From NCBI GenBank assembly GCA_015521615.1, contig WANW01000029.1, positions 1-46,480 on the forward strand: DNA of 46,480 nucleotides, given 5' to 3'. The translations under genes were made by a program, and so were the position numbers. Under the pieces are notes generated by a model. It was not told the origin of the DNA and made no database searches. It saw only the letters and a program-made list of their open reading frames with translations. This stretch comes from Candidatus Hydrothermarchaeota archaeon (GTDB taxonomy: Archaea; Hydrothermarchaeota; Hydrothermarchaeia; Hydrothermarchaeales; BMS3B). Below are positions 1 through 46,480 of the stretch, piece after piece (within the stretch, counting starts at the first letter, position 1; every line of letters begins with the position of its first letter).

Positions 1-590
1 CCTAATAAAAATAGCCAATCATTAGGAAATTCATTTCTTATTTTTTTTACAACTTCTTCAAGAAATTTCTCATCTTTAACTTTTACGTATCTGCTACTAT
101 TCTCAATTTTTTTTAGTAAACCTCCTATTCCGATATATTTGAAACCTATATCTTTAAGCTCTATATAACAATCTAAGTACTCTTCTACGCTATTCCCTTG
201 AGCTACACCAACTAAATTAAAATTATAATCTCCAGAATCATACACTTCAATTGCTTCTTTAGCACTTTTTATTGTTGCATCCTTATTCTTTAAAACATCG
301 ATTATAATACCATATTCCACACACATATTTTCGTAAACTTCAAATAATTTTTCATATCCATTAGGTATACATCCATCTTTAGTAAAAACCGCAGAATCTG
401 CCATTTTTATTATATTTTCTCCTTCAAATTCGCGAAATAATCTCTGAAAATTTTTTGATGTATTTGCATGGGCCATAATTCCAACTTTAAATGGCAATTT
501 CGAAATATTACAATATCTTAAAAGTTCAAGTGACTTTGGCCTATCTACTACAAAAAATGGTATTGGATATTTAAGTTCAATCTTTTTCAC
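1..590 (-). CDS. TGT-fold (DpdA-like) guanine transglycosylase, 3'-truncated by window edge
   Basis: Manual translation from GTG at 590 (AGGGG upstream) stays open to base 1: MKKIELKYPIPFFVVDRP...KMADSAVF...YGIIIDVL...LVGVAQGNSVEEYLDCYIELKDIGFKYIGIGGLL...WLFLLG. The DS, xD, QG, GGL and LLG motifs occur in TGT-barrel order. Very AT-rich; not in the ORF track. Confidence 0.7.
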   Translation of the reverse strand, partial: MKKIELKYPIPFFVVDRPKSLELLRYCNISKLPFKVGIMAHANTSKNFQRLFREFEGENIIKMADSAVFTKDGCIPNGYEKLFEVYENMCVEYGIIIDVLKNKDATIKSAKEAIEVYDSGDYNFNLVGVAQGNSVEEYLDCYIELKDIGFKYIGIGGLLKKIENSSRYVKVKDEKFLEEVVKKIRNEFPNDWLFLL

Positions 591-772
591 ATTATCCCCT
601 CTCTGTGTTTTAGGAAGAGAGGTTTTTAAAGAAATGTGTATTATAAGAAATATTTAAATTTTATTATTTGCAACAATAATATCTTAGAATACTAAAATTT
701 TTTCTCTACCAGTAAATTAAGAAAAGAATAATTAAAATTATGTTTTCCTTATGATTAGTTTGCTTATATTTC

Positions 773-1132
773 TCACCCATACAAAACCGCGGGACTCTTT
801 TGCCTGATGTCCGGCACCGTTAGAGCTATATTTTTCTCTTCTTTTTCTCCCTGAAGTATAATCAGTATTAAAATTGCATTTCCATACAATTTTGTTCTTA
901 CATTACACTTTTTTAATGTGCACAAAATCTCTCTCACTCTTTCCCTGCTCAGATTCAATACCTCAGACAGATACTCGGTGGCATTAATTATCTCTATTCC
1001 AACAAGATTTTTCTTATAATCGAAGTCCAGTATTAAATTTCCCAGTTCAACACTGCCCTTGGACTTCGAATCTCTGCGAAATATGAACAGATTGTCATTA
1101 TCTCTGTCGTAGCTGAATTCGAATTCCTTCAT
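773..1132 (-). CDS. DUF2283 family protein (putative antitoxin)
   Basis: YDRDNDNLFI...LILDFDYKKNLVGIEIINA matches the DUF2283 pattern; overlaps the upstream DUF4258 gene. Confidence 0.75.
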   Translation of the reverse strand: MKEFEFSYDRDNDNLFIFRRDSKSKGSVELGNLILDFDYKKNLVGIEIINATEYLSEVLNLSRERVREILCTLKKCNVRTKLYGNAILILIILQGEKEEKNIALTVPDIRQKSPAVLYG

Positions 1133-1452
1133 CCTTTATCCACCATCCGCTGCCATCTTCGATTGATTTTTATCACGGTGGGCACTATTATCTTGTTACC
1201 GCTAAATACTAAAATGTAACGGTGAGCCTGAGTTTTACTATAGCCAAAGTAGCAGTCATACTTTTCCTCATCGGGATTACTCGACTTCTGTTTCGCGGCA
1301 AAAATCAACCTATCTGGGTTAATTATATTTTCTATGACTTCATCTATATCTATACCTCTAAACTCTGCTCGTAATTTTGCATGTCTCGTTATTATTATAT
1401 CGCTTCTTTTATACTGTTTCAATTTAGATTTTACATGATCCCTGTAATTCAT
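1129..1452 (-). CDS. DUF4258 family protein (RelE-like putative toxin)
   Basis: ITRHAKLRAEFRGIDIDEVIENI and C-terminal IIVPTV; paired with DUF2283. Confidence 0.7.
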   Translation of the reverse strand: MNYRDHVKSKLKQYKRSDIIITRHAKLRAEFRGIDIDEVIENIINPDRLIFAAKQKSSNPDEEKYDCYFGYSKTQAHRYILVFSGNKIIVPTVIKINRRWQRMVDKG

Positions 1453-1631
1453 GATTAACCTCTTTTTTATTTACCGGTTGTACTATAAAAATTAAGAGGT
1501 AACTGATAAATCAGAGGCAAAGATATTCCGCACACTATTTATAGTTTACACCACCAACCTGATTAAACCTAAACCACAGTTTAATTTTAACCCTGCTAAA
1601 ATTTAAATACAATTAAGGAAAAGTTAGGTTC

Positions 1632-2798
1632 ATGTATGTGGAGAGGGATGTGGAGGAAACCTTTGACAAGGTCGCTGAGGTTTACAGCATAGTGGCTCTG
1701 GTTGGAGCGAGGCAGGCTGGCAAGACCACACTCCTTAAGAAAAAGCTTGAAGAAGTGCCAAAAAGCGGATACGTTGCTTTGGACGACCCCGATGCCAGGG
1801 ACATCTTCAATGAGGACATAAAAAAATTTGAGAAGCAGTATGTAGAAGGAAATGCAATCACGGGCATAGACGAGGTACAGTACGGAAGAGACGCGGGGAT
1901 AAAGCTGAAATATCTCGCAGACAGGGGGCATAAAATCTGGGTAACTTCCTCCTCCGAAATTCTCCTCAGCAGAGATGTGCTCTCCTACCTCGTGGGAAGG
2001 GTGTCAATAATAAGACTTTACCCCTTCTCTCTGCGTGAGTTCCTGCGTGCAAAGGATATCAGGGTTTTAACCGATAGGATAAAGAGCCGAGCCGTGTGGG
2101 AGCACATAAATTATGGTGGCTATCCCAGAGTAGTTTTAACCGACGACGCTGAAATCAAGCAGATAATTCTCCGGGACCTGATAGAAACCATGCTCCTGAA
2201 GGATGTTTCCAGAAGCTTCTCAATAGAGGACATGGACGCCCTTGAAAGGTTGACAAAATATCTTGCGGCAAACACAGGAGCACTGCTCAACTATGAGTCT
2301 ATAATGAAGGCTCTGGACATATCCTTCCAGACTCTCAGGAAGTATCTAAATGCCATGGAGAAGAGCTACATCATAACCAGAGTTCCACCCTTCTATACGA
2401 ACAAAACAAAGGAGCTCACAAAAAGGTCAAAGGTCTATTTTACCGATACCGGGCTGAGAAATGCCGTTCTCAGGAGGAGCTATACCGAGCCTTCTGGGAA
2501 GATTTTTGAGAATTATGTTCTCATGGAACTCAGAAAGGCTGGCTTAGAGGTTAAATACTGGCGTACAAAAAGCGGTGCCGAGGTGGACTTTGTTGTGGAA
2601 GTGGATGGAAATCCCATGCCAGTGGAAGTTAAAACCCCCTCTCCTTCAATGAGCAGGAGCCTGGCTTCCTTTATCAGAACCTACTCCCCCGAAGAAGCCT
2701 TCGTTATATTTTACAGGGGAAATAGGGAGGAGCATGAGGTGGAAAACTGCAGAGTGGTGTTTACCGATGTTTTTGAGCTGCTGGAGAGGTGGGGCTAA
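1632..2798 (+). CDS. AAA_14 ATPase with DUF4143 (PD-(D/E)xK-like) C-terminal domain
   Basis: Walker A GARQAGKT, Walker B IDEVQ, GGYP, YWRTKSGAEVDFV...PVEVK. Confidence 0.9.
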   Translation: MYVERDVEETFDKVAEVYSIVALVGARQAGKTTLLKKKLEEVPKSGYVALDDPDARDIFNEDIKKFEKQYVEGNAITGIDEVQYGRDAGIKLKYLADRGHKIWVTSSSEILLSRDVLSYLVGRVSIIRLYPFSLREFLRAKDIRVLTDRIKSRAVWEHINYGGYPRVVLTDDAEIKQIILRDLIETMLLKDVSRSFSIEDMDALERLTKYLAANTGALLNYESIMKALDISFQTLRKYLNAMEKSYIITRVPPFYTNKTKELTKRSKVYFTDTGLRNAVLRRSYTEPSGKIFENYVLMELRKAGLEVKYWRTKSGAEVDFVVEVDGNPMPVEVKTPSPSMSRSLASFIRTYSPEEAFVIFYRGNREEHEVENCRVVFTDVFELLERWG

Positions 2799-2821
2799 AC
2801 AGACACCTCGCCCTTCCCGCG

Positions 2822-3421
2822 CTATAACCCCTCCCTCGCAATAAGCTCATACAACCTAGTAACCCGGTAGTACTTGTGGTGGGTTCTTGTCTCCCTTTTT
2901 AGCTTTGCTCTTCTGTGCTTTCTCTTCAGCACCTTTGCCCTGCAGAGATCAACAAGCCCCTCATCTCTCAGAGTTTCAAGCAGAATCCTTGTTCTCTCAG
3001 CTGGGATGGAGAGAGCCTTCGAAATATGGAGGTGGTTCTCGCATCCCGCCTTTTTAAGAAACTCAAGAAGCTCAAAAGCTTCCTCTGAATAGCGTTCCTT
3101 GAAGTACTGGGCAACCCCCCTCTTCAACAGGCTTCTCAGAAGGTGCTCGCCCTCTCTGCTCAGGGAGAAGTACAGGTGGTGCTTTCTCACCTCAAGGGTG
3201 AGCTTAAATCTAGCCTCACTTTTCTTTATCGCCGAGCCCGGAGTGCGCTCAACAATGCATGCCTCTTCAAAACGTCTCAGGGTGTGCATCACCTCTTCCC
3301 TTGGAAATTTGAGCCTCTTTGCAATTGCATTTGCGTAGTCTGCATTCGCCCTCCTCAGGTGGATAAGGATGTAAAGCTCCAGAGGCGAAAGCTCAAGCAT
3401 AAAATGCCTCTTCCATTGCAA
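2822..3421 (-). CDS. Tandem DUF2250-like winged-helix protein
   Basis: Two similar halves (LIHLRRANADYANAIAK...RKHHLYFSLS and LEFLKKAGCENHLHISK...THHKYYRVT); start may be the ATG at 3400. Confidence 0.65.
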   Translation of the reverse strand: MQWKRHFMLELSPLELYILIHLRRANADYANAIAKRLKFPREEVMHTLRRFEEACIVERTPGSAIKKSEARFKLTLEVRKHHLYFSLSREGEHLLRSLLKRGVAQYFKERYSEEAFELLEFLKKAGCENHLHISKALSIPAERTRILLETLRDEGLVDLCRAKVLKRKHRRAKLKRETRTHHKYYRVTRLYELIAREGL

Positions 3422-3432
3422 TCCATAAAAGC

Positions 3433-3825
3433 TTACTCAAACACCCTCTTAAGCGGGCACCTTTCAAAATCTGAATCGTTGGAGTATATTGCCTCTGCGT
3501 TGTACTCCAGAGCGGTGGCGAGGTGAATGCTGTCTTCTAAGTCAAGCTGATACCTGCTCATAAGTTCTGCTGCCTTCTGGTAAGTACTCATTCTGAGGGG
3601 AGCGATTTTTAGATTTCTTATCTCCGCAAGCCTCTCCATCAAAACCCTTTCATCAAAGCTCTCAGCCTCTCTCTTAAGAACCACACTCACCAGCCACGGA
3701 GTAAGCGAGGAAGTTACAGCCTTTTCAGAGCCTTCTATCCTCTCCATTATTCTTGTGGCGACTTCCCCGTGCTCCGGATGATCACCAATCCAGTAAACAA
3801 TAACATTCACATCAACATACCTCAT
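3433..3825 (-). CDS. vapC: VapC PIN-domain toxin
   Basis: YVDVNV, LEDSIHLATA, YSNDSDF acidic PIN motifs. Confidence 0.9.
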   Translation of the reverse strand: MRYVDVNVIVYWIGDHPEHGEVATRIMERIEGSEKAVTSSLTPWLVSVVLKREAESFDERVLMERLAEIRNLKIAPLRMSTYQKAAELMSRYQLDLEDSIHLATALEYNAEAIYSNDSDFERCPLKRVFE

Positions 3826-4067
3826 ACTTCCCCGGATGCCTCCTCATAGGAATATTTCTCAATAAGTTCGTCGATATCCTCCTTTATATGCCTCTTTAGT
3901 TTAAAAATGCCCCTTGATTCTCTTACAACGCTCTTCCTCTTCTTGAGGATGATTTTATCATCAGAAAACTCAATTTCAAGGATCGTATTTGGTTTGAGAT
4001 TCGCCTTCTCTCTAATACTTTTCGGCAGGTACACTCTTCCAAGTCTGTCAATGGCGGTTGTTTCCAT
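3822..4067 (-). CDS. vapB: AbrB/MazE-type antitoxin
   Basis: IDRLGRVYLPKSIREKANL swapped-hairpin motif; overlaps vapC; ATG at 4067 follows GGTGAG. Confidence 0.85.
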   Translation of the reverse strand: METTAIDRLGRVYLPKSIREKANLKPNTILEIEFSDDKIILKKRKSVVRESRGIFKLKRHIKEDIDELIEKYSYEEASGEV

Positions 4068-4142
4068 AAACTCACCATTACCATAAAATAAAATTACCAT
4101 TGTAAAATTAATACCATCAATAACAAAGCATTCGTCCGAAAA

Positions 4143-4511
4143 TCAACCCCTCTCAACCCTTACCCTGTCCCCATCTTTTGCTTTCCTTAGAACACTTACA
4201 TCGCCCGTAACTCTTCCTATTAGATTCACAGGTTCAACGGCACGGGGCTCTCCCGAGATGCTTACGGGCGTAGGTCCGAAAAATATGGCTATAGCCCTGC
4301 CGGCACACCAGAAGCAGATGTTCCCCACCTCCTGCTCCTCCCTTGCATCCTCCTCCAGCTCAGCCTCCACCGGGACGTAAAAGTACACCTCATCGCCCCA
4401 GCGGTTAACCTCTGACTCAAGGGGCAGACTCCGGTAAACCTTTCTTGCCGTTGGTGTGTCAAAGAGCTCACCCTCAAGTTCAATATCCCCAATGGTTATC
4501 CTCACCCTCAC
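4143..4511 (-). CDS. Cyclophilin-like fold protein (DUF369/TM1367-like)
   Basis: NRWGDEVYF, AIAIFFGPTP, PVNLIG. Confidence 0.85.
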   Translation of the reverse strand: MRVRITIGDIELEGELFDTPTARKVYRSLPLESEVNRWGDEVYFYVPVEAELEEDAREEQEVGNICFWCAGRAIAIFFGPTPVSISGEPRAVEPVNLIGRVTGDVSVLRKAKDGDRVRVERG

Positions 4512-4526
4512 CTGAGCACCCCGCGG

Positions 4527-5144
4527 CTAATTCTCCTCAAAATATTTCTTCAGAACCTTCTTCATACCGCGCCGGAGCATATCGGATGCGGTTGAGATAC
4601 TTATGCCGAAGTGCTTTGCTATCTTACGAATTCCCACCTTCTTTGGAGTATCAAAGTAACCATTAACCAGCGCATACTCCAGTATTTCCTCCTCTTTCTC
4701 TGTGAGAAGCTCCTTCTCGCCCTCAAGCTCACCTATGCGTTTAATCTCAAAGGAGTAATTCTTCTCCTCAAGAATCTTCGCAAGCTTTATCAGCGAGGAG
4801 CGCTTGGCAATTATGTCCCATTCCACCCCTTCCTCGGTGTGTCTCGCCGACTTTATAAAACAGCCCGCTTCAAGGATGCTCCTGGCAGGTATGCACTGGT
4901 GCACAGTCAGCGCCGCCTTTGCCTTACTCGCCGAAACCTTGTTGATATCCTCAAGGCTATCTGCATTTATCGCACTGAGCACGTCATCGAGGCAGGCATC
5001 GCTCTCTATCTGGAGAAGACTCTTCACCCCCTCGTTGTCGTAAGGTGCAGCATCAAGAAGCTTCACCTTTGCCTTGTTAAAAGCACGCACTGCAGCGACA
5101 GCACAGGTTTCGGGCATCCTTATCTTAAGCTTAGCCTCAATCAC
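4527..5144 (-). CDS. HTH_10 (Bat-like) transcription regulator
   Basis: LTEKEEEILEYALVNGYFDTPKK...IAKHFGISISTASDMLRRG. Confidence 0.85.
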   Translation of the reverse strand: MIEAKLKIRMPETCAVAAVRAFNKAKVKLLDAAPYDNEGVKSLLQIESDACLDDVLSAINADSLEDINKVSASKAKAALTVHQCIPARSILEAGCFIKSARHTEEGVEWDIIAKRSSLIKLAKILEEKNYSFEIKRIGELEGEKELLTEKEEEILEYALVNGYFDTPKKVGIRKIAKHFGISISTASDMLRRGMKKVLKKYFEEN

Positions 5145-5198
5145 ATTGTTTTATTAATAAATTACCCTCGATAAATATTCCGAACATTTTCGCCAAGT

Positions 5199-5507
5199 TT
5201 ACTGGTACTCCCGCCAGGTGTACCTGCACTTGGTGCAGCGATAGAAACGCGTCTCGGCTTCGTCAGCCTTGCGCGTCTGCAGAAGCCACCACTCTGCCTC
5301 GAGGTTGCCGCACTTGGGGCACTCAGCGCGGGTGGTGGGCAGTGTCCTTACCTCCTCGTCAACGACGACCACGCCTTCCTTCTTCTCCTCCTTGCTCACA
5401 ATTTTGTAGTCGTCCTCATTATCTATACCAGCCTCCGCACCGCAGCGCTGGCATACCAGCTTCTTGTTCTTTGGCAGCATTAAACCTCCGCACTTGTCAC
5501 AGAACAT
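5199..5507 (-). CDS. tfs: Transcription factor S (RpoM/TFIIS homolog)
   Basis: Two Zn ribbons; QTRKADE acidic hairpin. Confidence 0.95.
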   Translation of the reverse strand: MFCDKCGGLMLPKNKKLVCQRCGAEAGIDNEDDYKIVSKEEKKEGVVVVDEEVRTLPTTRAECPKCGNLEAEWWLLQTRKADEAETRFYRCTKCRYTWREYQ

Positions 5508-5928
5508 GCTTCTTCCTCATGTAGTCTTTTATTATATCAGCATGATCAAAGGCGAGTCTCTGCCTCATCGCCTCCTCGGGCGGAAACAATCTCGCTTCAG
5601 TGGCATCATCCTTACCCTTTAACTCGCCCTCGCCGCGGGCGATAAAGCAAACGCTAACCACATGTCCTCGGGGATCTCGCTCTGGAGCTGAGTAAACGCC
5701 AAGCAATTCCTTAACCTCAACATCCAAATTTGTCTCCTCCTTTGCTTCGCGTTTTGCTGCCTCCTCCACGCGTTCACCGCACTCCACAAAGCCTCCCGGT
5801 AAAGCCCAGGAACCAGCGAAGGGCTCGTGTTTCCTGCGGATTAGCACTATTCTCGAGCCCACCTCGATTACTATATCCACCGCCAGGGCAGGCGCCTTGC
5901 GGGAACCGCATATGCAGGGACAGCGCAT
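5497..5928 (-). CDS. NUDIX hydrolase
   Basis: Nudix box GGFVECGERVEEAAKREAKEETNL, RDPR, LAFDH; ATG at 5928 overlaps the DUF531 stop. Confidence 0.9.
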   Translation of the reverse strand: MRCPCICGSRKAPALAVDIVIEVGSRIVLIRRKHEPFAGSWALPGGFVECGERVEEAAKREAKEETNLDVEVKELLGVYSAPERDPRGHVVSVCFIARGEGELKGKDDATEARLFPPEEAMRQRLAFDHADIIKDYMRKKHVL

Positions 5929-6461
5929 TACCCCACCTCCCTGTAGGCATGGAGCAGTGCGGGCAGCATTCCTATAACAGTGCACGTCTCAAAAGGTATG
6001 CCCTTACCCGAGAGCTCCAGATGATGCTTCGTCATCCCCAGCACCTCCCGCGGCAAGCCGCGCCTTCCCAGGCCCATAACCACGAGAAATGACCTGCCCT
6101 GCCTCGCCTGCCTGGCAAGTGCTCTGGGTGAGAGGAGCTTTTCCCTCGCCGGTTTGGACGTCGCCGCAACGGCCACGCCGAGTTGCGGCGGAAAACCACG
6201 CCCTGGAAAATCGAAGATACCAAATCTTCCCTCCTCTGCAAGAAGTTTGATATAGCGTCCGCCCTCGCCTATGGTGGTGTCTCTAGCAAGAGATTCCACA
6301 ACGCCCGAGAAGCTACCCTCTAAGGGAAAGCCAAAGAGAGCGAGGTTCATCTCAAAGGCATAACACACAGGTGCCGCTCTGGCAATACTCCGCCTGTGGA
6401 TGTCGTGTAACCTCACAGGATCATAGCTGTTGTATAACCCCAGGGTTATTCTTCCTCCCAT
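5928..6461 (-). CDS. DUF531 family protein (SPOUT-like)
   Basis: LGLYNSYD, HRRSIARAAPVCYAF, GLGRRGLP, FETCT; start placed at ATG 6461. Confidence 0.8.
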   Translation of the reverse strand: MGGRITLGLYNSYDPVRLHDIHRRSIARAAPVCYAFEMNLALFGFPLEGSFSGVVESLARDTTIGEGGRYIKLLAEEGRFGIFDFPGRGFPPQLGVAVAATSKPAREKLLSPRALARQARQGRSFLVVMGLGRRGLPREVLGMTKHHLELSGKGIPFETCTVIGMLPALLHAYREVG

Positions 6462-6880
6462 ACCGCATCCCTCGCTCTCGAAAGGAGTGCTGCAAAGGCG
6501 GTCACAGAAGCTTCTCTTAGCTCTTCTTTGCGAGAGAAACGAAGCTCCCTTGCGAGCAGAGAAACGCATTCTTCAAGGGTCAGTGCTTCCTGAAGAAACG
6601 CCTGGGCGAGTAAACTCTCTGCAAAGTCCCCGAGGCTCTGCTTATCCATGCGCGTACCAGCATGCTCACGCAGTCCTGCCTTAACCACTGCCTCTGCAAG
6701 GATTGAGTTTGAAACTTTCTTCCCCACCACTCTACCAAGAACCCTTGAAAGGGCGAGAGAGTAGATTAAGTTGGCTATGCTATCTCCGAGGGGAGAAAGC
6801 TCAGCAAAGCTGGTCTCAAAGCCCAGTGCCGGGTAGCTTTTTTTCTCCTCCCTAACTTTCCAGCTTCTTCTGCAGCTCAT
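6446..6880 (-). CDS. Archaeal ribonuclease III-like protein
   Basis: LGDSIANLIYSLALS and LGDFAESLLA RNase III-type signatures; start codon uncertain. Confidence 0.75.
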   Translation of the reverse strand: MSCRRSWKVREEKKSYPALGFETSFAELSPLGDSIANLIYSLALSRVLGRVVGKKVSNSILAEAVVKAGLREHAGTRMDKQSLGDFAESLLAQAFLQEALTLEECVSLLARELRFSRKEELREASVTAFAALLSRARDAVWEEE

Positions 6881-7337
6881 CAAACTCCTTCGCAATCTCT
6901 TTGAGCACCTGCTTCAGAACAAAGCGAGGAGGCGAGGGAATGCCGTAGTCCAGCTTTTTTGCCTCGCTCACATAGCGCTCCAGTATGCTTTTGGTTATGC
7001 CAGTCTTCTCTGCCAGTTCGTCAAGGTCTGCCTTCAGCAGGGCATTGGCTGTTGTAATCCCTGCACCTGCGAGCTGCTCCTTTCGCTTTGGGCCTATGCC
7101 GGGCACCGCAGTAATCTCAACCTCCTTCTCGCCGCTGCGGGGCACCTCTATCCCTGGCTTAACCCTGAGGTAGACCACAGGCTGGGAGAGGAGAGGATGG
7201 GCTATGCGGTAGGACGCGGCCTCAACCGCCTCGTTATCTGTAAGCGCCTCTCTGAGGAGATTGCAGAAGGTGTGATCCTCGCCTACAAGCTCAAACTCCA
7301 GCTCGGTGTCGTTCTCCCTGATAACCTTTATCTCCAC
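6852..7337 (-). CDS. rpoL: RNA polymerase subunit L (Rpo11) with internal helix-hairpin-helix insertion
   Basis: GEDHTFCNLLR and YRIAHPL signatures; directly after csl4; ~70-aa insert containing VPGIGPK. Confidence 0.9.
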   Translation of the reverse strand: MEIKVIRENDTELEFELVGEDHTFCNLLREALTDNEAVEAASYRIAHPLLSQPVVYLRVKPGIEVPRSGEKEVEITAVPGIGPKRKEQLAGAGITTANALLKADLDELAEKTGITKSILERYVSEAKKLDYGIPSPPRFVLKQVLKEIAKEFDELQKKLES

Positions 7338-7349
7338 TTTGCAACCTCC

Positions 7350-7925
7350 TTATATAACGCCCTTGCCGTACTCAGAGGAGTACTTTCGCGACTCATACCT
7401 GCCGCAGTTCGGGCACACCAGGCGCTTGCCCTCCAGCTTAAGCGCTATGTTGCAGTTGGTGCAGTATGCCTTAATGGCGCCGAGAGGTCGCTCAACTGTG
7501 CTAAGTGCAATTGGCACCCTTCGCGTATTTGTAACCTTCGCTAGGACAACATCCCCGATCTTAATCTCGCGGTCAATGTCCTGAACGTAGGTGCTGCGAA
7601 GCTGAGAGATGTGTATCGTGCCATATACATTGCCCGGGAGCTCTCGGCGGCTTCGCAGGAGGCGGATAAGCTTCACAAGTGCGAACTGCTGCTTTACATC
7701 CACCACCTTGCATACCGCAATATCGCCCACGCGGGGCTCTGGTATGGTGTTTGTCTTCGGCTCAACTTCAATTTTGCGCTCCTTCATGTCTATTTTGAGC
7801 ACACCCGTCAGAGAGGCAAATATCCTGCCATTCTCCTCATAGGTGCCCCTGCCCGGGATGAACTCTTCACTGAACCCCAGCTCCTCGCCGGGTACAACGA
7901 ATTCACCTGCCTCAACCATTTCCAA
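7350..7925 (-). CDS. csl4: Exosome RNA-binding protein Csl4
   Basis: VVPGEELG..EEFIPGRGTY, S1 domain, C-terminal Zn ribbon, ESRKYS. Confidence 0.93.
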   Translation of the reverse strand: MEMVEAGEFVVPGEELGFSEEFIPGRGTYEENGRIFASLTGVLKIDMKERKIEVEPKTNTIPEPRVGDIAVCKVVDVKQQFALVKLIRLLRSRRELPGNVYGTIHISQLRSTYVQDIDREIKIGDVVLAKVTNTRRVPIALSTVERPLGAIKAYCTNCNIALKLEGKRLVCPNCGRYESRKYSSEYGKGVI

Positions 7926-8523
7926 GCCTCCTTATCCGGTATATATCCACATTTATAAACTTCCTCTCCTTCCTGTGAAAATCATAGCTTCTGGGAAGTT
8001 CAAAGCGCTTCTCGACAACCTCTTCCACTCTACCTCCAAGCGCACGCACATAGCGGTGAATAAACTCCCGTGTCTCGCGCTTGTGAATTGAGTAAACCAC
8101 CGGCGCAATCTCCAGCGCCTTCTCAAGAAATGCTCTATCAGCACCTCTAACGTGGACTCCAAAAGGCGGATTCTGAACCACCGTCTCTGCTCTCCCACTT
8201 ATATCTCTGACGTCAGCCAGAATAAACTCTATGTTATCGAGAGCAAATTTTTCGGCATTTTTCTGTGCAATGCTCAGAGCTTCTGCATCACTGTCAACAC
8301 AGACCACCTGCTTCGCCCCAAGAAGTGCTGCGCCTATACCCAGCCTGCCGGTGCCACACCCCAGGTCAAAGACAGTCTTTGCATATATATCTCCCTTCAG
8401 ATGTGCCAGTATTAAAAGCTCAGCTGCAAGCGGTGCTGGTGTGGAGTACTGCTCCAGACTGAGCCTGGGCCTGCGAAATCCCGAACAGCGCTGGAGCATC
8501 ATCTCAAGCTCTTTCTTGTCCAC
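7912..8523 (-). CDS. METTL5-family RNA methyltransferase
   Basis: LEQYSTP, DLGCGTG, NPPFG. Confidence 0.9.
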   Translation of the reverse strand: MDKKELEMMLQRCSGFRRPRLSLEQYSTPAPLAAELLILAHLKGDIYAKTVFDLGCGTGRLGIGAALLGAKQVVCVDSDAEALSIAQKNAEKFALDNIEFILADVRDISGRAETVVQNPPFGVHVRGADRAFLEKALEIAPVVYSIHKRETREFIHRYVRALGGRVEEVVEKRFELPRSYDFHRKERKFINVDIYRIRRLGNG

Positions 8524-8600
8524 ATTCTAAACTTGTCCGCAAATTTTATAAACTCTTTATGTTCTAATATGTTCACCATATTATAACAGGAGGTGCTGAA

Positions 8601-8957
8601 GTGGGTAAGATCTTGGTAACAGCTTCCCACGGTACTGACGATCCGAACCGCGCCACACTCGCGTTTCTTGCTGCGAAGGCCGCGAAGGAGAATGGCGATG
8701 AAGTTACAGTGTTCCTCATGAACGACGCTGTCATGCTGGCAAAGAAGGGTGTGGCGGAGCACATACAGGGTGTTGGTCTTGCGCCGTTCCCAGAACTTCT
8801 GGAAGTGCTGCAGATATTGGAGGTACCGCTGCTGGTGTGCAAGCCCTGTGCCGAGGCGAGGGGCATAGCCAAGGAAGACCTGGTAGAAGGAGCAAGCTTC
8901 GCGGGTATGTATGATCTGACCAAGCTTGCCAGAGAGAGCAGCGTTCTGAGCTTTTAG
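8601..8957 (+). CDS. DsrE/DsrF-family protein
   Basis: DPNRATLAF, VFLMNDAV, VCKPCAEARG. Confidence 0.85.
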   Translation: MGKILVTASHGTDDPNRATLAFLAAKAAKENGDEVTVFLMNDAVMLAKKGVAEHIQGVGLAPFPELLEVLQILEVPLLVCKPCAEARGIAKEDLVEGASFAGMYDLTKLARESSVLSF

Positions 8958-8995
8958 CTCTCCCTATTTATTTTTGTCTGGAAAATATCGGACGC

Positions 8996-9568
8996 TCATT
9001 TAAACCTTGGAAGAATCGCCGGTACACGGGAGCGATAACTCTCATATTCTGGGCCAAAGCTTGCGAGCAGGCGGCGCTCCTCAATGTATATGCCAAAGGC
9101 GAAGTACAGTGTGGCTAAGGTGTAGAGCAGGGCATCAAGGTAGCGAAGCTCTGGCGAAGCCCAGATAAAAACAATCGCACCGAGGTACATCGGGTGGCGC
9201 ACCCTTGCGTATAAGCCGGTGGTAACCAGCCTTCTGCGCTCTGGTCTGAGACCCAGAAATTCACCTATACCTGTCTGAAGGAGGCTTGCAACGAGAATAG
9301 CAGCGCCGACAAACTTAGCAAGCAGCACAAGTATGGCGGTAAAGCCTGTAACATGAAAAAGCACAGGCGTTTTCCCACGCGTCACAAACCAGAAAGCAAC
9401 AAAGGGCAGGGCCGAAGGAAAGCTGAGCAGAGTATAAAGCAAGCGATACCTCGCTCCACGAATCCCGAACATGGTCTCCGCCCGCTGTTTAAAGAAGTCT
9501 GCGGCGGTAAGAGAGTGAACAAAAGCAAAAAGTCCAAAAAGTAGAGTAAGTGTCACGTAGGCGTTCAT
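8996..9568 (-). CDS. Membrane methyltransferase (ICMT/MddA-like)
   Basis: VHSLTA, GLYARVRHPMYLG, IEERRLL, YESYRSRVP; several TM helices. Confidence 0.8.
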   Translation of the reverse strand: MNAYVTLTLLFGLFAFVHSLTAADFFKQRAETMFGIRGARYRLLYTLLSFPSALPFVAFWFVTRGKTPVLFHVTGFTAILVLLAKFVGAAILVASLLQTGIGEFLGLRPERRRLVTTGLYARVRHPMYLGAIVFIWASPELRYLDALLYTLATLYFAFGIYIEERRLLASFGPEYESYRSRVPAILPRFK

Positions 9569-9572
9569 GCGT

Positions 9573-12500
9573 TCAGCCCCTTAAAGCGGGAAGCACAATC
9601 CTGAAGGTGCTACCCCTTCCCAGCTCACTCTCCACAGTTATCTCCCCACCGTGGCGCTTTATTATACTGTGACTAACCGCAAGGCCCAAGCCGGTGCCGT
9701 TCCTCTCCTTGGTGGTGAAGAACGGGTCGAATATCCGCGAGAGATGCTCCTTCTTTATACCAACACCTGTGTCGCTTATCTCAATCTCAACCCTGCCGTC
9801 ACTCTTTCGTGTGGTTATGCGTATCTCTCCACCCTTTGGCATAGCCTGGCATGCGTTGGTTATGAGGTTCACAAGCACCTGCTGGAGCATCGTCTTATCT
9901 CCCGCGACCTTTGGCACGGCCTCAAGCTTTTTCACAATGCGTACACGGTGCCTCTTAATTATATCTCCGAGGAAATCGAGCATCTCCTCTATAGCTGAGT
10001 TTACATCCACCTCCTCAAAGTTCACGAACCCCTCCCTGGAGAACTCCAGCAGTCCGCGGATTATATTTGAGGCACGCTGCACCTGCTGGAGTATCATCTC
10101 CACATCCTCCTCCTTTACTTTGCCGGAGCGCAGGTCTTCCCTTATAAGCTGCGCAAGCAGGTAGATGTTATTAAGAGGATTGTTCAGCTCATGGGCAATG
10201 CCAGCAGCAAGTACACCGAGCGAAGCCAGCTTCTCTGAAATTATAATCTGACGCTCCATCTGCTTGCGCTGGGAGACATCGCGCGAAATCGCAAGAACAA
10301 CCTTTCTACCACGGAATTCCATGAGCCTTGCACTTACCTCCACAGGATAGGTGGTACCATCCCTGCGAAGGTGCTCAGACTCAAAAAATATGCTCTTTTT
10401 CTCAAGAAGCTCCTTTACAACCTCAGGATACTTCCTTCGTCTGTCCTCGGGGATAATATCCTGAATCCTCATATTAAGGAGCTCTTCTTTGGTATAACCC
10501 AGACGCTTTGCTGCTGCCATGTTTGCTTCGAGAATATTGCCATTCAGGTCGTGCAGAAATATGGAATCAAGGGCGCTATCTATAAGGGTTCTGTACTTCT
10601 CCTCACTCTCACGCAGCGCCTCCTCAGTGCGCTTGCGCTGGGTTATATCTCGCATTATCGCCTGAATTCCAACAACTTCACCATTCTTCAGTATTGGCCT
10701 GCCTCTCGCTTCAACCCATCTGCTTCTACCCTCTGCATCAACAATCCGATACTCCTGGAAACTCTCTGGAGACCTTTTTATCTTCACCATGAGAGCCACT
10801 CTTTCTCTAAGCTCATTGTGAAAATCAGGGTGAATAAAATCTGCAACCCGCTTACCCACAATCTCATCTCTACTCAGGCCCAGCGTCTCCTCAACTGCAC
10901 GATTCACCTCCTCTATAACTCCATCTATGTCGAAAACAACAATTAAGTCGTTGGCATTTTCAAACAGCTCCCTGTACTTCTCCTCGCTCTCTCGCAACGC
11001 CTCCTCTGCGCGTTTGCGCTCTATAACAAAAGCGATGTGGCTGGCGATAGTCTTTGCAAGACGCACCTCCTCCTCACTGAAGTTGTGGGGTTTGTTGTAG
11101 TAGCTCATGAACTTCCCCAGCAGTCTGCCCTGATACACAAGAGGAATAAACCCCATTGCATGGATGCCCTCACGGAGGATTACTGGCCTCAATTCGCCCA
11201 GGCTGGGATCCTCTGCCACATTGGGTATGAGAATCGGCTCTGGCTTTTTTTCCTCCCGTGGCCAGGGCGAATGGCCTTCAACCGCTTTTCTGTACTCCTC
11301 TGATAGCCCCCGCCAGGCTTTGAAACGCATTACCCCATGCCTGTCGAACAGAAGTATGGCTGCTCTATCAGCCTTAAGTGTTCGCTGCAGTGCATTTAAT
11401 GCCTCCTCGTATATCTCATCAATAGCCCCTGCCCTGCTCACTGCATCCGCCATGTGGTAGATAGTCTGAAGCTGATCCAGGCGACGGTGGAGCTCCTCCT
11501 CGGCACGCTTGCGCTGGGTTATATCCCGCATTATAGATATGAAACCCTTAATCTCACCCTTATCGTCTCTCAGAGCAGTGGCAGTGAGTTCCACAGGAAA
11601 CCTTTCTCCGCTCTTCTTCACCCTTTCAGTCTCAAAGCCGGAGATGTACCCCCTCTCAGAGGCAAGCTTCATGCAGTACTCAATCTCTCCCTTCCTGTCC
11701 TCGGGCACAAGCACGGATATGTGCTTCCCTATTATCTCCTCCTTTGTATAGCCGAAGAGCGTCTCAGCGTAGGCATTCCAGTATGTTATTCTACCCTCAA
11801 GGTCCATACTGCATATAGCCTCTGAAACATTCTCAACTATGCTTGCCAGTAGCTTCAATTTTTCCTGCGCCCTTTTAATGTCTGTGATATCTATGAGATT
11901 CCCCTGCACCGCAGGTCTGCCCTTGTATATTATCGGCACAGAATAGACCAGTGCATCACGTCTCTCTCCATCTTTGCGCAACCCCTTAAACTCAAAGCAT
12001 GCAGCACCCGCCTCTCCACGCTGCCTCTTAAGGGAGTCCTCGATTATATGGCTGCTCTCAGGTGCTATTAACTTGCGGAAATCCATGCCGATAAGCTCCT
12101 CCCTCGAGTAGCCGGTTATCTCACACAGCTTCTGGTTAACAAACTTGTAAACCCCATCCTGAATGATGTATATGCCGGTATGGGAGTTCTCCACCAGAGA
12201 GCGATACTTCTCCTCACTCTCACGCAGCGCCTCCTCAGTGCGCTTGCGCTGGGTTATATCTCGCATTATCACCTGGATCCCAACCACCTCTCCATCCCTT
12301 ATAATAGGTCTCCCCCTGGCTTCCACCCAGAAGGTTTTGCCCTTTGCGTCTATAACCTGATACTCCTCATAGCTCTCGGGCGACCTCTTTGTTTTCAGTA
12401 TCTCAGAAATTCTCTCCCTGAGCCTGGGATGAAAATCTGGGTGAATAAATTCTTCTATGCGCCTTCCAACTATCCTATCCCTGCTCAACCCCACTCTTTC

Positions 12501-12659
12501 CTCAACGGCACGGTTTACCTCTTCTATAACGCCTTCCATGTTAAAAATAAGAATTAAATCGTTTGCATTCTCAAATAAATCCCTGTACCTCTGCTCAGAT
12601 TCTCTAAGCTTTTCGATAAGCTTTTTCAACTCCTGGTTATTCTCACAGGCCATGCCCAC
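9573..12659 (-). CDS. Soluble sensor histidine kinase (PAS-PAS-PAS-GAF-PAS-PAS-HisKA-HATPase)
   Basis: H-box AHELNNPL, N-box NLITNA, DTGVG, FFTTK, GTGLGL; five PAS repeats and one GAF. Confidence 0.95.
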   Translation of the reverse strand: MGMACENNQELKKLIEKLRESEQRYRDLFENANDLILIFNMEGVIEEVNRAVEERVGLSRDRIVGRRIEEFIHPDFHPRLRERISEILKTKRSPESYEEYQVIDAKGKTFWVEARGRPIIRDGEVVGIQVIMRDITQRKRTEEALRESEEKYRSLVENSHTGIYIIQDGVYKFVNQKLCEITGYSREELIGMDFRKLIAPESSHIIEDSLKRQRGEAGAACFEFKGLRKDGERRDALVYSVPIIYKGRPAVQGNLIDITDIKRAQEKLKLLASIVENVSEAICSMDLEGRITYWNAYAETLFGYTKEEIIGKHISVLVPEDRKGEIEYCMKLASERGYISGFETERVKKSGERFPVELTATALRDDKGEIKGFISIMRDITQRKRAEEELHRRLDQLQTIYHMADAVSRAGAIDEIYEEALNALQRTLKADRAAILLFDRHGVMRFKAWRGLSEEYRKAVEGHSPWPREEKKPEPILIPNVAEDPSLGELRPVILREGIHAMGFIPLVYQGRLLGKFMSYYNKPHNFSEEEVRLAKTIASHIAFVIERKRAEEALRESEEKYRELFENANDLIVVFDIDGVIEEVNRAVEETLGLSRDEIVGKRVADFIHPDFHNELRERVALMVKIKRSPESFQEYRIVDAEGRSRWVEARGRPILKNGEVVGIQAIMRDITQRKRTEEALRESEEKYRTLIDSALDSIFLHDLNGNILEANMAAAKRLGYTKEELLNMRIQDIIPEDRRRKYPEVVKELLEKKSIFFESEHLRRDGTTYPVEVSARLMEFRGRKVVLAISRDVSQRKQMERQIIISEKLASLGVLAAGIAHELNNPLNNIYLLAQLIREDLRSGKVKEEDVEMILQQVQRASNIIRGLLEFSREGFVNFEEVDVNSAIEEMLDFLGDIIKRHRVRIVKKLEAVPKVAGDKTMLQQVLVNLITNACQAMPKGGEIRITTRKSDGRVEIEISDTGVGIKKEHLSRIFDPFFTTKERNGTGLGLAVSHSIIKRHGGEITVESELGRGSTFRIVLPALRG
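10594..10659. repeat. 66-bp exact direct repeat, copy 1 (PAS linker)
   Basis: Identical to 12205-12270 on base-by-base comparison. Confidence 0.9.
12205..12270. repeat. 66-bp exact direct repeat, copy 2
   Basis: Identical to 10594-10659; spacing 1611 bp, in frame. Confidence 0.9.
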
Positions 12660-12665
12660 TCCTAT

Positions 12666-13253
12666 TCAAAATTTATCTTCAAGCTTTTTAAATATTAAGT
12701 AGTAGAGGCAGAGGAAAGATGCCAGGGCAAACACCAGAGGGAGGCGCATCTCCATGGGCATTCCCACGCCGCCGGGATGAAGCTGCCAGGTGTCGAGGCT
12801 GCGGAGGCGCAAGTAGAGCAGGAGATTTGTGATTATCAAGAGTGCTGAGGCAGAGGCAAGGAGTCTGCGCTCATTGAGCAAGTGAAGAAGCAGCAGAAGC
12901 GGTAGCATCGCATAACTTATAACGAGGAAGTAAAAGCGTGGCTCACTCGCAGTAAATGCGCCCCAGGTGATGTGCTCAAAGAAGTAGATTACCACCAGGT
13001 TTGCAAGGGCGAAGGGCAGCGCAGTTACTGCAAGCTTAAAGGAGGTCTTCCTGTATTTCTCCCTCTTCGCGGAAAAAATTCCGAGAAGCGCCGCGAGATA
13101 GAGGGAGCCCAGAGAGATGTAGAGCAGAGGAAGGTGCAGGTAGAGCAGCTTGTAGCTCGCGCCCAGAAACTCCTCCTCGGGGGCGAGGTAGGCCAGAACA
13201 GATGCCACGCCGGCGAAGACAAAAAGGGCGTAAACACATCTCCATTCAGCCAT
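12666..13253 (-). CDS. CcmC-like heme-handling membrane protein (degenerate WWD motif)
   Basis: YLHLP, WGAFTASEPR and QLHP positioned like CcmC His/WWD/His elements; hydrophobic helices. Confidence 0.6.
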   Translation of the reverse strand: MAEWRCVYALFVFAGVASVLAYLAPEEEFLGASYKLLYLHLPLLYISLGSLYLAALLGIFSAKREKYRKTSFKLAVTALPFALANLVVIYFFEHITWGAFTASEPRFYFLVISYAMLPLLLLLHLLNERRLLASASALLIITNLLLYLRLRSLDTWQLHPGGVGMPMEMRLPLVFALASFLCLYYLIFKKLEDKF

Positions 13254-14361
13254 TTCCCGCTCTCCTGAACCTCCTTATGAAGTCTTCCATAAACTCCACG
13301 AACTCGCCCTTGCGAATCGCCCGCCTCGCATCGCGCATCAGGCGCTGCATGAAATGCAGGTTGTGCAGAGTAACCAGGCGCATTCCCAGCGCCTCTCCGG
13401 AGCGCATGAGGTGGCTCACGTAGGCGCGGGTGTAGTTTCTGCAGGTGTAGCAGGTGCAGCCCTCCTCCAGGGGCAGGTCGCTGCTCAGGTGCTTCGCCTT
13501 GGTGATGCTGTACTTGCCCTGGCGGGTGTAAACGGCGCTGTGCCGCGCATTGCGCGTGGGAAAGGCGGAGTCGAATATATCCACGCCCCGCGCTATTGCC
13601 TCGAGCACCTCTACCGGGGAGCCCAGGCCCATGAGGTAGCGGGGCTTCTCCTCCGGCAGCGCGGAGATGCTCACCTCCAGCATCTCGAGCATAGTGCCAT
13701 GGGGCTCGCCTATGCTCAGCCCGCCTATGCCGTAGCCGTCAAAGTCCAGCTTGGCGAGCTGCTCGGCGCTCTCTCTGCGCAGGTCTGCGAAGGTTCCTCC
13801 CTGTGCGATGGCAAAGAGCAGCTGCCCATCGCAGGAGTGCGCAGCCTTGCACTGCCTCGCCCACCGTGTGGTTCTTGCCACGCTCTCCACATAGCGCTCC
13901 CTCGCCTCACCGTAGGGGGGGCAGTCGTCCAGCGTCATGGCAACGTCACTGCCGAGCGCCTCCTGCACGGCGATGCACAGCTCCGGTGAAAACACGTGCC
14001 TCGAGTTGTCGAAGGGAGAGCGGAAGGCAATACCTCGCCTGGTAAACTCCGGCTTGAACTCCCGCCTCAGAGCCTGAAATCCGCCTGAGTCGGTGAAAAT
14101 CGTGTGATGAAAGTTCATAAAGCGGTGGAGTCCACCCTGCTGGGCAATCACCTCCACACCTGGCTTGAGGTACAGCACCAGGGCGTTGCATATTATCGCC
14201 TCGAAGCCAAGCTCCAGGAGCTCATCGCTGGCGAGGGTCTTGACGCTCGCCTTTGTGGCTACAGGCATGAAGCAGGGCGTCTCCACGGTGCCATGGGCTG
14301 TGCGCAGCTTTCCCGCCCTTGCCTTAGTTGAGGAATCCTCGCAGCTAACGGAGAAGCTCAT
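13246..14361 (-). CDS. tgt: Bacterial-type tRNA-guanine(34) transglycosylase
   Basis: [57 protein letters not shown] Zn site; no PUA domain. Confidence 0.9.
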
Positions 14362-14473
14362 TGCCCTTAAACCGCAGAGGAACGTCGGCAAAGCCTGCGC
14401 TGGAAAAAGCTTATTAATGCTTGCTACGAGCTTTCACGTAACTGCAACAGGAGAATTGCAAGGAGGCATGGTC

Positions 14474-15652
14474 ATGAAGGCTGTTCTCGCATACTCAGGC
14501 GGACTCGATACCAGCGTTTGCGTTAAGCTGCTTCAGGAGAAGTATGGCTGCGAGGTTGTAACCGTCACCGTGGACGTGGGTTTAGCCAGAGAGGAGCTTC
14601 GCGAGGTTGAGGAGAAGGCGCGCTCTCTGGGGGTGGTGGAGCACTACACCATCGACGCAAGGGAGGAGTTCGCCCGGGAGTACATCTTCAGAGCGATAAA
14701 GGCCAATGCAAGCTACCAGGGCTACCCGCTGAGCACGGCGCTCGCGAGGCCGCTGATTGCAGAGAAGGTGGTGGAGGTGGCGGAGCGCGAGAACGCAGAG
14801 GCTCTCGCACATGGCGCCACCGGAAAGGGCAACGACCAGTTCCGCTTTGAGGCTGTGTTCAGGGCCCTGGCGCCGGATAAGAGGATAATCGCCCCCATAC
14901 GCGAGCTCAACCTCACGCGGAGGGAGAGCATCGCCTATGCCAAGAAGCACGGCATCGCCGTGCCAGTGGATGTGGAGAAGCCCTACAGCATAGACGAGAA
15001 CCTGTGGGGCAGGAGCATTGAGGGCGGTGCCCTGGAGGACCCCGCCTTTGTGCCGCCGGAGGAGATATACGAGTGGACACAGCTGCGCAGGCATAAGCCA
15101 GAAGTTGTGGAGGTGGAGTTTTCCCAGGGCACGCCTGTGAAGCTCAACGGAAGGGCACTTAAGCCGGTGGAGCTCATCCTGGAGGCGAACCGCCTAGCGG
15201 GTGAGCACGGCGTGGGCAGGATAGACATGATAGAGGACCGCATCCTGGGGCTCAAGGCGAGGGAAAACTACGAGTGCCCCGCGGCGGAGTTGCTTATAAC
15301 CGCCCACAGGGCGCTTGAGGCGCTGGTGCTCACGCGCAGGGAGCTCGCCTTCAAGGCGCAGGTGGAGGCGAGGTGGAGCGAACTGGTGTACTTTGGCTTG
15401 TGGAATGAACCACTGCGCCTCGCGCTGGACGCCTTTATAGACAGAACCCAGGAGCGCGTCTCAGGCAGGGTGAAGCTCAGGCTTCACCAGGGCAGTTGCA
15501 GAGTCGTTGCGAGAGAGTCGGAGAATGCCCTCTACTCCCTTGAGGCGGTCTCCTTCGATGACAAGAGCATGGACCAGCGCAGCGTGGAGGGAATGCTCCG
15601 CTACCACTCCCTTCAGGCGGAGATGTACTGGCGCACCCTGCGGAAGCGCTAA
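14474..15652 (+). CDS. argG: Argininosuccinate synthase
   Basis: [37 protein letters not shown]; GGAGG at 14462. Confidence 0.97.
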
Positions 15653-16701
15653 TCCTCGCCTCTCACAAAGATGCGTACAAAGCCCAGCGCGGCGAAGATT
15701 ATTATAGGGCCGAGCAGAATGCCCTTGGCTCCGAGGCTTGCGGTGCCCGCGATGAACCCTATGAGGAGAGGCACCACCGGCACCCTGCCGGAGAAGCTCG
15801 CCACCAGCGGGCGGATCACCAGGTCTGGAAGCACACTGAGCACCGCAACGCATGTTATGAAGAAGAAGGCCGCCTTCGCGGCGCCATGGGCGAAGTACAG
15901 GTAGCCTGTCATCGGCGCGTAAACCAGCCAGCCACCCACGATGGGTATAAGCGTAAGCACGCCCGTGAGTGCCGCCAGCAGCCCCGCGAAGGGCAGTGCA
16001 AAGGCGTAGTAGACGCCGTAGGACAGCAAACCGGTGAAGAGGGCAGTGAGGAAGATACTGTAAACTATCTGCCTCAGCAGGGCGTCGAGGTAGCGGAAGT
16101 AGGTGACAATACGGGGGTCTGCTATGCCTGAGGCGAAGTTTTTGATGTCCTCCGCCCTCGTCACCAGGTAGAGCGCCACGAAGGTGCCCAGAAAGAGCTG
16201 GAAGAAGGCGCCGCCCAGAGCCTTGAAGAAACTCACCACCCCGCCGAACAGTGCCTGGAGCAGAGTCTCGTAGCCCTTTAGGCTGGTGAGCAGCTGCTGC
16301 ATTTCCTCAATGCTGAGCTTTGCAAGGCTGCTAATCTCCTGCTGAAGCAGGGCAATATACTCCTGAGCATTTACTCCTGCCACAGCAAGGGCCTGCTTCG
16401 CCTCTGGGGTGCTCAGCAGAAATAGCGCCTCCATCGCAACCCTGTATATCACATAAAAGAAGAAGATAAACCCGGGAAGAAGTACAAAGATAATAGTGAG
16501 GAGCATCGCCAGCCATCTACGCTTCAGGTGTGCCTCCAGATACGCCTCTATGGGATAAAGGAGGTAGAACACCACAAGCGCTATTGTCAGCGCAGGGTAA
16601 ATTGGCCTGAGCATGTAGAGCAGGAGAAGGAAGCCAAGAAAGATAAAACCTGCGAGAAGGAGTCCCTTCACCTGCCTCAAAGTCAGAGCTTCTCCAGCCA
16701 C
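15649..16701 (-). CDS. AI-2E family transporter
   Basis: LIPIVG, DLVIRP, GILLGP; multi-TM. Confidence 0.85.
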
Positions 16702-16892
16702 TCCTTCATCGCCTCCATTGTCTGATTGAGAATTATCTCTGTATTGTTCACAAAGGCTGCGCCCGCGCTCTTCACTATCTCCATATATGTCCAGATTACA
16801 ACGATTACAATAACAATTATTCCCCCGAGGATTAGTATGTACTCAAGGGACGCCTGAGCACCTCTTTCTTCGAGTGGATTCATATGAAACAA
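16683..16892 (-). CDS. Class III signal peptide (type IV pilin-like) protein
   Basis: RGAQASLEY followed by a hydrophobic helix. Confidence 0.8.
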   Translation of the reverse strand: MFHMNPLEERGAQASLEYILILGGIIVIVIVVIWTYMEIVKSAGAAFVNNTEIILNQTMEAMKEWLEKL

Positions 16893-16970
16893 TAAGATTA
16901 TTTAAAAGTCTCTTTAAAAAAGCTTTCCGGATTTTGCAGGAGATTTTTCCCTCCACCCAGAAGAGGTTCA

Positions 16971-17852
16971 TCAATCCAATCCCACCTCTATATTTAAAAG
17001 ACCTCTTATAATAAACCCTATAATAAACGTGAGAGACGCTATCCCCAGGCTAATTAGTGCCATTTCAAGAAATCTCTTTCTGAAGGGTATATCTCTGGCA
17101 ACAGAGATATAAAATGTGAATATGAGAATGACCAGAATCGCATTGAAAACTGTTATGCCAAGACATAGGTACAGGTTTTTGAAAATCAGATACGGAAGGA
17201 TTAAAAATAAAACCGTCATCACGTAGGTGATGCCTGTATAGACTGCTGCTTTGAACGGATTCCTGGCACCACCTTCAGATTTCACTGAGAGATACTCGGA
17301 TGCGGCCATTGAAAGGCTTGCTGCTATGCCGGTTATCAGGCCTGTTGCTGCTATGAGCCGGGTGTTTTGAAGGGCAAAGGTGAACCCCGCAAGGGCACCG
17401 GTGAGTTCCACCAGGGCGTCGCTGAGACCGAGAACCATGGAGCCAATGTATTTCAGCCGCTCCTCATCTATTAGATTTATGAGCTGCCTTTCATGCTCAT
17501 TTTCATCCTTAATTACAATCTGTGCCTCAGGCATTGACCTGGAAATTTCCTCATAGGTAAGCTGTGCCTGTTTTTCTCCTCTCTCCAGCAGCTTTATCCC
17601 GAATGTTATCCCGAATATTTTGGAAATTAAAAAATACTTCCAGACCTTCAATCTATTCGGTCCCACATCCCTGTGTGTATGCCTCTTCCAGAAGTTGTAG
17701 TGCTTAAGCTCATCCTGTGATATCCGACGTAAGATATTTCTGTTGTGGGGGTTCTTCACAGACCGGGACAGCTTCCTGTATATAAAATATTCTGTAATCT
17801 CATTCTTCTGTGCAGCGAGTAACTTCACAAAGTCTGGGGAGCCCTCCTTCAT
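16971..17852 (-). CDS. VIT1/CCC1 transporter with N-terminal rubrerythrin/ferritin-like domain
   Basis: DELKH and DENEH; LGLSDALVE, SMAASEYLS. Confidence 0.9.
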   Translation of the reverse strand: MKEGSPDFVKLLAAQKNEITEYFIYRKLSRSVKNPHNRNILRRISQDELKHYNFWKRHTHRDVGPNRLKVWKYFLISKIFGITFGIKLLERGEKQAQLTYEEISRSMPEAQIVIKDENEHERQLINLIDEERLKYIGSMVLGLSDALVELTGALAGFTFALQNTRLIAATGLITGIAASLSMAASEYLSVKSEGGARNPFKAAVYTGITYVMTVLFLILPYLIFKNLYLCLGITVFNAILVILIFTFYISVARDIPFRKRFLEMALISLGIASLTFIIGFIIRGLLNIEVGLD

Positions 17853-17910
17853 GCTGAGACCTACGTATTGCTGATATTTAACTTATGTCGTTATCCTGCA
17901 GGTTTTTTAT

Positions 17911-18174
17911 ATGAGACTCAAAGGCATCGCCTGCTTTTCGGGCACCTGTGGCGGCGCGACGAGCAGGGTTAAAATCTACTTTGAGGAGAGGGGCAACATT
18001 TTCTACTGGGATGAGCTTTTTCCCCGCAGAGTTAAACGCTCACCTGCGGGAAAAGTTGGAAAAGCAGAAATTAAAAAGGTGATTTCAACCCTGAGACGCG
18101 AACTTTCAAAGCGCCGCTTCACCAGCGATGCCTACTATCTCCGCAAGGCGTTACATGGGCTTACGGGAGAGTAG
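17911..18174 (+). CDS. Small basic hypothetical protein
   Basis: 87-aa ORF filling the intergenic space; no family recognised. Confidence 0.5.
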   Translation: MRLKGIACFSGTCGGATSRVKIYFEERGNIFYWDELFPRRVKRSPAGKVGKAEIKKVISTLRRELSKRRFTSDAYYLRKALHGLTGE

Positions 18175-18175
18175 C

Positions 18176-18189
18176 CAAAAGTATATATA
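18176..18189 (+). promoter_or_regulatory. BRE/TATA promoter of the zinc-finger microprotein
   Basis: CCAAAAGTATATATA upstream of the GGAGG at 18214. Confidence 0.5.
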
Positions 18190-18225
18190 CCACCAACTCC
18201 AGTCTTAGAAATTGGAGGTAGTAAT

Positions 18226-18354
18226 ATGGGACAGTATTACCACTGTGCAAGATGTAATGGCATCTTTGAGCACACTGAGGGTGCCTGGGCCAAGTGCCCG
18301 AGCTGCGGAGCTATGGCGGTGACCCAGGTAGAGGTCACCGGCAGGCACGGCTAA
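18226..18354 (+). CDS. 42-aa zinc-ribbon microprotein (CxxC...CPxCG)
   Basis: MGQYYHCARCNGIFEHTEGAWAKCPSCGAMAVTQVEVTGRHG; GGAGG 7 nt upstream, T-tract downstream. Confidence 0.75.
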   Translation: MGQYYHCARCNGIFEHTEGAWAKCPSCGAMAVTQVEVTGRHG

Positions 18355-18448
18355 ACCTTTCACCCTCTTTTTATTTTTGTGTTACATTTCACGTAACAAA
18401 AGGTTTATATTGTACGGGGGGCATTCTCTATTTGCTGTGTGATGTGAC

Positions 18449-18886
18449 ATGGTAGTAACACTTTCCAGGGTTGAGGAGCTGTTTGACAGGCTTGTTAAGG
18501 AGATTGGCGGCAGGGTGGTCGCCTCTCCGGAGCCTGGTAAGTATCTGAAGAAGCTGAGGGAGGATGCTGGCATAACCCAGGAGGAGCTTGCCAGGCTCCT
18601 CGAACTGCGCAGGGAGAGCATCTCTCGCATAGAGAACGGTACAATAACACCCACGCTGAGCTATGTGCGCAGATTTGCGAGGGTGATAGCAGCGCTGAAG
18701 ATAGTGCGTGAACTTCTGGCTCAGGAAGAAATGTCGATGCTCGCAGGGCAGCGTGGTGCAAGCTTTTCACTGCGCCTCCTCAGGCTTTGCCTGGACTTCT
18801 CTGCGCAGGAACTCAAGCAAATATCAGAACTGGGGGTTAGGGGTTATCAACGCACAAAGAAAAAAGCGTTAAGGAGGATAAAATGA
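18449..18886 (+). CDS. XRE/HTH_3 transcription regulator
   Basis: LKKLREDAGITQEELARLLELRRESISRIENG; overlaps ppsA start. Confidence 0.88.
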   Translation: MVVTLSRVEELFDRLVKEIGGRVVASPEPGKYLKKLREDAGITQEELARLLELRRESISRIENGTITPTLSYVRRFARVIAALKIVRELLAQEEMSMLAGQRGASFSLRLLRLCLDFSAQELKQISELGVRGYQRTKKKALRRIK

Positions 18887-21153
18887 TGAACATAGCATGG
18901 TTTGAGGATCTGGGTAAGGACGACGTAGCGATAGCTGGCGGCAAGGGTGCCAACCTGGGGGAGATGGTGAAAGCAGGCCTGCCCGTACCTCCCGGCTTTG
19001 TTGTTACGGCACAGGCATACTCCTACTTCCTGAAGGAGAGCGGCCTTGCCGAGAGGATAATGGAGATTCTGCGCGACACCGATGTGGATAACAACGACGA
19101 GCTTACAAAGGCTTCACAGGAGATACGCGAGCTTATAACCTCCTCGCCTATGCCAGAGGCTCTTGCAAAGGAGATACTTGAGAACTACCACAAGCTATCG
19201 CAGAGGGTGGGTAAAGAGGAGGAGTTCGTGGCTGTTAGAAGCTCTGCCACTGCCGAGGACCTGCCAGGTGCAAGCTTCGCTGGGCAGCAGGATACCTTTT
19301 TGAATGTAAAGGGCGATGAGGTAATAGAGTACGTGCGCCGGTGCTGGAGCTCTCTTTTCACCCCCCGCGCCATCTTCTACCGCGAGAAGAAGGGTTTCGC
19401 CCATGAGCGCGTGGCTATTGCAGTGGTTGTGCAGAAGATGGTCAACGCAGAAAAGGCAGGGGTTATGTTCTCAGTGCACCCGGCGACTGGAGAGAAGGAC
19501 AAGATTGTGATAGAGGCTGCCTGGGGACTAGGTGAGGGAGTGGTCTCCGGTACGGTTACGCCGGACCACTACGTGGTTGACAAGAATAGCAACAAGCTCC
19601 TGCACAAGGAGATTGCCATGAAGGAGATAATGTTCACAAAGGACGAGAAGACTGGCAAGACAGTCAAGGTTAAGCTCCCACCCGAGCGCGCGGGGGCGCA
19701 GGTGCTCACCGAGGAGGAGATTGCCCAACTCGCGGAGCTTGGCAAGAAGGTGGAGGAGCACTTTGGCTCACCCCAGGATATAGAGTGGGCCTATGAGGCG
19801 GGTGAACTATACCTGCTGCAGTCGAGGCCTATAACTGTGCTTTACGAGAAGGAGGCCGAAGAAGAGGAGGAGAGCGAAGCGAAAGAGGTGCTTGTCAAGG
19901 GTTTAGCCGCAAGTCCCGGGATAGGCTCCGGTAAGGTTAAGGTAATATTCAGTGTAGATGAGCTGGACAAGATAAAGGAGGGAGACGTGCTCGTTACGAC
20001 GATGACAAACCCTGACATGGTGCCCGCAATGAAGCGTGCCTCGGCAATAGTCACCGACGAAGGCGGAATGACTTGCCACGCTGCTATTGTGAGCCGTGAG
20101 CTCGGCATACCCTGCGTCGTGGGTACCGGAGAGGCAACGAAGGTGCTGAGCGACGGGATGGAGGTGACCGTAGACGGCACCCGAGGCGTTGTGTACCGCG
20201 GGCTGACGAAGGTGAAGGAAGAGAAGCGGGAGGAGGCGGTGGCGGCGGCGCCGCCCAAGATAGTAACTGCCACAGAGATAAAGGTGAACATCAGCATACC
20301 CGAGGTTGCACCCAGGGTCGCGCCCATTGCGGATGGCGTTGGCCTGCTGCGCGTGGAGCACCTCATTCTGGGCATAGGCAAGCATCCGATGAAGTTCATC
20401 CGCGAGGGCAGAGAGGAGGAGCTGATAGAGAAGATTGCCGAGGGCGTGCGCAAGGTGGCGCAGCCCTTCTATCCCAAGCCGGTGTGGTACCGCACCCTCG
20501 ACGCACCCACAGATGAGTTCCGTGGTCTTGAGGGAGGCGAAGATGAGCCTGTGGAGCACAATCCCATGCTCGGCTGGCGTGGTGTTCGCCGCGCCATAGA
20601 CCAGCCGGAGCTGCTCAGAGCTGAATTCAAGGCTATCAAGAAGCTTGTGGACGAAGGCTACACCAACATCGGCGTTATGATACCCCTGGTGCAGCATCCT
20701 GAGGAGCTGCGCAGGGCGAAGGAGATTGCCCGCGAGGTGGGACTTGAGCCTCACCGTGACGTCAAGTTCGGTATAATGGTGGAGATTCCAGCGGCGGCGC
20801 TGATTATAGAGGACTTCATCCGTGAGGGCGTGGACTTCATAAGCTTTGGCACCAACGACCTTACTCAGTACACCCTTGCGGTGGACAGGAACAACGAGCG
20901 CGTAGCAAAGCTGTACACCGAGAAGCACCCGGCAGTGATGAAGCTCATAGAGATGGTGATAAAGGCGTGCCGCGCCCACGGCGTGGAAACAAGCATCTGC
21001 GGCCAGGCGGGTAGCGACCCGGAGGTTGCAAAGCGCCTTGTGGAGTTCGGAATCTCCAGCATCTCCGCAAATCCTGATGCGGTGCAGGCGATACGTGAGA
21101 TGGTCGCGAGAACGGAGCTCAGGTTGCTGCTGGACAGGGCACGGGAGGGGTAG
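18883..21153 (+). CDS. ppsA: Phosphoenolpyruvate synthase
   Basis: GGKGANLGE, VRSSATAED, GGMTCHAAIVSRE, SFGTNDLTQ, SICGQ. Confidence 0.97.
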   Translation: MMNIAWFEDLGKDDVAIAGGKGANLGEMVKAGLPVPPGFVVTAQAYSYFLKESGLAERIMEILRDTDVDNNDELTKASQEIRELITSSPMPEALAKEILENYHKLSQRVGKEEEFVAVRSSATAEDLPGASFAGQQDTFLNVKGDEVIEYVRRCWSSLFTPRAIFYREKKGFAHERVAIAVVVQKMVNAEKAGVMFSVHPATGEKDKIVIEAAWGLGEGVVSGTVTPDHYVVDKNSNKLLHKEIAMKEIMFTKDEKTGKTVKVKLPPERAGAQVLTEEEIAQLAELGKKVEEHFGSPQDIEWAYEAGELYLLQSRPITVLYEKEAEEEEESEAKEVLVKGLAASPGIGSGKVKVIFSVDELDKIKEGDVLVTTMTNPDMVPAMKRASAIVTDEGGMTCHAAIVSRELGIPCVVGTGEATKVLSDGMEVTVDGTRGVVYRGLTKVKEEKREEAVAAAPPKIVTATEIKVNISIPEVAPRVAPIADGVGLLRVEHLILGIGKHPMKFIREGREEELIEKIAEGVRKVAQPFYPKPVWYRTLDAPTDEFRGLEGGEDEPVEHNPMLGWRGVRRAIDQPELLRAEFKAIKKLVDEGYTNIGVMIPLVQHPEELRRAKEIAREVGLEPHRDVKFGIMVEIPAAALIIEDFIREGVDFISFGTNDLTQYTLAVDRNNERVAKLYTEKHPAVMKLIEMVIKACRAHGVETSICGQAGSDPEVAKRLVEFGISSISANPDAVQAIREMVARTELRLLLDRAREG

Positions 21154-21779
21154 TGCCTCCTTTTATTCTTTTTCCTATGGCGAAGGGTATGCATGGAATT
21201 TTCCCGGAGAGGCGGGACTTCATCGAGGGGCTGGCACTTCTCACTCTCGGGAGCGTTGCAGGCAGTATATTCATAACTCTGCTATATCTTGTGCATCCAG
21301 GATCCGCTCCTGCCGTGGCCAGCGTCGCAATGCAGGTGGTTAACACAAAGGTTGAGGCGGCGAGAAGCGCAGGTCTCGGGATGGAGGCCGGAATTTTTTT
21401 CGCCAACTTACTGGCAGTGTGCATAATCATCCTTTTTCCCGCATTCGCATATCGTGTTGAGAGGGACAGGAGGTTTGCCTACTCCACTGTGCCAAGGCTC
21501 ATGATGGTACTCATAGGCTTTGAGAGCATAGGCCTGACCTCCCCACCACTCCTGGACCTCAAGGGCTATGTACTCTTCCTCCTCTACCTCCTTCCCCATG
21601 GCACATTTGAGCTCAGCTCCCTCGCAATAGCATACACCATAGCAAGGAAAGGAGGTTTTTCCCAGGGCGCTGGAGCAAGGGCTCTCCTCGCCCTTCTACT
21701 TCTAATCCCTGCAGCTTATATAGAGGTGCACATCTCTCTGAGCTTTGCGCAGCACACCATCCAGGCACTGCCCGGCTAG
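21153..21779 (+). CDS. SpoIIM/DUF95 membrane protein
   Basis: LLPHGTFEL and AAYIE; start may be a downstream ATG. Confidence 0.75.
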   Translation: MPPFILFPMAKGMHGIFPERRDFIEGLALLTLGSVAGSIFITLLYLVHPGSAPAVASVAMQVVNTKVEAARSAGLGMEAGIFFANLLAVCIIILFPAFAYRVERDRRFAYSTVPRLMMVLIGFESIGLTSPPLLDLKGYVLFLLYLLPHGTFELSSLAIAYTIARKGGFSQGAGARALLALLLLIPAAYIEVHISLSFAQHTIQALPG

Positions 21780-22537
21780 TCCACCTGATTCAGCCTTATC
21801 CTTACCGTCGCCACGGGGTCTATGGGGTCATTGCTGTATATGTACACCTCACGGATGATGTAGCCTCTCAGGTCAGGGTGAACAGTGGGGTCATAGTACA
21901 CCTTCAGGATAGCGGTCTCACCAGGCGCAAGCCTTGCACTCCAGTCAGCAGGCCCGCTGCCCTCGCCCATGTCCATTCCAAACCTTGGTCCCTCAACACC
22001 GTTAACCACAAGCGAGGCGGTTGTGCACCCGCAGGAGGTGGCCAGGTTTGTGATTACCAGCTCCTTCTTGCCCTCATTCTTAATGTGGAATATGGTTTCA
22101 ATCACTCCGCCTCGAACGCTCACATTGCCCAGGTCAGCACTAACCGGAAACACGTTTATCTGTGGTCTATCCTTTGGAGCGTTTTTAATCAGGTACTCCC
22201 TGAACTCTGCCTTTGCGGCCTCATCCCTGAAGGAGTCCATGCCGTACCTCGCAACATACTTGCTAATCACCTGCATTTTACTCATACCAGAGTCTATTAA
22301 ACCATCGGCATAGGCCTTGCGCTCTATGGCAAGTTCACAGCACTTTGCACTTATAGGTTCACCACAGCACGGACACTGAAAGATGTTGTAAATCTCATCA
22401 TAGCTTACCTGAACCCCATTGCTAGAAGGTAAAGCCGAAAATTTGGCCGCCACAAGTCCACTTGCACCGCCGAGAAGAAAAACCAGCATAAGGAGAGCGG
22501 CAATGTATCTTCTATCAGCCGGGATTCCTATCATCAT
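21776..22537 (-). CDS. Exported CcmH-like domain plus DUF1573 Ig-like domain protein
   Basis: Signal/TM segment; FQCPCC...GMSKMQVISKYVARYG; TSCGCT, LAPGE, IYSNDP. Confidence 0.6.
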   Translation of the reverse strand: MMIGIPADRRYIAALLMLVFLLGGASGLVAAKFSALPSSNGVQVSYDEIYNIFQCPCCGEPISAKCCELAIERKAYADGLIDSGMSKMQVISKYVARYGMDSFRDEAAKAEFREYLIKNAPKDRPQINVFPVSADLGNVSVRGGVIETIFHIKNEGKKELVITNLATSCGCTTASLVVNGVEGPRFGMDMGEGSGPADWSARLAPGETAILKVYYDPTVHPDLRGYIIREVYIYSNDPIDPVATVRIRLNQVD

Positions 22538-22557
22538 TAACTCTTTGCTGGTGCCTT

Positions 22558-23823
22558 TTATCTCCTTTTTCCCAAATTTCTACCAATTTCCCTCCTGATG
22601 CCTATAAGTGAGGCAACACCTGCGAAAGTCAGGCTGAGCGACGATGCAATGGCAGCGCCTGTTGTGCCGAATCCTGGAATGAGAAGGAGGTTGAGGAGCA
22701 CATCCAGGACAGCGGCAGCAGCAAGAATCTTCATCGGCGTAGTGGGCTTACCCAGGCCCTGAAATATTCCAGAATTCACCGTGAAAAATCCATAAAAGAA
22801 ACTGCCCACTGTCAGGATTCTGAAGGGCAATGCCGCCTCGGCATATGCTGAGCCGAAGAGCAGGATGATTATCTGCTTTGCAAATAGCAGGGCTATAGCA
22901 GTGGCGACGCCTAGGATTGGAAAAAGCAGCCTGTAGGATCCTTCCACCTGCTTCCTCAGCGCCGTGACGTCGTTTTTTGCGCTCAGCGCAGCTACTCTTG
23001 GGAGCAACGCGGCGGTGAGTGCCGATGCAAAGGCCAGGCCGAGCCTTGCAGTTGGCGAGGCAGCACTGTAAATGCCCACTTCCTGGGGCGGAAGGAAAAC
23101 ACCAAGCAAAAGGATGTCCACATAGGCGAGGGCAAAGGCGGCGACAGAAGTCAGGGAAACAGGGACAGAAAAAAGGAAAACCTCCTTGAAGGCGGAAAAA
23201 CTTCTTCCTGCACAAGAGATTCCAAGGTTACGGAAGATGAAATACGCGAGCAATGTTGTTACAGCAAATCCCAGAGTTGAGCCCAGAATTGCGCTATTCG
23301 CGGTGGCTGAGATGAATAGCACGAGAGAGAGCGCAAATGCTATCCTCAGCGCCTGCTGTGCCGCCAGGGTTAAGGAGAGAGTGCCAAATCTCTTTAGCCC
23401 CTGAAGTACACCGGAGATTGCAGCAATGGCAAAGCCAAAGGGCAGTGCAATGGCGGAGATGCGAATTGTGGTAACAAGTGAGGGCTCATGGAATACCTCA
23501 ATTGCGAGCGGGGCTAAAGCAAAGAAAACTGCACCAAGAAGTGCCCCTGCCAGGGTGTAGTAGAGCAGCGAGGAGGTGGCGATTTCGTCCCGCCGGCGAA
23601 GCTCACCCTTTGCCTGCCCTTCAGCGATGAACTTTGCCAGGCTCGGTGCTATTCCTGATGAGGCGAGCACGACCACGAGAAACTGCAGGGGCAGCGCTAG
23701 GTTGAGGAGACCGAACTCATAGGGGGAGAGCAGCCTTCCCATAAGAATACGGTACACATAGCTGCCAAAGCGCACTGCAAGGTTGCTCAGAGTGAGCAGC
23801 AGGCTCGACCTGAGGAGGCTCAT
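22558..23823 (-). CDS. Oligosaccharide flippase (MOP/Wzx-like)
   Basis: RLLSPYEFG, VDILLLG...VGIYSAA, LIPGFGTTGAAIA. Confidence 0.88.
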   Translation of the reverse strand: MSLLRSSLLLTLSNLAVRFGSYVYRILMGRLLSPYEFGLLNLALPLQFLVVVLASSGIAPSLAKFIAEGQAKGELRRRDEIATSSLLYYTLAGALLGAVFFALAPLAIEVFHEPSLVTTIRISAIALPFGFAIAAISGVLQGLKRFGTLSLTLAAQQALRIAFALSLVLFISATANSAILGSTLGFAVTTLLAYFIFRNLGISCAGRSFSAFKEVFLFSVPVSLTSVAAFALAYVDILLLGVFLPPQEVGIYSAASPTARLGLAFASALTAALLPRVAALSAKNDVTALRKQVEGSYRLLFPILGVATAIALLFAKQIIILLFGSAYAEAALPFRILTVGSFFYGFFTVNSGIFQGLGKPTTPMKILAAAAVLDVLLNLLLIPGFGTTGAAIASSLSLTFAGVASLIGIRREIGRNLGKRR

Positions 23824-23905
23824 CCCTTAAGCTTGGGGGAGGGTGGATAATAAGGGTTTTGCCGCAGAGGCAAAGGTAACATATGGATAAGGTCAATTTA
23901 TCAGC

Positions 23906-24778
23906 ATGCGGGCGCAGGCTTCCTACGATGCACAAGCCACAGAAATCGCCGCACGCAAAATCTCCGAGCTCAGGCGCAGGCTGGGCGTAAGCCTGGAAAT
24001 CACCACACCGAAGGTGTACACCTACAGCGTTTCGCTCGTCGCAGAGCTGCTCAGGTTTTTTCTGGAGCTGGTGCTCTGGCCCCTGTGGCTTCGCGCAGGT
24101 GCGCCCTGGCGGGGCAGCTACCTCCCAGACTGCGAGGAGGCGAAGATAACCTGCCCCCGGGGCGATGCCGCCACTCTGGAGCACGAGGTGAGGCATCACT
24201 TCTGCCACCAGCTCAGGTGCAGGGGCTATGCCCTCCCGCGGGTGCAGAAATTTATGCGGGAGTACTACTGGAGCGATAGGCATGCCGCAATAGCGGCTAG
24301 AAAAGCGAGGGTGAGCGAGGACTCAGAGGAGGCGAGAGTTTTACTTATGCTTTCGAAGGGTGTGTTCCCCGGGAGCAGGCGCCTGAGCGAGGTGCTCGCA
24401 GACATCATCGCCGAGGCGTCGCCCTGGGTAAGTGAGGGCTTCGCCTCCGAGGGCAGCCTCCTTGACCTAGCAAGGGCGCCCCTCAAGATTCTGCTCGCTT
24501 TCGCGGCAGTTATGCTAATAGCCTCGCTTCTCCTCATGCTTCCCGCGCTCTCACCCATCAAGGCGGCAGGCGCCGCCTACTTAGCTGGAGGCGTCGCAGC
24601 GGTGAGCTACCGCTTCCTGCGCACTCTGGGCTTGGACATAGGAGCGCTCAGGTGGAGGTGGCTCCGCCTCAGCGTCGACGATGTCCAGGCTGCGAAGCTG
24701 CTGCTCTTCCCCCCGGGGCACGGGAGGAGTGCGCGGCAGATACTCGAAAAGCTGGAAGATTACCGCATCACCCTCTGA
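23906..24778 (+). CDS. Membrane protein with HExxH metallopeptidase-like motif
   Basis: TLEHEVRHH, downstream SEGFA, C-terminal TM helices. Confidence 0.5.
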   Translation: MRAQASYDAQATEIAARKISELRRRLGVSLEITTPKVYTYSVSLVAELLRFFLELVLWPLWLRAGAPWRGSYLPDCEEAKITCPRGDAATLEHEVRHHFCHQLRCRGYALPRVQKFMREYYWSDRHAAIAARKARVSEDSEEARVLLMLSKGVFPGSRRLSEVLADIIAEASPWVSEGFASEGSLLDLARAPLKILLAFAAVMLIASLLLMLPALSPIKAAGAAYLAGGVAAVSYRFLRTLGLDIGALRWRWLRLSVDDVQAAKLLLFPPGHGRSARQILEKLEDYRITL

Positions 24779-25742
24779 GTATCCTCAGGGTGTTGAGAAC
24801 CACCTCAGGCTTTAAAGAGTACAGAAGCGAGGTCTCGGCGTAGCCCGAGAACATGCAACGCCTGCAGCTGCGCATGAGCTGCCTCGCCTCCCTCGCCGCA
24901 GGAGAGCGCCACAGCTCGGCTAAGCTATGCTCCCTTATGCTGCCCACCCTGCCGAAGCAGGTCTCCACGTGTCCCGCCGCATCAACGTGAAGCATCAGCG
25001 CATGAACTGCGCATTTAAACCCTGGCTCAAGGCGCTTCATCATTTTAAGATAGGTGAGGGAGTTCAGCACCCTTCTGCCCGCCTTTTTCATTCTGATGAG
25101 CTCCTCTACAGCACGCTCGTACCTCTCCCTGCTCCTTATCTCCAGCCACCTCCACTCCCGCTCCGGCACCTCCTCAAACCTGTGCACCGGCTCAAAGCTT
25201 ATCCCCGCATTGTAGCGCTCCGCCAGCTCCACCAGCTTTTCAAGCTCCCCCAGGTTTGCCTCGCACACCACGCAGTTTATGCCCACCTTTACTCCACGCC
25301 TGCGCGCCTCCTGAAGGCTGCGCAGGGCATGCTCTATCTCCACCCCTCTCAGCCTGCGGTACACCTGAGAGGTGCCGTCTATGGAGACGCTCATGTAGTC
25401 CAGGTAGGGGGCAGCGCTGGCAACCCGCCTCCAGAGCACGCCGTTGGTGATGAGGTAGGTGCGCATCCCCAGGCTCTTCGCATGCCTGAGGCACTCCTCT
25501 AGGTCCTTTCTCAGCAGCGGCTCGCCGCCCCAGACGGTGTAAACAGCACAGCCGAGCTTAGCTGCATGCGCTATGAGCCCCTTCACCTCCCGCGTGCCAA
25601 GCTCCTCCCCGCTCTGCCGGCGCCAGAAGGGGCAGAAGGGACAGCGCAGGTTGCAGCGCAGCGTAATCTGGTGGCACAGCACAACCGGCGTGGGAGCGCC
25701 CAGATAGCTCCTAACAAATCCCCTCAGAACCCTCAGCAGCAT
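24768..25742 (-). CDS. Radical SAM protein with SPASM/twitch domain
   Basis: CNLRCPFC, GGEPLL, C-terminal C...C...CxxC. Confidence 0.9.
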   Translation of the reverse strand: MLLRVLRGFVRSYLGAPTPVVLCHQITLRCNLRCPFCPFWRRQSGEELGTREVKGLIAHAAKLGCAVYTVWGGEPLLRKDLEECLRHAKSLGMRTYLITNGVLWRRVASAAPYLDYMSVSIDGTSQVYRRLRGVEIEHALRSLQEARRRGVKVGINCVVCEANLGELEKLVELAERYNAGISFEPVHRFEEVPEREWRWLEIRSRERYERAVEELIRMKKAGRRVLNSLTYLKMMKRLEPGFKCAVHALMLHVDAAGHVETCFGRVGSIREHSLAELWRSPAAREARQLMRSCRRCMFSGYAETSLLYSLKPEVVLNTLRILRG

Positions 25743-25813
25743 GGCATAAATAAAACTTCTGCACCACAGCGCTTAAAGGTTGGGGGTTTGGTAAGCGCCT
25801 GCCAATTACCCTT

Positions 25814-27193
25814 TCAAAGCCCCATCAAATACTCGTGCATCGCCTGCGCGGCGCGCTTACCCGCGCCCATCGCGGCTATAACCGTGGCCTGCCCCGTGGT
25901 TATATCTCCGCCAGCGAAGACACCCTGCTTTGAGGTCCTGCCCTGCTCATCCACCACTATGGTGCCCCACCTGGTGGTCTTCAGCTCGGGGTGCTTCATC
26001 GCTATTATGGGGTTGGGGCTCTGCCCTATGGCTATTATCGCCGTGCTTGCTTCAACCTCAAACTCCGAGCCCTGCACGGGTACAGGGCGGCAGCGCCCGC
26101 TCTCATCAGGCTCGCCCAGCTCGCAGTGCAGACAGCGCACCGCTCGCAGGGAGAAGCGCTTATCGCCCAGAAAGGCCACCGGCTGGGTGAGGAACCTGAA
26201 CTTTATGCCCTCCTCGCGTGCATGCATAACCTCCTCCCTGCGCGCAGGCATCTCAGCCTCGCTCCTGCGATAGAGCACCGTCACCTCTGCACCAAGGCGG
26301 CGTGCGCAGCGCGCCGCGTCCATGGCAACATTGCCTGCGCCTATAACAACAGCTTTGTCGCCCACCTTCACTGGGGTGTCGTACTCCGGGAAGAGGTAGG
26401 CCTTCATCAGGTTAACCCTGAAGAGGAACTCGTTGCCCGAGTAGATGCCATTCAGGTTCTCCCCGGGTATGCCCAGGAAGCGCGGCAGCCCTGCACCAGT
26501 GCCCAGGAAGACCGCGTGGTAGCCGAGCTCAAACAGCTCGTCTATGTCGTAGGTTGCGCCTATGAGCACATTCGTCTCAATCTCCACCCCCAGGCTCCTA
26601 ACGTACTCCAGCTCAGCGCTCAGCACAGCTCTGGGCAGGCGGAACTCGGGTATCCCGTAGGCGAGTACCCCTCCTGGCTCGTGCAGTGCCTCAAAAATTG
26701 TAACCCTGTGCCCCCTCTCGGCTAAGTAGGCGGCTACGGTTAAGCCTGCGGGACCAGAACCCACGACGGCTGCGCTCTTTCCGCTCGGCTTTGCCACCTC
26801 GGGCTTTCTCACCCCCTTCGCACGCTCCCAGTCGGCAGCAAAGCGCTCCAGCCTGCCTATGGCGAGGGGCTCAAAGCGCTTCCCCAGCCTGCACCTCGCC
26901 TCGCACTGCTTCTCCTGAGGACACACCCTGCCAGTTATTCCCGGAAGGTAGTTGCTCTCCCTTATAATCGCTATAGCACCTTCAAAATCTCCCTCGCGTA
27001 TCGCCTGCACAAAGGCGGGGATGTCTATGCCAACGGGGCAGCCGCTGACACAGGGCTTGTCCTTGCACTGCAGGCAGCGGCTCGCCTCCTGCATCGCCTC
27101 TTCTTCATTGTAGCCCAGGGCTACCTCCGCAAAGCTCTTCACCCTCTCCTCAGGAGAGAGTTCCCTCATTGGTACGCGTTTCTCCCTGCTCAT
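25814..27193 (-). CDS. nfnB: NfnB/SudA (GltD-like) large subunit
   Basis: RCLQC..CVSGCP, GRVCPQEKQCE, GSGPAG, GIPEFRLP, AGGD; adjacent to nfnA. Confidence 0.9.
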   Translation of the reverse strand: MSREKRVPMRELSPEERVKSFAEVALGYNEEEAMQEASRCLQCKDKPCVSGCPVGIDIPAFVQAIREGDFEGAIAIIRESNYLPGITGRVCPQEKQCEARCRLGKRFEPLAIGRLERFAADWERAKGVRKPEVAKPSGKSAAVVGSGPAGLTVAAYLAERGHRVTIFEALHEPGGVLAYGIPEFRLPRAVLSAELEYVRSLGVEIETNVLIGATYDIDELFELGYHAVFLGTGAGLPRFLGIPGENLNGIYSGNEFLFRVNLMKAYLFPEYDTPVKVGDKAVVIGAGNVAMDAARCARRLGAEVTVLYRRSEAEMPARREEVMHAREEGIKFRFLTQPVAFLGDKRFSLRAVRCLHCELGEPDESGRCRPVPVQGSEFEVEASTAIIAIGQSPNPIIAMKHPELKTTRWGTIVVDEQGRTSKQGVFAGGDITTGQATVIAAMGAGKRAAQAMHEYLMGL

Positions 27194-28017
27194 GTTCCCT
27201 CCTCGTAAAGCTCAAACGCTAAGCGCTCCTCCTCCTTGAAGAACTCCTGCCTGCGCTGCAGCTCGTCAAAGTCAACCTCCGTGGCGTCGAACTCCGGTCC
27301 GTCAACGCAGGCGAACTTTGTGCTCCCCGCAACGGTAACCCTGCAGGCGCCACACATGCCGGTGCCATCCAGCATTATCGCCCCGAGGCTCGCGGTAGCC
27401 TTTATTCCATGCTCCCTTGCGATTCTCCCCACCGTCTTCATCATCTTCGTCGGGCCTATCGCGAGAATGTAGTCAACGTGGTTGTGCTTCAGGTACTCCC
27501 GCAGCGCTGCCACGGCGTAGCCCTTCATGCCAGCGCTGCCGTCGTCGGTGGCAACAACAACCTCATCGCACAGCCTGCGCATGCGCTCCTCAAAGATAAG
27601 GTAGTCCCTGCTCTTGGCACCCATTATCACGGTAACCCTGTTGCCCGCTCGCTTAAGCGCCCTCACTATGGAATACAGTGCCCCCGCGGTGCCCTGCCGG
27701 CATATCGCGACGACGTTGCCGTATTTTTTAATCTCACTGGGCTTGCCGAGAGGGCCTAGAAGGTCAAGTATGGTGTCGCCCTCCTTCAGGCTTGCCAGCA
27801 TCCTGCTGGTCTTCCCCACCTCATGCACCACCATTGTGATGGTGCCCGCCTCGCGGTCGAAGTCGGAGACGGTCATGGGTATGCGCTCGCCCTTCTCATG
27901 CACCCTCACCATCACAAACTGCCCGGGCTGAATCTTCCTCGCAATCACGGGCGAGCGAATCACAAAAAGCTTATAACCTGGAGCAAGCTCTTCCCTGCGG
28001 ACAATCTCATGACGCAT
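27190..28017 (-). CDS. nfnA: NfnA/SudB small subunit (FAD, 2Fe-2S)
   Basis: GERIPMT, GPLG, TDDGS, DGTGMCGACR...CVDGPEF. Confidence 0.88.
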   Translation of the reverse strand: MRHEIVRREELAPGYKLFVIRSPVIARKIQPGQFVMVRVHEKGERIPMTVSDFDREAGTITMVVHEVGKTSRMLASLKEGDTILDLLGPLGKPSEIKKYGNVVAICRQGTAGALYSIVRALKRAGNRVTVIMGAKSRDYLIFEERMRRLCDEVVVATDDGSAGMKGYAVAALREYLKHNHVDYILAIGPTKMMKTVGRIAREHGIKATASLGAIMLDGTGMCGACRVTVAGSTKFACVDGPEFDATEVDFDELQRRQEFFKEEERLAFELYEEGT

Positions 28018-28079
28018 AACAACAACCTCTGGCAGAAGCTAACGCTGGGGCGATGCCTAACAAGTTAAAATTAGTAGCA

Positions 28080-28331
28080 CTAATCGCCGCGAAGGGCTTT
28101 AAGCTTTTCGCTGCCCACGCACTTCTCGGCGTACTCGCACCAGTTTATGCACAGGTTCTCCCTAGTCTTCTTCACAATGGTGCCGCACTCCTCGCACTCA
28201 GCCTCGCTCTCATCGGTCCAGATCTCAACCTCGGCCTTGCAGTTCGGGCAGAGCACATACTCTGGCTTGGGGCGCTTTATCTCCTCGCTGCCGGGACAGC
28301 TCGCCTTTATTGCACTTATATCTTCTGGCAT
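28080..28331 (-). CDS. Small Cys-rich metal-binding protein
   Basis: CPG, CPNC, CEEC, CINWCEYAEKC (8 Cys in 83 aa). Confidence 0.75.
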   Translation of the reverse strand: MPEDISAIKASCPGSEEIKRPKPEYVLCPNCKAEVEIWTDESEAECEECGTIVKKTRENLCINWCEYAEKCVGSEKLKALRGD

Positions 28332-28386
28332 ACTAAAGCTACCTTTAAAAATTAACCTTAATTACATTATTGGCGAAAATGTTCGG

Positions 28387-28515
28387 CTACCTCTTCCCCG
28401 CTCTGCATGCTGTACAGGTGCCTCCTGCATAGTGCTGCTCGCACACCAGGCGCCCGCACAGCGCGCAGGTGAAGCGCGCGGGTTTGCCGCAGATGTGACA
28501 CAGTCCTGCTATCAT
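28387..28515 (-). CDS. 42-aa treble-clef-type zinc finger microprotein
   Basis: MIAGLCHICGKPARFTCALCGRLVCEQHYAGGTCTACRAGKR; starts immediately after the upstream stop. Confidence 0.75.
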   Translation of the reverse strand: MIAGLCHICGKPARFTCALCGRLVCEQHYAGGTCTACRAGKR

Positions 28516-28516
28516 C

Positions 28517-28789
28517 CTAATCCCCCAGGTGCTCCTCCAGTTCTTCGATCAGCTCATCCAGCCTTTCGAGCGCTTCAAACTCCTCCTTCTCCAGCTTCCT
28601 GCGCTTCGCCTCTAGCACGGTGCCCGAGCCGTAGCTTTCAATTAGCGCACGGAGCTCACTCTGCGCCTCGTACAGCTCCCCGAGCCAGTAATCCAGCTCC
28701 TTGAACAGGTGCTCGCAGGCAGAGCAGGAGTTGTGAGCGCGCTTCCTGAGCCCCTCAACAGCTCTGCTGTACTCCTCGTGGCTCTCCAT
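28517..28789 (-). CDS. Hypothetical helical/coiled-coil protein
   Basis: 90 aa, Glu-rich, CSAC; AGGAG upstream. Confidence 0.6.
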   Translation of the reverse strand: MESHEEYSRAVEGLRKRAHNSCSACEHLFKELDYWLGELYEAQSELRALIESYGSGTVLEAKRRKLEKEEFEALERLDELIEELEEHLGD

Positions 28790-28819
28790 AACTATCTTTT
28801 CTCCTGGAAGGATAAAAGC

Positions 28820-30019
28820 TTAACCCGGGCTGTACGCCAGGCCAAGCACGCGGTCTAAGTCGAGGAGCACACTCCTCACCTCCTCCACCTCCTCTCCGCT
28901 TAGCTTAGTTTCAAGCATCTCCTCCACAAAGCCCCAGTAGACGGCGAGCGCCCTCTCCACGTCGAGGTCGTCCCTCATCGCGCTCTCAAACTCTCGCCTG
29001 AGGCTCTCAATGGCGGTGCGTATTCGCACCCTCATCCCGCCCCTTCGCTCCGGCGCTTTGCCGAGCAGCTCGTCCAGAGCCTTAAGCTTTGTCCTCACAA
29101 TCTCGAGCTTTTCGAAGGTGAAGTCCAGGTGCCTGCGGTAGTGCTCCTGGAGTAGCAACAGGCGGACCTCGCGGGGTGAGTATCCCTGCCTCAGAATCTC
29201 CTCAAGGGTGTGGTAGTTGCGCAGCGTCTTGCTCATCTTGCGCCCGTGCCACAGCAGGTGCTTCACGTGCACGAAATACTTCACCTCCCCTCCCACAGCC
29301 TCGCACAGGGCTAAGCTGTTCTCGTGGTGGGGGAAGACCAGGTCCTCCCCTCCCGAGACGATGTCAACCCGCTCGCCCAGGTAGCGAAGGCTCAGCGCCG
29401 CGCACTCCACATGCCACCCCGGTCTGCCCCTCCCCAGGCGGCTCTCCCAGCAGAAGCTCTCGTCCGCGCTGCACCTTATCCAGAGCGCAAAGTGCTTCGC
29501 CTCGTCGTAGTCCTCTCGCACCGTCTTTGCTCTCAGGCGACGCTTCGGCCTCTTCCCCGAAAGCCTGCCGTAGCGCGTGCTGAGCACGTCGAAGAAGACG
29601 TTGCCCTTCTCATCTCTGAAGGCGTGTCCCCGCTCAAGGAGCCTCTCAGCCAGCTCAGCCATCGCCGGGATGTGCTCCCTCGCAGAGGGGTAGTGCTCCG
29701 CCCTCTTAATATTCAGGAGCTCAATATCCCGGAAGAAAGCTTGGGTGTACTTCCGGGTAATCTCCTCCAGCGCAACGCGCTTTCGCCTGGCACGCTCTAT
29801 CGTCTTTTCGTCCACATCAGTTATGTTCATCACGTGAAGCACGCGGTAGCCGAGATACTCTAAAAACCGCCGCAGCAGGTCCTGCGCCACAAAGGTGCGG
29901 AAGTTGCCCACGTGGGCGTAATCGTGCACCGTTGGACCGCAGGTGTAGAGGCGCACCTCCCCCTCGCGGAAGGGCGTAAAACGCTCTTTCCTGCGCGTCA
30001 GCGTGTTGTACAGCAGCAT
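28820..30019 (-). CDS. Cysteine-tRNA ligase-like protein, short (MshC-like architecture)
   Basis: CGPTV, HVGN, GRPGWHVEC, FPHHEN, KMSKT, DALR-like helices; ends at 399 aa. Confidence 0.85.
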   Translation of the reverse strand: MLLYNTLTRRKERFTPFREGEVRLYTCGPTVHDYAHVGNFRTFVAQDLLRRFLEYLGYRVLHVMNITDVDEKTIERARRKRVALEEITRKYTQAFFRDIELLNIKRAEHYPSAREHIPAMAELAERLLERGHAFRDEKGNVFFDVLSTRYGRLSGKRPKRRLRAKTVREDYDEAKHFALWIRCSADESFCWESRLGRGRPGWHVECAALSLRYLGERVDIVSGGEDLVFPHHENSLALCEAVGGEVKYFVHVKHLLWHGRKMSKTLRNYHTLEEILRQGYSPREVRLLLLQEHYRRHLDFTFEKLEIVRTKLKALDELLGKAPERRGGMRVRIRTAIESLRREFESAMRDDLDVERALAVYWGFVEEMLETKLSGEEVEEVRSVLLDLDRVLGLAYSPG

Positions 30020-30097
30020 CCTAATAGCTCAACAAGCTACCGTCGTAATCAGAAAGTTTATTATTGTCAGCTTCCTTTTAATCCCCGAGGGAAGCGC

Positions 30098-30814
30098 ATG
30101 ATTATCACAAGGCAGAAGCCCATGAAGGAGATACTGGAGATGCTCTCCCCCTACAGGGGGGTGGCTCTCCTCGGATGCGGGGGCTGCGTGGCCTTCTACC
30201 AGACAGGTGGAGCCAAGCAGACAAAGGAGATGGCAGAAAAGCTTCGCGAGGCTGGAGTCAGCGTCGTTGCTCTGGGCATAGCCAACAGGCAGTGCTACCT
30301 GTGCGAGGAGCGCGAGGTCGCAGGCTTGAGCGACGCGGAGAGGATAAGAAAGGTTGCGCGCGAGCTTGAGGGCTTCTCAGAGCTCGAGAATGCCGAGGCG
30401 GTGCTCAGCCTGGCCTGCGGCGTTGGTGTGCAGAACCTGGCGAACATCTTAGATATTCCCGTTCTGCCCGCGCAGAACACCCTCTTCATGGGGCGGCGCA
30501 GGGTTGAGGGCGACTTCGACCTGGAGCAGTGCGTGGGCTGCGGGGACTGCATCCTCGCCTTCACAGGCGGCATCTGCCCCGTGACGCGCTGTGCCAAGTC
30601 GCTGATGAACGGCCCCTGCGGCGGGGTTTTCAACGGAATGTGCGAGGTGAGCAAGAGCAGGGTTGTTGAACATGCTGTACCCTGCGCCTGGATAGAGATA
30701 TACAACAAGCTCAAAAAGCAAGGCAGGGTGGATGAGCTGCGCAGGATACGCCCGCCCAAGGACTTCACCAAGGCGGCGAACATGCGAAAGGTTGCGTGGG
30801 GGGTGCAGAAGTGA
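30098..30814 (+). CDS. metV: MetV (MTHFR C-terminal-like Fe-S/Zn subunit)
   Basis: GCGGC, ACGVGVQ, CVGCGDC, CPVTRCAKSLMNGPCGG, CAW. Confidence 0.88.
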   Translation: MIITRQKPMKEILEMLSPYRGVALLGCGGCVAFYQTGGAKQTKEMAEKLREAGVSVVALGIANRQCYLCEEREVAGLSDAERIRKVARELEGFSELENAEAVLSLACGVGVQNLANILDIPVLPAQNTLFMGRRRVEGDFDLEQCVGCGDCILAFTGGICPVTRCAKSLMNGPCGGVFNGMCEVSKSRVVEHAVPCAWIEIYNKLKKQGRVDELRRIRPPKDFTKAANMRKVAWGVQK

Positions 30815-31698
30815 AGGAGGTTTACAGCAACTTCATGCGCAGCCTTTTAAGCAGCGAGTTCACCATAAGCGGGGAGATAGACCCGCCCAAGGATGCGAAC
30901 CGCACCGCAGTGGAGGAGCAGGTGAGGCACCTCAAGGAGCACGTGGTGGCGGCAAACGTCACCGACAACCCGATAGGCGACGTGATAATGAACACCCTGG
31001 CGCCCTGCGTTATAATGCAGGAGCTGGGCTTAGAGGCGATTTACCAGGCGACCTGCAGGGACCGCAACAGGATAGCGCTTCAGAGCGACATAATAGGTGC
31101 GGCCGCGCTGGGAATAAAGAATGTACTCGCTCTCACCGGTGACCACCCAAAGATGGGCAACCATCCCCAGGCGAAGCCGGTGTTCGATCTGGATTCAGTG
31201 CTTCTTACCCAGGTGCTGCGAAGGCTGCGCGAGGGTGAGAACATGGCGGGCGAGAAGCTGGAGCACCCGCCGAAGATACACATAGGCGTCGGCCTCAGCC
31301 CGGGCGTTGAGCCGCTTGAGCCGGAGATTATAAAGCTGGAGAAGAAGATTGAGGCAGGCGCAGAATTTGTGCAGACCCAGTGCATCTACGACGAGAAGGT
31401 GCTGGAGCGCCTTAAGGAGGCGACCTCCCACCTGGACGTCCCCATCCTGCCGGGAATAGCGCCGCTGCGCAGCGTTGGAATGGCTAAGTTCATGCTCGCC
31501 AACGTGCCCGGGATAAGCATCCCCGAGGAGATGATGAAGAAGCTTGAGAGCAGCAGCAACCTCACCGAGACGGCGATAGACATTGCAGCAGAGCTTATCT
31601 CTGCCGTCAAGGACTACGGCTTCCCCGGAGTGCACATAATGCCGGTGGGCATGGACAAGTACGTGGGCGAGATGATCGCGAGAAGTGGTGTGAGATAG
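30811..31698 (+). CDS. metF: Methylenetetrahydrofolate reductase
   Basis: EIDPPK, TDNP, TCRDRNRIALQS, LTGDHP, QTQ, HIM; GTG overlaps the metV stop. Confidence 0.92.
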   Translation: MKEVYSNFMRSLLSSEFTISGEIDPPKDANRTAVEEQVRHLKEHVVAANVTDNPIGDVIMNTLAPCVIMQELGLEAIYQATCRDRNRIALQSDIIGAAALGIKNVLALTGDHPKMGNHPQAKPVFDLDSVLLTQVLRRLREGENMAGEKLEHPPKIHIGVGLSPGVEPLEPEIIKLEKKIEAGAEFVQTQCIYDEKVLERLKEATSHLDVPILPGIAPLRSVGMAKFMLANVPGISIPEEMMKKLESSSNLTETAIDIAAELISAVKDYGFPGVHIMPVGMDKYVGEMIARSGVR

Positions 31699-31702
31699 AG
31701 GA

Positions 31703-31951
31703 ATGACAAGGCTGCGCAGGCGCGATGACGGGAGCTACGAGCTCGACCTGAGAGAGTATGATGACTTCTGGCTCGGGGTTTACATCTCCCAGTACTTCAG
31801 GCGCTTCAGGAGTGGAGACATGGTGGAGCTGATCTTCGACGACCTCAGCGTTGAGGAGGGCGCAATAACGGCGCTGCAGGAGTGGGGCTACCGCCTGCTT
31901 GAGCGAAGCCAGCGCGGCAAGGACGTTCATCTCGTGGTGGAGAAGATATAA
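31703..31951 (+). CDS. TusA/SirA-fold protein lacking the catalytic Cys
   Basis: LDLR...GDMVELIFDD...GYRLL...HLVVEK pattern; CPxP replaced; no Cys in the protein. Confidence 0.55.
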   Translation: MTRLRRRDDGSYELDLREYDDFWLGVYISQYFRRFRSGDMVELIFDDLSVEEGAITALQEWGYRLLERSQRGKDVHLVVEKI

Positions 31952-31982
31952 GCCTGCCTTCGTTATCTTTTCCTTCCCGCCT

Positions 31983-33137
31983 GTGCAGGAGAAGGGCAGA
32001 AGCGAGGAGGAGGTAAGAAGCCTCCTGCGGGAGGCGAGGAGGAAGGACCTGAGCTACGCCAGCGGGCGCATCCTCAGCTCGATGTGCACCTCCCCTCTGG
32101 AGGTGGCCTCGCGCGCCTTCTGCGAGTTCCTGGAGACCAACCTGGGTGACCCAGGGTTATTCCCTGGCACGCGCGAGCTTGAGGAGCGCGCGGTTAGGGC
32201 GATTGCCTCTCTCCTGGGCTGCGTCGAGGCGAAGGGCTTTATAGTGAGCGGGGGCACGGAGGCGAACATCACCGCCCTGTTCGCCGCGCGGGAGGCGGCA
32301 AAGCGCTCAAGGCCGGAGGTGGTTGTGCCAGAGACTGCGCACTTCTCCTTCGAGAAGGCTGCGCGGATGCTTGGCTTGAGGCTGGTGAAGGCGAGGGTGG
32401 GCGAGGACAACACCGTCATCGTCGAAGACGTGGAGAGAAGGATAACCCGGAGCACAGTGGCAATCGTGGGTATAGCCGGCAACACGGAGTATGGCGCTGT
32501 CGACAACATCCCCGCCCTGAGCGAGATTGCGCAGGAGCACGGGCTCTACCTCCACGTGGATGCCGCCTTCGGGGGCTTTGTGCTCCCCTTCCTCAAGGAG
32601 CTGGGCTTCCCGGCGCGGGAGTTCGACTTTTCCCTCGGGGGAGTGTGCTCCATAACGGTGGACCCCCACAAGATGGGTCTCGCTCCCGTGCCGAGCGGCT
32701 GCATACTCTTCCGCGATCCCGGCTACCTGGAGCTGCTGCAGGTGGAGTCGCCCTACCTCACGCAGCCAAGGCAGTGCACCCTCCTGGGGACAAGGAGCGG
32801 CGCCAGTGCAGCGGCAGTCTTCGCGGCGCTCACCTTTTTGGGTAAGGAAGGGTACCGCAGGGTGGTGAAGCGCTGCATGGAGACCACGCTCTACCTGCGC
32901 GACGGTCTCAGGAGTTTAGGCATGCACGTGCACGAGCCCTGGATGAACCTCCTGGTCTTTGACCACCCACGCAGGCGGGAGATAGCTCAAGAATTGCGCT
33001 CCAGAGGCTGGGCGATTTCTCGAACGCGTCGCGGGGAGATACGCCTGGTGATAATGCCCCACGTTAAGAGGGAGCACGCGGAGAAGTTCCTCAGCGACGT
33101 GGAGGAGGTTGCTGAGAAGCTTAAGAAAAGCCGATGA
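31983..33137 (+). CDS. mfnA: L-tyrosine/L-aspartate decarboxylase
   Basis: ILSSMCT, TNLGDPGLFPGT, HVDAAFGG, DPHK PLP lysine; GTG-QEKG start inferred from family N-terminus. Confidence 0.92.
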   Translation: MQEKGRSEEEVRSLLREARRKDLSYASGRILSSMCTSPLEVASRAFCEFLETNLGDPGLFPGTRELEERAVRAIASLLGCVEAKGFIVSGGTEANITALFAAREAAKRSRPEVVVPETAHFSFEKAARMLGLRLVKARVGEDNTVIVEDVERRITRSTVAIVGIAGNTEYGAVDNIPALSEIAQEHGLYLHVDAAFGGFVLPFLKELGFPAREFDFSLGGVCSITVDPHKMGLAPVPSGCILFRDPGYLELLQVESPYLTQPRQCTLLGTRSGASAAAVFAALTFLGKEGYRRVVKRCMETTLYLRDGLRSLGMHVHEPWMNLLVFDHPRRREIAQELRSRGWAISRTRRGEIRLVIMPHVKREHAEKFLSDVEEVAEKLKKSR

Positions 33138-33162
33138 TACGCCACCAAAAAATATTTATGAT

Positions 33163-33243
33163 GTAGATTTGCTGACAAAGAAATCCATAAGCCCCTATCT
33201 TATTGAAAGAATCGAAAAAGAAGCCCGGGTGATTTTTGGATGA
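33163..33243 (+). pseudogene. MNT antitoxin C-terminal remnant
   Basis: VDLLTKKSISPYLIERIEKEARVIFG*; no N-terminal GS/DxD part; stop overlaps the next ATG. Confidence 0.65.
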
Positions 33244-33380
33244 AAAAAGATGATACAGTGTATTTAAGAGATAAGCTAATACACGGCTACTTTGGCGTTG
33301 ACCTGGATGTCGTATGGGAGACTGCCACTAGGGACATTTACGATTTAGAAGCGAAAATCAAAATGTTGATTAAGCAGTAA
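33240..33380 (+). pseudogene. HepT/DUF86 toxin with large internal in-frame deletion
   Basis: MKKDDTVYL joined directly to RDKLIHGYFGVDLDVVW (Rx4HxY motif); only 46 aa. Confidence 0.75.
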
Positions 33381-34622
33381 CTACTCGTAAATCCCCCTGA
33401 GCTCCCTCACCTTAGCCACGCGCTCAACCGCGAGCAGGTAGGCGGCGAGGCGAAGGCTTATCTCCTCCCGCTCAGCCCGCGAAAAAACCTCCTCGAAGCT
33501 CCTGCTCATAACCCTTTCCAGCTCCGTGTTGAAGCGCTCCTCGCTCCAGTAGAAGCCGTTTCTGTTCTGCACCCACTCGAAGTAGCTCCCCGTAACTCCA
33601 CCCGCGTTGGCGAGGATGTCGGGCACCACAACAACGCCCCGCTCTTCCAGGATTCTATCAGCACTAGGCGTAACCGGGCCGTTTGCCCCTTCCACCACCA
33701 TCTTTGCATTAACATCGTCGGCGTTTCTGCGGGTTATAACGCGCTCAAGCGCGGCCGGCACCAGGATGTCCACCTCCAGGCTAAGAAGCTCCTCATTTGT
33801 AATCTCCTTCGCCCCCGGGAAGCCCATCACGCTCCCGTGCTTAAGCTTGTGCTCCAGCACCGCCTCAGGCTTGAGGCCGCTCTCACAGAAGATTCCACCC
33901 TTCGAGTCGCTCACCGCAAGAATGCGGTAGCCCGCCTCGTGCAGCAGCTTAGCTGAATGGTAGCCCACGTTTCCAAAGCCCTGCACAGCGGCGCACCTGC
34001 AGCTTAGCCCAAGTCGCTCAGCAGCGGCCCTCGCAACCGTGGCAACGCCCCTCCCGGTGGCAGCTTCTCTACCCGGAGCGCCGCCTATCTCCACCGGCTT
34101 GCCGGTGACCACTGCGGGCACGGGATAGCCCACGTGTGCCGAGTAGGTGTCCATAATCCACGCCATTACCCGCGCATTGGTATAAACATCCGGCGCCGGT
34201 ATGTCGCGCTCTGGGCCAATAAAGTCCATTATCCGCGAGGTGTAAGTGCGGGTGAGTCTCTCAAGTTCTGCTTGGGAAAGCTCCTTTACGTTTACTGCAA
34301 CGCCGCCCTTTGCCCCGCCGAAGGGAATCCCGACGACAGCGCACTTCCATGTCATCCACATCGCCAGCGCTTTGACCTCGCTGAGGGTGAGTTCGGGATG
34401 GTAGCGTATGCCTCCCTTGAAGGGCCCCCTCGCATTGTTGTGCTGCACCCTGTAGCCGGTGAACACTCGAATCTCGCCGTTGTCCAGGCGGAGGGGCACA
34501 GAGACCTCGATGACACGCTGGGGCTGCTTGAGAACCTCGCATATCCCACGCTCAAGCTCGAGCAAGCTGCACGCCTCGGTAAGCTGCCTCACCGCCATTT
34601 CGTAGGAATTGTTACCGCCCAT
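33381..34622 (-). CDS. gdhA: Glutamate dehydrogenase
   Basis: GPFKGGIRYHP, FGGAKGG, DIPAPD, GFGNVG, EGANGP. Confidence 0.93.
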   Translation of the reverse strand: MGGNNSYEMAVRQLTEACSLLELERGICEVLKQPQRVIEVSVPLRLDNGEIRVFTGYRVQHNNARGPFKGGIRYHPELTLSEVKALAMWMTWKCAVVGIPFGGAKGGVAVNVKELSQAELERLTRTYTSRIMDFIGPERDIPAPDVYTNARVMAWIMDTYSAHVGYPVPAVVTGKPVEIGGAPGREAATGRGVATVARAAAERLGLSCRCAAVQGFGNVGYHSAKLLHEAGYRILAVSDSKGGIFCESGLKPEAVLEHKLKHGSVMGFPGAKEITNEELLSLEVDILVPAALERVITRRNADDVNAKMVVEGANGPVTPSADRILEERGVVVVPDILANAGGVTGSYFEWVQNRNGFYWSEERFNTELERVMSRSFEEVFSRAEREEISLRLAAYLLAVERVAKVRELRGIYE

Positions 34623-34693
34623 CCACCTCTTCTGTAACTCAACAGCAAAGTTTTTATCTTTTGTGGTTTAATAATTGAGAGAGGAGGGAAGAG

Positions 34694-35071
34694 GTGGAAA
34701 TTCTACTCGTTGATGATGAAAGGGTGACGGGCAGGCTGGTAAAGAAACTGCTGGAAAGGTATGGATACAGCGTTAGGGTTGTTAATTCTGGGGATGAAGC
34801 TCTGGCTCTGCTCAAGTCGGGCTACAAGCCAGCGCTCATCCTAATGGATGTATTCATGCCGGAGATGAGCGGAATAGAGGTAAGCAAAAAGATAAAGGCC
34901 AACCCTGCCACCACCGGTATACCCCTGCTGCTTTTTACAGTCCTTGGCCTGGTACCCGGAATAAGACATGCTATTAAAGAAAGTGGTGCCGATGACTATG
35001 TGGCAAAACCCTTTGAGAAAGACACTCTCCTGAAGAAAATAAGGCATCATATCACTAAAACTACTTCCTGA
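34694..35071 (+). CDS. Single-domain response regulator
   Basis: LVDDE, MDVFMP, KPF. Confidence 0.92.
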   Translation: MEILLVDDERVTGRLVKKLLERYGYSVRVVNSGDEALALLKSGYKPALILMDVFMPEMSGIEVSKKIKANPATTGIPLLLFTVLGLVPGIRHAIKESGADDYVAKPFEKDTLLKKIRHHITKTTS

Positions 35072-35489
35072 GAAGCTCAGTGTACTTCTTTAAATTCTTG
35101 CTGCTTTCAAAAGCAGATGAAAGGCTCACAAGATACTCCCCATCCTCACCTGCGACAATTATCGGCTCTTTCATCATCAAGCTTGCGATGTCGATCTCAT
35201 ACACACCATCCTTGACCTTGATATTCCAGATATCCCCCTTAGGCTTTCCTGAAACCTTCGCCTTAAGCTTCTGCCACCCGCTCCTCCGTTTTTTCTCTGC
35301 CTCATGTATTATCTCAGCAAATCTCTTACTCGCCACCCTCCTGAGCTTCTTTTCCTTAAGCTGGGTGGCTTCGCTGGAAGAGAGCTTCCTGAAATACAGG
35401 AACATGCGGTTCCCGCATTCACACCCTCTCAAAACTCTTTCATCGTCCTCCTGGTAGATTTTACCACACCGGGTGCACTTATGGGGCGT
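35061..35489 (-). CDS. oapC: OapC/DUF2072 zinc-ribbon protein (apparent ACG start)
   Basis: (ACG)PHKCTRCG...GCECGNRMFLY, GVYEIDI, GEYLV; third gene of the oap cluster. Confidence 0.8.
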   Translation of the reverse strand, partial: TPHKCTRCGKIYQEDDERVLRGCECGNRMFLYFRKLSSSEATQLKEKKLRRVASKRFAEIIHEAEKKRRSGWQKLKAKVSGKPKGDIWNIKVKDGVYEIDIASLMMKEPIIVAGEDGEYLVSLSSAFESSKNLKKYTELLRK

Positions 35490-35491
35490 TT

Positions 35492-35899
35492 CTATTTCCC
35501 TCCTTTCTTCTTCCTTCCCCTCTTCCTCTTTTCCTCCTCAGGCACATCCACCTTCGCGAGCATGGAAATGTAGTCAGGCTCCCGCTTTATCGCCTCTATT
35601 AAGCGGGTGGGTCCAACTATGGTTAAGCCGTGCCTTCTACCAGCGATATACTCGGCTATCTTCTCACGCAGCCCCTTTGCGCGCGAGTCTATACGATAAA
35701 ATTCTATGCCATGAAATTCCTCTGTATCTATCTCGCGCATCGTGGCCTCAATAAGCTCTGCCTCTTCCTGTGGCTCCAGCGCCTCCTCGAGCACTACGAT
35801 AATGTTTCTCTTAATCTTGTCAAGAATGAAACTGATCTTTTCGGCACTGCCCTTCCTCGCAAGGGTTTCCGCACTCACAAAATCCAGTTGGATCTCCAT
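35492..35899 (-). CDS. oapB: OapB/DUF2073 protein
   Basis: EKISFILD, LEPQEEAELIEATM, FHGIE, LTIVGP. Confidence 0.88.
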   Translation of the reverse strand: MEIQLDFVSAETLARKGSAEKISFILDKIKRNIIVVLEEALEPQEEAELIEATMREIDTEEFHGIEFYRIDSRAKGLREKIAEYIAGRRHGLTIVGPTRLIEAIKREPDYISMLAKVDVPEEEKRKRGRKKKGGK

Positions 35900-35908
35900 A
35901 GCTCCACC

Positions 35909-36556
35909 TCAGGTAAGGTGTTCCTGAATAGCCTCGTACAGCTTCTCTATGTTCTCCCCCGTGGCGGCGCTTATTGGCACCACAACATGCTGCGGAAAGG
36001 CATTTGCTATGCTCTCGGGCTGTGCTTCGGGCAGGTCTATCTTGTTTGCCACAATTATCATTGGTATCCCCCTCGCTTCCAGATTGCCTATAATCGTAAC
36101 ATTTACCTGGGTATAGGGGTCCTGGGTGGAGTCAAGCACCACAAGAACTGCGTCGACATTATCCAGCCATTTTATCGCTTCTATTACACCCTTCGTGGCT
36201 TCTCTTGCCCTTGCCTTTGCCTCTTCCTCACTCATGCCAAAAGCCTTGAAGCTCTTGTAGTCTACCTGCGTGGCTATGCCTGGCATGTCCACAATGTTCA
36301 TTCTCAGCTCTCCATTGTTCGTTGTAACAACAATATTCTCAATCTTCTGCACATGCCTGGTCTCATGGGGCACCTCCGAAACGGTGCCCACCTCCTTGCC
36401 CAGCCAGTCCAGAGAGATGCGATTCGCCAGCGTTGTCTTACCCGCGTTGACAGGACCGTAAAACCCCAGCTGTATCTGCTTCTTCCTCTTGAATATCTTA
36501 AGAAGTTTCCGTAGGCTCTTTTTGAGCTCGCTTAACATGGTGATACCTCTTTTCAT
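35909..36556 (-). CDS. oapA: OapA Era-like GTP-binding protein
   Basis: [28 protein letters not shown]; start may be ATG 36538. Confidence 0.9.
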
Positions 36557-36602
36557 TAGATTTTTATTGTAGATTTATATAGGTTGTGGTAGAGGTGTTC
36601 AC

Positions 36603-37400
36603 ATGAGGCTTAACCCGGACGAGGAGGAGCTGGAGCGCGCAAGGCGGGAGATAGTGAGTTTTATCCGTGAGGAGGTGACCAGCGCTGGTGCTGAAGGCGG
36701 CGTATTGGGAATAAGTGGGGGGATAGACTCTGCCCTGACGGCGGCACTCGCTAAGGAGGCGCTTGGCAATAAACTTCTCGCGTTGATAATGCCGGAGCAC
36801 GGGGTTACAAGAGAGGAGGACGTGAGGGACGCGGAGGAACTCGCCTCCAGGCTGGGAATAGACTACCACGTGGTGGAGATTTCAGAGAGCGTGGCCAAGG
36901 TGCTGCACGGCTTCCCCTTTGACGCCTTCCCGGAGGAGCGGAGGAAGCTAGCTGTTGCCAACGTAAAGCCCAGACTGAGGATGATCAACCTCTACCTGGC
37001 AGCGAACCTGAGCAACCGCCTGGTGATTGGCACCGGCAACAAGACGGAGCTACTGCTGGGCTACTTCACCAAGTACGGCGATGGTGGCGTTGATATGCTG
37101 CCCATAGGCGGGCTATACAAGACACAGGTGCGCGCCCTCGCGAGGTACGTGGGCATACCCGAGAAGATAATCCGCAAGACCCCCAGCGCGGGGCTGTGGC
37201 GCGGTCAGGAGGACGAGGCGGAGCTGGGGATGAACTACTCAGAGCTCGACCGCATACTCTACGCGCTGTATGAGGAGAAGCTCTCACCCGAGCAGGCTGC
37301 AGAGAGGCTGGGGATAGGCGTGGAGAAGGTGCTCACCGTGGAAGCAAGGGTTAAAGCGAATGAGCACAAGCGCAGGATGCCAAGGATAAAGGAGTTTTAG
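36603..37400 (+). CDS. nadE: NH3-dependent NAD+ synthetase
   Basis: SGGIDS, GYFTKYGDG, PSAGLW, HKR. Confidence 0.96.
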   Translation: MRLNPDEEELERARREIVSFIREEVTSAGAEGGVLGISGGIDSALTAALAKEALGNKLLALIMPEHGVTREEDVRDAEELASRLGIDYHVVEISESVAKVLHGFPFDAFPEERRKLAVANVKPRLRMINLYLAANLSNRLVIGTGNKTELLLGYFTKYGDGGVDMLPIGGLYKTQVRALARYVGIPEKIIRKTPSAGLWRGQEDEAELGMNYSELDRILYALYEEKLSPEQAAERLGIGVEKVLTVEARVKANEHKRRMPRIKEF

Positions 37401-37988
37401 CTACTCAATAGTCGCGTGCCTGGTGCGCATCTCCTCTTCGGTCTTGCCCAGCCTCACCATGAGCTCCACAATAAGCGCATCAAGGAAGATGAGCACCGCT
37501 ATCTCAAAGAGCGTGCCCAAGGGCGCCAGCGGATAGTGCTCCCCCTTTATCTGGCGCATCACGAAGTCCTTCTCTCCCCTCAGCTTTGTCCTGCCCTTGA
37601 CCACCACCACAATATCCGCTAACCTACCAAGGGAGGAATTGGGGTAGGTGGTGATGAGCGCCACCTTTGCACCGACGTTCTTTGCTATCTTTGCGGCGTT
37701 CACAACACTTGTGGTCTCACCCGAGCCTGAGATGGTTATCAGAAGGTCCTCTTTCTCTATAGCAGGGGTTATAATTTCTCCAACCACAAAGACGTTTATG
37801 CCTAGATGCATGAGGCGCATGGCGAAGGCTTTGGCCACTAGGCCACTCCTGCCAGCGCCGTACACAAAAACCTTCTTAGATGAGAGTATTGCATCAATGA
37901 GCGCCTCCACCTCCTCCTCTCCGAGTTCTTCAGCCACATCCTCAACGTGCTTGGTTATGGTGAAAATGGCATCCTTCAAAACTTCCAT
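37401..37988 (-). CDS. hxlB: 6-phospho-3-hexuloisomerase (SIS domain)
   Basis: GAGRSG, FAMRLMHLG, SGSGET, PLGTLFE; TATA-like TTTATAA ~22 nt upstream of ATG 37988 suggests a leaderless mRNA. Confidence 0.9.
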   Translation of the reverse strand: MEVLKDAIFTITKHVEDVAEELGEEEVEALIDAILSSKKVFVYGAGRSGLVAKAFAMRLMHLGINVFVVGEIITPAIEKEDLLITISGSGETTSVVNAAKIAKNVGAKVALITTYPNSSLGRLADIVVVVKGRTKLRGEKDFVMRQIKGEHYPLAPLGTLFEIAVLIFLDALIVELMVRLGKTEEEMRTRHATIE

Positions 37989-38061
37989 GCATGCAAGTTG
38001 CGCTTCCCAATTATAAATTTTTTCCGGGCCGGCGGACACATGTTAAAATTTAAGTATAATT

Positions 38062-38210
38062 GTGGCTCGGCAAAACCGGAGGGCGTGAGAAGCATGATCG
38101 CCCTTGACTTGGCCGAGCTACAGGGCTGAGGGAGCAATCCCCGTTCTCGCGCCCGGGTGATAAAGCATGATCCCGGGTCGGTTAGCGGGGGAACATCCCC
38201 GGCCCTACCA
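38062..38210 (+). ncRNA. Two-hairpin archaeal box H/ACA pseudouridylation guide RNA
   Basis: Hairpin 1: GGCTCGGC/GCCGAGCT, pocket, AGGGCG-TGAGAAGCATGA-TCGCCCT K-loop, ACA at 38120-38122. Hairpin 2: GGGCTG/CGGCCC, CCCGGG-TGATAAAGCATGA-TCCCGGG K-loop. Confidence 0.8.
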
Positions 38211-38780
38211 GAAATTTCCACAGTAGTGTCCTGTAACAGGACATCCAAGACAACGTCCTATTCTGTAGTAGTCACACTCTGCACACCTACTCTCGCTGCC
38301 GCAGGGTGGAGAGTCAGACTTCTCAATCTTCATCTTTACAGGAAAGATGAGGTCTTTATAAGAGGTTATTACAACATTTACCTCAACATCCTCCACGTCA
38401 TCCCTGCTGCGTATGTGTGCATCCACCAGTGCGTCGATGGTGGTGAGGTCCTCGCTAACAAAGAATAGTGAGAGATTCCTCTTGCCAGAGATCACAAATC
38501 CGTTTAGAAAGTAGGGACACCCGCGGAATTTTTTGAGAATTTCAGTAGAGTTCTGAGCGGTGAGCTCAACGTTTACCAGATAGAGGTCTATCTTCTTGAA
38601 ATTCATACCTATTAGGAAGGAGAGGGCACCCTTTTCCTTGAGCTTTCTCAGCCTCACGCCAACGCTGGGCTGGCTTATCCCCACCTGCTTGGCAATTTCA
38701 CTCTGGGAGAGGTCAGGATTCTCCTCGAGAAGGGAGATTATCTTCTTATCCTTCTCGTCCAGGTCCAGCCATTCTCTTAT
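38205..38780 (-). CDS. Lrp/AsnC-family regulator with C-terminal Cys cluster (apparent ATA start)
   Basis: Frame extends upstream of the track start through LDEKDKKII...SQSEIAKQVGISQPSV (HTH); C-terminal C..CAEC..CLGCP. Confidence 0.82.
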   Translation of the reverse strand: MREWLDLDEKDKKIISLLEENPDLSQSEIAKQVGISQPSVGVRLRKLKEKGALSFLIGMNFKKIDLYLVNVELTAQNSTEILKKFRGCPYFLNGFVISGKRNLSLFFVSEDLTTIDALVDAHIRSRDDVEDVEVNVVITSYKDLIFPVKMKIEKSDSPPCGSESRCAECDYYRIGRCLGCPVTGHYCGNFW

Positions 38781-38861
38781 GTCTCTTCCTCCTTTTATTT
38801 AAAAAATACTGATGCATTTTCTGTTTAATGTAAATGAACAATACCTAATATTTAAGGTTTG

Positions 38862-40640
38862 TCACTCCACCGTCACCGACTTGGCGAGAGCTCGAGGCTT
38901 GTCCACATTGCGCCCCAGCTTCAGCGCCACGTAGTAGGCGAGCAGCTGAAACACCGGGGCGAAGATTATGGGCGAGAGCTCCTCGCTGCACTTTGGCACG
39001 ACCAAACAGGCGTCGCTCGCCACCGGCGAACCTGAGGCCACTGCTATAACCCTCCCCTCCCTGGCCTTGACTTCCTGGATGTTGCTGATTATCCGCTTCC
39101 TGTTCTCCCCCTCCGCAGGCACGAAGGCGACGGTATGCATGTGCTCGTCGATTAGCGATATGGTGCCATGCTTGAGCAGGCCGGAGCTCATACCTTCAGC
39201 GTGCAGGTAGGATATCTCCTTGAGCTTGAGCGCACCTTCAAGAGCAGTTGGGTAGTTTATGCCCTTGCCTATGAAGAGGTAGTTGCTGACGTCAAACTGC
39301 TCCTCCGCCACCCGCTTGATCTCCTGCTCCAGGGCGAGCACCTCCTCAAGCTTTGCTGGCAGGGAGCGCAGCTCCTCCTCCAGGGGCTCCACCTTCCTCC
39401 CCCGCAGCCTTGCCAGCTCAATTGCTGTGCGCAGCAGCAGCGTGAGCTGTGATGTGTAGGTTTTTGTGGCGCAAACAGCGATCTCAATGCCCGAGCCCTG
39501 CATCAGCACATGCTCAACTATGCGCGTGGCCGTGGAGCCTATCACATTGACTATTGCCGCTGTGCTCGCACCCTGCTGCTTCGCATAGCGCAGCGCCGCC
39601 AGGGTGTCGTAGGTTTCGCCGCTCTGGGTGATGCCAACCACCAGCGTGCCCTCGTCCAGGACGCCTTTGTTCTTGAGCTCCGAGGAGTCTATGGCGATGA
39701 CCACTTTGCTGGCGAGCTGCGAGAACCAGTACTCGGCCACCATCGCCGCGTGCAGGCTGGTGCCCGCTCCGGCGAGGTACACCCTCTCCGCACCTGCCAC
39801 CATCTCAGCCAGCTTCCTCACATCCTCGCGGTAAATCTTTAAAGCACTGGCAACTGTGCGGGGCTGCTCGTGGATTTCCTTGAGCATGAAGTGGGGATAG
39901 CCCTCCTTCCTCGCCTCCTCGTCGCTCCACTCAACCACCATTTCCTTCTTCCGCTTAACCTCGCCGGTGGCCAGGTCCTTAACCACAACTCCATCGCGGG
40001 TAACCACTGCGTACTCCCCGTCATCCAGGGGCAGAGCCCTGCGGGTGTGCCTGAGGAAGGAGAAGATGTCAGAAGCCACAAACATCTCGCCATCGCCCAC
40101 GCCGACCACCAGGGGCGACTCCCTGCGCGCCGCGATTATCTTATCCGGCTCCCGGGCGGAGATTACCAGCACCGCGTAGGTGCCCTCCACCTCTGCGAGA
40201 GCGCAGCGCACCGCCTCCTCAAGGCTTGAGTCGTAGTACTCCTCTATCAGGTGCGGGATGACCTCAGTATCAGTGCCCGAGGCGAAGCTGTGCCCCCTCG
40301 CCTCAAGCCTTCTCCGGAGCTCCTCGTGGTTGGAGATTATGCCGTTGTGCACTACCGCAATCTCTCCGGAGCAGTCCAGGTGGGGATGCGCATTTTCCTT
40401 TGTCACACCTCCGTGGGTGGCCCAGCGGGTGTGCCCTATGCCGGGGCTCCCCTCCAGGCGGCTCAGCCCGAGCTTTGCCTCTATCTCGTCTATTTCGCCC
40501 ACGTCCTTCTTGACCACCAGCTCGCGGTTTATGCACGCGATGCCGCAGGAGTCGTAGCCCCTGTACTCCAGGCGCTTCAACCCCTGCAGTATAATCCCGC
40601 CGGCGTTTTTATCTCCGATGTATCCCACTATCCCACACAT
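38862..40640 (-). CDS. glmS: Glutamine-fructose-6-phosphate aminotransferase
   Basis: MCGIVG, LEYRGYDS, HTRWATHG, SQ/TQSGET, LAKSVTVE. Confidence 0.97.
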   Translation of the reverse strand: MCGIVGYIGDKNAGGIILQGLKRLEYRGYDSCGIACINRELVVKKDVGEIDEIEAKLGLSRLEGSPGIGHTRWATHGGVTKENAHPHLDCSGEIAVVHNGIISNHEELRRRLEARGHSFASGTDTEVIPHLIEEYYDSSLEEAVRCALAEVEGTYAVLVISAREPDKIIAARRESPLVVGVGDGEMFVASDIFSFLRHTRRALPLDDGEYAVVTRDGVVVKDLATGEVKRKKEMVVEWSDEEARKEGYPHFMLKEIHEQPRTVASALKIYREDVRKLAEMVAGAERVYLAGAGTSLHAAMVAEYWFSQLASKVVIAIDSSELKNKGVLDEGTLVVGITQSGETYDTLAALRYAKQQGASTAAIVNVIGSTATRIVEHVLMQGSGIEIAVCATKTYTSQLTLLLRTAIELARLRGRKVEPLEEELRSLPAKLEEVLALEQEIKRVAEEQFDVSNYLFIGKGINYPTALEGALKLKEISYLHAEGMSSGLLKHGTISLIDEHMHTVAFVPAEGENRKRIISNIQEVKAREGRVIAVASGSPVASDACLVVPKCSEELSPIIFAPVFQLLAYYVALKLGRNVDKPRALAKSVTVE

Positions 40641-41692
40641 CAGCGCTGCCTCAGGAAGTCGACAAGTATACTGCTAAATTCAACAACCTCATTTATATCT
40701 ATTCGCTCCTCCTTCGTGTGCGCAAGCTCGGGTTTACCCGGGCCAAAGATAACCGCAGGTATCCCTGCAGAGTGGTAGTAGGAGGCGTCTGTCGTGGCCA
40801 TGCTTACGCCGTATCTAAGCTCCCTGTGCCTGGAAATCGCCTCCGCCAGCGCCTTCACAAAGGGGTGCTCCCTCTCCAGGAGGAAGGGTTTTGAATATTC
40901 GCCGTTCACCAGCTTCGCCTCGTAGTCGAGCCCCGCCAGAGCGTGGTGCACCTGGCGCAGCGCTTGCTCTGGAGTCTCTCCCAGCGTGAGGCGCCTGTCT
41001 ATGGTAAAGGTGCACACCTCGGGTACAACGTTGGAGGCAATGCCAGCGCTTATCTCCGTAATCTCCAGGCCTGCGCTGCCCAGCTGCGGGTGCTCTGCCA
41101 TGGGGAGAAGGCGTAGCCTCTCTATGGCGTCCATGGCTCTGTAGATGGCGTTTACCCCCAGGTCTGCCCTGCTCGCATGCGCCGCCCTGCCTTTAACGGC
41201 GACGCTTATGGTAACCCTGCCCCTCTGCCCCAGGTGGAGCGCCAGCGACGTGGGCTCAGCCACAATCGCAAAGCTTGCCCTGCAGCGCCCTGCAAGTGCC
41301 GCGGAGCCCGAAGCTTGAGCGGCCTCCTCACCCACCACGAAGTGCACCTCGGGCGAGTACCTCAGCTCCTCCCCCGCGAGGGCGTGCATCGCCTCCACTA
41401 TTCCAGCCAGCCCCGCCTTCATGTCCACCGCTCCCCTTGCGCAGAGCATGTCGCCCTCCTCGGCCACGCCGTAGTAGCCGGGCACTGTATCGAGATGTCC
41501 GTTGAGCACCACCCGCTTATGCGTCCGCTTCATTGTTGCGATGAGGTTGCCCTGCTCATCTACCTTTGTCTCCATCCCCGCCTCCTCAAGCCACGCCTTG
41601 AGGAGCTCCCTGACCTCGCCCTCGCTGCCGCTCTCGCTCCTCAAAGCAAGAAGCTCGTGAAGCCTGCGCTTAACTCTTGGCTTTGAAATCAT
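40640..41692 (-). CDS. M20 metallopeptidase (ArgE/DapE/LysK-like)
   Basis: GHLDTV, GAVDMK, GEE, AEPT, AHTKEE. Confidence 0.88.
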   Translation of the reverse strand: MISKPRVKRRLHELLALRSESGSEGEVRELLKAWLEEAGMETKVDEQGNLIATMKRTHKRVVLNGHLDTVPGYYGVAEEGDMLCARGAVDMKAGLAGIVEAMHALAGEELRYSPEVHFVVGEEAAQASGSAALAGRCRASFAIVAEPTSLALHLGQRGRVTISVAVKGRAAHASRADLGVNAIYRAMDAIERLRLLPMAEHPQLGSAGLEITEISAGIASNVVPEVCTFTIDRRLTLGETPEQALRQVHHALAGLDYEAKLVNGEYSKPFLLEREHPFVKALAEAISRHRELRYGVSMATTDASYYHSAGIPAVIFGPGKPELAHTKEERIDINEVVEFSSILVDFLRQR

Positions 41693-43560
41693 GACCCCAG
41701 GAATCTCCTCAGCTCCTCCTGCAGGATTTTCATCACAACCTTACCCTCAACGCGTCCGCGCAACTCCTTCATAAGCACCCCCATGAGAGGCTTCGCCGCA
41801 CCCTTGCCCCGCTCGCGGACAAATTCGCTGCGCTCCTCTATAACCCTCCTCGCCAGGCTGCGCACCTCTTCCTCGGAGAAGCCCTTCAGACCGAGCCTCT
41901 CCATGGCCTGAGCCACGCTCAGCTCCGGCGAGGAGCACAGCGCCCTGAGCACCTCGGGCACAGCCTCCCTGGTGAGCTTCCCCTTCGCAAGCGTAGAGAA
42001 CAGCTCCCTGAAGCTCTGCTCCCTGAGGCGCTCCACTTCACAGCCTTCGCGCCTGAGCTCGCGGAGCGTCGCCGTGAGCGTTGTAGCAACCAGGCGGGGC
42101 TTTGCACCGGTTGCGACAAGCTCCTCGAAGAGTTCGGCGCGCCCGCTCCTCACCACCTGGGCTGCCAGCTCCTCGCTAAGCTTATATTGCTCCACAAACC
42201 TGGAGATCTTCTCCTCGTACAGCTCCGGCAGATTTGCTCTCAGGCGCTCCACCAGCTCCTGCGTAACCACGAAGGGTGGAAGGTCTGTCTCTGGGTACAT
42301 CCTCGCGGCCCCTGGCAATGGACGCATGTAGCGCGTGCTTCCGTCACCCTGGGCCATTCGCGTTTCCTCGGGCACGCCCCTGAGCGCTAGCCTCGCGCGC
42401 TCCACCACCGCCTCGATTGCCTTCTCCGCCCTCTCTCTAGCCTCTGCCACGAGCACGAAGGCATCGCTCTCGCCCAAGCCGAGTCTTTCAGCAACCGCTC
42501 CAACCTCCTCTGCGGAGATGCCGTAGGCGGGGAGCTCGTCGGAGTGGAAGATTCCCCCCACACCAGCCTTAACTCTGGCGTACTGCGCCAGCTCGCTGCC
42601 CAGGCGCGGCTCATCCCTGGCGCCGCCTATCAACCCGCGGAAGCCGGGCAGCTTCACCGCTAGCACTACGCCACCCCTGCTCAGGGTTCTGCGCACAACC
42701 TTTGACTGGGTGGAGGAGAAGACATCGGAAACCTCCACCGGCGAGGGCTTGAGCTGGGCCTCACCCACGCCACGCCTTTTGAGCTCCCCGGCGATCGCTA
42801 TGAGCCTCTTCTGCCTCGCAACCTCTCCCTCTATAATCTTCGGAATCATGTTCAGCTCCTGCACACCCTTTATCTCCACCCTGGCTCCGCCCTCTATGGA
42901 GACATTTATGTCCTGGCGTATTGTGCCTATACCGCGCCTCACCCTGCCTGTAGCGCGCAGCACCTCGCCTATTTTCAGGGCGACCTCCCTCGCCTCCTCG
43001 GGGGAGGTTATGTCCGGAGAGGTGCTTATCTCTATTAGCGGAATTCCCAGGCGGTCGAGGCGGTAGATGGTCTTGTTCTCCCCTTCGCCAACCTTTCGCG
43101 CCGCCTCCTCTTCAAGGCAAATCGTGGGGATGCGCACCTTCCCGCGGGAGGTCTCTATGTAGCCATCCAGAGCGATGATAGCGGTGCGCTGAAAGCCCGA
43201 GGTGTTGCTGCCGTCTATCACAATCTTGCGCATGAAGTGGATTTCATCCACAGGCTGAGCGTTGAGGAGCAACGCCACCTGGAGCGCTATCTCCACCGCC
43301 TCGCGGTTCACCTCATGGGGCGGCTCCTCGTCCATCTCCACCAGGCAGGAGACTTCCTCCGGCACCTGGTACACAAAGTGCCTGCCCTTCATGTACTCCT
43401 GCAATGCTGCGCGGTCGATCTCGCCGAGCTCACTCTGCGTCGGCCTCAGGCGGCGCACTATCTTCAGCTCGGGCTCTGCCTCGACGAGCTCGCTCTCGCA
43501 GTTGCAGAAGAGCTTCCTAGTTGCAAGCTGCTGGTGCACCTCGAAGCCAACTCTGAGCAT
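41689..43560 (-). CDS. gatE: Glu-tRNA(Gln) amidotransferase subunit E
   Basis: GFEVHQQL, IDGSNTSGFQRT, GIGTIRQD, MYPETD. Confidence 0.97.
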   Translation of the reverse strand: MLRVGFEVHQQLATRKLFCNCESELVEAEPELKIVRRLRPTQSELGEIDRAALQEYMKGRHFVYQVPEEVSCLVEMDEEPPHEVNREAVEIALQVALLLNAQPVDEIHFMRKIVIDGSNTSGFQRTAIIALDGYIETSRGKVRIPTICLEEEAARKVGEGENKTIYRLDRLGIPLIEISTSPDITSPEEAREVALKIGEVLRATGRVRRGIGTIRQDINVSIEGGARVEIKGVQELNMIPKIIEGEVARQKRLIAIAGELKRRGVGEAQLKPSPVEVSDVFSSTQSKVVRRTLSRGGVVLAVKLPGFRGLIGGARDEPRLGSELAQYARVKAGVGGIFHSDELPAYGISAEEVGAVAERLGLGESDAFVLVAEARERAEKAIEAVVERARLALRGVPEETRMAQGDGSTRYMRPLPGAARMYPETDLPPFVVTQELVERLRANLPELYEEKISRFVEQYKLSEELAAQVVRSGRAELFEELVATGAKPRLVATTLTATLRELRREGCEVERLREQSFRELFSTLAKGKLTREAVPEVLRALCSSPELSVAQAMERLGLKGFSEEEVRSLARRVIEERSEFVRERGKGAAKPLMGVLMKELRGRVEGKVVMKILQEELRRFLGS

Positions 43561-43569
43561 AACCTCACC

Positions 43570-44858
43570 TCAGTAGAAGGTGTCTGGAAGGGTGCGCGGG
43601 GTTATCTCCCCGGCAAGGTTGCGCAGCATCAGCGAACGCACCTCCTCTTCGTCCTGCGCAACCGCGAGCACGTGCATCAGCTTGACGTAGGCCACCTCCG
43701 GGAGCATGTCTTCCCCAGGGATAACGCCCAGGTTGAGGAGCCTCCTTCCCGTGGAGTAAACCTTCATGTCCACCCTCCCGTAGAGGGTGGAGGTGGTCAT
43801 CACCACAGCTTTGCCCTCATCGCGGGCGCGCTCTATCGCCGGGAAGAGCTGCTCCGGCACGTGCCCCAGACCTGTGCCCTCCAGCACAATCCCGCGGTAC
43901 CTGTCCACGCAGTACTCCAGAAGCTCCGGGTCAACGCCCGGGTAGGCCTTGAAGAGCGCCACCCTCTCTTCTAGGCGGGTGTCGGCATAAACCTCCCCCT
44001 CGCTCCGCCTCCTGTAGCTCCCGAAGAGTTTAACCTCCTCGCGCACCTCGCCTATAGGGGGAGCATTAATGCTCTTGAAGGCATCCCTGCGGGAGGAGTG
44101 CATCTTTCTCACCTTCGTCGCCCTGTGCACAGCGCATGCCTCGTCGCTGCTCGTGGCGTGCATAACCACAACCACCTCGGCGAGGTCGCTCGTCGCAACC
44201 CTCGTGGCGGCGATTAAGTTGAGCGCTGCATCGCTGCTCGGCCTGTCGCTGGAGCGCTGGGAACCAACGAGCACCACGGGCTTTGTCAGGTTCTTGAGCA
44301 TAAACGCAAGCGCGGCGCCGGTGTAGCTCATGGTGTCTGTGCCGTGTGCCACCACCACACCCCATGCTGAGCCGTTGAGCTCCTTCACCACCTCCTCAGC
44401 TATTCTGCGCCAGTGCTTCGGGGTCATGTTCTCGCTCAGGATGTTGAAGAGCACCCTCGCCTTAATCCTGGCAATGTCCGCAAGCTCGGGCACGGCGTTT
44501 ATAATCTCGGCGGTGGAGAAGGAGGGGTGCACCGCACCCGTGACGTAGTCTATCTTCGAGGCTATTGTGCCGCCTGTGCCCAGAATCGTCACCTCGGGCT
44601 TCGCGGGGGAGAACTCGGGCTCGGGAAAGGCGGCCTGCTTTCTTGGCTCCGCTGGGGAAAGCCTCTCCACCCTTGCTCCAGAAATCTCGACGCCTATGTT
44701 GTAGCCGCTGTCCAGCTTTATAACCACGTGCCTGTCATCGCCCAGCTCGCTCCTGGGCATGAGCACACCCTCGTAGCTCCTCTCTCCTTTAACTATGCGC
44801 ACCCTCTCGCCAACTTTCGCTCCAGCGAGCACCTTCTCAGCTTCGCCTCTGTACATCT

Positions 44859-44862
<4 letters not shown>
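43570..44862 (-). CDS. gatD: Glu-tRNA(Gln) amidotransferase subunit D
   Basis: KLDSGYNIG, TGGTIAS, HGTDT, SQRSSDRPSSD. Confidence 0.97.
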
Positions 44863-46328
<1,466 letters not shown>

Positions 46329-46480
46329 TCCACCACCAGTAGAAAGTTACGCCTGCTGATATAAAAAGTCATGCCAGTCGACATTCAGCATAATAAAAAG
46401 GGGGGAGGGAGGTGTTGGGGAGGGGGGCCCTTGGAGATTAGAAGAAAAAGCAGTTCCTAACACTCCAAGGGCATTCATTC

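Follow-up and report, generated by a model that had tools for sequence, protein, structure and literature searches.

The DNA analysed here (the window, 46,480 nucleotides, G000:C29:1-46480) starts exactly at a contig end, so that the left flank of its first gene is absent from contig C29. A minus-strand reading frame of 196 amino acids lies at this edge (Table 1), with a GTG start at 588-590 and a 3' end still open at base 1. It covers residues 1-196 and two bases of the Gly197 codon of a protein that comprises 412 amino acids in full. This length was deduced from protein P0200, identical to the window fragment throughout their overlap (158/158), and from metagenome contig L079, whose copy (251..1489) shares 93% amino acid and 95% nucleotide identity with the window gene.

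The frame is embedded in AT-rich DNA: GC content was 29.0% in positions 1-1000, against 46-64% in segments from 2001 onward and 52.1% for the genome. A stop-free run of 196 codons has a chance of about 8e-10 at the local base composition, and the 26 nucleotide differences from the L079 copy gave a dN/dS of 0.21, indicating a gene under purifying selection. The first-pass annotation had taken this frame, which it described as missing from the ORF track, for a real gene bearing TGT-barrel motifs. Both points were borne out: the motifs occur in the order given (DSAVF at 65-69, IIID at 95-98, VAQG at 129-132, IGGLL at 155-159 and FLL at 194-196), and bases 2-1 of the window are GG, the start of a Gly codon, so that the last one holds as FLLG. 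In DpdA, Asp95 is described as the general acid/base, Asp130 as a base recognition residue, Asp256 as the nucleophile and Gly206-Gly207 as the loop holding the 7-substituent (PMC10164549). Besides the positions listed in Table 1, Phe69 aligned to DpdA Phe99 (HMMER, 7UI4). The Gln found in place of DpdA His181 is common to the edge protein and to the canonical DpdA of a congener (G001). Columns D65, D97, G155 and G156 were invariant in an alignment of 54 barrel-family sequences (A1), and the three catalytic Asp positions were kept in at least 90% of them.

Table 1. Features at the edge of the window, with the tRNA-type gene of the same contig
Feature	Position	Strand	Basis
5' part of the gene for the 412-aa DpdA-like barrel + DUF6884/DpdC-like protein	1..590	-	ORF 3..590; truncated by contig end
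Gly156-Gly157 codons (I-G-G-L-L)	120..125	-	align with DpdA Gly206-Gly207
Gln131-Gly132 codons (V-A-Q-G)	195..200	-	align with DpdA His181-Gly182
Asp98 codon (end of G-I-I-I-D)	297..299	-	aligns with DpdA Asp130
Asp65 codon (M-A-D-S-A-V-F)	396..398	-	aligns with DpdA Asp95 (HMMER alignment to 7UI4)
Upstream non-coding part of the element	591..770	-	alignment with L079, congener flank mapping
TATA-like TTTAAATA	651-658	-	pattern search upstream of the gene
tRNA-type tgt	13246..14391	-	Pfam TGT, 473.9 bits

The complete protein consists of two domains. The first, spanning residues 1 to about 225, is a short (beta/alpha)8 barrel of the TGT superfamily in which all active-site positions of DpdA are retained. 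The predicted nucleophile, the downstream catalytic Asp named in the first-pass annotation as a point to check, is present as Asp216 of the L079 copy, 20 residues past the window edge, and as Asp178 of P0200. After a linker of about 45 residues, residues ~265-405, encoded entirely beyond the window, make up a DUF6884 domain, which is distantly related to the DpdC/YaaA (DUF328) family. The L079 copy matched Pfam DUF6884 (PF21818) with 60.2 bits (cut-off 30), YaaA (PF03883) with 31.1 (cut-off 29.6) and the PADLOC DpdC model with E 4.1e-7. Its CSKKK (272-276) and SAKYG (314-318) motifs, both also present in P0200, correspond to the CxxxK and LSAxxG motifs by which DUF6884 is defined (PMC11701544). 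P0200 itself runs on beyond the overlap through G-A-D-Y-K-G-W and then enters its DUF6884 domain. Among the contigs of G000, tblastn with eight full-length relatives detected nothing of the gene beyond residue ~197, the homologue from a related genome (G042) matched only C29 and, weakly, C52, and DUF6884 (PF21818) had no match.

Affinities of the barrel domain

Sequence comparisons placed the barrel nearest to DpdA. The fragment matched only DpdA models at E <= 0.001 (NCBIfam NF041059, E 8.9e-9; PADLOC DpdA, 1e-9), and the family profile, searched against PDB sequences, retrieved only DpdA 7UI4 at E < 0.01 (E 7e-5), two weaker rows being unrelated helical proteins. The hhalign comparison with the canonical DpdA of G001 gave a probability of 98.9% (E 3.7e-17, 147 columns), against 17.4% (E 1.4e-3, 68 columns) with the window's own tRNA tgt, in agreement with the earlier claim that the edge gene is clearly distinct from the tgt gene at 13-14 kb. 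Scores lay far below curated cut-offs: 34.6 bits against an NCBIfam cut-off of 200, local to residues 99-161, in a profile search covering the window fragment only, and 45.6 bits with PADLOC DpdA for the full L079 protein (residues 101-262), where the DpdA of G001 reaches 432 bits. Moreover, the CxCxxC...H C-terminal segment common to G001 DpdA and 7UI4, a cluster that binds Zn in TGT structures, has no counterpart in the 412-residue protein.

Other family models were not reached. Pfam TGT (PF01702, cut-off 26.3) gave 12 bits for the fragment, 16.5 for the L079 protein and 18.3 for the G042 homologue, and the DpdA4 domain DUF6610 (PF20314) matched none of the three. PHROGs phrog_887 and phrog_1279 (queuine tRNA-ribosyltransferase) showed no match for three barrel-family members; the DpdA of G001 matches both weakly. 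One phage record was matched, through the DUF6884 part alone.

The fold was modelled on a homologue, P0004, 61% identical to the window fragment (tblastn). The AF2 model (pLDDT 94.7, pTM 0.92) shows eight strand-helix units at residues 10-221 with TGT-superfamily matches, in agreement with the TIM barrel proposed from the motifs. Its best Foldseek match was 7UI4 (1.9e-9), and D65/F69/D97/Q130/G155-G156/L195/D215 of P0004 corresponded to D95/F99/D130/H181/G206-G207/L236/D256 of DpdA. In VIA-align, tRNA TGTs and ArcTGT reached Z scores of 19.6-19.9 over 234-240 residues (rmsd 3.0-3.2 A), and 7UI4 was absent among the 50 matches listed; structure alone therefore does not favour DpdA.

These structural affinities raise the question of an archaeosine-type RNA enzyme, similar to ArcS and acting on preQ0 in tRNA. 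ArcS is built of a TGT-like domain, DUF5591 and PUA. The 412-residue protein likewise pairs a TGT-type barrel with a domain related to DUF5591 (25.7 bits for the L079 protein, below the Pfam cut-off of 26). Its barrel shares fold and catalytic Asp positions with tRNA TGTs and ArcTGT, nothing listed being closer to it in structure than ArcTGT and bacterial TGT (Z 19.9), and the host makes preQ0 (QueC in G000, 214 bits). Against such a role, the protein stays below the Pfam TGT cut-off without the Zn-cluster segment, a Pfam search of the full L079 protein detected no PUA or other tRNA-binding domain, and the profile comparison favours DpdA over tRNA tgt. Three tRNA-type TGT loci already exist in G000, and the genomic context is DNA-directed, with tight linkage to DNA helicases and nucleases. 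The family also occurs in bacterial MAGs (e.g. Planctomycetaceae, Aquificota, cyanobacteria and Chloroflexota, according to record titles), and bacteria are not known to make archaeosine. Action on tRNA appears very improbable.

A three-gene AT-rich insertion

The edge gene opens a three-gene insertion of about 8.2 kb and about 30% GC, located between conserved core genes. Some 6.9 kb of the middle of the element are unassembled in G000, and its two downstream genes were consequently deduced from the L079 relative, which is 91-95% identical. Gene 2 of L079 encodes an SF2 helicase of 1,797 residues that contains a Zn domain of the MrfA type and ends in a PLD nuclease (Pfam DEAD, Helicase_C, MZB and PLDc_2); it matched the PADLOC models DruE1 (471 bits, C-terminal two thirds) and DpdJ (141.5 bits). 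Gene 3 encodes a protein of 490 residues, modelled as two OB-like barrels; its OB-fold matches in the fold search were no more than borderline (best Z 8.2; Foldseek 9.5e-6, TM 0.12-0.39), and the protein had no match in Pfam, PADLOC or PHROGs and did not resemble the uncharacterised proteins of the variants at loci L064 and L042.

The far end of the element opens another contig of G000, C98, of which positions 1-750 correspond to L079 7785-8535 with 90.7% identity; residues 317-490 of the 490-residue protein are encoded at C98 14-535, and GC content rises from 0.26-0.31 to at least 0.53 near position 600. In two congeners the flanks lie close together, about 0.6 kb apart in G002 and about 1.9 kb in G001, which identifies the element as a variable insertion. 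On the window side, blastn aligned L079 162-840 with C29 682-1 (95.2%), so that conservation with L079 extends up to window position 682; the congener flanks become alignable again at 771-784, so that the right border is placed near 690-770. A border exactly at 682 was considered and rejected, as L079 2-162 is a multi-copy repeat (C19, C74, C94, C85 and C33). No tRNA gene was found at the element ends. The TATA-like pattern upstream of the gene had two matches in 3 kb against 0.56 expected, and the box is only a suggestion.

The idea put forward in the first-pass annotation, that an acquired island begins with the edge gene and extends left of the window, is thus supported by L079, by C98 and by the near-empty sites of G001 and G002. 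The gene content envisaged for that flank was recovered in part: a helicase and a PLD nuclease are present in L079 and a DpdC-like part is fused within the barrel protein itself, but dpdB and queCDE are missing from the element. DpdB/DndB (PF14072) had no match at E <= 1 in G000 (completeness 93.7%), DpdB and ParB models matched none of the three L079 proteins, and the element carries no preQ0 genes. As regards HerA/NurA partners, only weak HerA matches were seen in G000, on C91 and C49 (31-32%, C-terminal part); these candidates were dropped once L079 had shown a helicase-PLD partner for this sub-type.

Distribution and partner modules

The design is widespread, with 377 protein clusters matched at E <= 1e-10. 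The barrel family was found in 46 species genomes, retrieved with a single peptide pattern, and DUF6884 accompanies the barrel at 42 of the 46 loci, fused to it in 20 cases and adjacent in 22. Across these species, barrel and DUF6884 adjoin interchangeable NurA-HerA, SIR2-ORC, helicase-PLD or GIY-YIG modules: HerA was present at 33 loci, SIR2-ORC at 6, a DpdJ-like protein with PLD at 2 and GIY-YIG alone at 2. Distribution among related genomes was sporadic, since only 6 of 61 gave a match, G000 included; only that of G042 was close (E 1e-38), and that of G001 was its canonical DpdA. Weak matches were seen in G060 and G013 (loci L020 and L021) and in G043.

Such associations could also reflect a DNA-repair accessory module, in which damaged guanines would be processed and the DNA passed on to NurA-HerA end resection or to mismatch repair. 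NurA-HerA is known from archaeal end resection, one locus (L030, 64% best-segment identity to P0004) directly follows genes for MutS, MutL and an HhH-GPD glycosylase, and DUF6884/YfjM has been linked to lesion binding (PMC11701544). A housekeeping repair function fits poorly with a gene located in a 30%-GC insertion that two congeners lack and with the scattered occurrence just described. In addition, the SIR2, PLD and GIY-YIG partners match defence models, and for the HerA of the barrel family the best-scoring model was that of a HerA associated with defence/CRISPR (271 and 257 bits). These observations make a repair role quite improbable.

Public annotation covers the DUF6884 half only. Among the 120 matches listed, 18 were named, and their names ("DUF6884", "YaaA", "DUF328", "hypothetical" and one "sensor histidine kinase") concerned that half; TGT appeared in none of the precomputed Pfam lists. 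The PADLOC model PDC-M57A also matches the DUF6884 half, indicating that a candidate system with this domain has already been catalogued computationally. No published description of a barrel plus DUF6884 system was found in the literature; the supplementary DpdA lists of PMC10516641 or PMC6884629 could include members of the family.

QueC was detected in 34 of the 46 carrier genomes (in one of them with in-frame stops) and in 9 of 14 control genomes; it had no match in the other 12 carriers, one of them a chromosome-level assembly. There is therefore no enrichment, and co-occurrence does not discriminate for preQ0 use.

Many phages carry 7-deazaguanine-type bases, and an immunity based on modification sensing or base excision could be envisaged as well. 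The barrel would recognise, and possibly excise, guanine or 7-deazaguanine in invading DNA, the DUF6884 domain would bind where a base is flipped or damaged, and the DNA would be destroyed by the attached nuclease/ATPase module, host DNA being left unmarked. The missing DpdB and the distribution of QueC, not enriched and absent in 12 of 46 carriers, agree with this scheme. A constant module joined to several effectors, including a SIR2 NADase-type one with a CARF-like partner, has a sensor-effector-like appearance, and Pfam's authors describe a DUF6884 member that binds DNA lesions and flips the base (PMC11701544). On the other hand, conservation of the transglycosylase Asp triad extends to the covalent nucleophile, the constant DpdC-like pairing suits an insertion followed by a conversion, and DpdJ and DpdK, which belong to the restriction part of Dpd, are matched by the helicase and PLD partners. 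This alternative is considered unlikely.

Predicted chemistry and related systems

Systems based on 7-deazaguanine in DNA have been described in bacteria, where the Dpd cluster comprises 11 genes, and in phages. Judging from its sequence, the element probably encodes a compact Dpd-like modification-restriction system devoid of DpdB, composed of the 412-residue protein as writer and converter, the helicase-PLD protein and the OB-like protein. The barrel is predicted to act on double-stranded DNA and to replace a guanine by a 7-deazaguanine; the likeliest base is preQ0, which the host's archaeosine pathway would supply. The exchange would be a double displacement in which Asp216 is the nucleophile and Asp65 serves as acid/base; the base would be read along its edge by Asp98 and Gln131, with Phe69 and Leu195/196 providing the stacking. 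Once inserted, the nitrile may be converted in situ by the fused DUF6884 domain, in the way that dADG is produced by DpdC. The helicase-PLD protein would translocate on DNA and cut it where unmarked, possibly with the OB-like protein assisting DNA binding. The DpdB ATPase is required for DpdA in vitro (PMC10164549). ATP-driven opening of the DNA, the role of DpdB in Salmonella, would in the present case have to come from the helicase.

Extending this modification-restriction reading to the whole family is more tentative. Barrel and DUF6884 may represent a self-contained, DpdB-independent writer cassette that installs 7-deazaguanine or a derivative in the cellular DNA of archaea and bacteria. 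The family could then be a large undescribed defence group with one writer and at least four effector types, namely NurA-HerA, SIR2-ORC with a CARF-like protein, DruE/DpdJ-like helicase-PLD and GIY-YIG. If this were true, the chromosomal DNA of methanogen-related archaea would for the first time be seen to bear 7-deazaguanine marks. The design, with putative writer and converter in one protein and no DpdB, is much smaller than the 11-gene cluster. Should the predicted chemistry hold, it would offer a minimal system for TGT-barrel access to duplex DNA without DpdB and would tie archaeal NurA-HerA and SIR2 modules to base-modification immunity. Modified guanines would also be expected in many uncultured archaea, with relevance to sequencing and to restriction barriers in genetics.

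The closest known counterpart is the Dpd system of Salmonella Montevideo (DpdA/DpdB/DpdC with DpdD-K). Both share the same Asp/Asp/Asp, Gly-Gly and stacking positions in the barrel, a DpdC-related domain, a DpdJ-like helicase, a DpdK-like PLD nuclease and location on a horizontally variable island. They differ in size (three genes here against eleven) and in DpdB, which the element lacks. In the element a single protein unites the DpdA-like and DpdC-like parts and a second one helicase and PLD, its barrel has no C-terminal Cys-cluster segment and scores far below DpdA cut-offs, its DpdC-like part is DUF6884 and not a typical DUF328, and the 490-residue OB-like protein has no Dpd counterpart.

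The canonical DpdA block of G001 (L019 6346..11697) resembles the element in combining DUF6884, a helicase, a nuclease and a TGT-type gene at low GC, and in the V-G-V-A-Q-G of its barrel. However, its DpdA is full-length, its partners are UvrD and a PD-(D/E)XK nuclease, its DUF6884 is a separate gene and it occupies a different chromosomal site.

With Druantia, some types of which pair DruE with a DNA methylase, the likeness concerns the L079 helicase, whose DruE1 match includes the MrfA Zn-binding domain. In contrast to Druantia, this helicase carries a PLD nuclease and is partnered by a TGT-type enzyme. The 8.5 kb of context given by L079 showed no further Dru gene, the other two proteins matching no Dru model.

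Lastly, a BREX-related HerA/FtsK system with TGT and GNAT has been proposed to insert dPreQ0 without DpdB or DpdC (PMC12839542). As in the present family, a TGT homologue is linked there to a HerA/FtsK ATPase, in archaea as well as bacteria. The components of that system include PglZ, DUF6079, STAND, DUF4007 and GNAT, and it is explicitly described as lacking DpdC (PMC12839542). None of these BREX-type parts was present among the annotated representative loci of the barrel family, which, unlike that system, has DUF6884 as its defining feature and is found with NurA-HerA and other modules.

A DpdA-like barrel fused to DUF6884

The minus-strand frame at the left edge of the window is open at window base 1, and the window begins with the first base of its contig (G000:C29:1-46480), so the frame is truncated by the contig end; the G000 assembly comprises 100 contigs and is 93.7% complete. 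The first-pass annotation had described this AT-rich frame with TGT-barrel motifs in a given order. All of them were located in that order, the glycine after FLL being set by the final two window bases of the frame. GC content is 29.0% in the first kilobase versus 52.1% genome-wide; at such AT-richness an open frame of 196 codons has a chance of about 8e-10. Comparison with a 95%-identical copy (26 nt differences, 12 amino acid changes) gave a dN/dS of 0.21. The frame is a real gene.

With 12 bits (E 0.11), the fragment barely registered against the Pfam TGT model. Local matches, spanning roughly VGVAQG to GIGG, came from the DpdA models of both NCBIfam (E 8.9e-9; 34.6 bits against a cut-off of 200) and PADLOC (1e-9), and the window protein did not reach curated DpdA thresholds. 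In an exhaustive HMMER search the family counted 153 cluster representatives at E <= 1e-3; 118 of them passed 1e-10 and 68 passed 1e-30. In an alignment of 54 members (A1, numbered after member P0004), D65, D97, G131, G155 and G156 were invariant and Q130, L195 and D215 at least 90% conserved. The A1 profile matched a single solved structure at E < 0.01, the DNA-guanine transglycosylase DpdA (7UI4, E 7e-5); two weaker rows were unrelated helical proteins. Against the canonical DpdA of the same-genus genome G001, the family profile reached 98.9% probability (E 3.7e-17, 147 columns) versus 17.4% (E 1.4e-3, 68 columns) in the control with the window's own tgt, in agreement with the initial reading of a DpdA-like protein distinct from that tRNA-type enzyme.

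Residues were mapped by chaining profile alignments, the offset of 20 being verified with Phe99 and Leu236. D65, F69, D97, Q130-G131, G155-G156, L195 and D215 of P0004 align with D95, F99, D130, H181-G182, G206-G207, L236 and D256 of DpdA, to which one report assigns acid/base catalysis, base stacking, base recognition and the covalent nucleophile (PMC10164549). The first six positions lie inside the window and the nucleophile 20 residues past the contig end.

The remainder of the gene was found on none of the other G000 contigs. A single contig of the metagenome collection, L079 (8,536 bp), carries a 93%-identical protein, complete there with 412 aa, and in protein record P0200 (374 aa, start called at an internal Met, natural end) all 158 overlapping residues equal those of the window protein. 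Both read on through FLLG-CFHPKR...-G-A-D-Y-K-G-W, containing the nucleophile Asp216, the catalytic aspartate that had been sought downstream. After a linker of ~45 residues comes, again in both, a DUF6884 domain carrying the motifs CSKKK and SAKYG. The L079 copy matched DUF6884 (60.2 bits, cut-off 30), YaaA/DUF328 (31.1, cut-off 29.6) and DUF5591 (25.7, cut-off 26) in Pfam, and PDC-M57A (3.6e-13) and DpdC (4.1e-7) in PADLOC. DpdC is described as a DUF328/PF03883 protein converting preQ0-DNA to dADG-DNA (PMC12839542, PMC10164549), and Pfam's authors relate DUF6884 distantly to YaaA and describe a DNA-binding cleft together with the motifs CxxxK and LSAxxG (PMC11701544). The C-terminus of canonical DpdA, with its Cys cluster, has no counterpart in the 412-aa protein. 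In many A1 members, the window protein not among them, a Cys-rich insert FPCxxxxxC...C (e.g. P0020, residues ~200-235) separates the DSG motif from the second strand region and may form a metal site replacing the absent C-terminal cluster.

P0004, a 490-aa member sharing 61% identity with the fragment in tblastn, was modelled by AlphaFold2 (pLDDT 94.7, pTM 0.92). The model displays eight strand-helix units (10-221), the TIM barrel that had been anticipated; residues 226-341 form a helical linker and 344-483 an alpha/beta domain. Foldseek ranked 7UI4 first (1.9e-9) and bacterial tRNA TGTs next (~1e-7). VIA-align superposed the model on bacterial TGT and ArcTGT 1IQ8 (Z 19.6-19.9, 234-240 residues, rmsd 3.0-3.2 A), and 7UI4 was not in its best 50 rows. 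At the level of the model, the predicted fold proves membership of the TGT superfamily without telling DpdA from tRNA enzymes, and the choice between them consequently rests on sequence profiles and gene context. An ArcS-like role, with RNA as substrate, has this shared fold on its side and the profiles against it, and was considered very improbable.

A three-gene element and its insertion site

In L079, where GC is 26-36% throughout, a 1,797-aa gene begins 2 bp past the barrel gene; its product has DEAD, Helicase_C, MrfA Zn-binding and PLDc_2 domains and matches DruE1 (471 bits) and DpdJ (141.5 bits) in PADLOC. The third protein (490 aa) had no family match and 14 relatives. Its model (pLDDT 82.2, pTM 0.85) looks like two OB-type barrels, a borderline assignment, as are both the Foldseek match to a tandem-OB SSB (9.5e-6, TM 0.12-0.39) and the best Z (8.2).

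The two ends of L079 match the window's contig, C29, and C98; G000 therefore carries both ends of the element, with ~6.9 kb of its middle unassembled. Near position 600 of C98, just past the third-gene stop at 538, GC rises to 0.53-0.59 from 0.26-0.31. ORFs beyond this rise resemble nrdG, nrdD and gyrA, as judged by eye. Both flanks share one contig in G001 and in another same-genus genome, G002; together with L079 and C98 this bears out the claim that the frame opens an acquired island continuing leftward. The differing contents in G000, G001 and G002 indicate a hotspot with variable cargo; the resumption of flank homology sets the window part of the element at ~1-770. The cargo site sits between an nrdG-like gene and a DUF2283 gene.

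Window 682, where similarity to L079 ends, was rejected as a border; L079 2-162 is a repeat of ~161 bp found on five G000 contigs (77-95% identical), three copies lying no more than ~500 bp from a contig end. In L079 this repeat adjoins the element's promoter side; it probably marks the terminus of a mobile element whose multiple copies break assemblies. Directly outside the element, DUF2283 (119 aa) and DUF4258 (107 aa) genes overlap by 4 bp; they look like a toxin-antitoxin-type pair, are fairly AT-rich and are conserved just in part in congeners. Next come an AAA_14/DUF4143 ATPase (PADLOC candidate PDC-S01, 257.6 bits) and, beside it, a DUF2250 protein of winged-helix type whose CARF/CasR-type matches are weak, and defence-related genes may extend rightward.

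Coordinates of the features discussed
Feature	Sequence	Position	Strand	Remark
Barrel frame	window	3..590	minus	196 aa, GTG start
DSAVF	frame residues	65-69
IIID	frame residues	95-98
VAQG	frame residues	129-132
IGGLL	frame residues	155-159
FLL	frame residues	194-196
DUF2283/DUF4258	window	773-1452	minus
AAA_14/DUF4143	window	1632-2798	plus
DUF2250	window	2822-3421	minus
tRNA-type tgt	window	13246..14391	minus	Pfam TGT 473.9 bits
495-aa ORF	window	14165-15652	plus
L079 162-840	C29	682-1		blastn 95.2%
L079 7785-8535	C98	1-750		blastn 90.7%
Third gene	C98	14-535		residues 317-490, 92% identity
Flank homology resumes	window	771-784
Flank homology resumes	C98	~633
G002 site	L081 (G002:C3:10500-12500)	~570-1180		flanks ~620 bp apart; AT-rich spacer, no ORF >75 aa
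G001 site	L082 (G001:C2:372000-375200)	722-2500		flanks ~1.9 kb apart; 592-aa AT-rich TPR gene
Repeat	C19	148-308
Repeat	C74	19219-19379
Repeat	C94	36274-36434
Repeat	C85	861-1023
Repeat	C33	40919-40977
275-aa frame	G000 C52 (L024)	~1736-2362	minus
HerA	L018	5753-7621		271 bits
HerA	L029	8167-9984		257 bits
SIR2-ORC partner	L057	8964-9968		CARF6 4.1e-21
MutS-MutL locus	L030	3080-11971
QueC match	G076:C14	45203-45834
Canonical DpdA block	L019 (G001:C1)	6346-11697

Distribution and neighbouring modules

One genome per species was scanned with a single conserved peptide pattern, which yielded 46 loci, a sample biased to motif-keeping members. As labelled, archaeal carriers include Methanoperedens, Methanoregula, Methanosarcina, Thermoplasmata, Bathyarchaeia and Thermococcaceae MAGs, and bacterial carrier MAGs Planctomycetaceae, Aquificota, cyanobacteria, Chloroflexota and Bryobacterales, among others. 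In a search of 61 related genomes, the fragment had matches at E <= 1e-3 in six, G000 counted; only that in the closed archaeal genome G042 was close (E 1e-38), the G001 match being its canonical DpdA and those in G013, G043 and G060 weak. A 275-aa frame elsewhere in G000 has weak family matches (E 0.003-0.016) and could be another distant barrel.

For the neighbour survey, ORFs lying no more than 6 kb away were clustered and one representative per cluster was annotated. DUF6884 is fused C-terminally at 20 of the 46 loci, encoded by a separate ORF at 22 and was not seen at 4 (3 on truncated contigs); N-terminal fusions also occur (P0020, P0021). HerA is present at 33/46 loci, accompanied by a ~600-aa NurA-like protein at 31, by NurA-like and GIY-YIG proteins at one, and alone on a 1.85-kb contig at the last. 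At six loci, a fusion of SIR2 with an ORC/CDC6-like ATPase accompanies a ~340-aa protein that CARF6 models match; two have a DpdJ-like helicase, a DpdK-matching small PLD protein (3.6e-9) and an uncharacterised protein; two have a small GIY-YIG protein alone; the other three are two truncated contigs and L042, which has a helicase and PLD of its own. The barrel gene is mostly last in the block and first in the window's sub-type. The split order in G042 is DUF6884, NurA-like, HerA, barrel; GC is 37-40% in this block and ~50-57% in the DNA around it.

The best PADLOC match of HerA from the NurA-HerA sub-type (L018, L029) was the HerA model 'Type III coevolved', which, together with the CARF6 match of a SIR2-ORC partner (L057), suggests a possible connection with CRISPR type III or with cyclic-nucleotide signalling. 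In a Methanoregula MAG (L030), a close genomic relative (64% best-segment identity to P0004) lies downstream of MutS, MutL and a fusion of an HhH-GPD glycosylase with a MarR-type domain; it faces a small GIY-YIG protein, also found in L068 and L071.

Predicted role and relation to known systems

By analogy, a barrel paired with a DpdC-like partner and swappable nuclease/ATPase modules in AT-rich islands fits Dpd-like modification-restriction. The barrel would put a 7-deazaguanine into DNA, the fused DpdC-like domain would convert it, and the effector would attack DNA devoid of the mark. Since a QueC (214 bits) lies on C98, ~19 kb from the element, G000 can supply preQ0. Among the genes proposed for the left flank, the dpdC-like part (fused) and the helicase/nuclease (L079) were recovered; however, no DpdB-type ATPase, reported as a requirement of DpdA in vitro (PMC10164549), was found, and the element holds no preQ0 genes. 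Neither was QueC enriched: it occurs in 34/46 carriers (one copy with in-frame stops) versus 9/14 control genomes, and was not seen in 12 carriers, whose assemblies may be incomplete. These points, like the missed DpdA thresholds, weigh against the modification-restriction reading. As rivals, a system that senses or excises modified DNA of invaders is regarded as unlikely, and a repair role as more doubtful still. The testable parts of the first-pass interpretation were all supported, and its observation was confirmed.

In a Methanolobus MAG carrying locus L044 (G076), the QueC match has 1-5 in-frame stops in two overlapping frames and may represent a broken preQ0 pathway in a system-carrying genome. 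In the window, the start of a 495-aa ORF overlaps the 5' end of the opposite-strand tgt; its N-terminus has a weak QueC-family match (23.8 bits), and it may be part of the archaeosine pathway.

The DpdA subfamilies named in an earlier report are bDpdA and DpdA1-4 (PMC10516641); the family had no match to DUF6610 (DpdA4) or to PHROGs TGT groups. A phage search gave one match, via DUF6884 alone, and a plasmid search with the barrel returned genes annotated dpdA at 23-31% identity. Our literature search, with supplementary membership lists outside its scope, found no description of the barrel-DUF6884 fusion or of the NurA-HerA, SIR2 and helicase-PLD contexts. A different, BREX-related HerA/FtsK-TGT-GNAT system, published in 2026, lacks DpdC (PMC12839542). 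Among the 120 matches listed, 18 are named, as 'DUF6884 domain-containing protein', 'peroxide stress protein YaaA', 'DUF328' or 'hypothetical', and in one case 'sensor histidine kinase'; TGT appears in none of the precomputed Pfam lists among the matches listed. Since a PADLOC PDC-M57A model exists, the DUF6884 half is already catalogued as a defence candidate. The window system was rated a compact Dpd-like system lacking DpdB, with predicted chemistry.

In G001, a low-GC block encodes DUF6884 (156 aa), a UvrD helicase (741 aa) and a PD-(D/E)XK nuclease (401 aa) and is closed by the canonical DpdA (417 aa, 432 bits to PADLOC DpdA), a four-gene Dpd-like layout, likewise without DpdB, at a chromosomal site other than that of the window element.

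What the first reader, a model, noticed from the sequence alone, without database searches (positions are those of the whole stretch)
6936..7148. RNA polymerase subunit RpoL (Rpo11) with an inserted helix-hairpin-helix domain, a possible archaeal analogue of the bacterial alpha-CTD
Seen: rpoL sits in its normal operon position after csl4 but is 161 aa. About 70 extra residues lie between the last beta strand (VYLRVK) and the C-terminal helix (PRFVLKQVLKEI): EITAVPGIGPKRKEQLAGAGITTANALLKADLDELAEKTGITKSILERYVSEAKKL, a tandem HhH pattern like the RadA N-terminal domain. Known: Rpo11 is normally about 90-95 aa, and Rpo3/Rpo11 are homologous to the bacterial alpha N-terminal domain, whose CTD uses an HhH-type fold to contact UP-element DNA and activators. 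Inference: this lineage may have independently attached a nucleic-acid- or factor-binding module to the RNAP assembly platform. Both flanks are intact and in frame, and there are no intein termini.
Basis: partly seen in the sequence, partly recalled or inferred. Interest (0 to 1): 0.85.

Follow-up and report, generated by a model that had tools for sequence, protein, structure and literature searches.

The report
RNA polymerase subunit L with HhH insert
The only gene for the small RNA polymerase scaffold subunit Rpo11 in this hydrothermal archaeon carries a conserved extra helix-hairpin-helix domain found throughout its phylum and apparently nowhere else, which may give the polymerase a built-in extra contact for DNA, RNA or a partner protein.

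Summary
Window 6852-7337 (-) encodes a 161-aa RpoL/Rpo11. Its core (aa 1-61 and 136-161) is interrupted by a 74-aa insert (aa 62-135, window 6933-7154) containing a Pfam HHH_5 (HhH)2 domain.

- It is the only RpoL in the genome.
- Contigs from other studies have the same structure.
- The insert is under purifying selection as strong as the core.
- A full-length, insert-bearing RpoL was found in 36 of 38 species genomes of the phylum (records titled Hydrothermarchaeota). No genome had a short copy.
- Among 1.84 billion representative proteins, only 9 of the 150 best hits combine core and insert, and all sit nearest Hydrothermarchaeota.

Models put the insert on the solvent side. It leaves the Rpo3 interface untouched and emerges next to the Rpo3 C-terminus, which is the spot where the bacterial alpha linker to its CTD leaves.

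The domain is of the RadA/Rad51-N-terminal type, not the alpha-CTD family. Its closest paralogue (55% identity) is the C-terminal HhH of a ribosomal eL13-HhH fusion in the same genome.

Function is inferred only. The most likely role is a rigidly held, sequence-independent nucleic-acid contact; a protein docking site is the main rival. I found no description in print. This is a new variant of a known kind.

The parts
6852..7337 (-). rpoL (Rpo11) coding sequence, 161 aa plus stop codon; GTG start
7155..7337 (-). N-terminal core, aa 1-61: strands 1-4 and helix 1, including the GEDHTFCN motif
   Evidence: Pfam RNA_pol_L_2 aa 12-61; model; aligned to 4qiw_L at Z 14.0; aa 1-3, 17 and 20-30 lie in the predicted Rpo3 interface
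6933..7154 (-). 74-aa insert, aa 62-135: N-side tether (62-73), (HhH)2 domain, C-side tether (129-135, conserved KLDYG)
6954..7118 (-). HHH_5 (HhH)2 domain, aa 74-128; hairpin 1 is PGIGPK (aa 79-84), hairpin 2 is KTGIT (aa 111-115)
   Evidence: Pfam HHH_5 8.5e-11; same coordinates in the genome scan; fold matches to RAD51 paralogue, Rad51 and AF1548 domains at Z 8.7-9.7
6855..6932 (-). C-terminal dimerisation helix, aa 136-161, equivalent to the last helix of canonical Rpo11 and to H3 of bacterial alpha
   Evidence: model helix 136-160; contacts with the Rpo3 C-terminal helix at aa 138-159; alignment range 1..161 to the 94-aa 4qiw_L
7345..7349 (-). GGAGG ribosome-binding site 7 nt upstream of the GTG, directly after the csl4 stop
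   Evidence: read from the sequence
7350..7925 (-). csl4 (exosome RNA-binding subunit), the upstream gene; same order in deep-branching relatives
6446..6895 (-). Downstream gene, Pfam Ribonucleas_3_2 (PF11469). The listed TTG start overlaps the end of rpoL by 44 nt. A homologue follows rpoL in the deep-branching locus L094.

Best explanation
This is the single, functional Rpo11 (RpoL) subunit of a Hydrothermarchaeota RNA polymerase. An ancestor of the phylum acquired a RadA/Rad51-N-terminal-type (HhH)2 domain (Pfam HHH_5) at the N-terminal cap of the last helix, and the domain has been kept under purifying selection ever since. The core still pairs with Rpo3 through helix 1 and the C-terminal helix (predicted). 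The insert is held by two short tethers on the solvent-exposed face of the Rpo3/Rpo11 platform, next to the Rpo3 C-terminus (predicted). Inferred function: it acts as a fixed, sequence-independent contact for a nucleic-acid backbone. That could be duplex DNA lying against the back of the enzyme or nascent or structured RNA, bound through the two glycine hairpins and the conserved lysines flanking them (K83, K111, K127/K128). It most likely came from the same pool of HHH_5 cassettes that archaea fuse to ribosomal proteins; the nearest relative is the eL13-HhH protein of the same genome. Shown: the architecture, its distribution, the selection on it, the single copy and the fold class. Inferred: the placement on RNAP, any ligand, and any effect on transcription.
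For: Architecture.
Sole copy: one PF13656 hit in the own genome, which is 93.7% complete.
Distribution in the phylum: 36 of 38 genomes have an RpoL match starting at aa 1-2 and reaching at least aa 126, in frames of 151-214 aa, and none has a core-only match. The two misses (93% and 86% complete) have no PF13656 hit of any kind.
Outside the phylum: of 80 RpoL loci kept from 224 relatives, 23 frames are >=140 aa. All 23 come from records titled Hydrothermarchaeota, Pyrohabitans, Hydrothermarchaeum or an unclassified archaeon. The other 57 are 86-113 aa and come from Bathy-, Woese-, Had-, Nano- and Nezhaarchaeota, Thermoprotei and Methanosarcinales. Of the 150 best among 1.84 billion representatives, 9 have core plus insert, 89 core only and 52 HhH only. 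The 8 of these that I compared with the loci held (P0039, a partial protein, was not compared) all had Hydrothermarchaeota-group loci as their best matches.
Not an assembly artefact: one 6674-nt contig from another study spans 6400-8000 with 6 substitutions, no indels and no joints. A contig from a third study spans 6866-8000.
Selection: mean pairwise identity is 0.51 for the insert, 0.56 for the N-core and 0.40 for the C-helix. Nei-Gojobori dN/dS is 0.05-0.31 for the insert and 0.08-0.40 for the core, over 28 pairs of 8 coding sequences.
Fold: the core matches 4qiw_L at Z 14.0, rmsd 1.4 over 89 aa. The insert matches a RAD51-paralogue N-domain at Z 9.7 (63 aa), AF1548 C-domain at Z 9.3 and Rad51 at Z 8.7. 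PDB sequence hits are the eL32 HhH N-domain (E 0.0045), Pyrococcus Rad51 (0.011) and UvrC (HhH)2 (0.06).
Interface: the Rpo3+RpoL model scores 0.81, best of 3 controls 0.04. That mark was reached by 58 of 80 solved complexes and 2 of 110 mismatched pairs. The runs agree in 100% of contacts and the partner pLDDT is at least 87. RpoL interface residues are 1-3, 17, 20-30, 134, 138 and 141-159, with none in 31-133. A like complex is solved, so this pass may come from memory.
Hairpins: GIG in hairpin 1 in 19 of 24 sequences; K111 and K128 are nearly invariant.
Origin: the eL13-HhH paralogue is 55% identical over 60 aa, against <=28% for the other HHH_5 proteins in the genome.
Against: No binding was measured, and no coordinates were available to place the domain on a whole RNAP.

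In the window's own genus and its nearest relatives (10 of 24 sequences) the insert has a net charge of -1 to -4. It is +4 to +10 in 11 others. A neutral or acidic HhH domain is a weaker candidate for backbone binding.

The three deepest-branching members (147-149 aa) lack the glycines of hairpin 1 and one has a shortened hairpin 2, yet they keep the domain. The predicted fold is still Rad51-N-like (Z 8.1, rmsd 1.7 over 55 aa). Whatever function is conserved across the phylum may therefore not need canonical hairpins.

HhH-type domains of this fold also serve as protein-binding modules: NusA AR2 with alpha-CTD scores Z 7.5. With tethers of only about 12 and 7 residues, the domain cannot reach far from the platform, which lies away from the main DNA channel in solved RNAPs (recalled, not computed here).
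Confidence: 0.5

Rival explanations
1. Protein docking site. The exposed HhH domain recruits a transcription factor, regulator, chromatin protein or RNA-processing factor to the assembly platform. This would parallel the way bacterial alpha-CTD binds activators and NusA AR2, and the way the eukaryotic Rpb3/Rpb11 surface binds Mediator.
For: The fold class includes protein-binding members: NusA AR2 in complex with alpha-CTD Z 7.5, alpha-CTD in complex with Spx Z 6.5, RAD51-paralogue N-domains Z 8.5-9.7. The insert is acidic to neutral in the window's genus. The deep-branching members keep the fold but lose hairpin 1. The conserved C-side tether KLDYG and invariant residues away from the hairpins (L89, G93, L100, Y122, A126) fit a conserved protein surface as well as a structural core. 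A 2026 review describes alpha-like subunits as hubs for regulatory factors (PMC13374769; abstract, matched passages and the archaeal section read).
Against: No candidate partner was identified. The gene neighbourhood (csl4, an RNase III-like gene, TFS) is the ordinary one. Most members keep canonical G-h-G hairpins and the flanking lysines typical of backbone binders. The closest relatives are fusions to ribosomal proteins, where RNA is the likely ligand.
Confidence: 0.25
2. Purely structural role. The insert stabilises Rpo11, the Rpo3/Rpo11 heterodimer or RNAP assembly (for instance at high temperature) and binds no separate ligand.
For: Both tethers are short and conserved. P66 is invariant and KLDYG is conserved within the order. 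The model is confident throughout (pLDDT 78-97 per block), which suggests a fixed rather than a swinging domain. Archaeal alpha-like subunits are known to have added stabilising modules, such as the Fe-S domain of RpoD (PMC13374769, section read). Rpo3 here has that domain, with two CxxCxxC motifs.
Against: In the predicted heterodimer no insert residue from 62 to 133 touches Rpo3 with confidence. All other archaea, hyperthermophiles included, manage with 86-113-aa subunits. Keeping the hairpin motifs in 19-21 of 24 sequences is not needed for a mere brace.
Confidence: 0.17
3. The insert-bearing protein is not the RNAP subunit, either because it is an assembly chimera or because it is a paralogue that acts outside RNAP while a canonical Rpo11 does the job.
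For: None found. NCBIfam RpoL equivalog models score below their cut-offs (best 66.4 against 73), but that is expected when the match is split by an insert.
Against: There is one PF13656 hit in the genome. No short RpoL appears in any of the 38 phylum genomes. The csl4-rpoL order is conserved in the window and in the three deep-branching loci read. Independent contigs from other studies carry the same architecture. dN/dS is about 0.1. The Rpo3 interface is predicted intact.
Confidence: 0.02

Closest known systems
Canonical archaeal Rpo11/RpoL (e.g. PDB 4qiw_L, 2pa8_L, 1xpp) and eukaryotic Rpb11/AC19
   Same: Same core fold (Z 14.0, rmsd 1.4 over 89 aa to 4qiw_L). Same GEDHT motif, same csl4-rpoL gene order, and the same predicted helix-helix interface with Rpo3.
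   Different: 74 extra residues forming an independent (HhH)2 domain between strand 4 and the last helix. Canonical subunits are 86-113 aa. NCBIfam equivalog cut-offs are not reached.
Bacterial RNAP alpha subunit C-terminal domain (Pfam PF03118)
   Same: An (HhH)-type helical domain attached to the alpha-like dimerisation module. It leaves the platform at nearly the same place: the RpoL helix runs antiparallel to the Rpo3 C-terminal helix, so the insert's C-side junction (aa 134-138) lies beside the Rpo3 C-terminus. That helix corresponds to alpha H3, after which the alpha linker starts (plus the known alpha architecture as summarised in PMC13374769; matched passages read). General fold similarity is Z 6.5, rmsd 2.7 over 62 aa to 1z3e_B.
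   Different: Different sequence family: no PF03118 hit for this protein, and only a sub-threshold 18.1 bits against a cut-off of 23.8 in one deep-branching homologue. It is an internal insert with two short tethers, not a C-terminal domain on a flexible linker. There is one copy per enzyme, on the alpha-II-like subunit, rather than two. UP-element or activator contacts are untested.
N-terminal (HhH)2 domain of RadA/Rad51 and RAD51 paralogues (Pfam HHH_5, RAD51D_N)
   Same: Best sequence and fold matches: NCBIfam RadA PRK04301 at 6.9e-06 over aa 71-129; Pyrococcus Rad51 1pzn at E 0.011; 9q25_D Z 9.7 and 3lda_A Z 8.7.
   Different: It sits inside an RNAP subunit rather than at the N-terminus of a recombinase ATPase. 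Identity to the genome's own RadA N-domain is only 28%.
HHH_5 cassettes fused to archaeal ribosomal proteins: eL13-HhH (own genome, L095:1420-1836, 138 aa) and eL32 with 1-4 HhH domains (PDB 1jj2_X; P0048)
   Same: Closest paralogue, at 55% identity over 60 aa. Same Pfam family. In a poorly resolved domain tree, RpoL inserts and eL13 HhH domains share an unstarred cluster (SH-aLRT 85) that holds none of the 36 multi-HhH rows.
   Different: Those are terminal fusions to ribosomal proteins. This is an internal insertion in a polymerase subunit.
Rpo13 of Sulfolobales RNAP (recalled; also mentioned in PMC13257274, passage read)
   Same: A lineage-restricted addition to archaeal RNAP. It is reported there to contact double-stranded DNA and to help fix the enzyme at the promoter.
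   Different: Rpo13 is a separate small subunit near Rpo5 on the downstream side, with no sequence relation. The case here is a domain inserted into a universal subunit on the platform side.

Membership tests
Rpo11/RpoL (Rpb11-like alpha-motif subunit) | Match to the family profile above the curated cut-off | tested here: met
   PF13656: 62.2 bits against a cut-off of 27, E 3.8e-17, aa 12-61. The NCBIfam equivalogs stay below their cut-offs (best 66.4 against 73) because the insert splits the match.
Rpo11/RpoL (Rpb11-like alpha-motif subunit) | Core fold: four strands, helix 1 and a C-terminal helix | tested here: met
   Predicted model against 4qiw_L: Z 14.0, rmsd 1.4, 89 aa, spanning model residues 1..161
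Rpo11/RpoL (Rpb11-like alpha-motif subunit) | Heterodimer with Rpo3 through helix 1 and the last helix | tested here: met
   In silico only. Score 0.81, best of 3 controls 0.04; that mark was reached by 58 of 80 solved complexes and 2 of 110 mismatched pairs. Contacts agree 100% between runs and the partner pLDDT is at least 87. The interface is aa 1-3, 17, 20-30 and 134-159. A like complex is solved, so the pass may come from memory.
Rpo11/RpoL (Rpb11-like alpha-motif subunit) | Single-copy gene in the usual context | tested here: met
   One hit in the own genome; csl4 upstream; the same order in deep-branching loci
Rpo11/RpoL (Rpb11-like alpha-motif subunit) | Physical presence in purified RNAP | not testable with these tools
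   Uncultivated lineage; no proteomic data were examined
(HhH)2 domain, Pfam HHH_5 (RadA/Rad51 N-terminal type) | Profile match above the cut-off | tested here: met
   PF14520: 42.6 bits against 27, aa 74-128, profile positions 3-57 of 57
(HhH)2 domain, Pfam HHH_5 (RadA/Rad51 N-terminal type) | Two helix-hairpin-helix motifs with G-h-G-type hairpins | tested here: met
   PGIGPK and KTGIT in the window protein. Hairpin 1 has GIG in 19 of 24 relatives, GVA in 2, and is lost in 3.
(HhH)2 domain, Pfam HHH_5 (RadA/Rad51 N-terminal type) | Five-helix (HhH)2 fold | tested here: met
   Predicted helices at 83-91, 97-102, 105-112 and 116-127. Matches 9q25_D Z 9.7 over 63 aa, 1y88_A Z 9.3 and 3lda_A Z 8.7.
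(HhH)2 domain, Pfam HHH_5 (RadA/Rad51 N-terminal type) | Sequence-independent nucleic-acid binding | not testable with these tools
   Needs EMSA, anisotropy or a structure
Bacterial alpha-CTD (PF03118) | Profile match above the cut-off | tested here: not met
   No PF03118 hit at E<=0.01 for the window protein. One deep-branching homologue reaches 18.1 bits against a cut-off of 23.8. No alpha-CTD chain appears among PDB sequence hits at E<=1.
Bacterial alpha-CTD (PF03118) | Fold similarity specific to alpha-CTD | tested here: inconclusive
   1z3e_B scores Z 6.5, rmsd 2.7 over 62 aa. That is below the RAD51/AF1548-type matches (Z 8.7-9.7) and within the range of generic helical matches.
Bacterial alpha-CTD (PF03118) | C-terminal domain on a long flexible linker | tested here: not met
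   Internal insert with tethers of about 12 and 7 residues, followed by the 26-aa dimerisation helix
Bacterial alpha-CTD (PF03118) | Binding of upstream promoter DNA and activators | not testable with these tools
Intein | Hint-domain splicing blocks and a size of at least about 130 aa | tested here: not met
   No intein or Hint family in the Pfam list. The insert is 74 aa and folds as HhH.

The most novel reading that the evidence does not exclude
Hydrothermarchaeota have convergently built an archaeal counterpart of the bacterial alpha-CTD. This would be an HhH domain anchored at the same corner of the alpha-like platform, contacting upstream or wrapped DNA, or DNA-bound regulators, and so tuning initiation. 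It would be a regulatory route unknown for any archaeal or eukaryotic RNAP. A bolder extension is that the same cassette on ribosomal eL13 and on Rpo11 recognises a common ligand, linking the two machines.
Probability: 0.15. Interest if true: 0.85.

Novelty: new variant of a known kind. Interest (0 to 1): 0.62.

Why it matters
Archaeal RNAP subunit architecture is regarded as very uniform. The known lineage-specific changes concern Rpo8, Rpo13, Rpo6 and the Fe-S domain of Rpo3. A whole folded domain inserted into the universal Rpo11 scaffold subunit, fixed across an entire phylum and under strong purifying selection, is a natural experiment in adding a contact module to the assembly platform. 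It sits at the corner where bacteria attach their alpha-CTD.

If the domain binds DNA, RNA or a factor, it would show that this platform position has been used more than once in evolution as a regulatory handle. It would also give a compact, graftable module for testing platform-tethered contacts in tractable archaea. In addition, it is a clean molecular synapomorphy for recognising Hydrothermarchaeota in metagenomes.

Tried and rejected
- Expression: no listed holder of the stretch is on record as an RNA run, so nothing can be said about transcription. Only DNA contigs were laid.
- Whole-RNAP placement: no tool gave model or PDB coordinates, so the distance from the insert to DNA, RNA, Rpo1 or Rpo2 could not be computed. 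The statement about the platform lying away from the main channel is recalled.
- Structure paper PMC4657547: not held (after a term-format error).
- Genome-collection scan: it used the single peptide pattern GE[DG]HTFCN, so archaea whose RpoL lacks that motif were not sampled. I rely on the word-index-free HMMER search for the claim that the architecture is confined to this group. Only the best 150 of 446 hits were listed. Two-domain proteins should score at the top, but a very divergent insert would be missed.
- HhH-domain tree: 95 rows by 59 columns, with 51 of 89 inner branches open. My script mislabelled 11 RpoL cluster members (P0186-P0196) as stand-alone HhH, so its group statistics are not usable. 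It shows neither a single origin of the RpoL inserts nor the direction of transfer.
- eL13-HhH outside the phylum: one homologue is named 'Methanomicrobia archaeon' (P0208, 40% identity). MAG labels are coarse, so I do not conclude which lineage had the fusion first.
- Intein, chimera and second-copy readings: rejected (see rivals).
- Literature: searches 'Hydrothermarchaeota'+'RNA polymerase' (19 papers; 15 listings and abstract starts seen), 'Rpo11'+'helix-hairpin-helix' (1 paper, on Rpo8/Rpo6; passages and outline read), 'RpoL'+'HhH' (2, both irrelevant), 'RNA polymerase subunit L'+'helix-hairpin-helix' (0), 'L13e'+'helix-hairpin-helix'+'archaea' (0), 'RpoL'+'helix-hairpin-helix' (0) and 'Rpb11'+'HhH'+'archaea' (0) found no description of the insert. 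Subscription journals and supplementary tables were not searchable, and genome papers on Hydrothermarchaeota may list the gene there.
Full report
**What is in the sequence.** The ORF at window 6852-7337 (minus strand) encodes 161 aa from a GTG start. A GGAGG lies 7 nt upstream, immediately after the stop codon of csl4. Pfam finds the Rpb11/RpoL dimerisation domain at aa 12-61, covering only profile positions 1-48 of 75 (E 3.8e-17). It also finds a complete HHH_5 domain at aa 74-128 (E 8.5e-11). NCBIfam RpoL equivalogs match aa 1-60 but stay under their cut-offs. The RadA, topoisomerase I C-terminal and HhH-bearing eL32 models hit aa 70-129. Neighbouring genes are a small methyltransferase, csl4, then rpoL, then a PF11469 RNase III-like gene, DUF531 and TFS.

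**Structure.** An AlphaFold2 model built on 24 homologues is confident (mean pLDDT 90.4, pTM 0.70).
- It has strands 2-8, 12-18, 38-44 and 54-59, helix 22-34, four short helices between 83 and 127, and a long helix 136-160.
- In an exhaustive structural comparison, residues 1..161 align to the 94-residue Rpo11 of Thermococcus kodakarensis over 89 residues (4qiw_L, Z 14.0, rmsd 1.4). The insert is looped out in that alignment.
- Residues 72-134 match N-terminal domains of a RAD51 paralogue (9q25_D, Z 9.7, 63 aa), the AF1548 C-terminal domain (Z 9.3) and yeast Rad51 (Z 8.7).
- NusA AR2 (Z 7.5) and alpha-CTD (1z3e_B, Z 6.5, rmsd 2.7 over 62 aa) score lower. Foldseek gives the same picture.
- By sequence against the PDB, the best hits for the insert are the HhH N-domain of Haloarcula eL32 (E 0.0045), Pyrococcus Rad51 (0.011) and UvrC (0.06). 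No alpha-CTD appears at E<=1.

**Real, single-copy and selected.**
- The window's genome (93.7% complete) has one PF13656 hit, which is this gene.
- A 6674-nt contig from a different study spans 6400-8000 with six substitutions, no indels and no joints. A contig from a third study spans 6866-8000.
- Across 24 homologues, mean pairwise identity is 0.51 for the insert, 0.56 for the N-terminal core and 0.40 for the C-terminal helix.
- Nei-Gojobori dN/dS over 28 pairs of 8 coding sequences is 0.05-0.31 for the insert and 0.08-0.40 for the core.

**Distribution within the phylum.**
- In the 38 species genomes of the same GTDB phylum, 36 carry an RpoL match that starts at residue 1-2 and runs to at least residue 126, in frames of 151-214 aa. 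No genome shows a separate core-only match.
- The two genomes without a match (93% and 86% complete) have no PF13656 signal at all, although both have Rpo3. The gene there is most likely unassembled.
- Source names and record titles place the group in Hydrothermarchaeota: Ca. Pyrohabitans, Ca. Hydrothermarchaeum profundi, Hydrothermarchaeales and Hydrothermarchaeaceae.

**Distribution outside the phylum.**
- In a motif-seeded scan of one genome per prokaryotic species, 224 stretches encoded RpoL relatives and 80 were kept. Of these, 23 have frames of at least 140 aa. Thirteen of the 23 are titled as Hydrothermarchaeota-type, four as 'Methanobacteriota archaeon' and six as unclassified archaeon.
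- The other 57 are 86-113 aa (median 94). They come from Bathyarchaeia, Woesearchaeota, Hadarchaeota, Nanoarchaeota, Nezhaarchaeota, Thermoprotei, Methanosarcinales and others.
- A HMMER search that read all 1.84 billion representative proteins listed 150 best hits. Nine combine core and insert, 89 are core only (median 92 aa) and 52 are HhH only.
- The eight of those nine that I compared with the loci held (P0039, a partial protein, was left out) all had Hydrothermarchaeota-group loci as their best matches. Two of them (P0037, P0040) reach only 42-44% identity, and their taxon is unknown.

**The deep branches.** Three members from the two most distant families (147-149 aa; L034, L058, L094) keep an insert of 55-58 residues. 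They lack the glycines of hairpin 1, and one lacks part of hairpin 2. Pfam HHH_5 is weak or absent there. A model of one of them is still confident (pLDDT 92.4). Its residues 63-117 still resemble the Rad51 N-domain and AF1548 (Z 8.1, rmsd 1.7-1.8 over 54-55 aa). Its alignment contained canonical members, which may bias the fold. The insertion therefore predates the phylum's radiation, but canonical hairpins are not universally kept.

**Placement on the platform.**
- Rpo3 of this genome is an ordinary 257-aa subunit with a two-cluster ferredoxin-like domain.
- A complex prediction of Rpo3 (25-row alignment) with RpoL (24 rows) scored 0.81. The best of 3 controls scored 0.04. That mark was reached by 58 of 80 solved complexes and 2 of 110 mismatched pairs. 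The runs agree in 100% of contacts and the partner pLDDT is at least 87. A like complex has been solved, so the pass may reflect memory rather than evidence for this copy.
- The useful part is the contact list. RpoL contributes residues 1-3, 17, 20-30, 134, 138 and 141-159, and nothing from 31-133.
- The pairings (Rpo3 254 with RpoL 142-149, 250 with 145-152, 243 with 152-156) show antiparallel helices. The C-side junction of the insert therefore lies beside the Rpo3 C-terminus (residues 256-257 are in the interface).
- The RpoL helix aligns with H3 of bacterial alpha, ending at about residue 231-235 of the alpha chains. After that point the alpha linker to the CTD begins, according to the architecture summarised in PMC13374769 (passages read).
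- By the pseudo-twofold symmetry of the dimer, the insert emerges at about the position where the alpha-I linker leaves the platform. This step is inference from the contact list, not a measured superposition.

**Origin.**
- The genome has nine HHH_5-like stretches.
- The one closest to the insert is the C-terminal domain of a 138-aa protein whose N-terminal half matches ribosomal protein L13e (PF01294, 2.8e-11; HHH_5, 1.7e-11). It is 55% identical over 60 aa. RadA and the other HHH_5 proteins in the genome are 28% identical or less.
- Of 15 relatives of the eL13-HhH protein found in the large protein collection, 14 carry both domains. Three carry an organism in their source name: Ca. Pyrohabitans sp., a 'Euryarchaeota archaeon' MAG and, at 40% identity, a 'Methanomicrobia archaeon' MAG. 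Most carry no name.
- The strongest HhH-only hits of the RpoL query include a protein with four HHH_5 domains fused to eL32.
- A domain tree is too poorly resolved to give a direction, and part of it was mislabelled by my script.
- The safe statement is that the insert belongs to a pool of HHH_5 cassettes that archaea repeatedly fuse to nucleic-acid-handling proteins. Its nearest known relative is the eL13 fusion of the same lineage.

**Mechanism.**
- Shown: a folded (HhH)2-type domain, fixed in a universal RNAP subunit, exposed, and selected.
- Inferred as most likely (about 0.5): a sequence-independent nucleic-acid backbone contact. The hairpins and flanking lysines are kept in most members, and the relatives of the domain sit on DNA- or RNA-binding proteins.
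- Against this reading: the insert is acidic to neutral in the window's own genus (net -1 to -4), hairpin 1 is lost in the deep branches, and the tethers are short.
- The main rival (about 0.25) is a docking surface for a factor.
- A purely structural role gets about 0.17.
- Artefact or non-RNAP paralogue gets about 0.02.

The alpha-CTD analogy is right about the fold class and, unexpectedly, about the attachment corner. It is wrong about family membership and about the mode of tethering, and it is untested for function.

**Novelty.** Seven literature searches found no description. Two 2026 papers were also read in part. One is on small archaeal RNAP subunits (PMC13257274; outline and passages). 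The other is a review of alpha-like subunits (PMC13374769; passages and the full archaeal section). Neither mentions the insert. Public annotation pipelines already tag the two Pfam domains on these proteins, so the architecture is visible in databases but apparently not discussed in print. Subscription journals and supplements were not searchable.

Noticed in passing
own genome G000:C96, locus L095:1420-1836 (-): A 138-aa protein combines an N-terminal ribosomal L13e match (PF01294, 2.8e-11) with a C-terminal HHH_5 domain (1.7e-11) that is 55% identical to the RpoL insert. Of 15 relatives found, 14 have both domains. As far as I recall, eL13 is unusual outside the TACK and Asgard lineages, so both its presence here and the fusion deserve a look.
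   Followed up: partly
protein P0084 (130 aa; not in the window): An RpoL of unknown origin has a complete RNA_pol_L_2 domain (aa 13-82) followed by a UBA domain (PF19026, 3.6e-07), like the one in the nascent-polypeptide-associated complex. It may be another lineage-specific addition to Rpo11 or a fused gene call.
   Followed up: no
proteins P0044-P0055 and P0048: Many archaeal proteins of 200-1170 aa carry 3-7 tandem HHH_5 domains closely related to the insert. One (P0048) has four of them fused to ribosomal protein eL32. In the phylum genomes, frames of 388-440 aa carry domains 44-47% identical to the insert.
   Followed up: partly
window 6852-6895: The listed TTG start of the downstream PF11469 (RNase III-like) gene overlaps the last 44 nt of rpoL. 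The true start may be further in. The same gene follows rpoL in the deep-branching locus L094 (1922-2317).
   Followed up: no
genome G015 (contigs C52 and C89; also loci L024 and L025): One MAG of the phylum carries two full-length insert-bearing rpoL copies (51% and 47% identical to the query) and two Rpo3 copies. This suggests a mixed bin rather than a duplication.
   Followed up: no
window 5199-5507 (-): Transcription factor S (TIGR01384, 5.6e-34) lies about 1.3 kb downstream of rpoL on the same strand, so three transcription or RNA-decay genes (csl4, rpoL, tfs) sit within 3 kb.
   Followed up: no
locus L058 (2826-3269), deep-branching RpoL: The degenerate insert of this homologue gives a sub-threshold hit to the bacterial alpha-CTD profile PF03118 (E 0.0022, 18.1 bits against a cut-off of 23.8). 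I treat it as cross-talk between HhH families rather than evidence of homology to alpha-CTD.
   Followed up: partly
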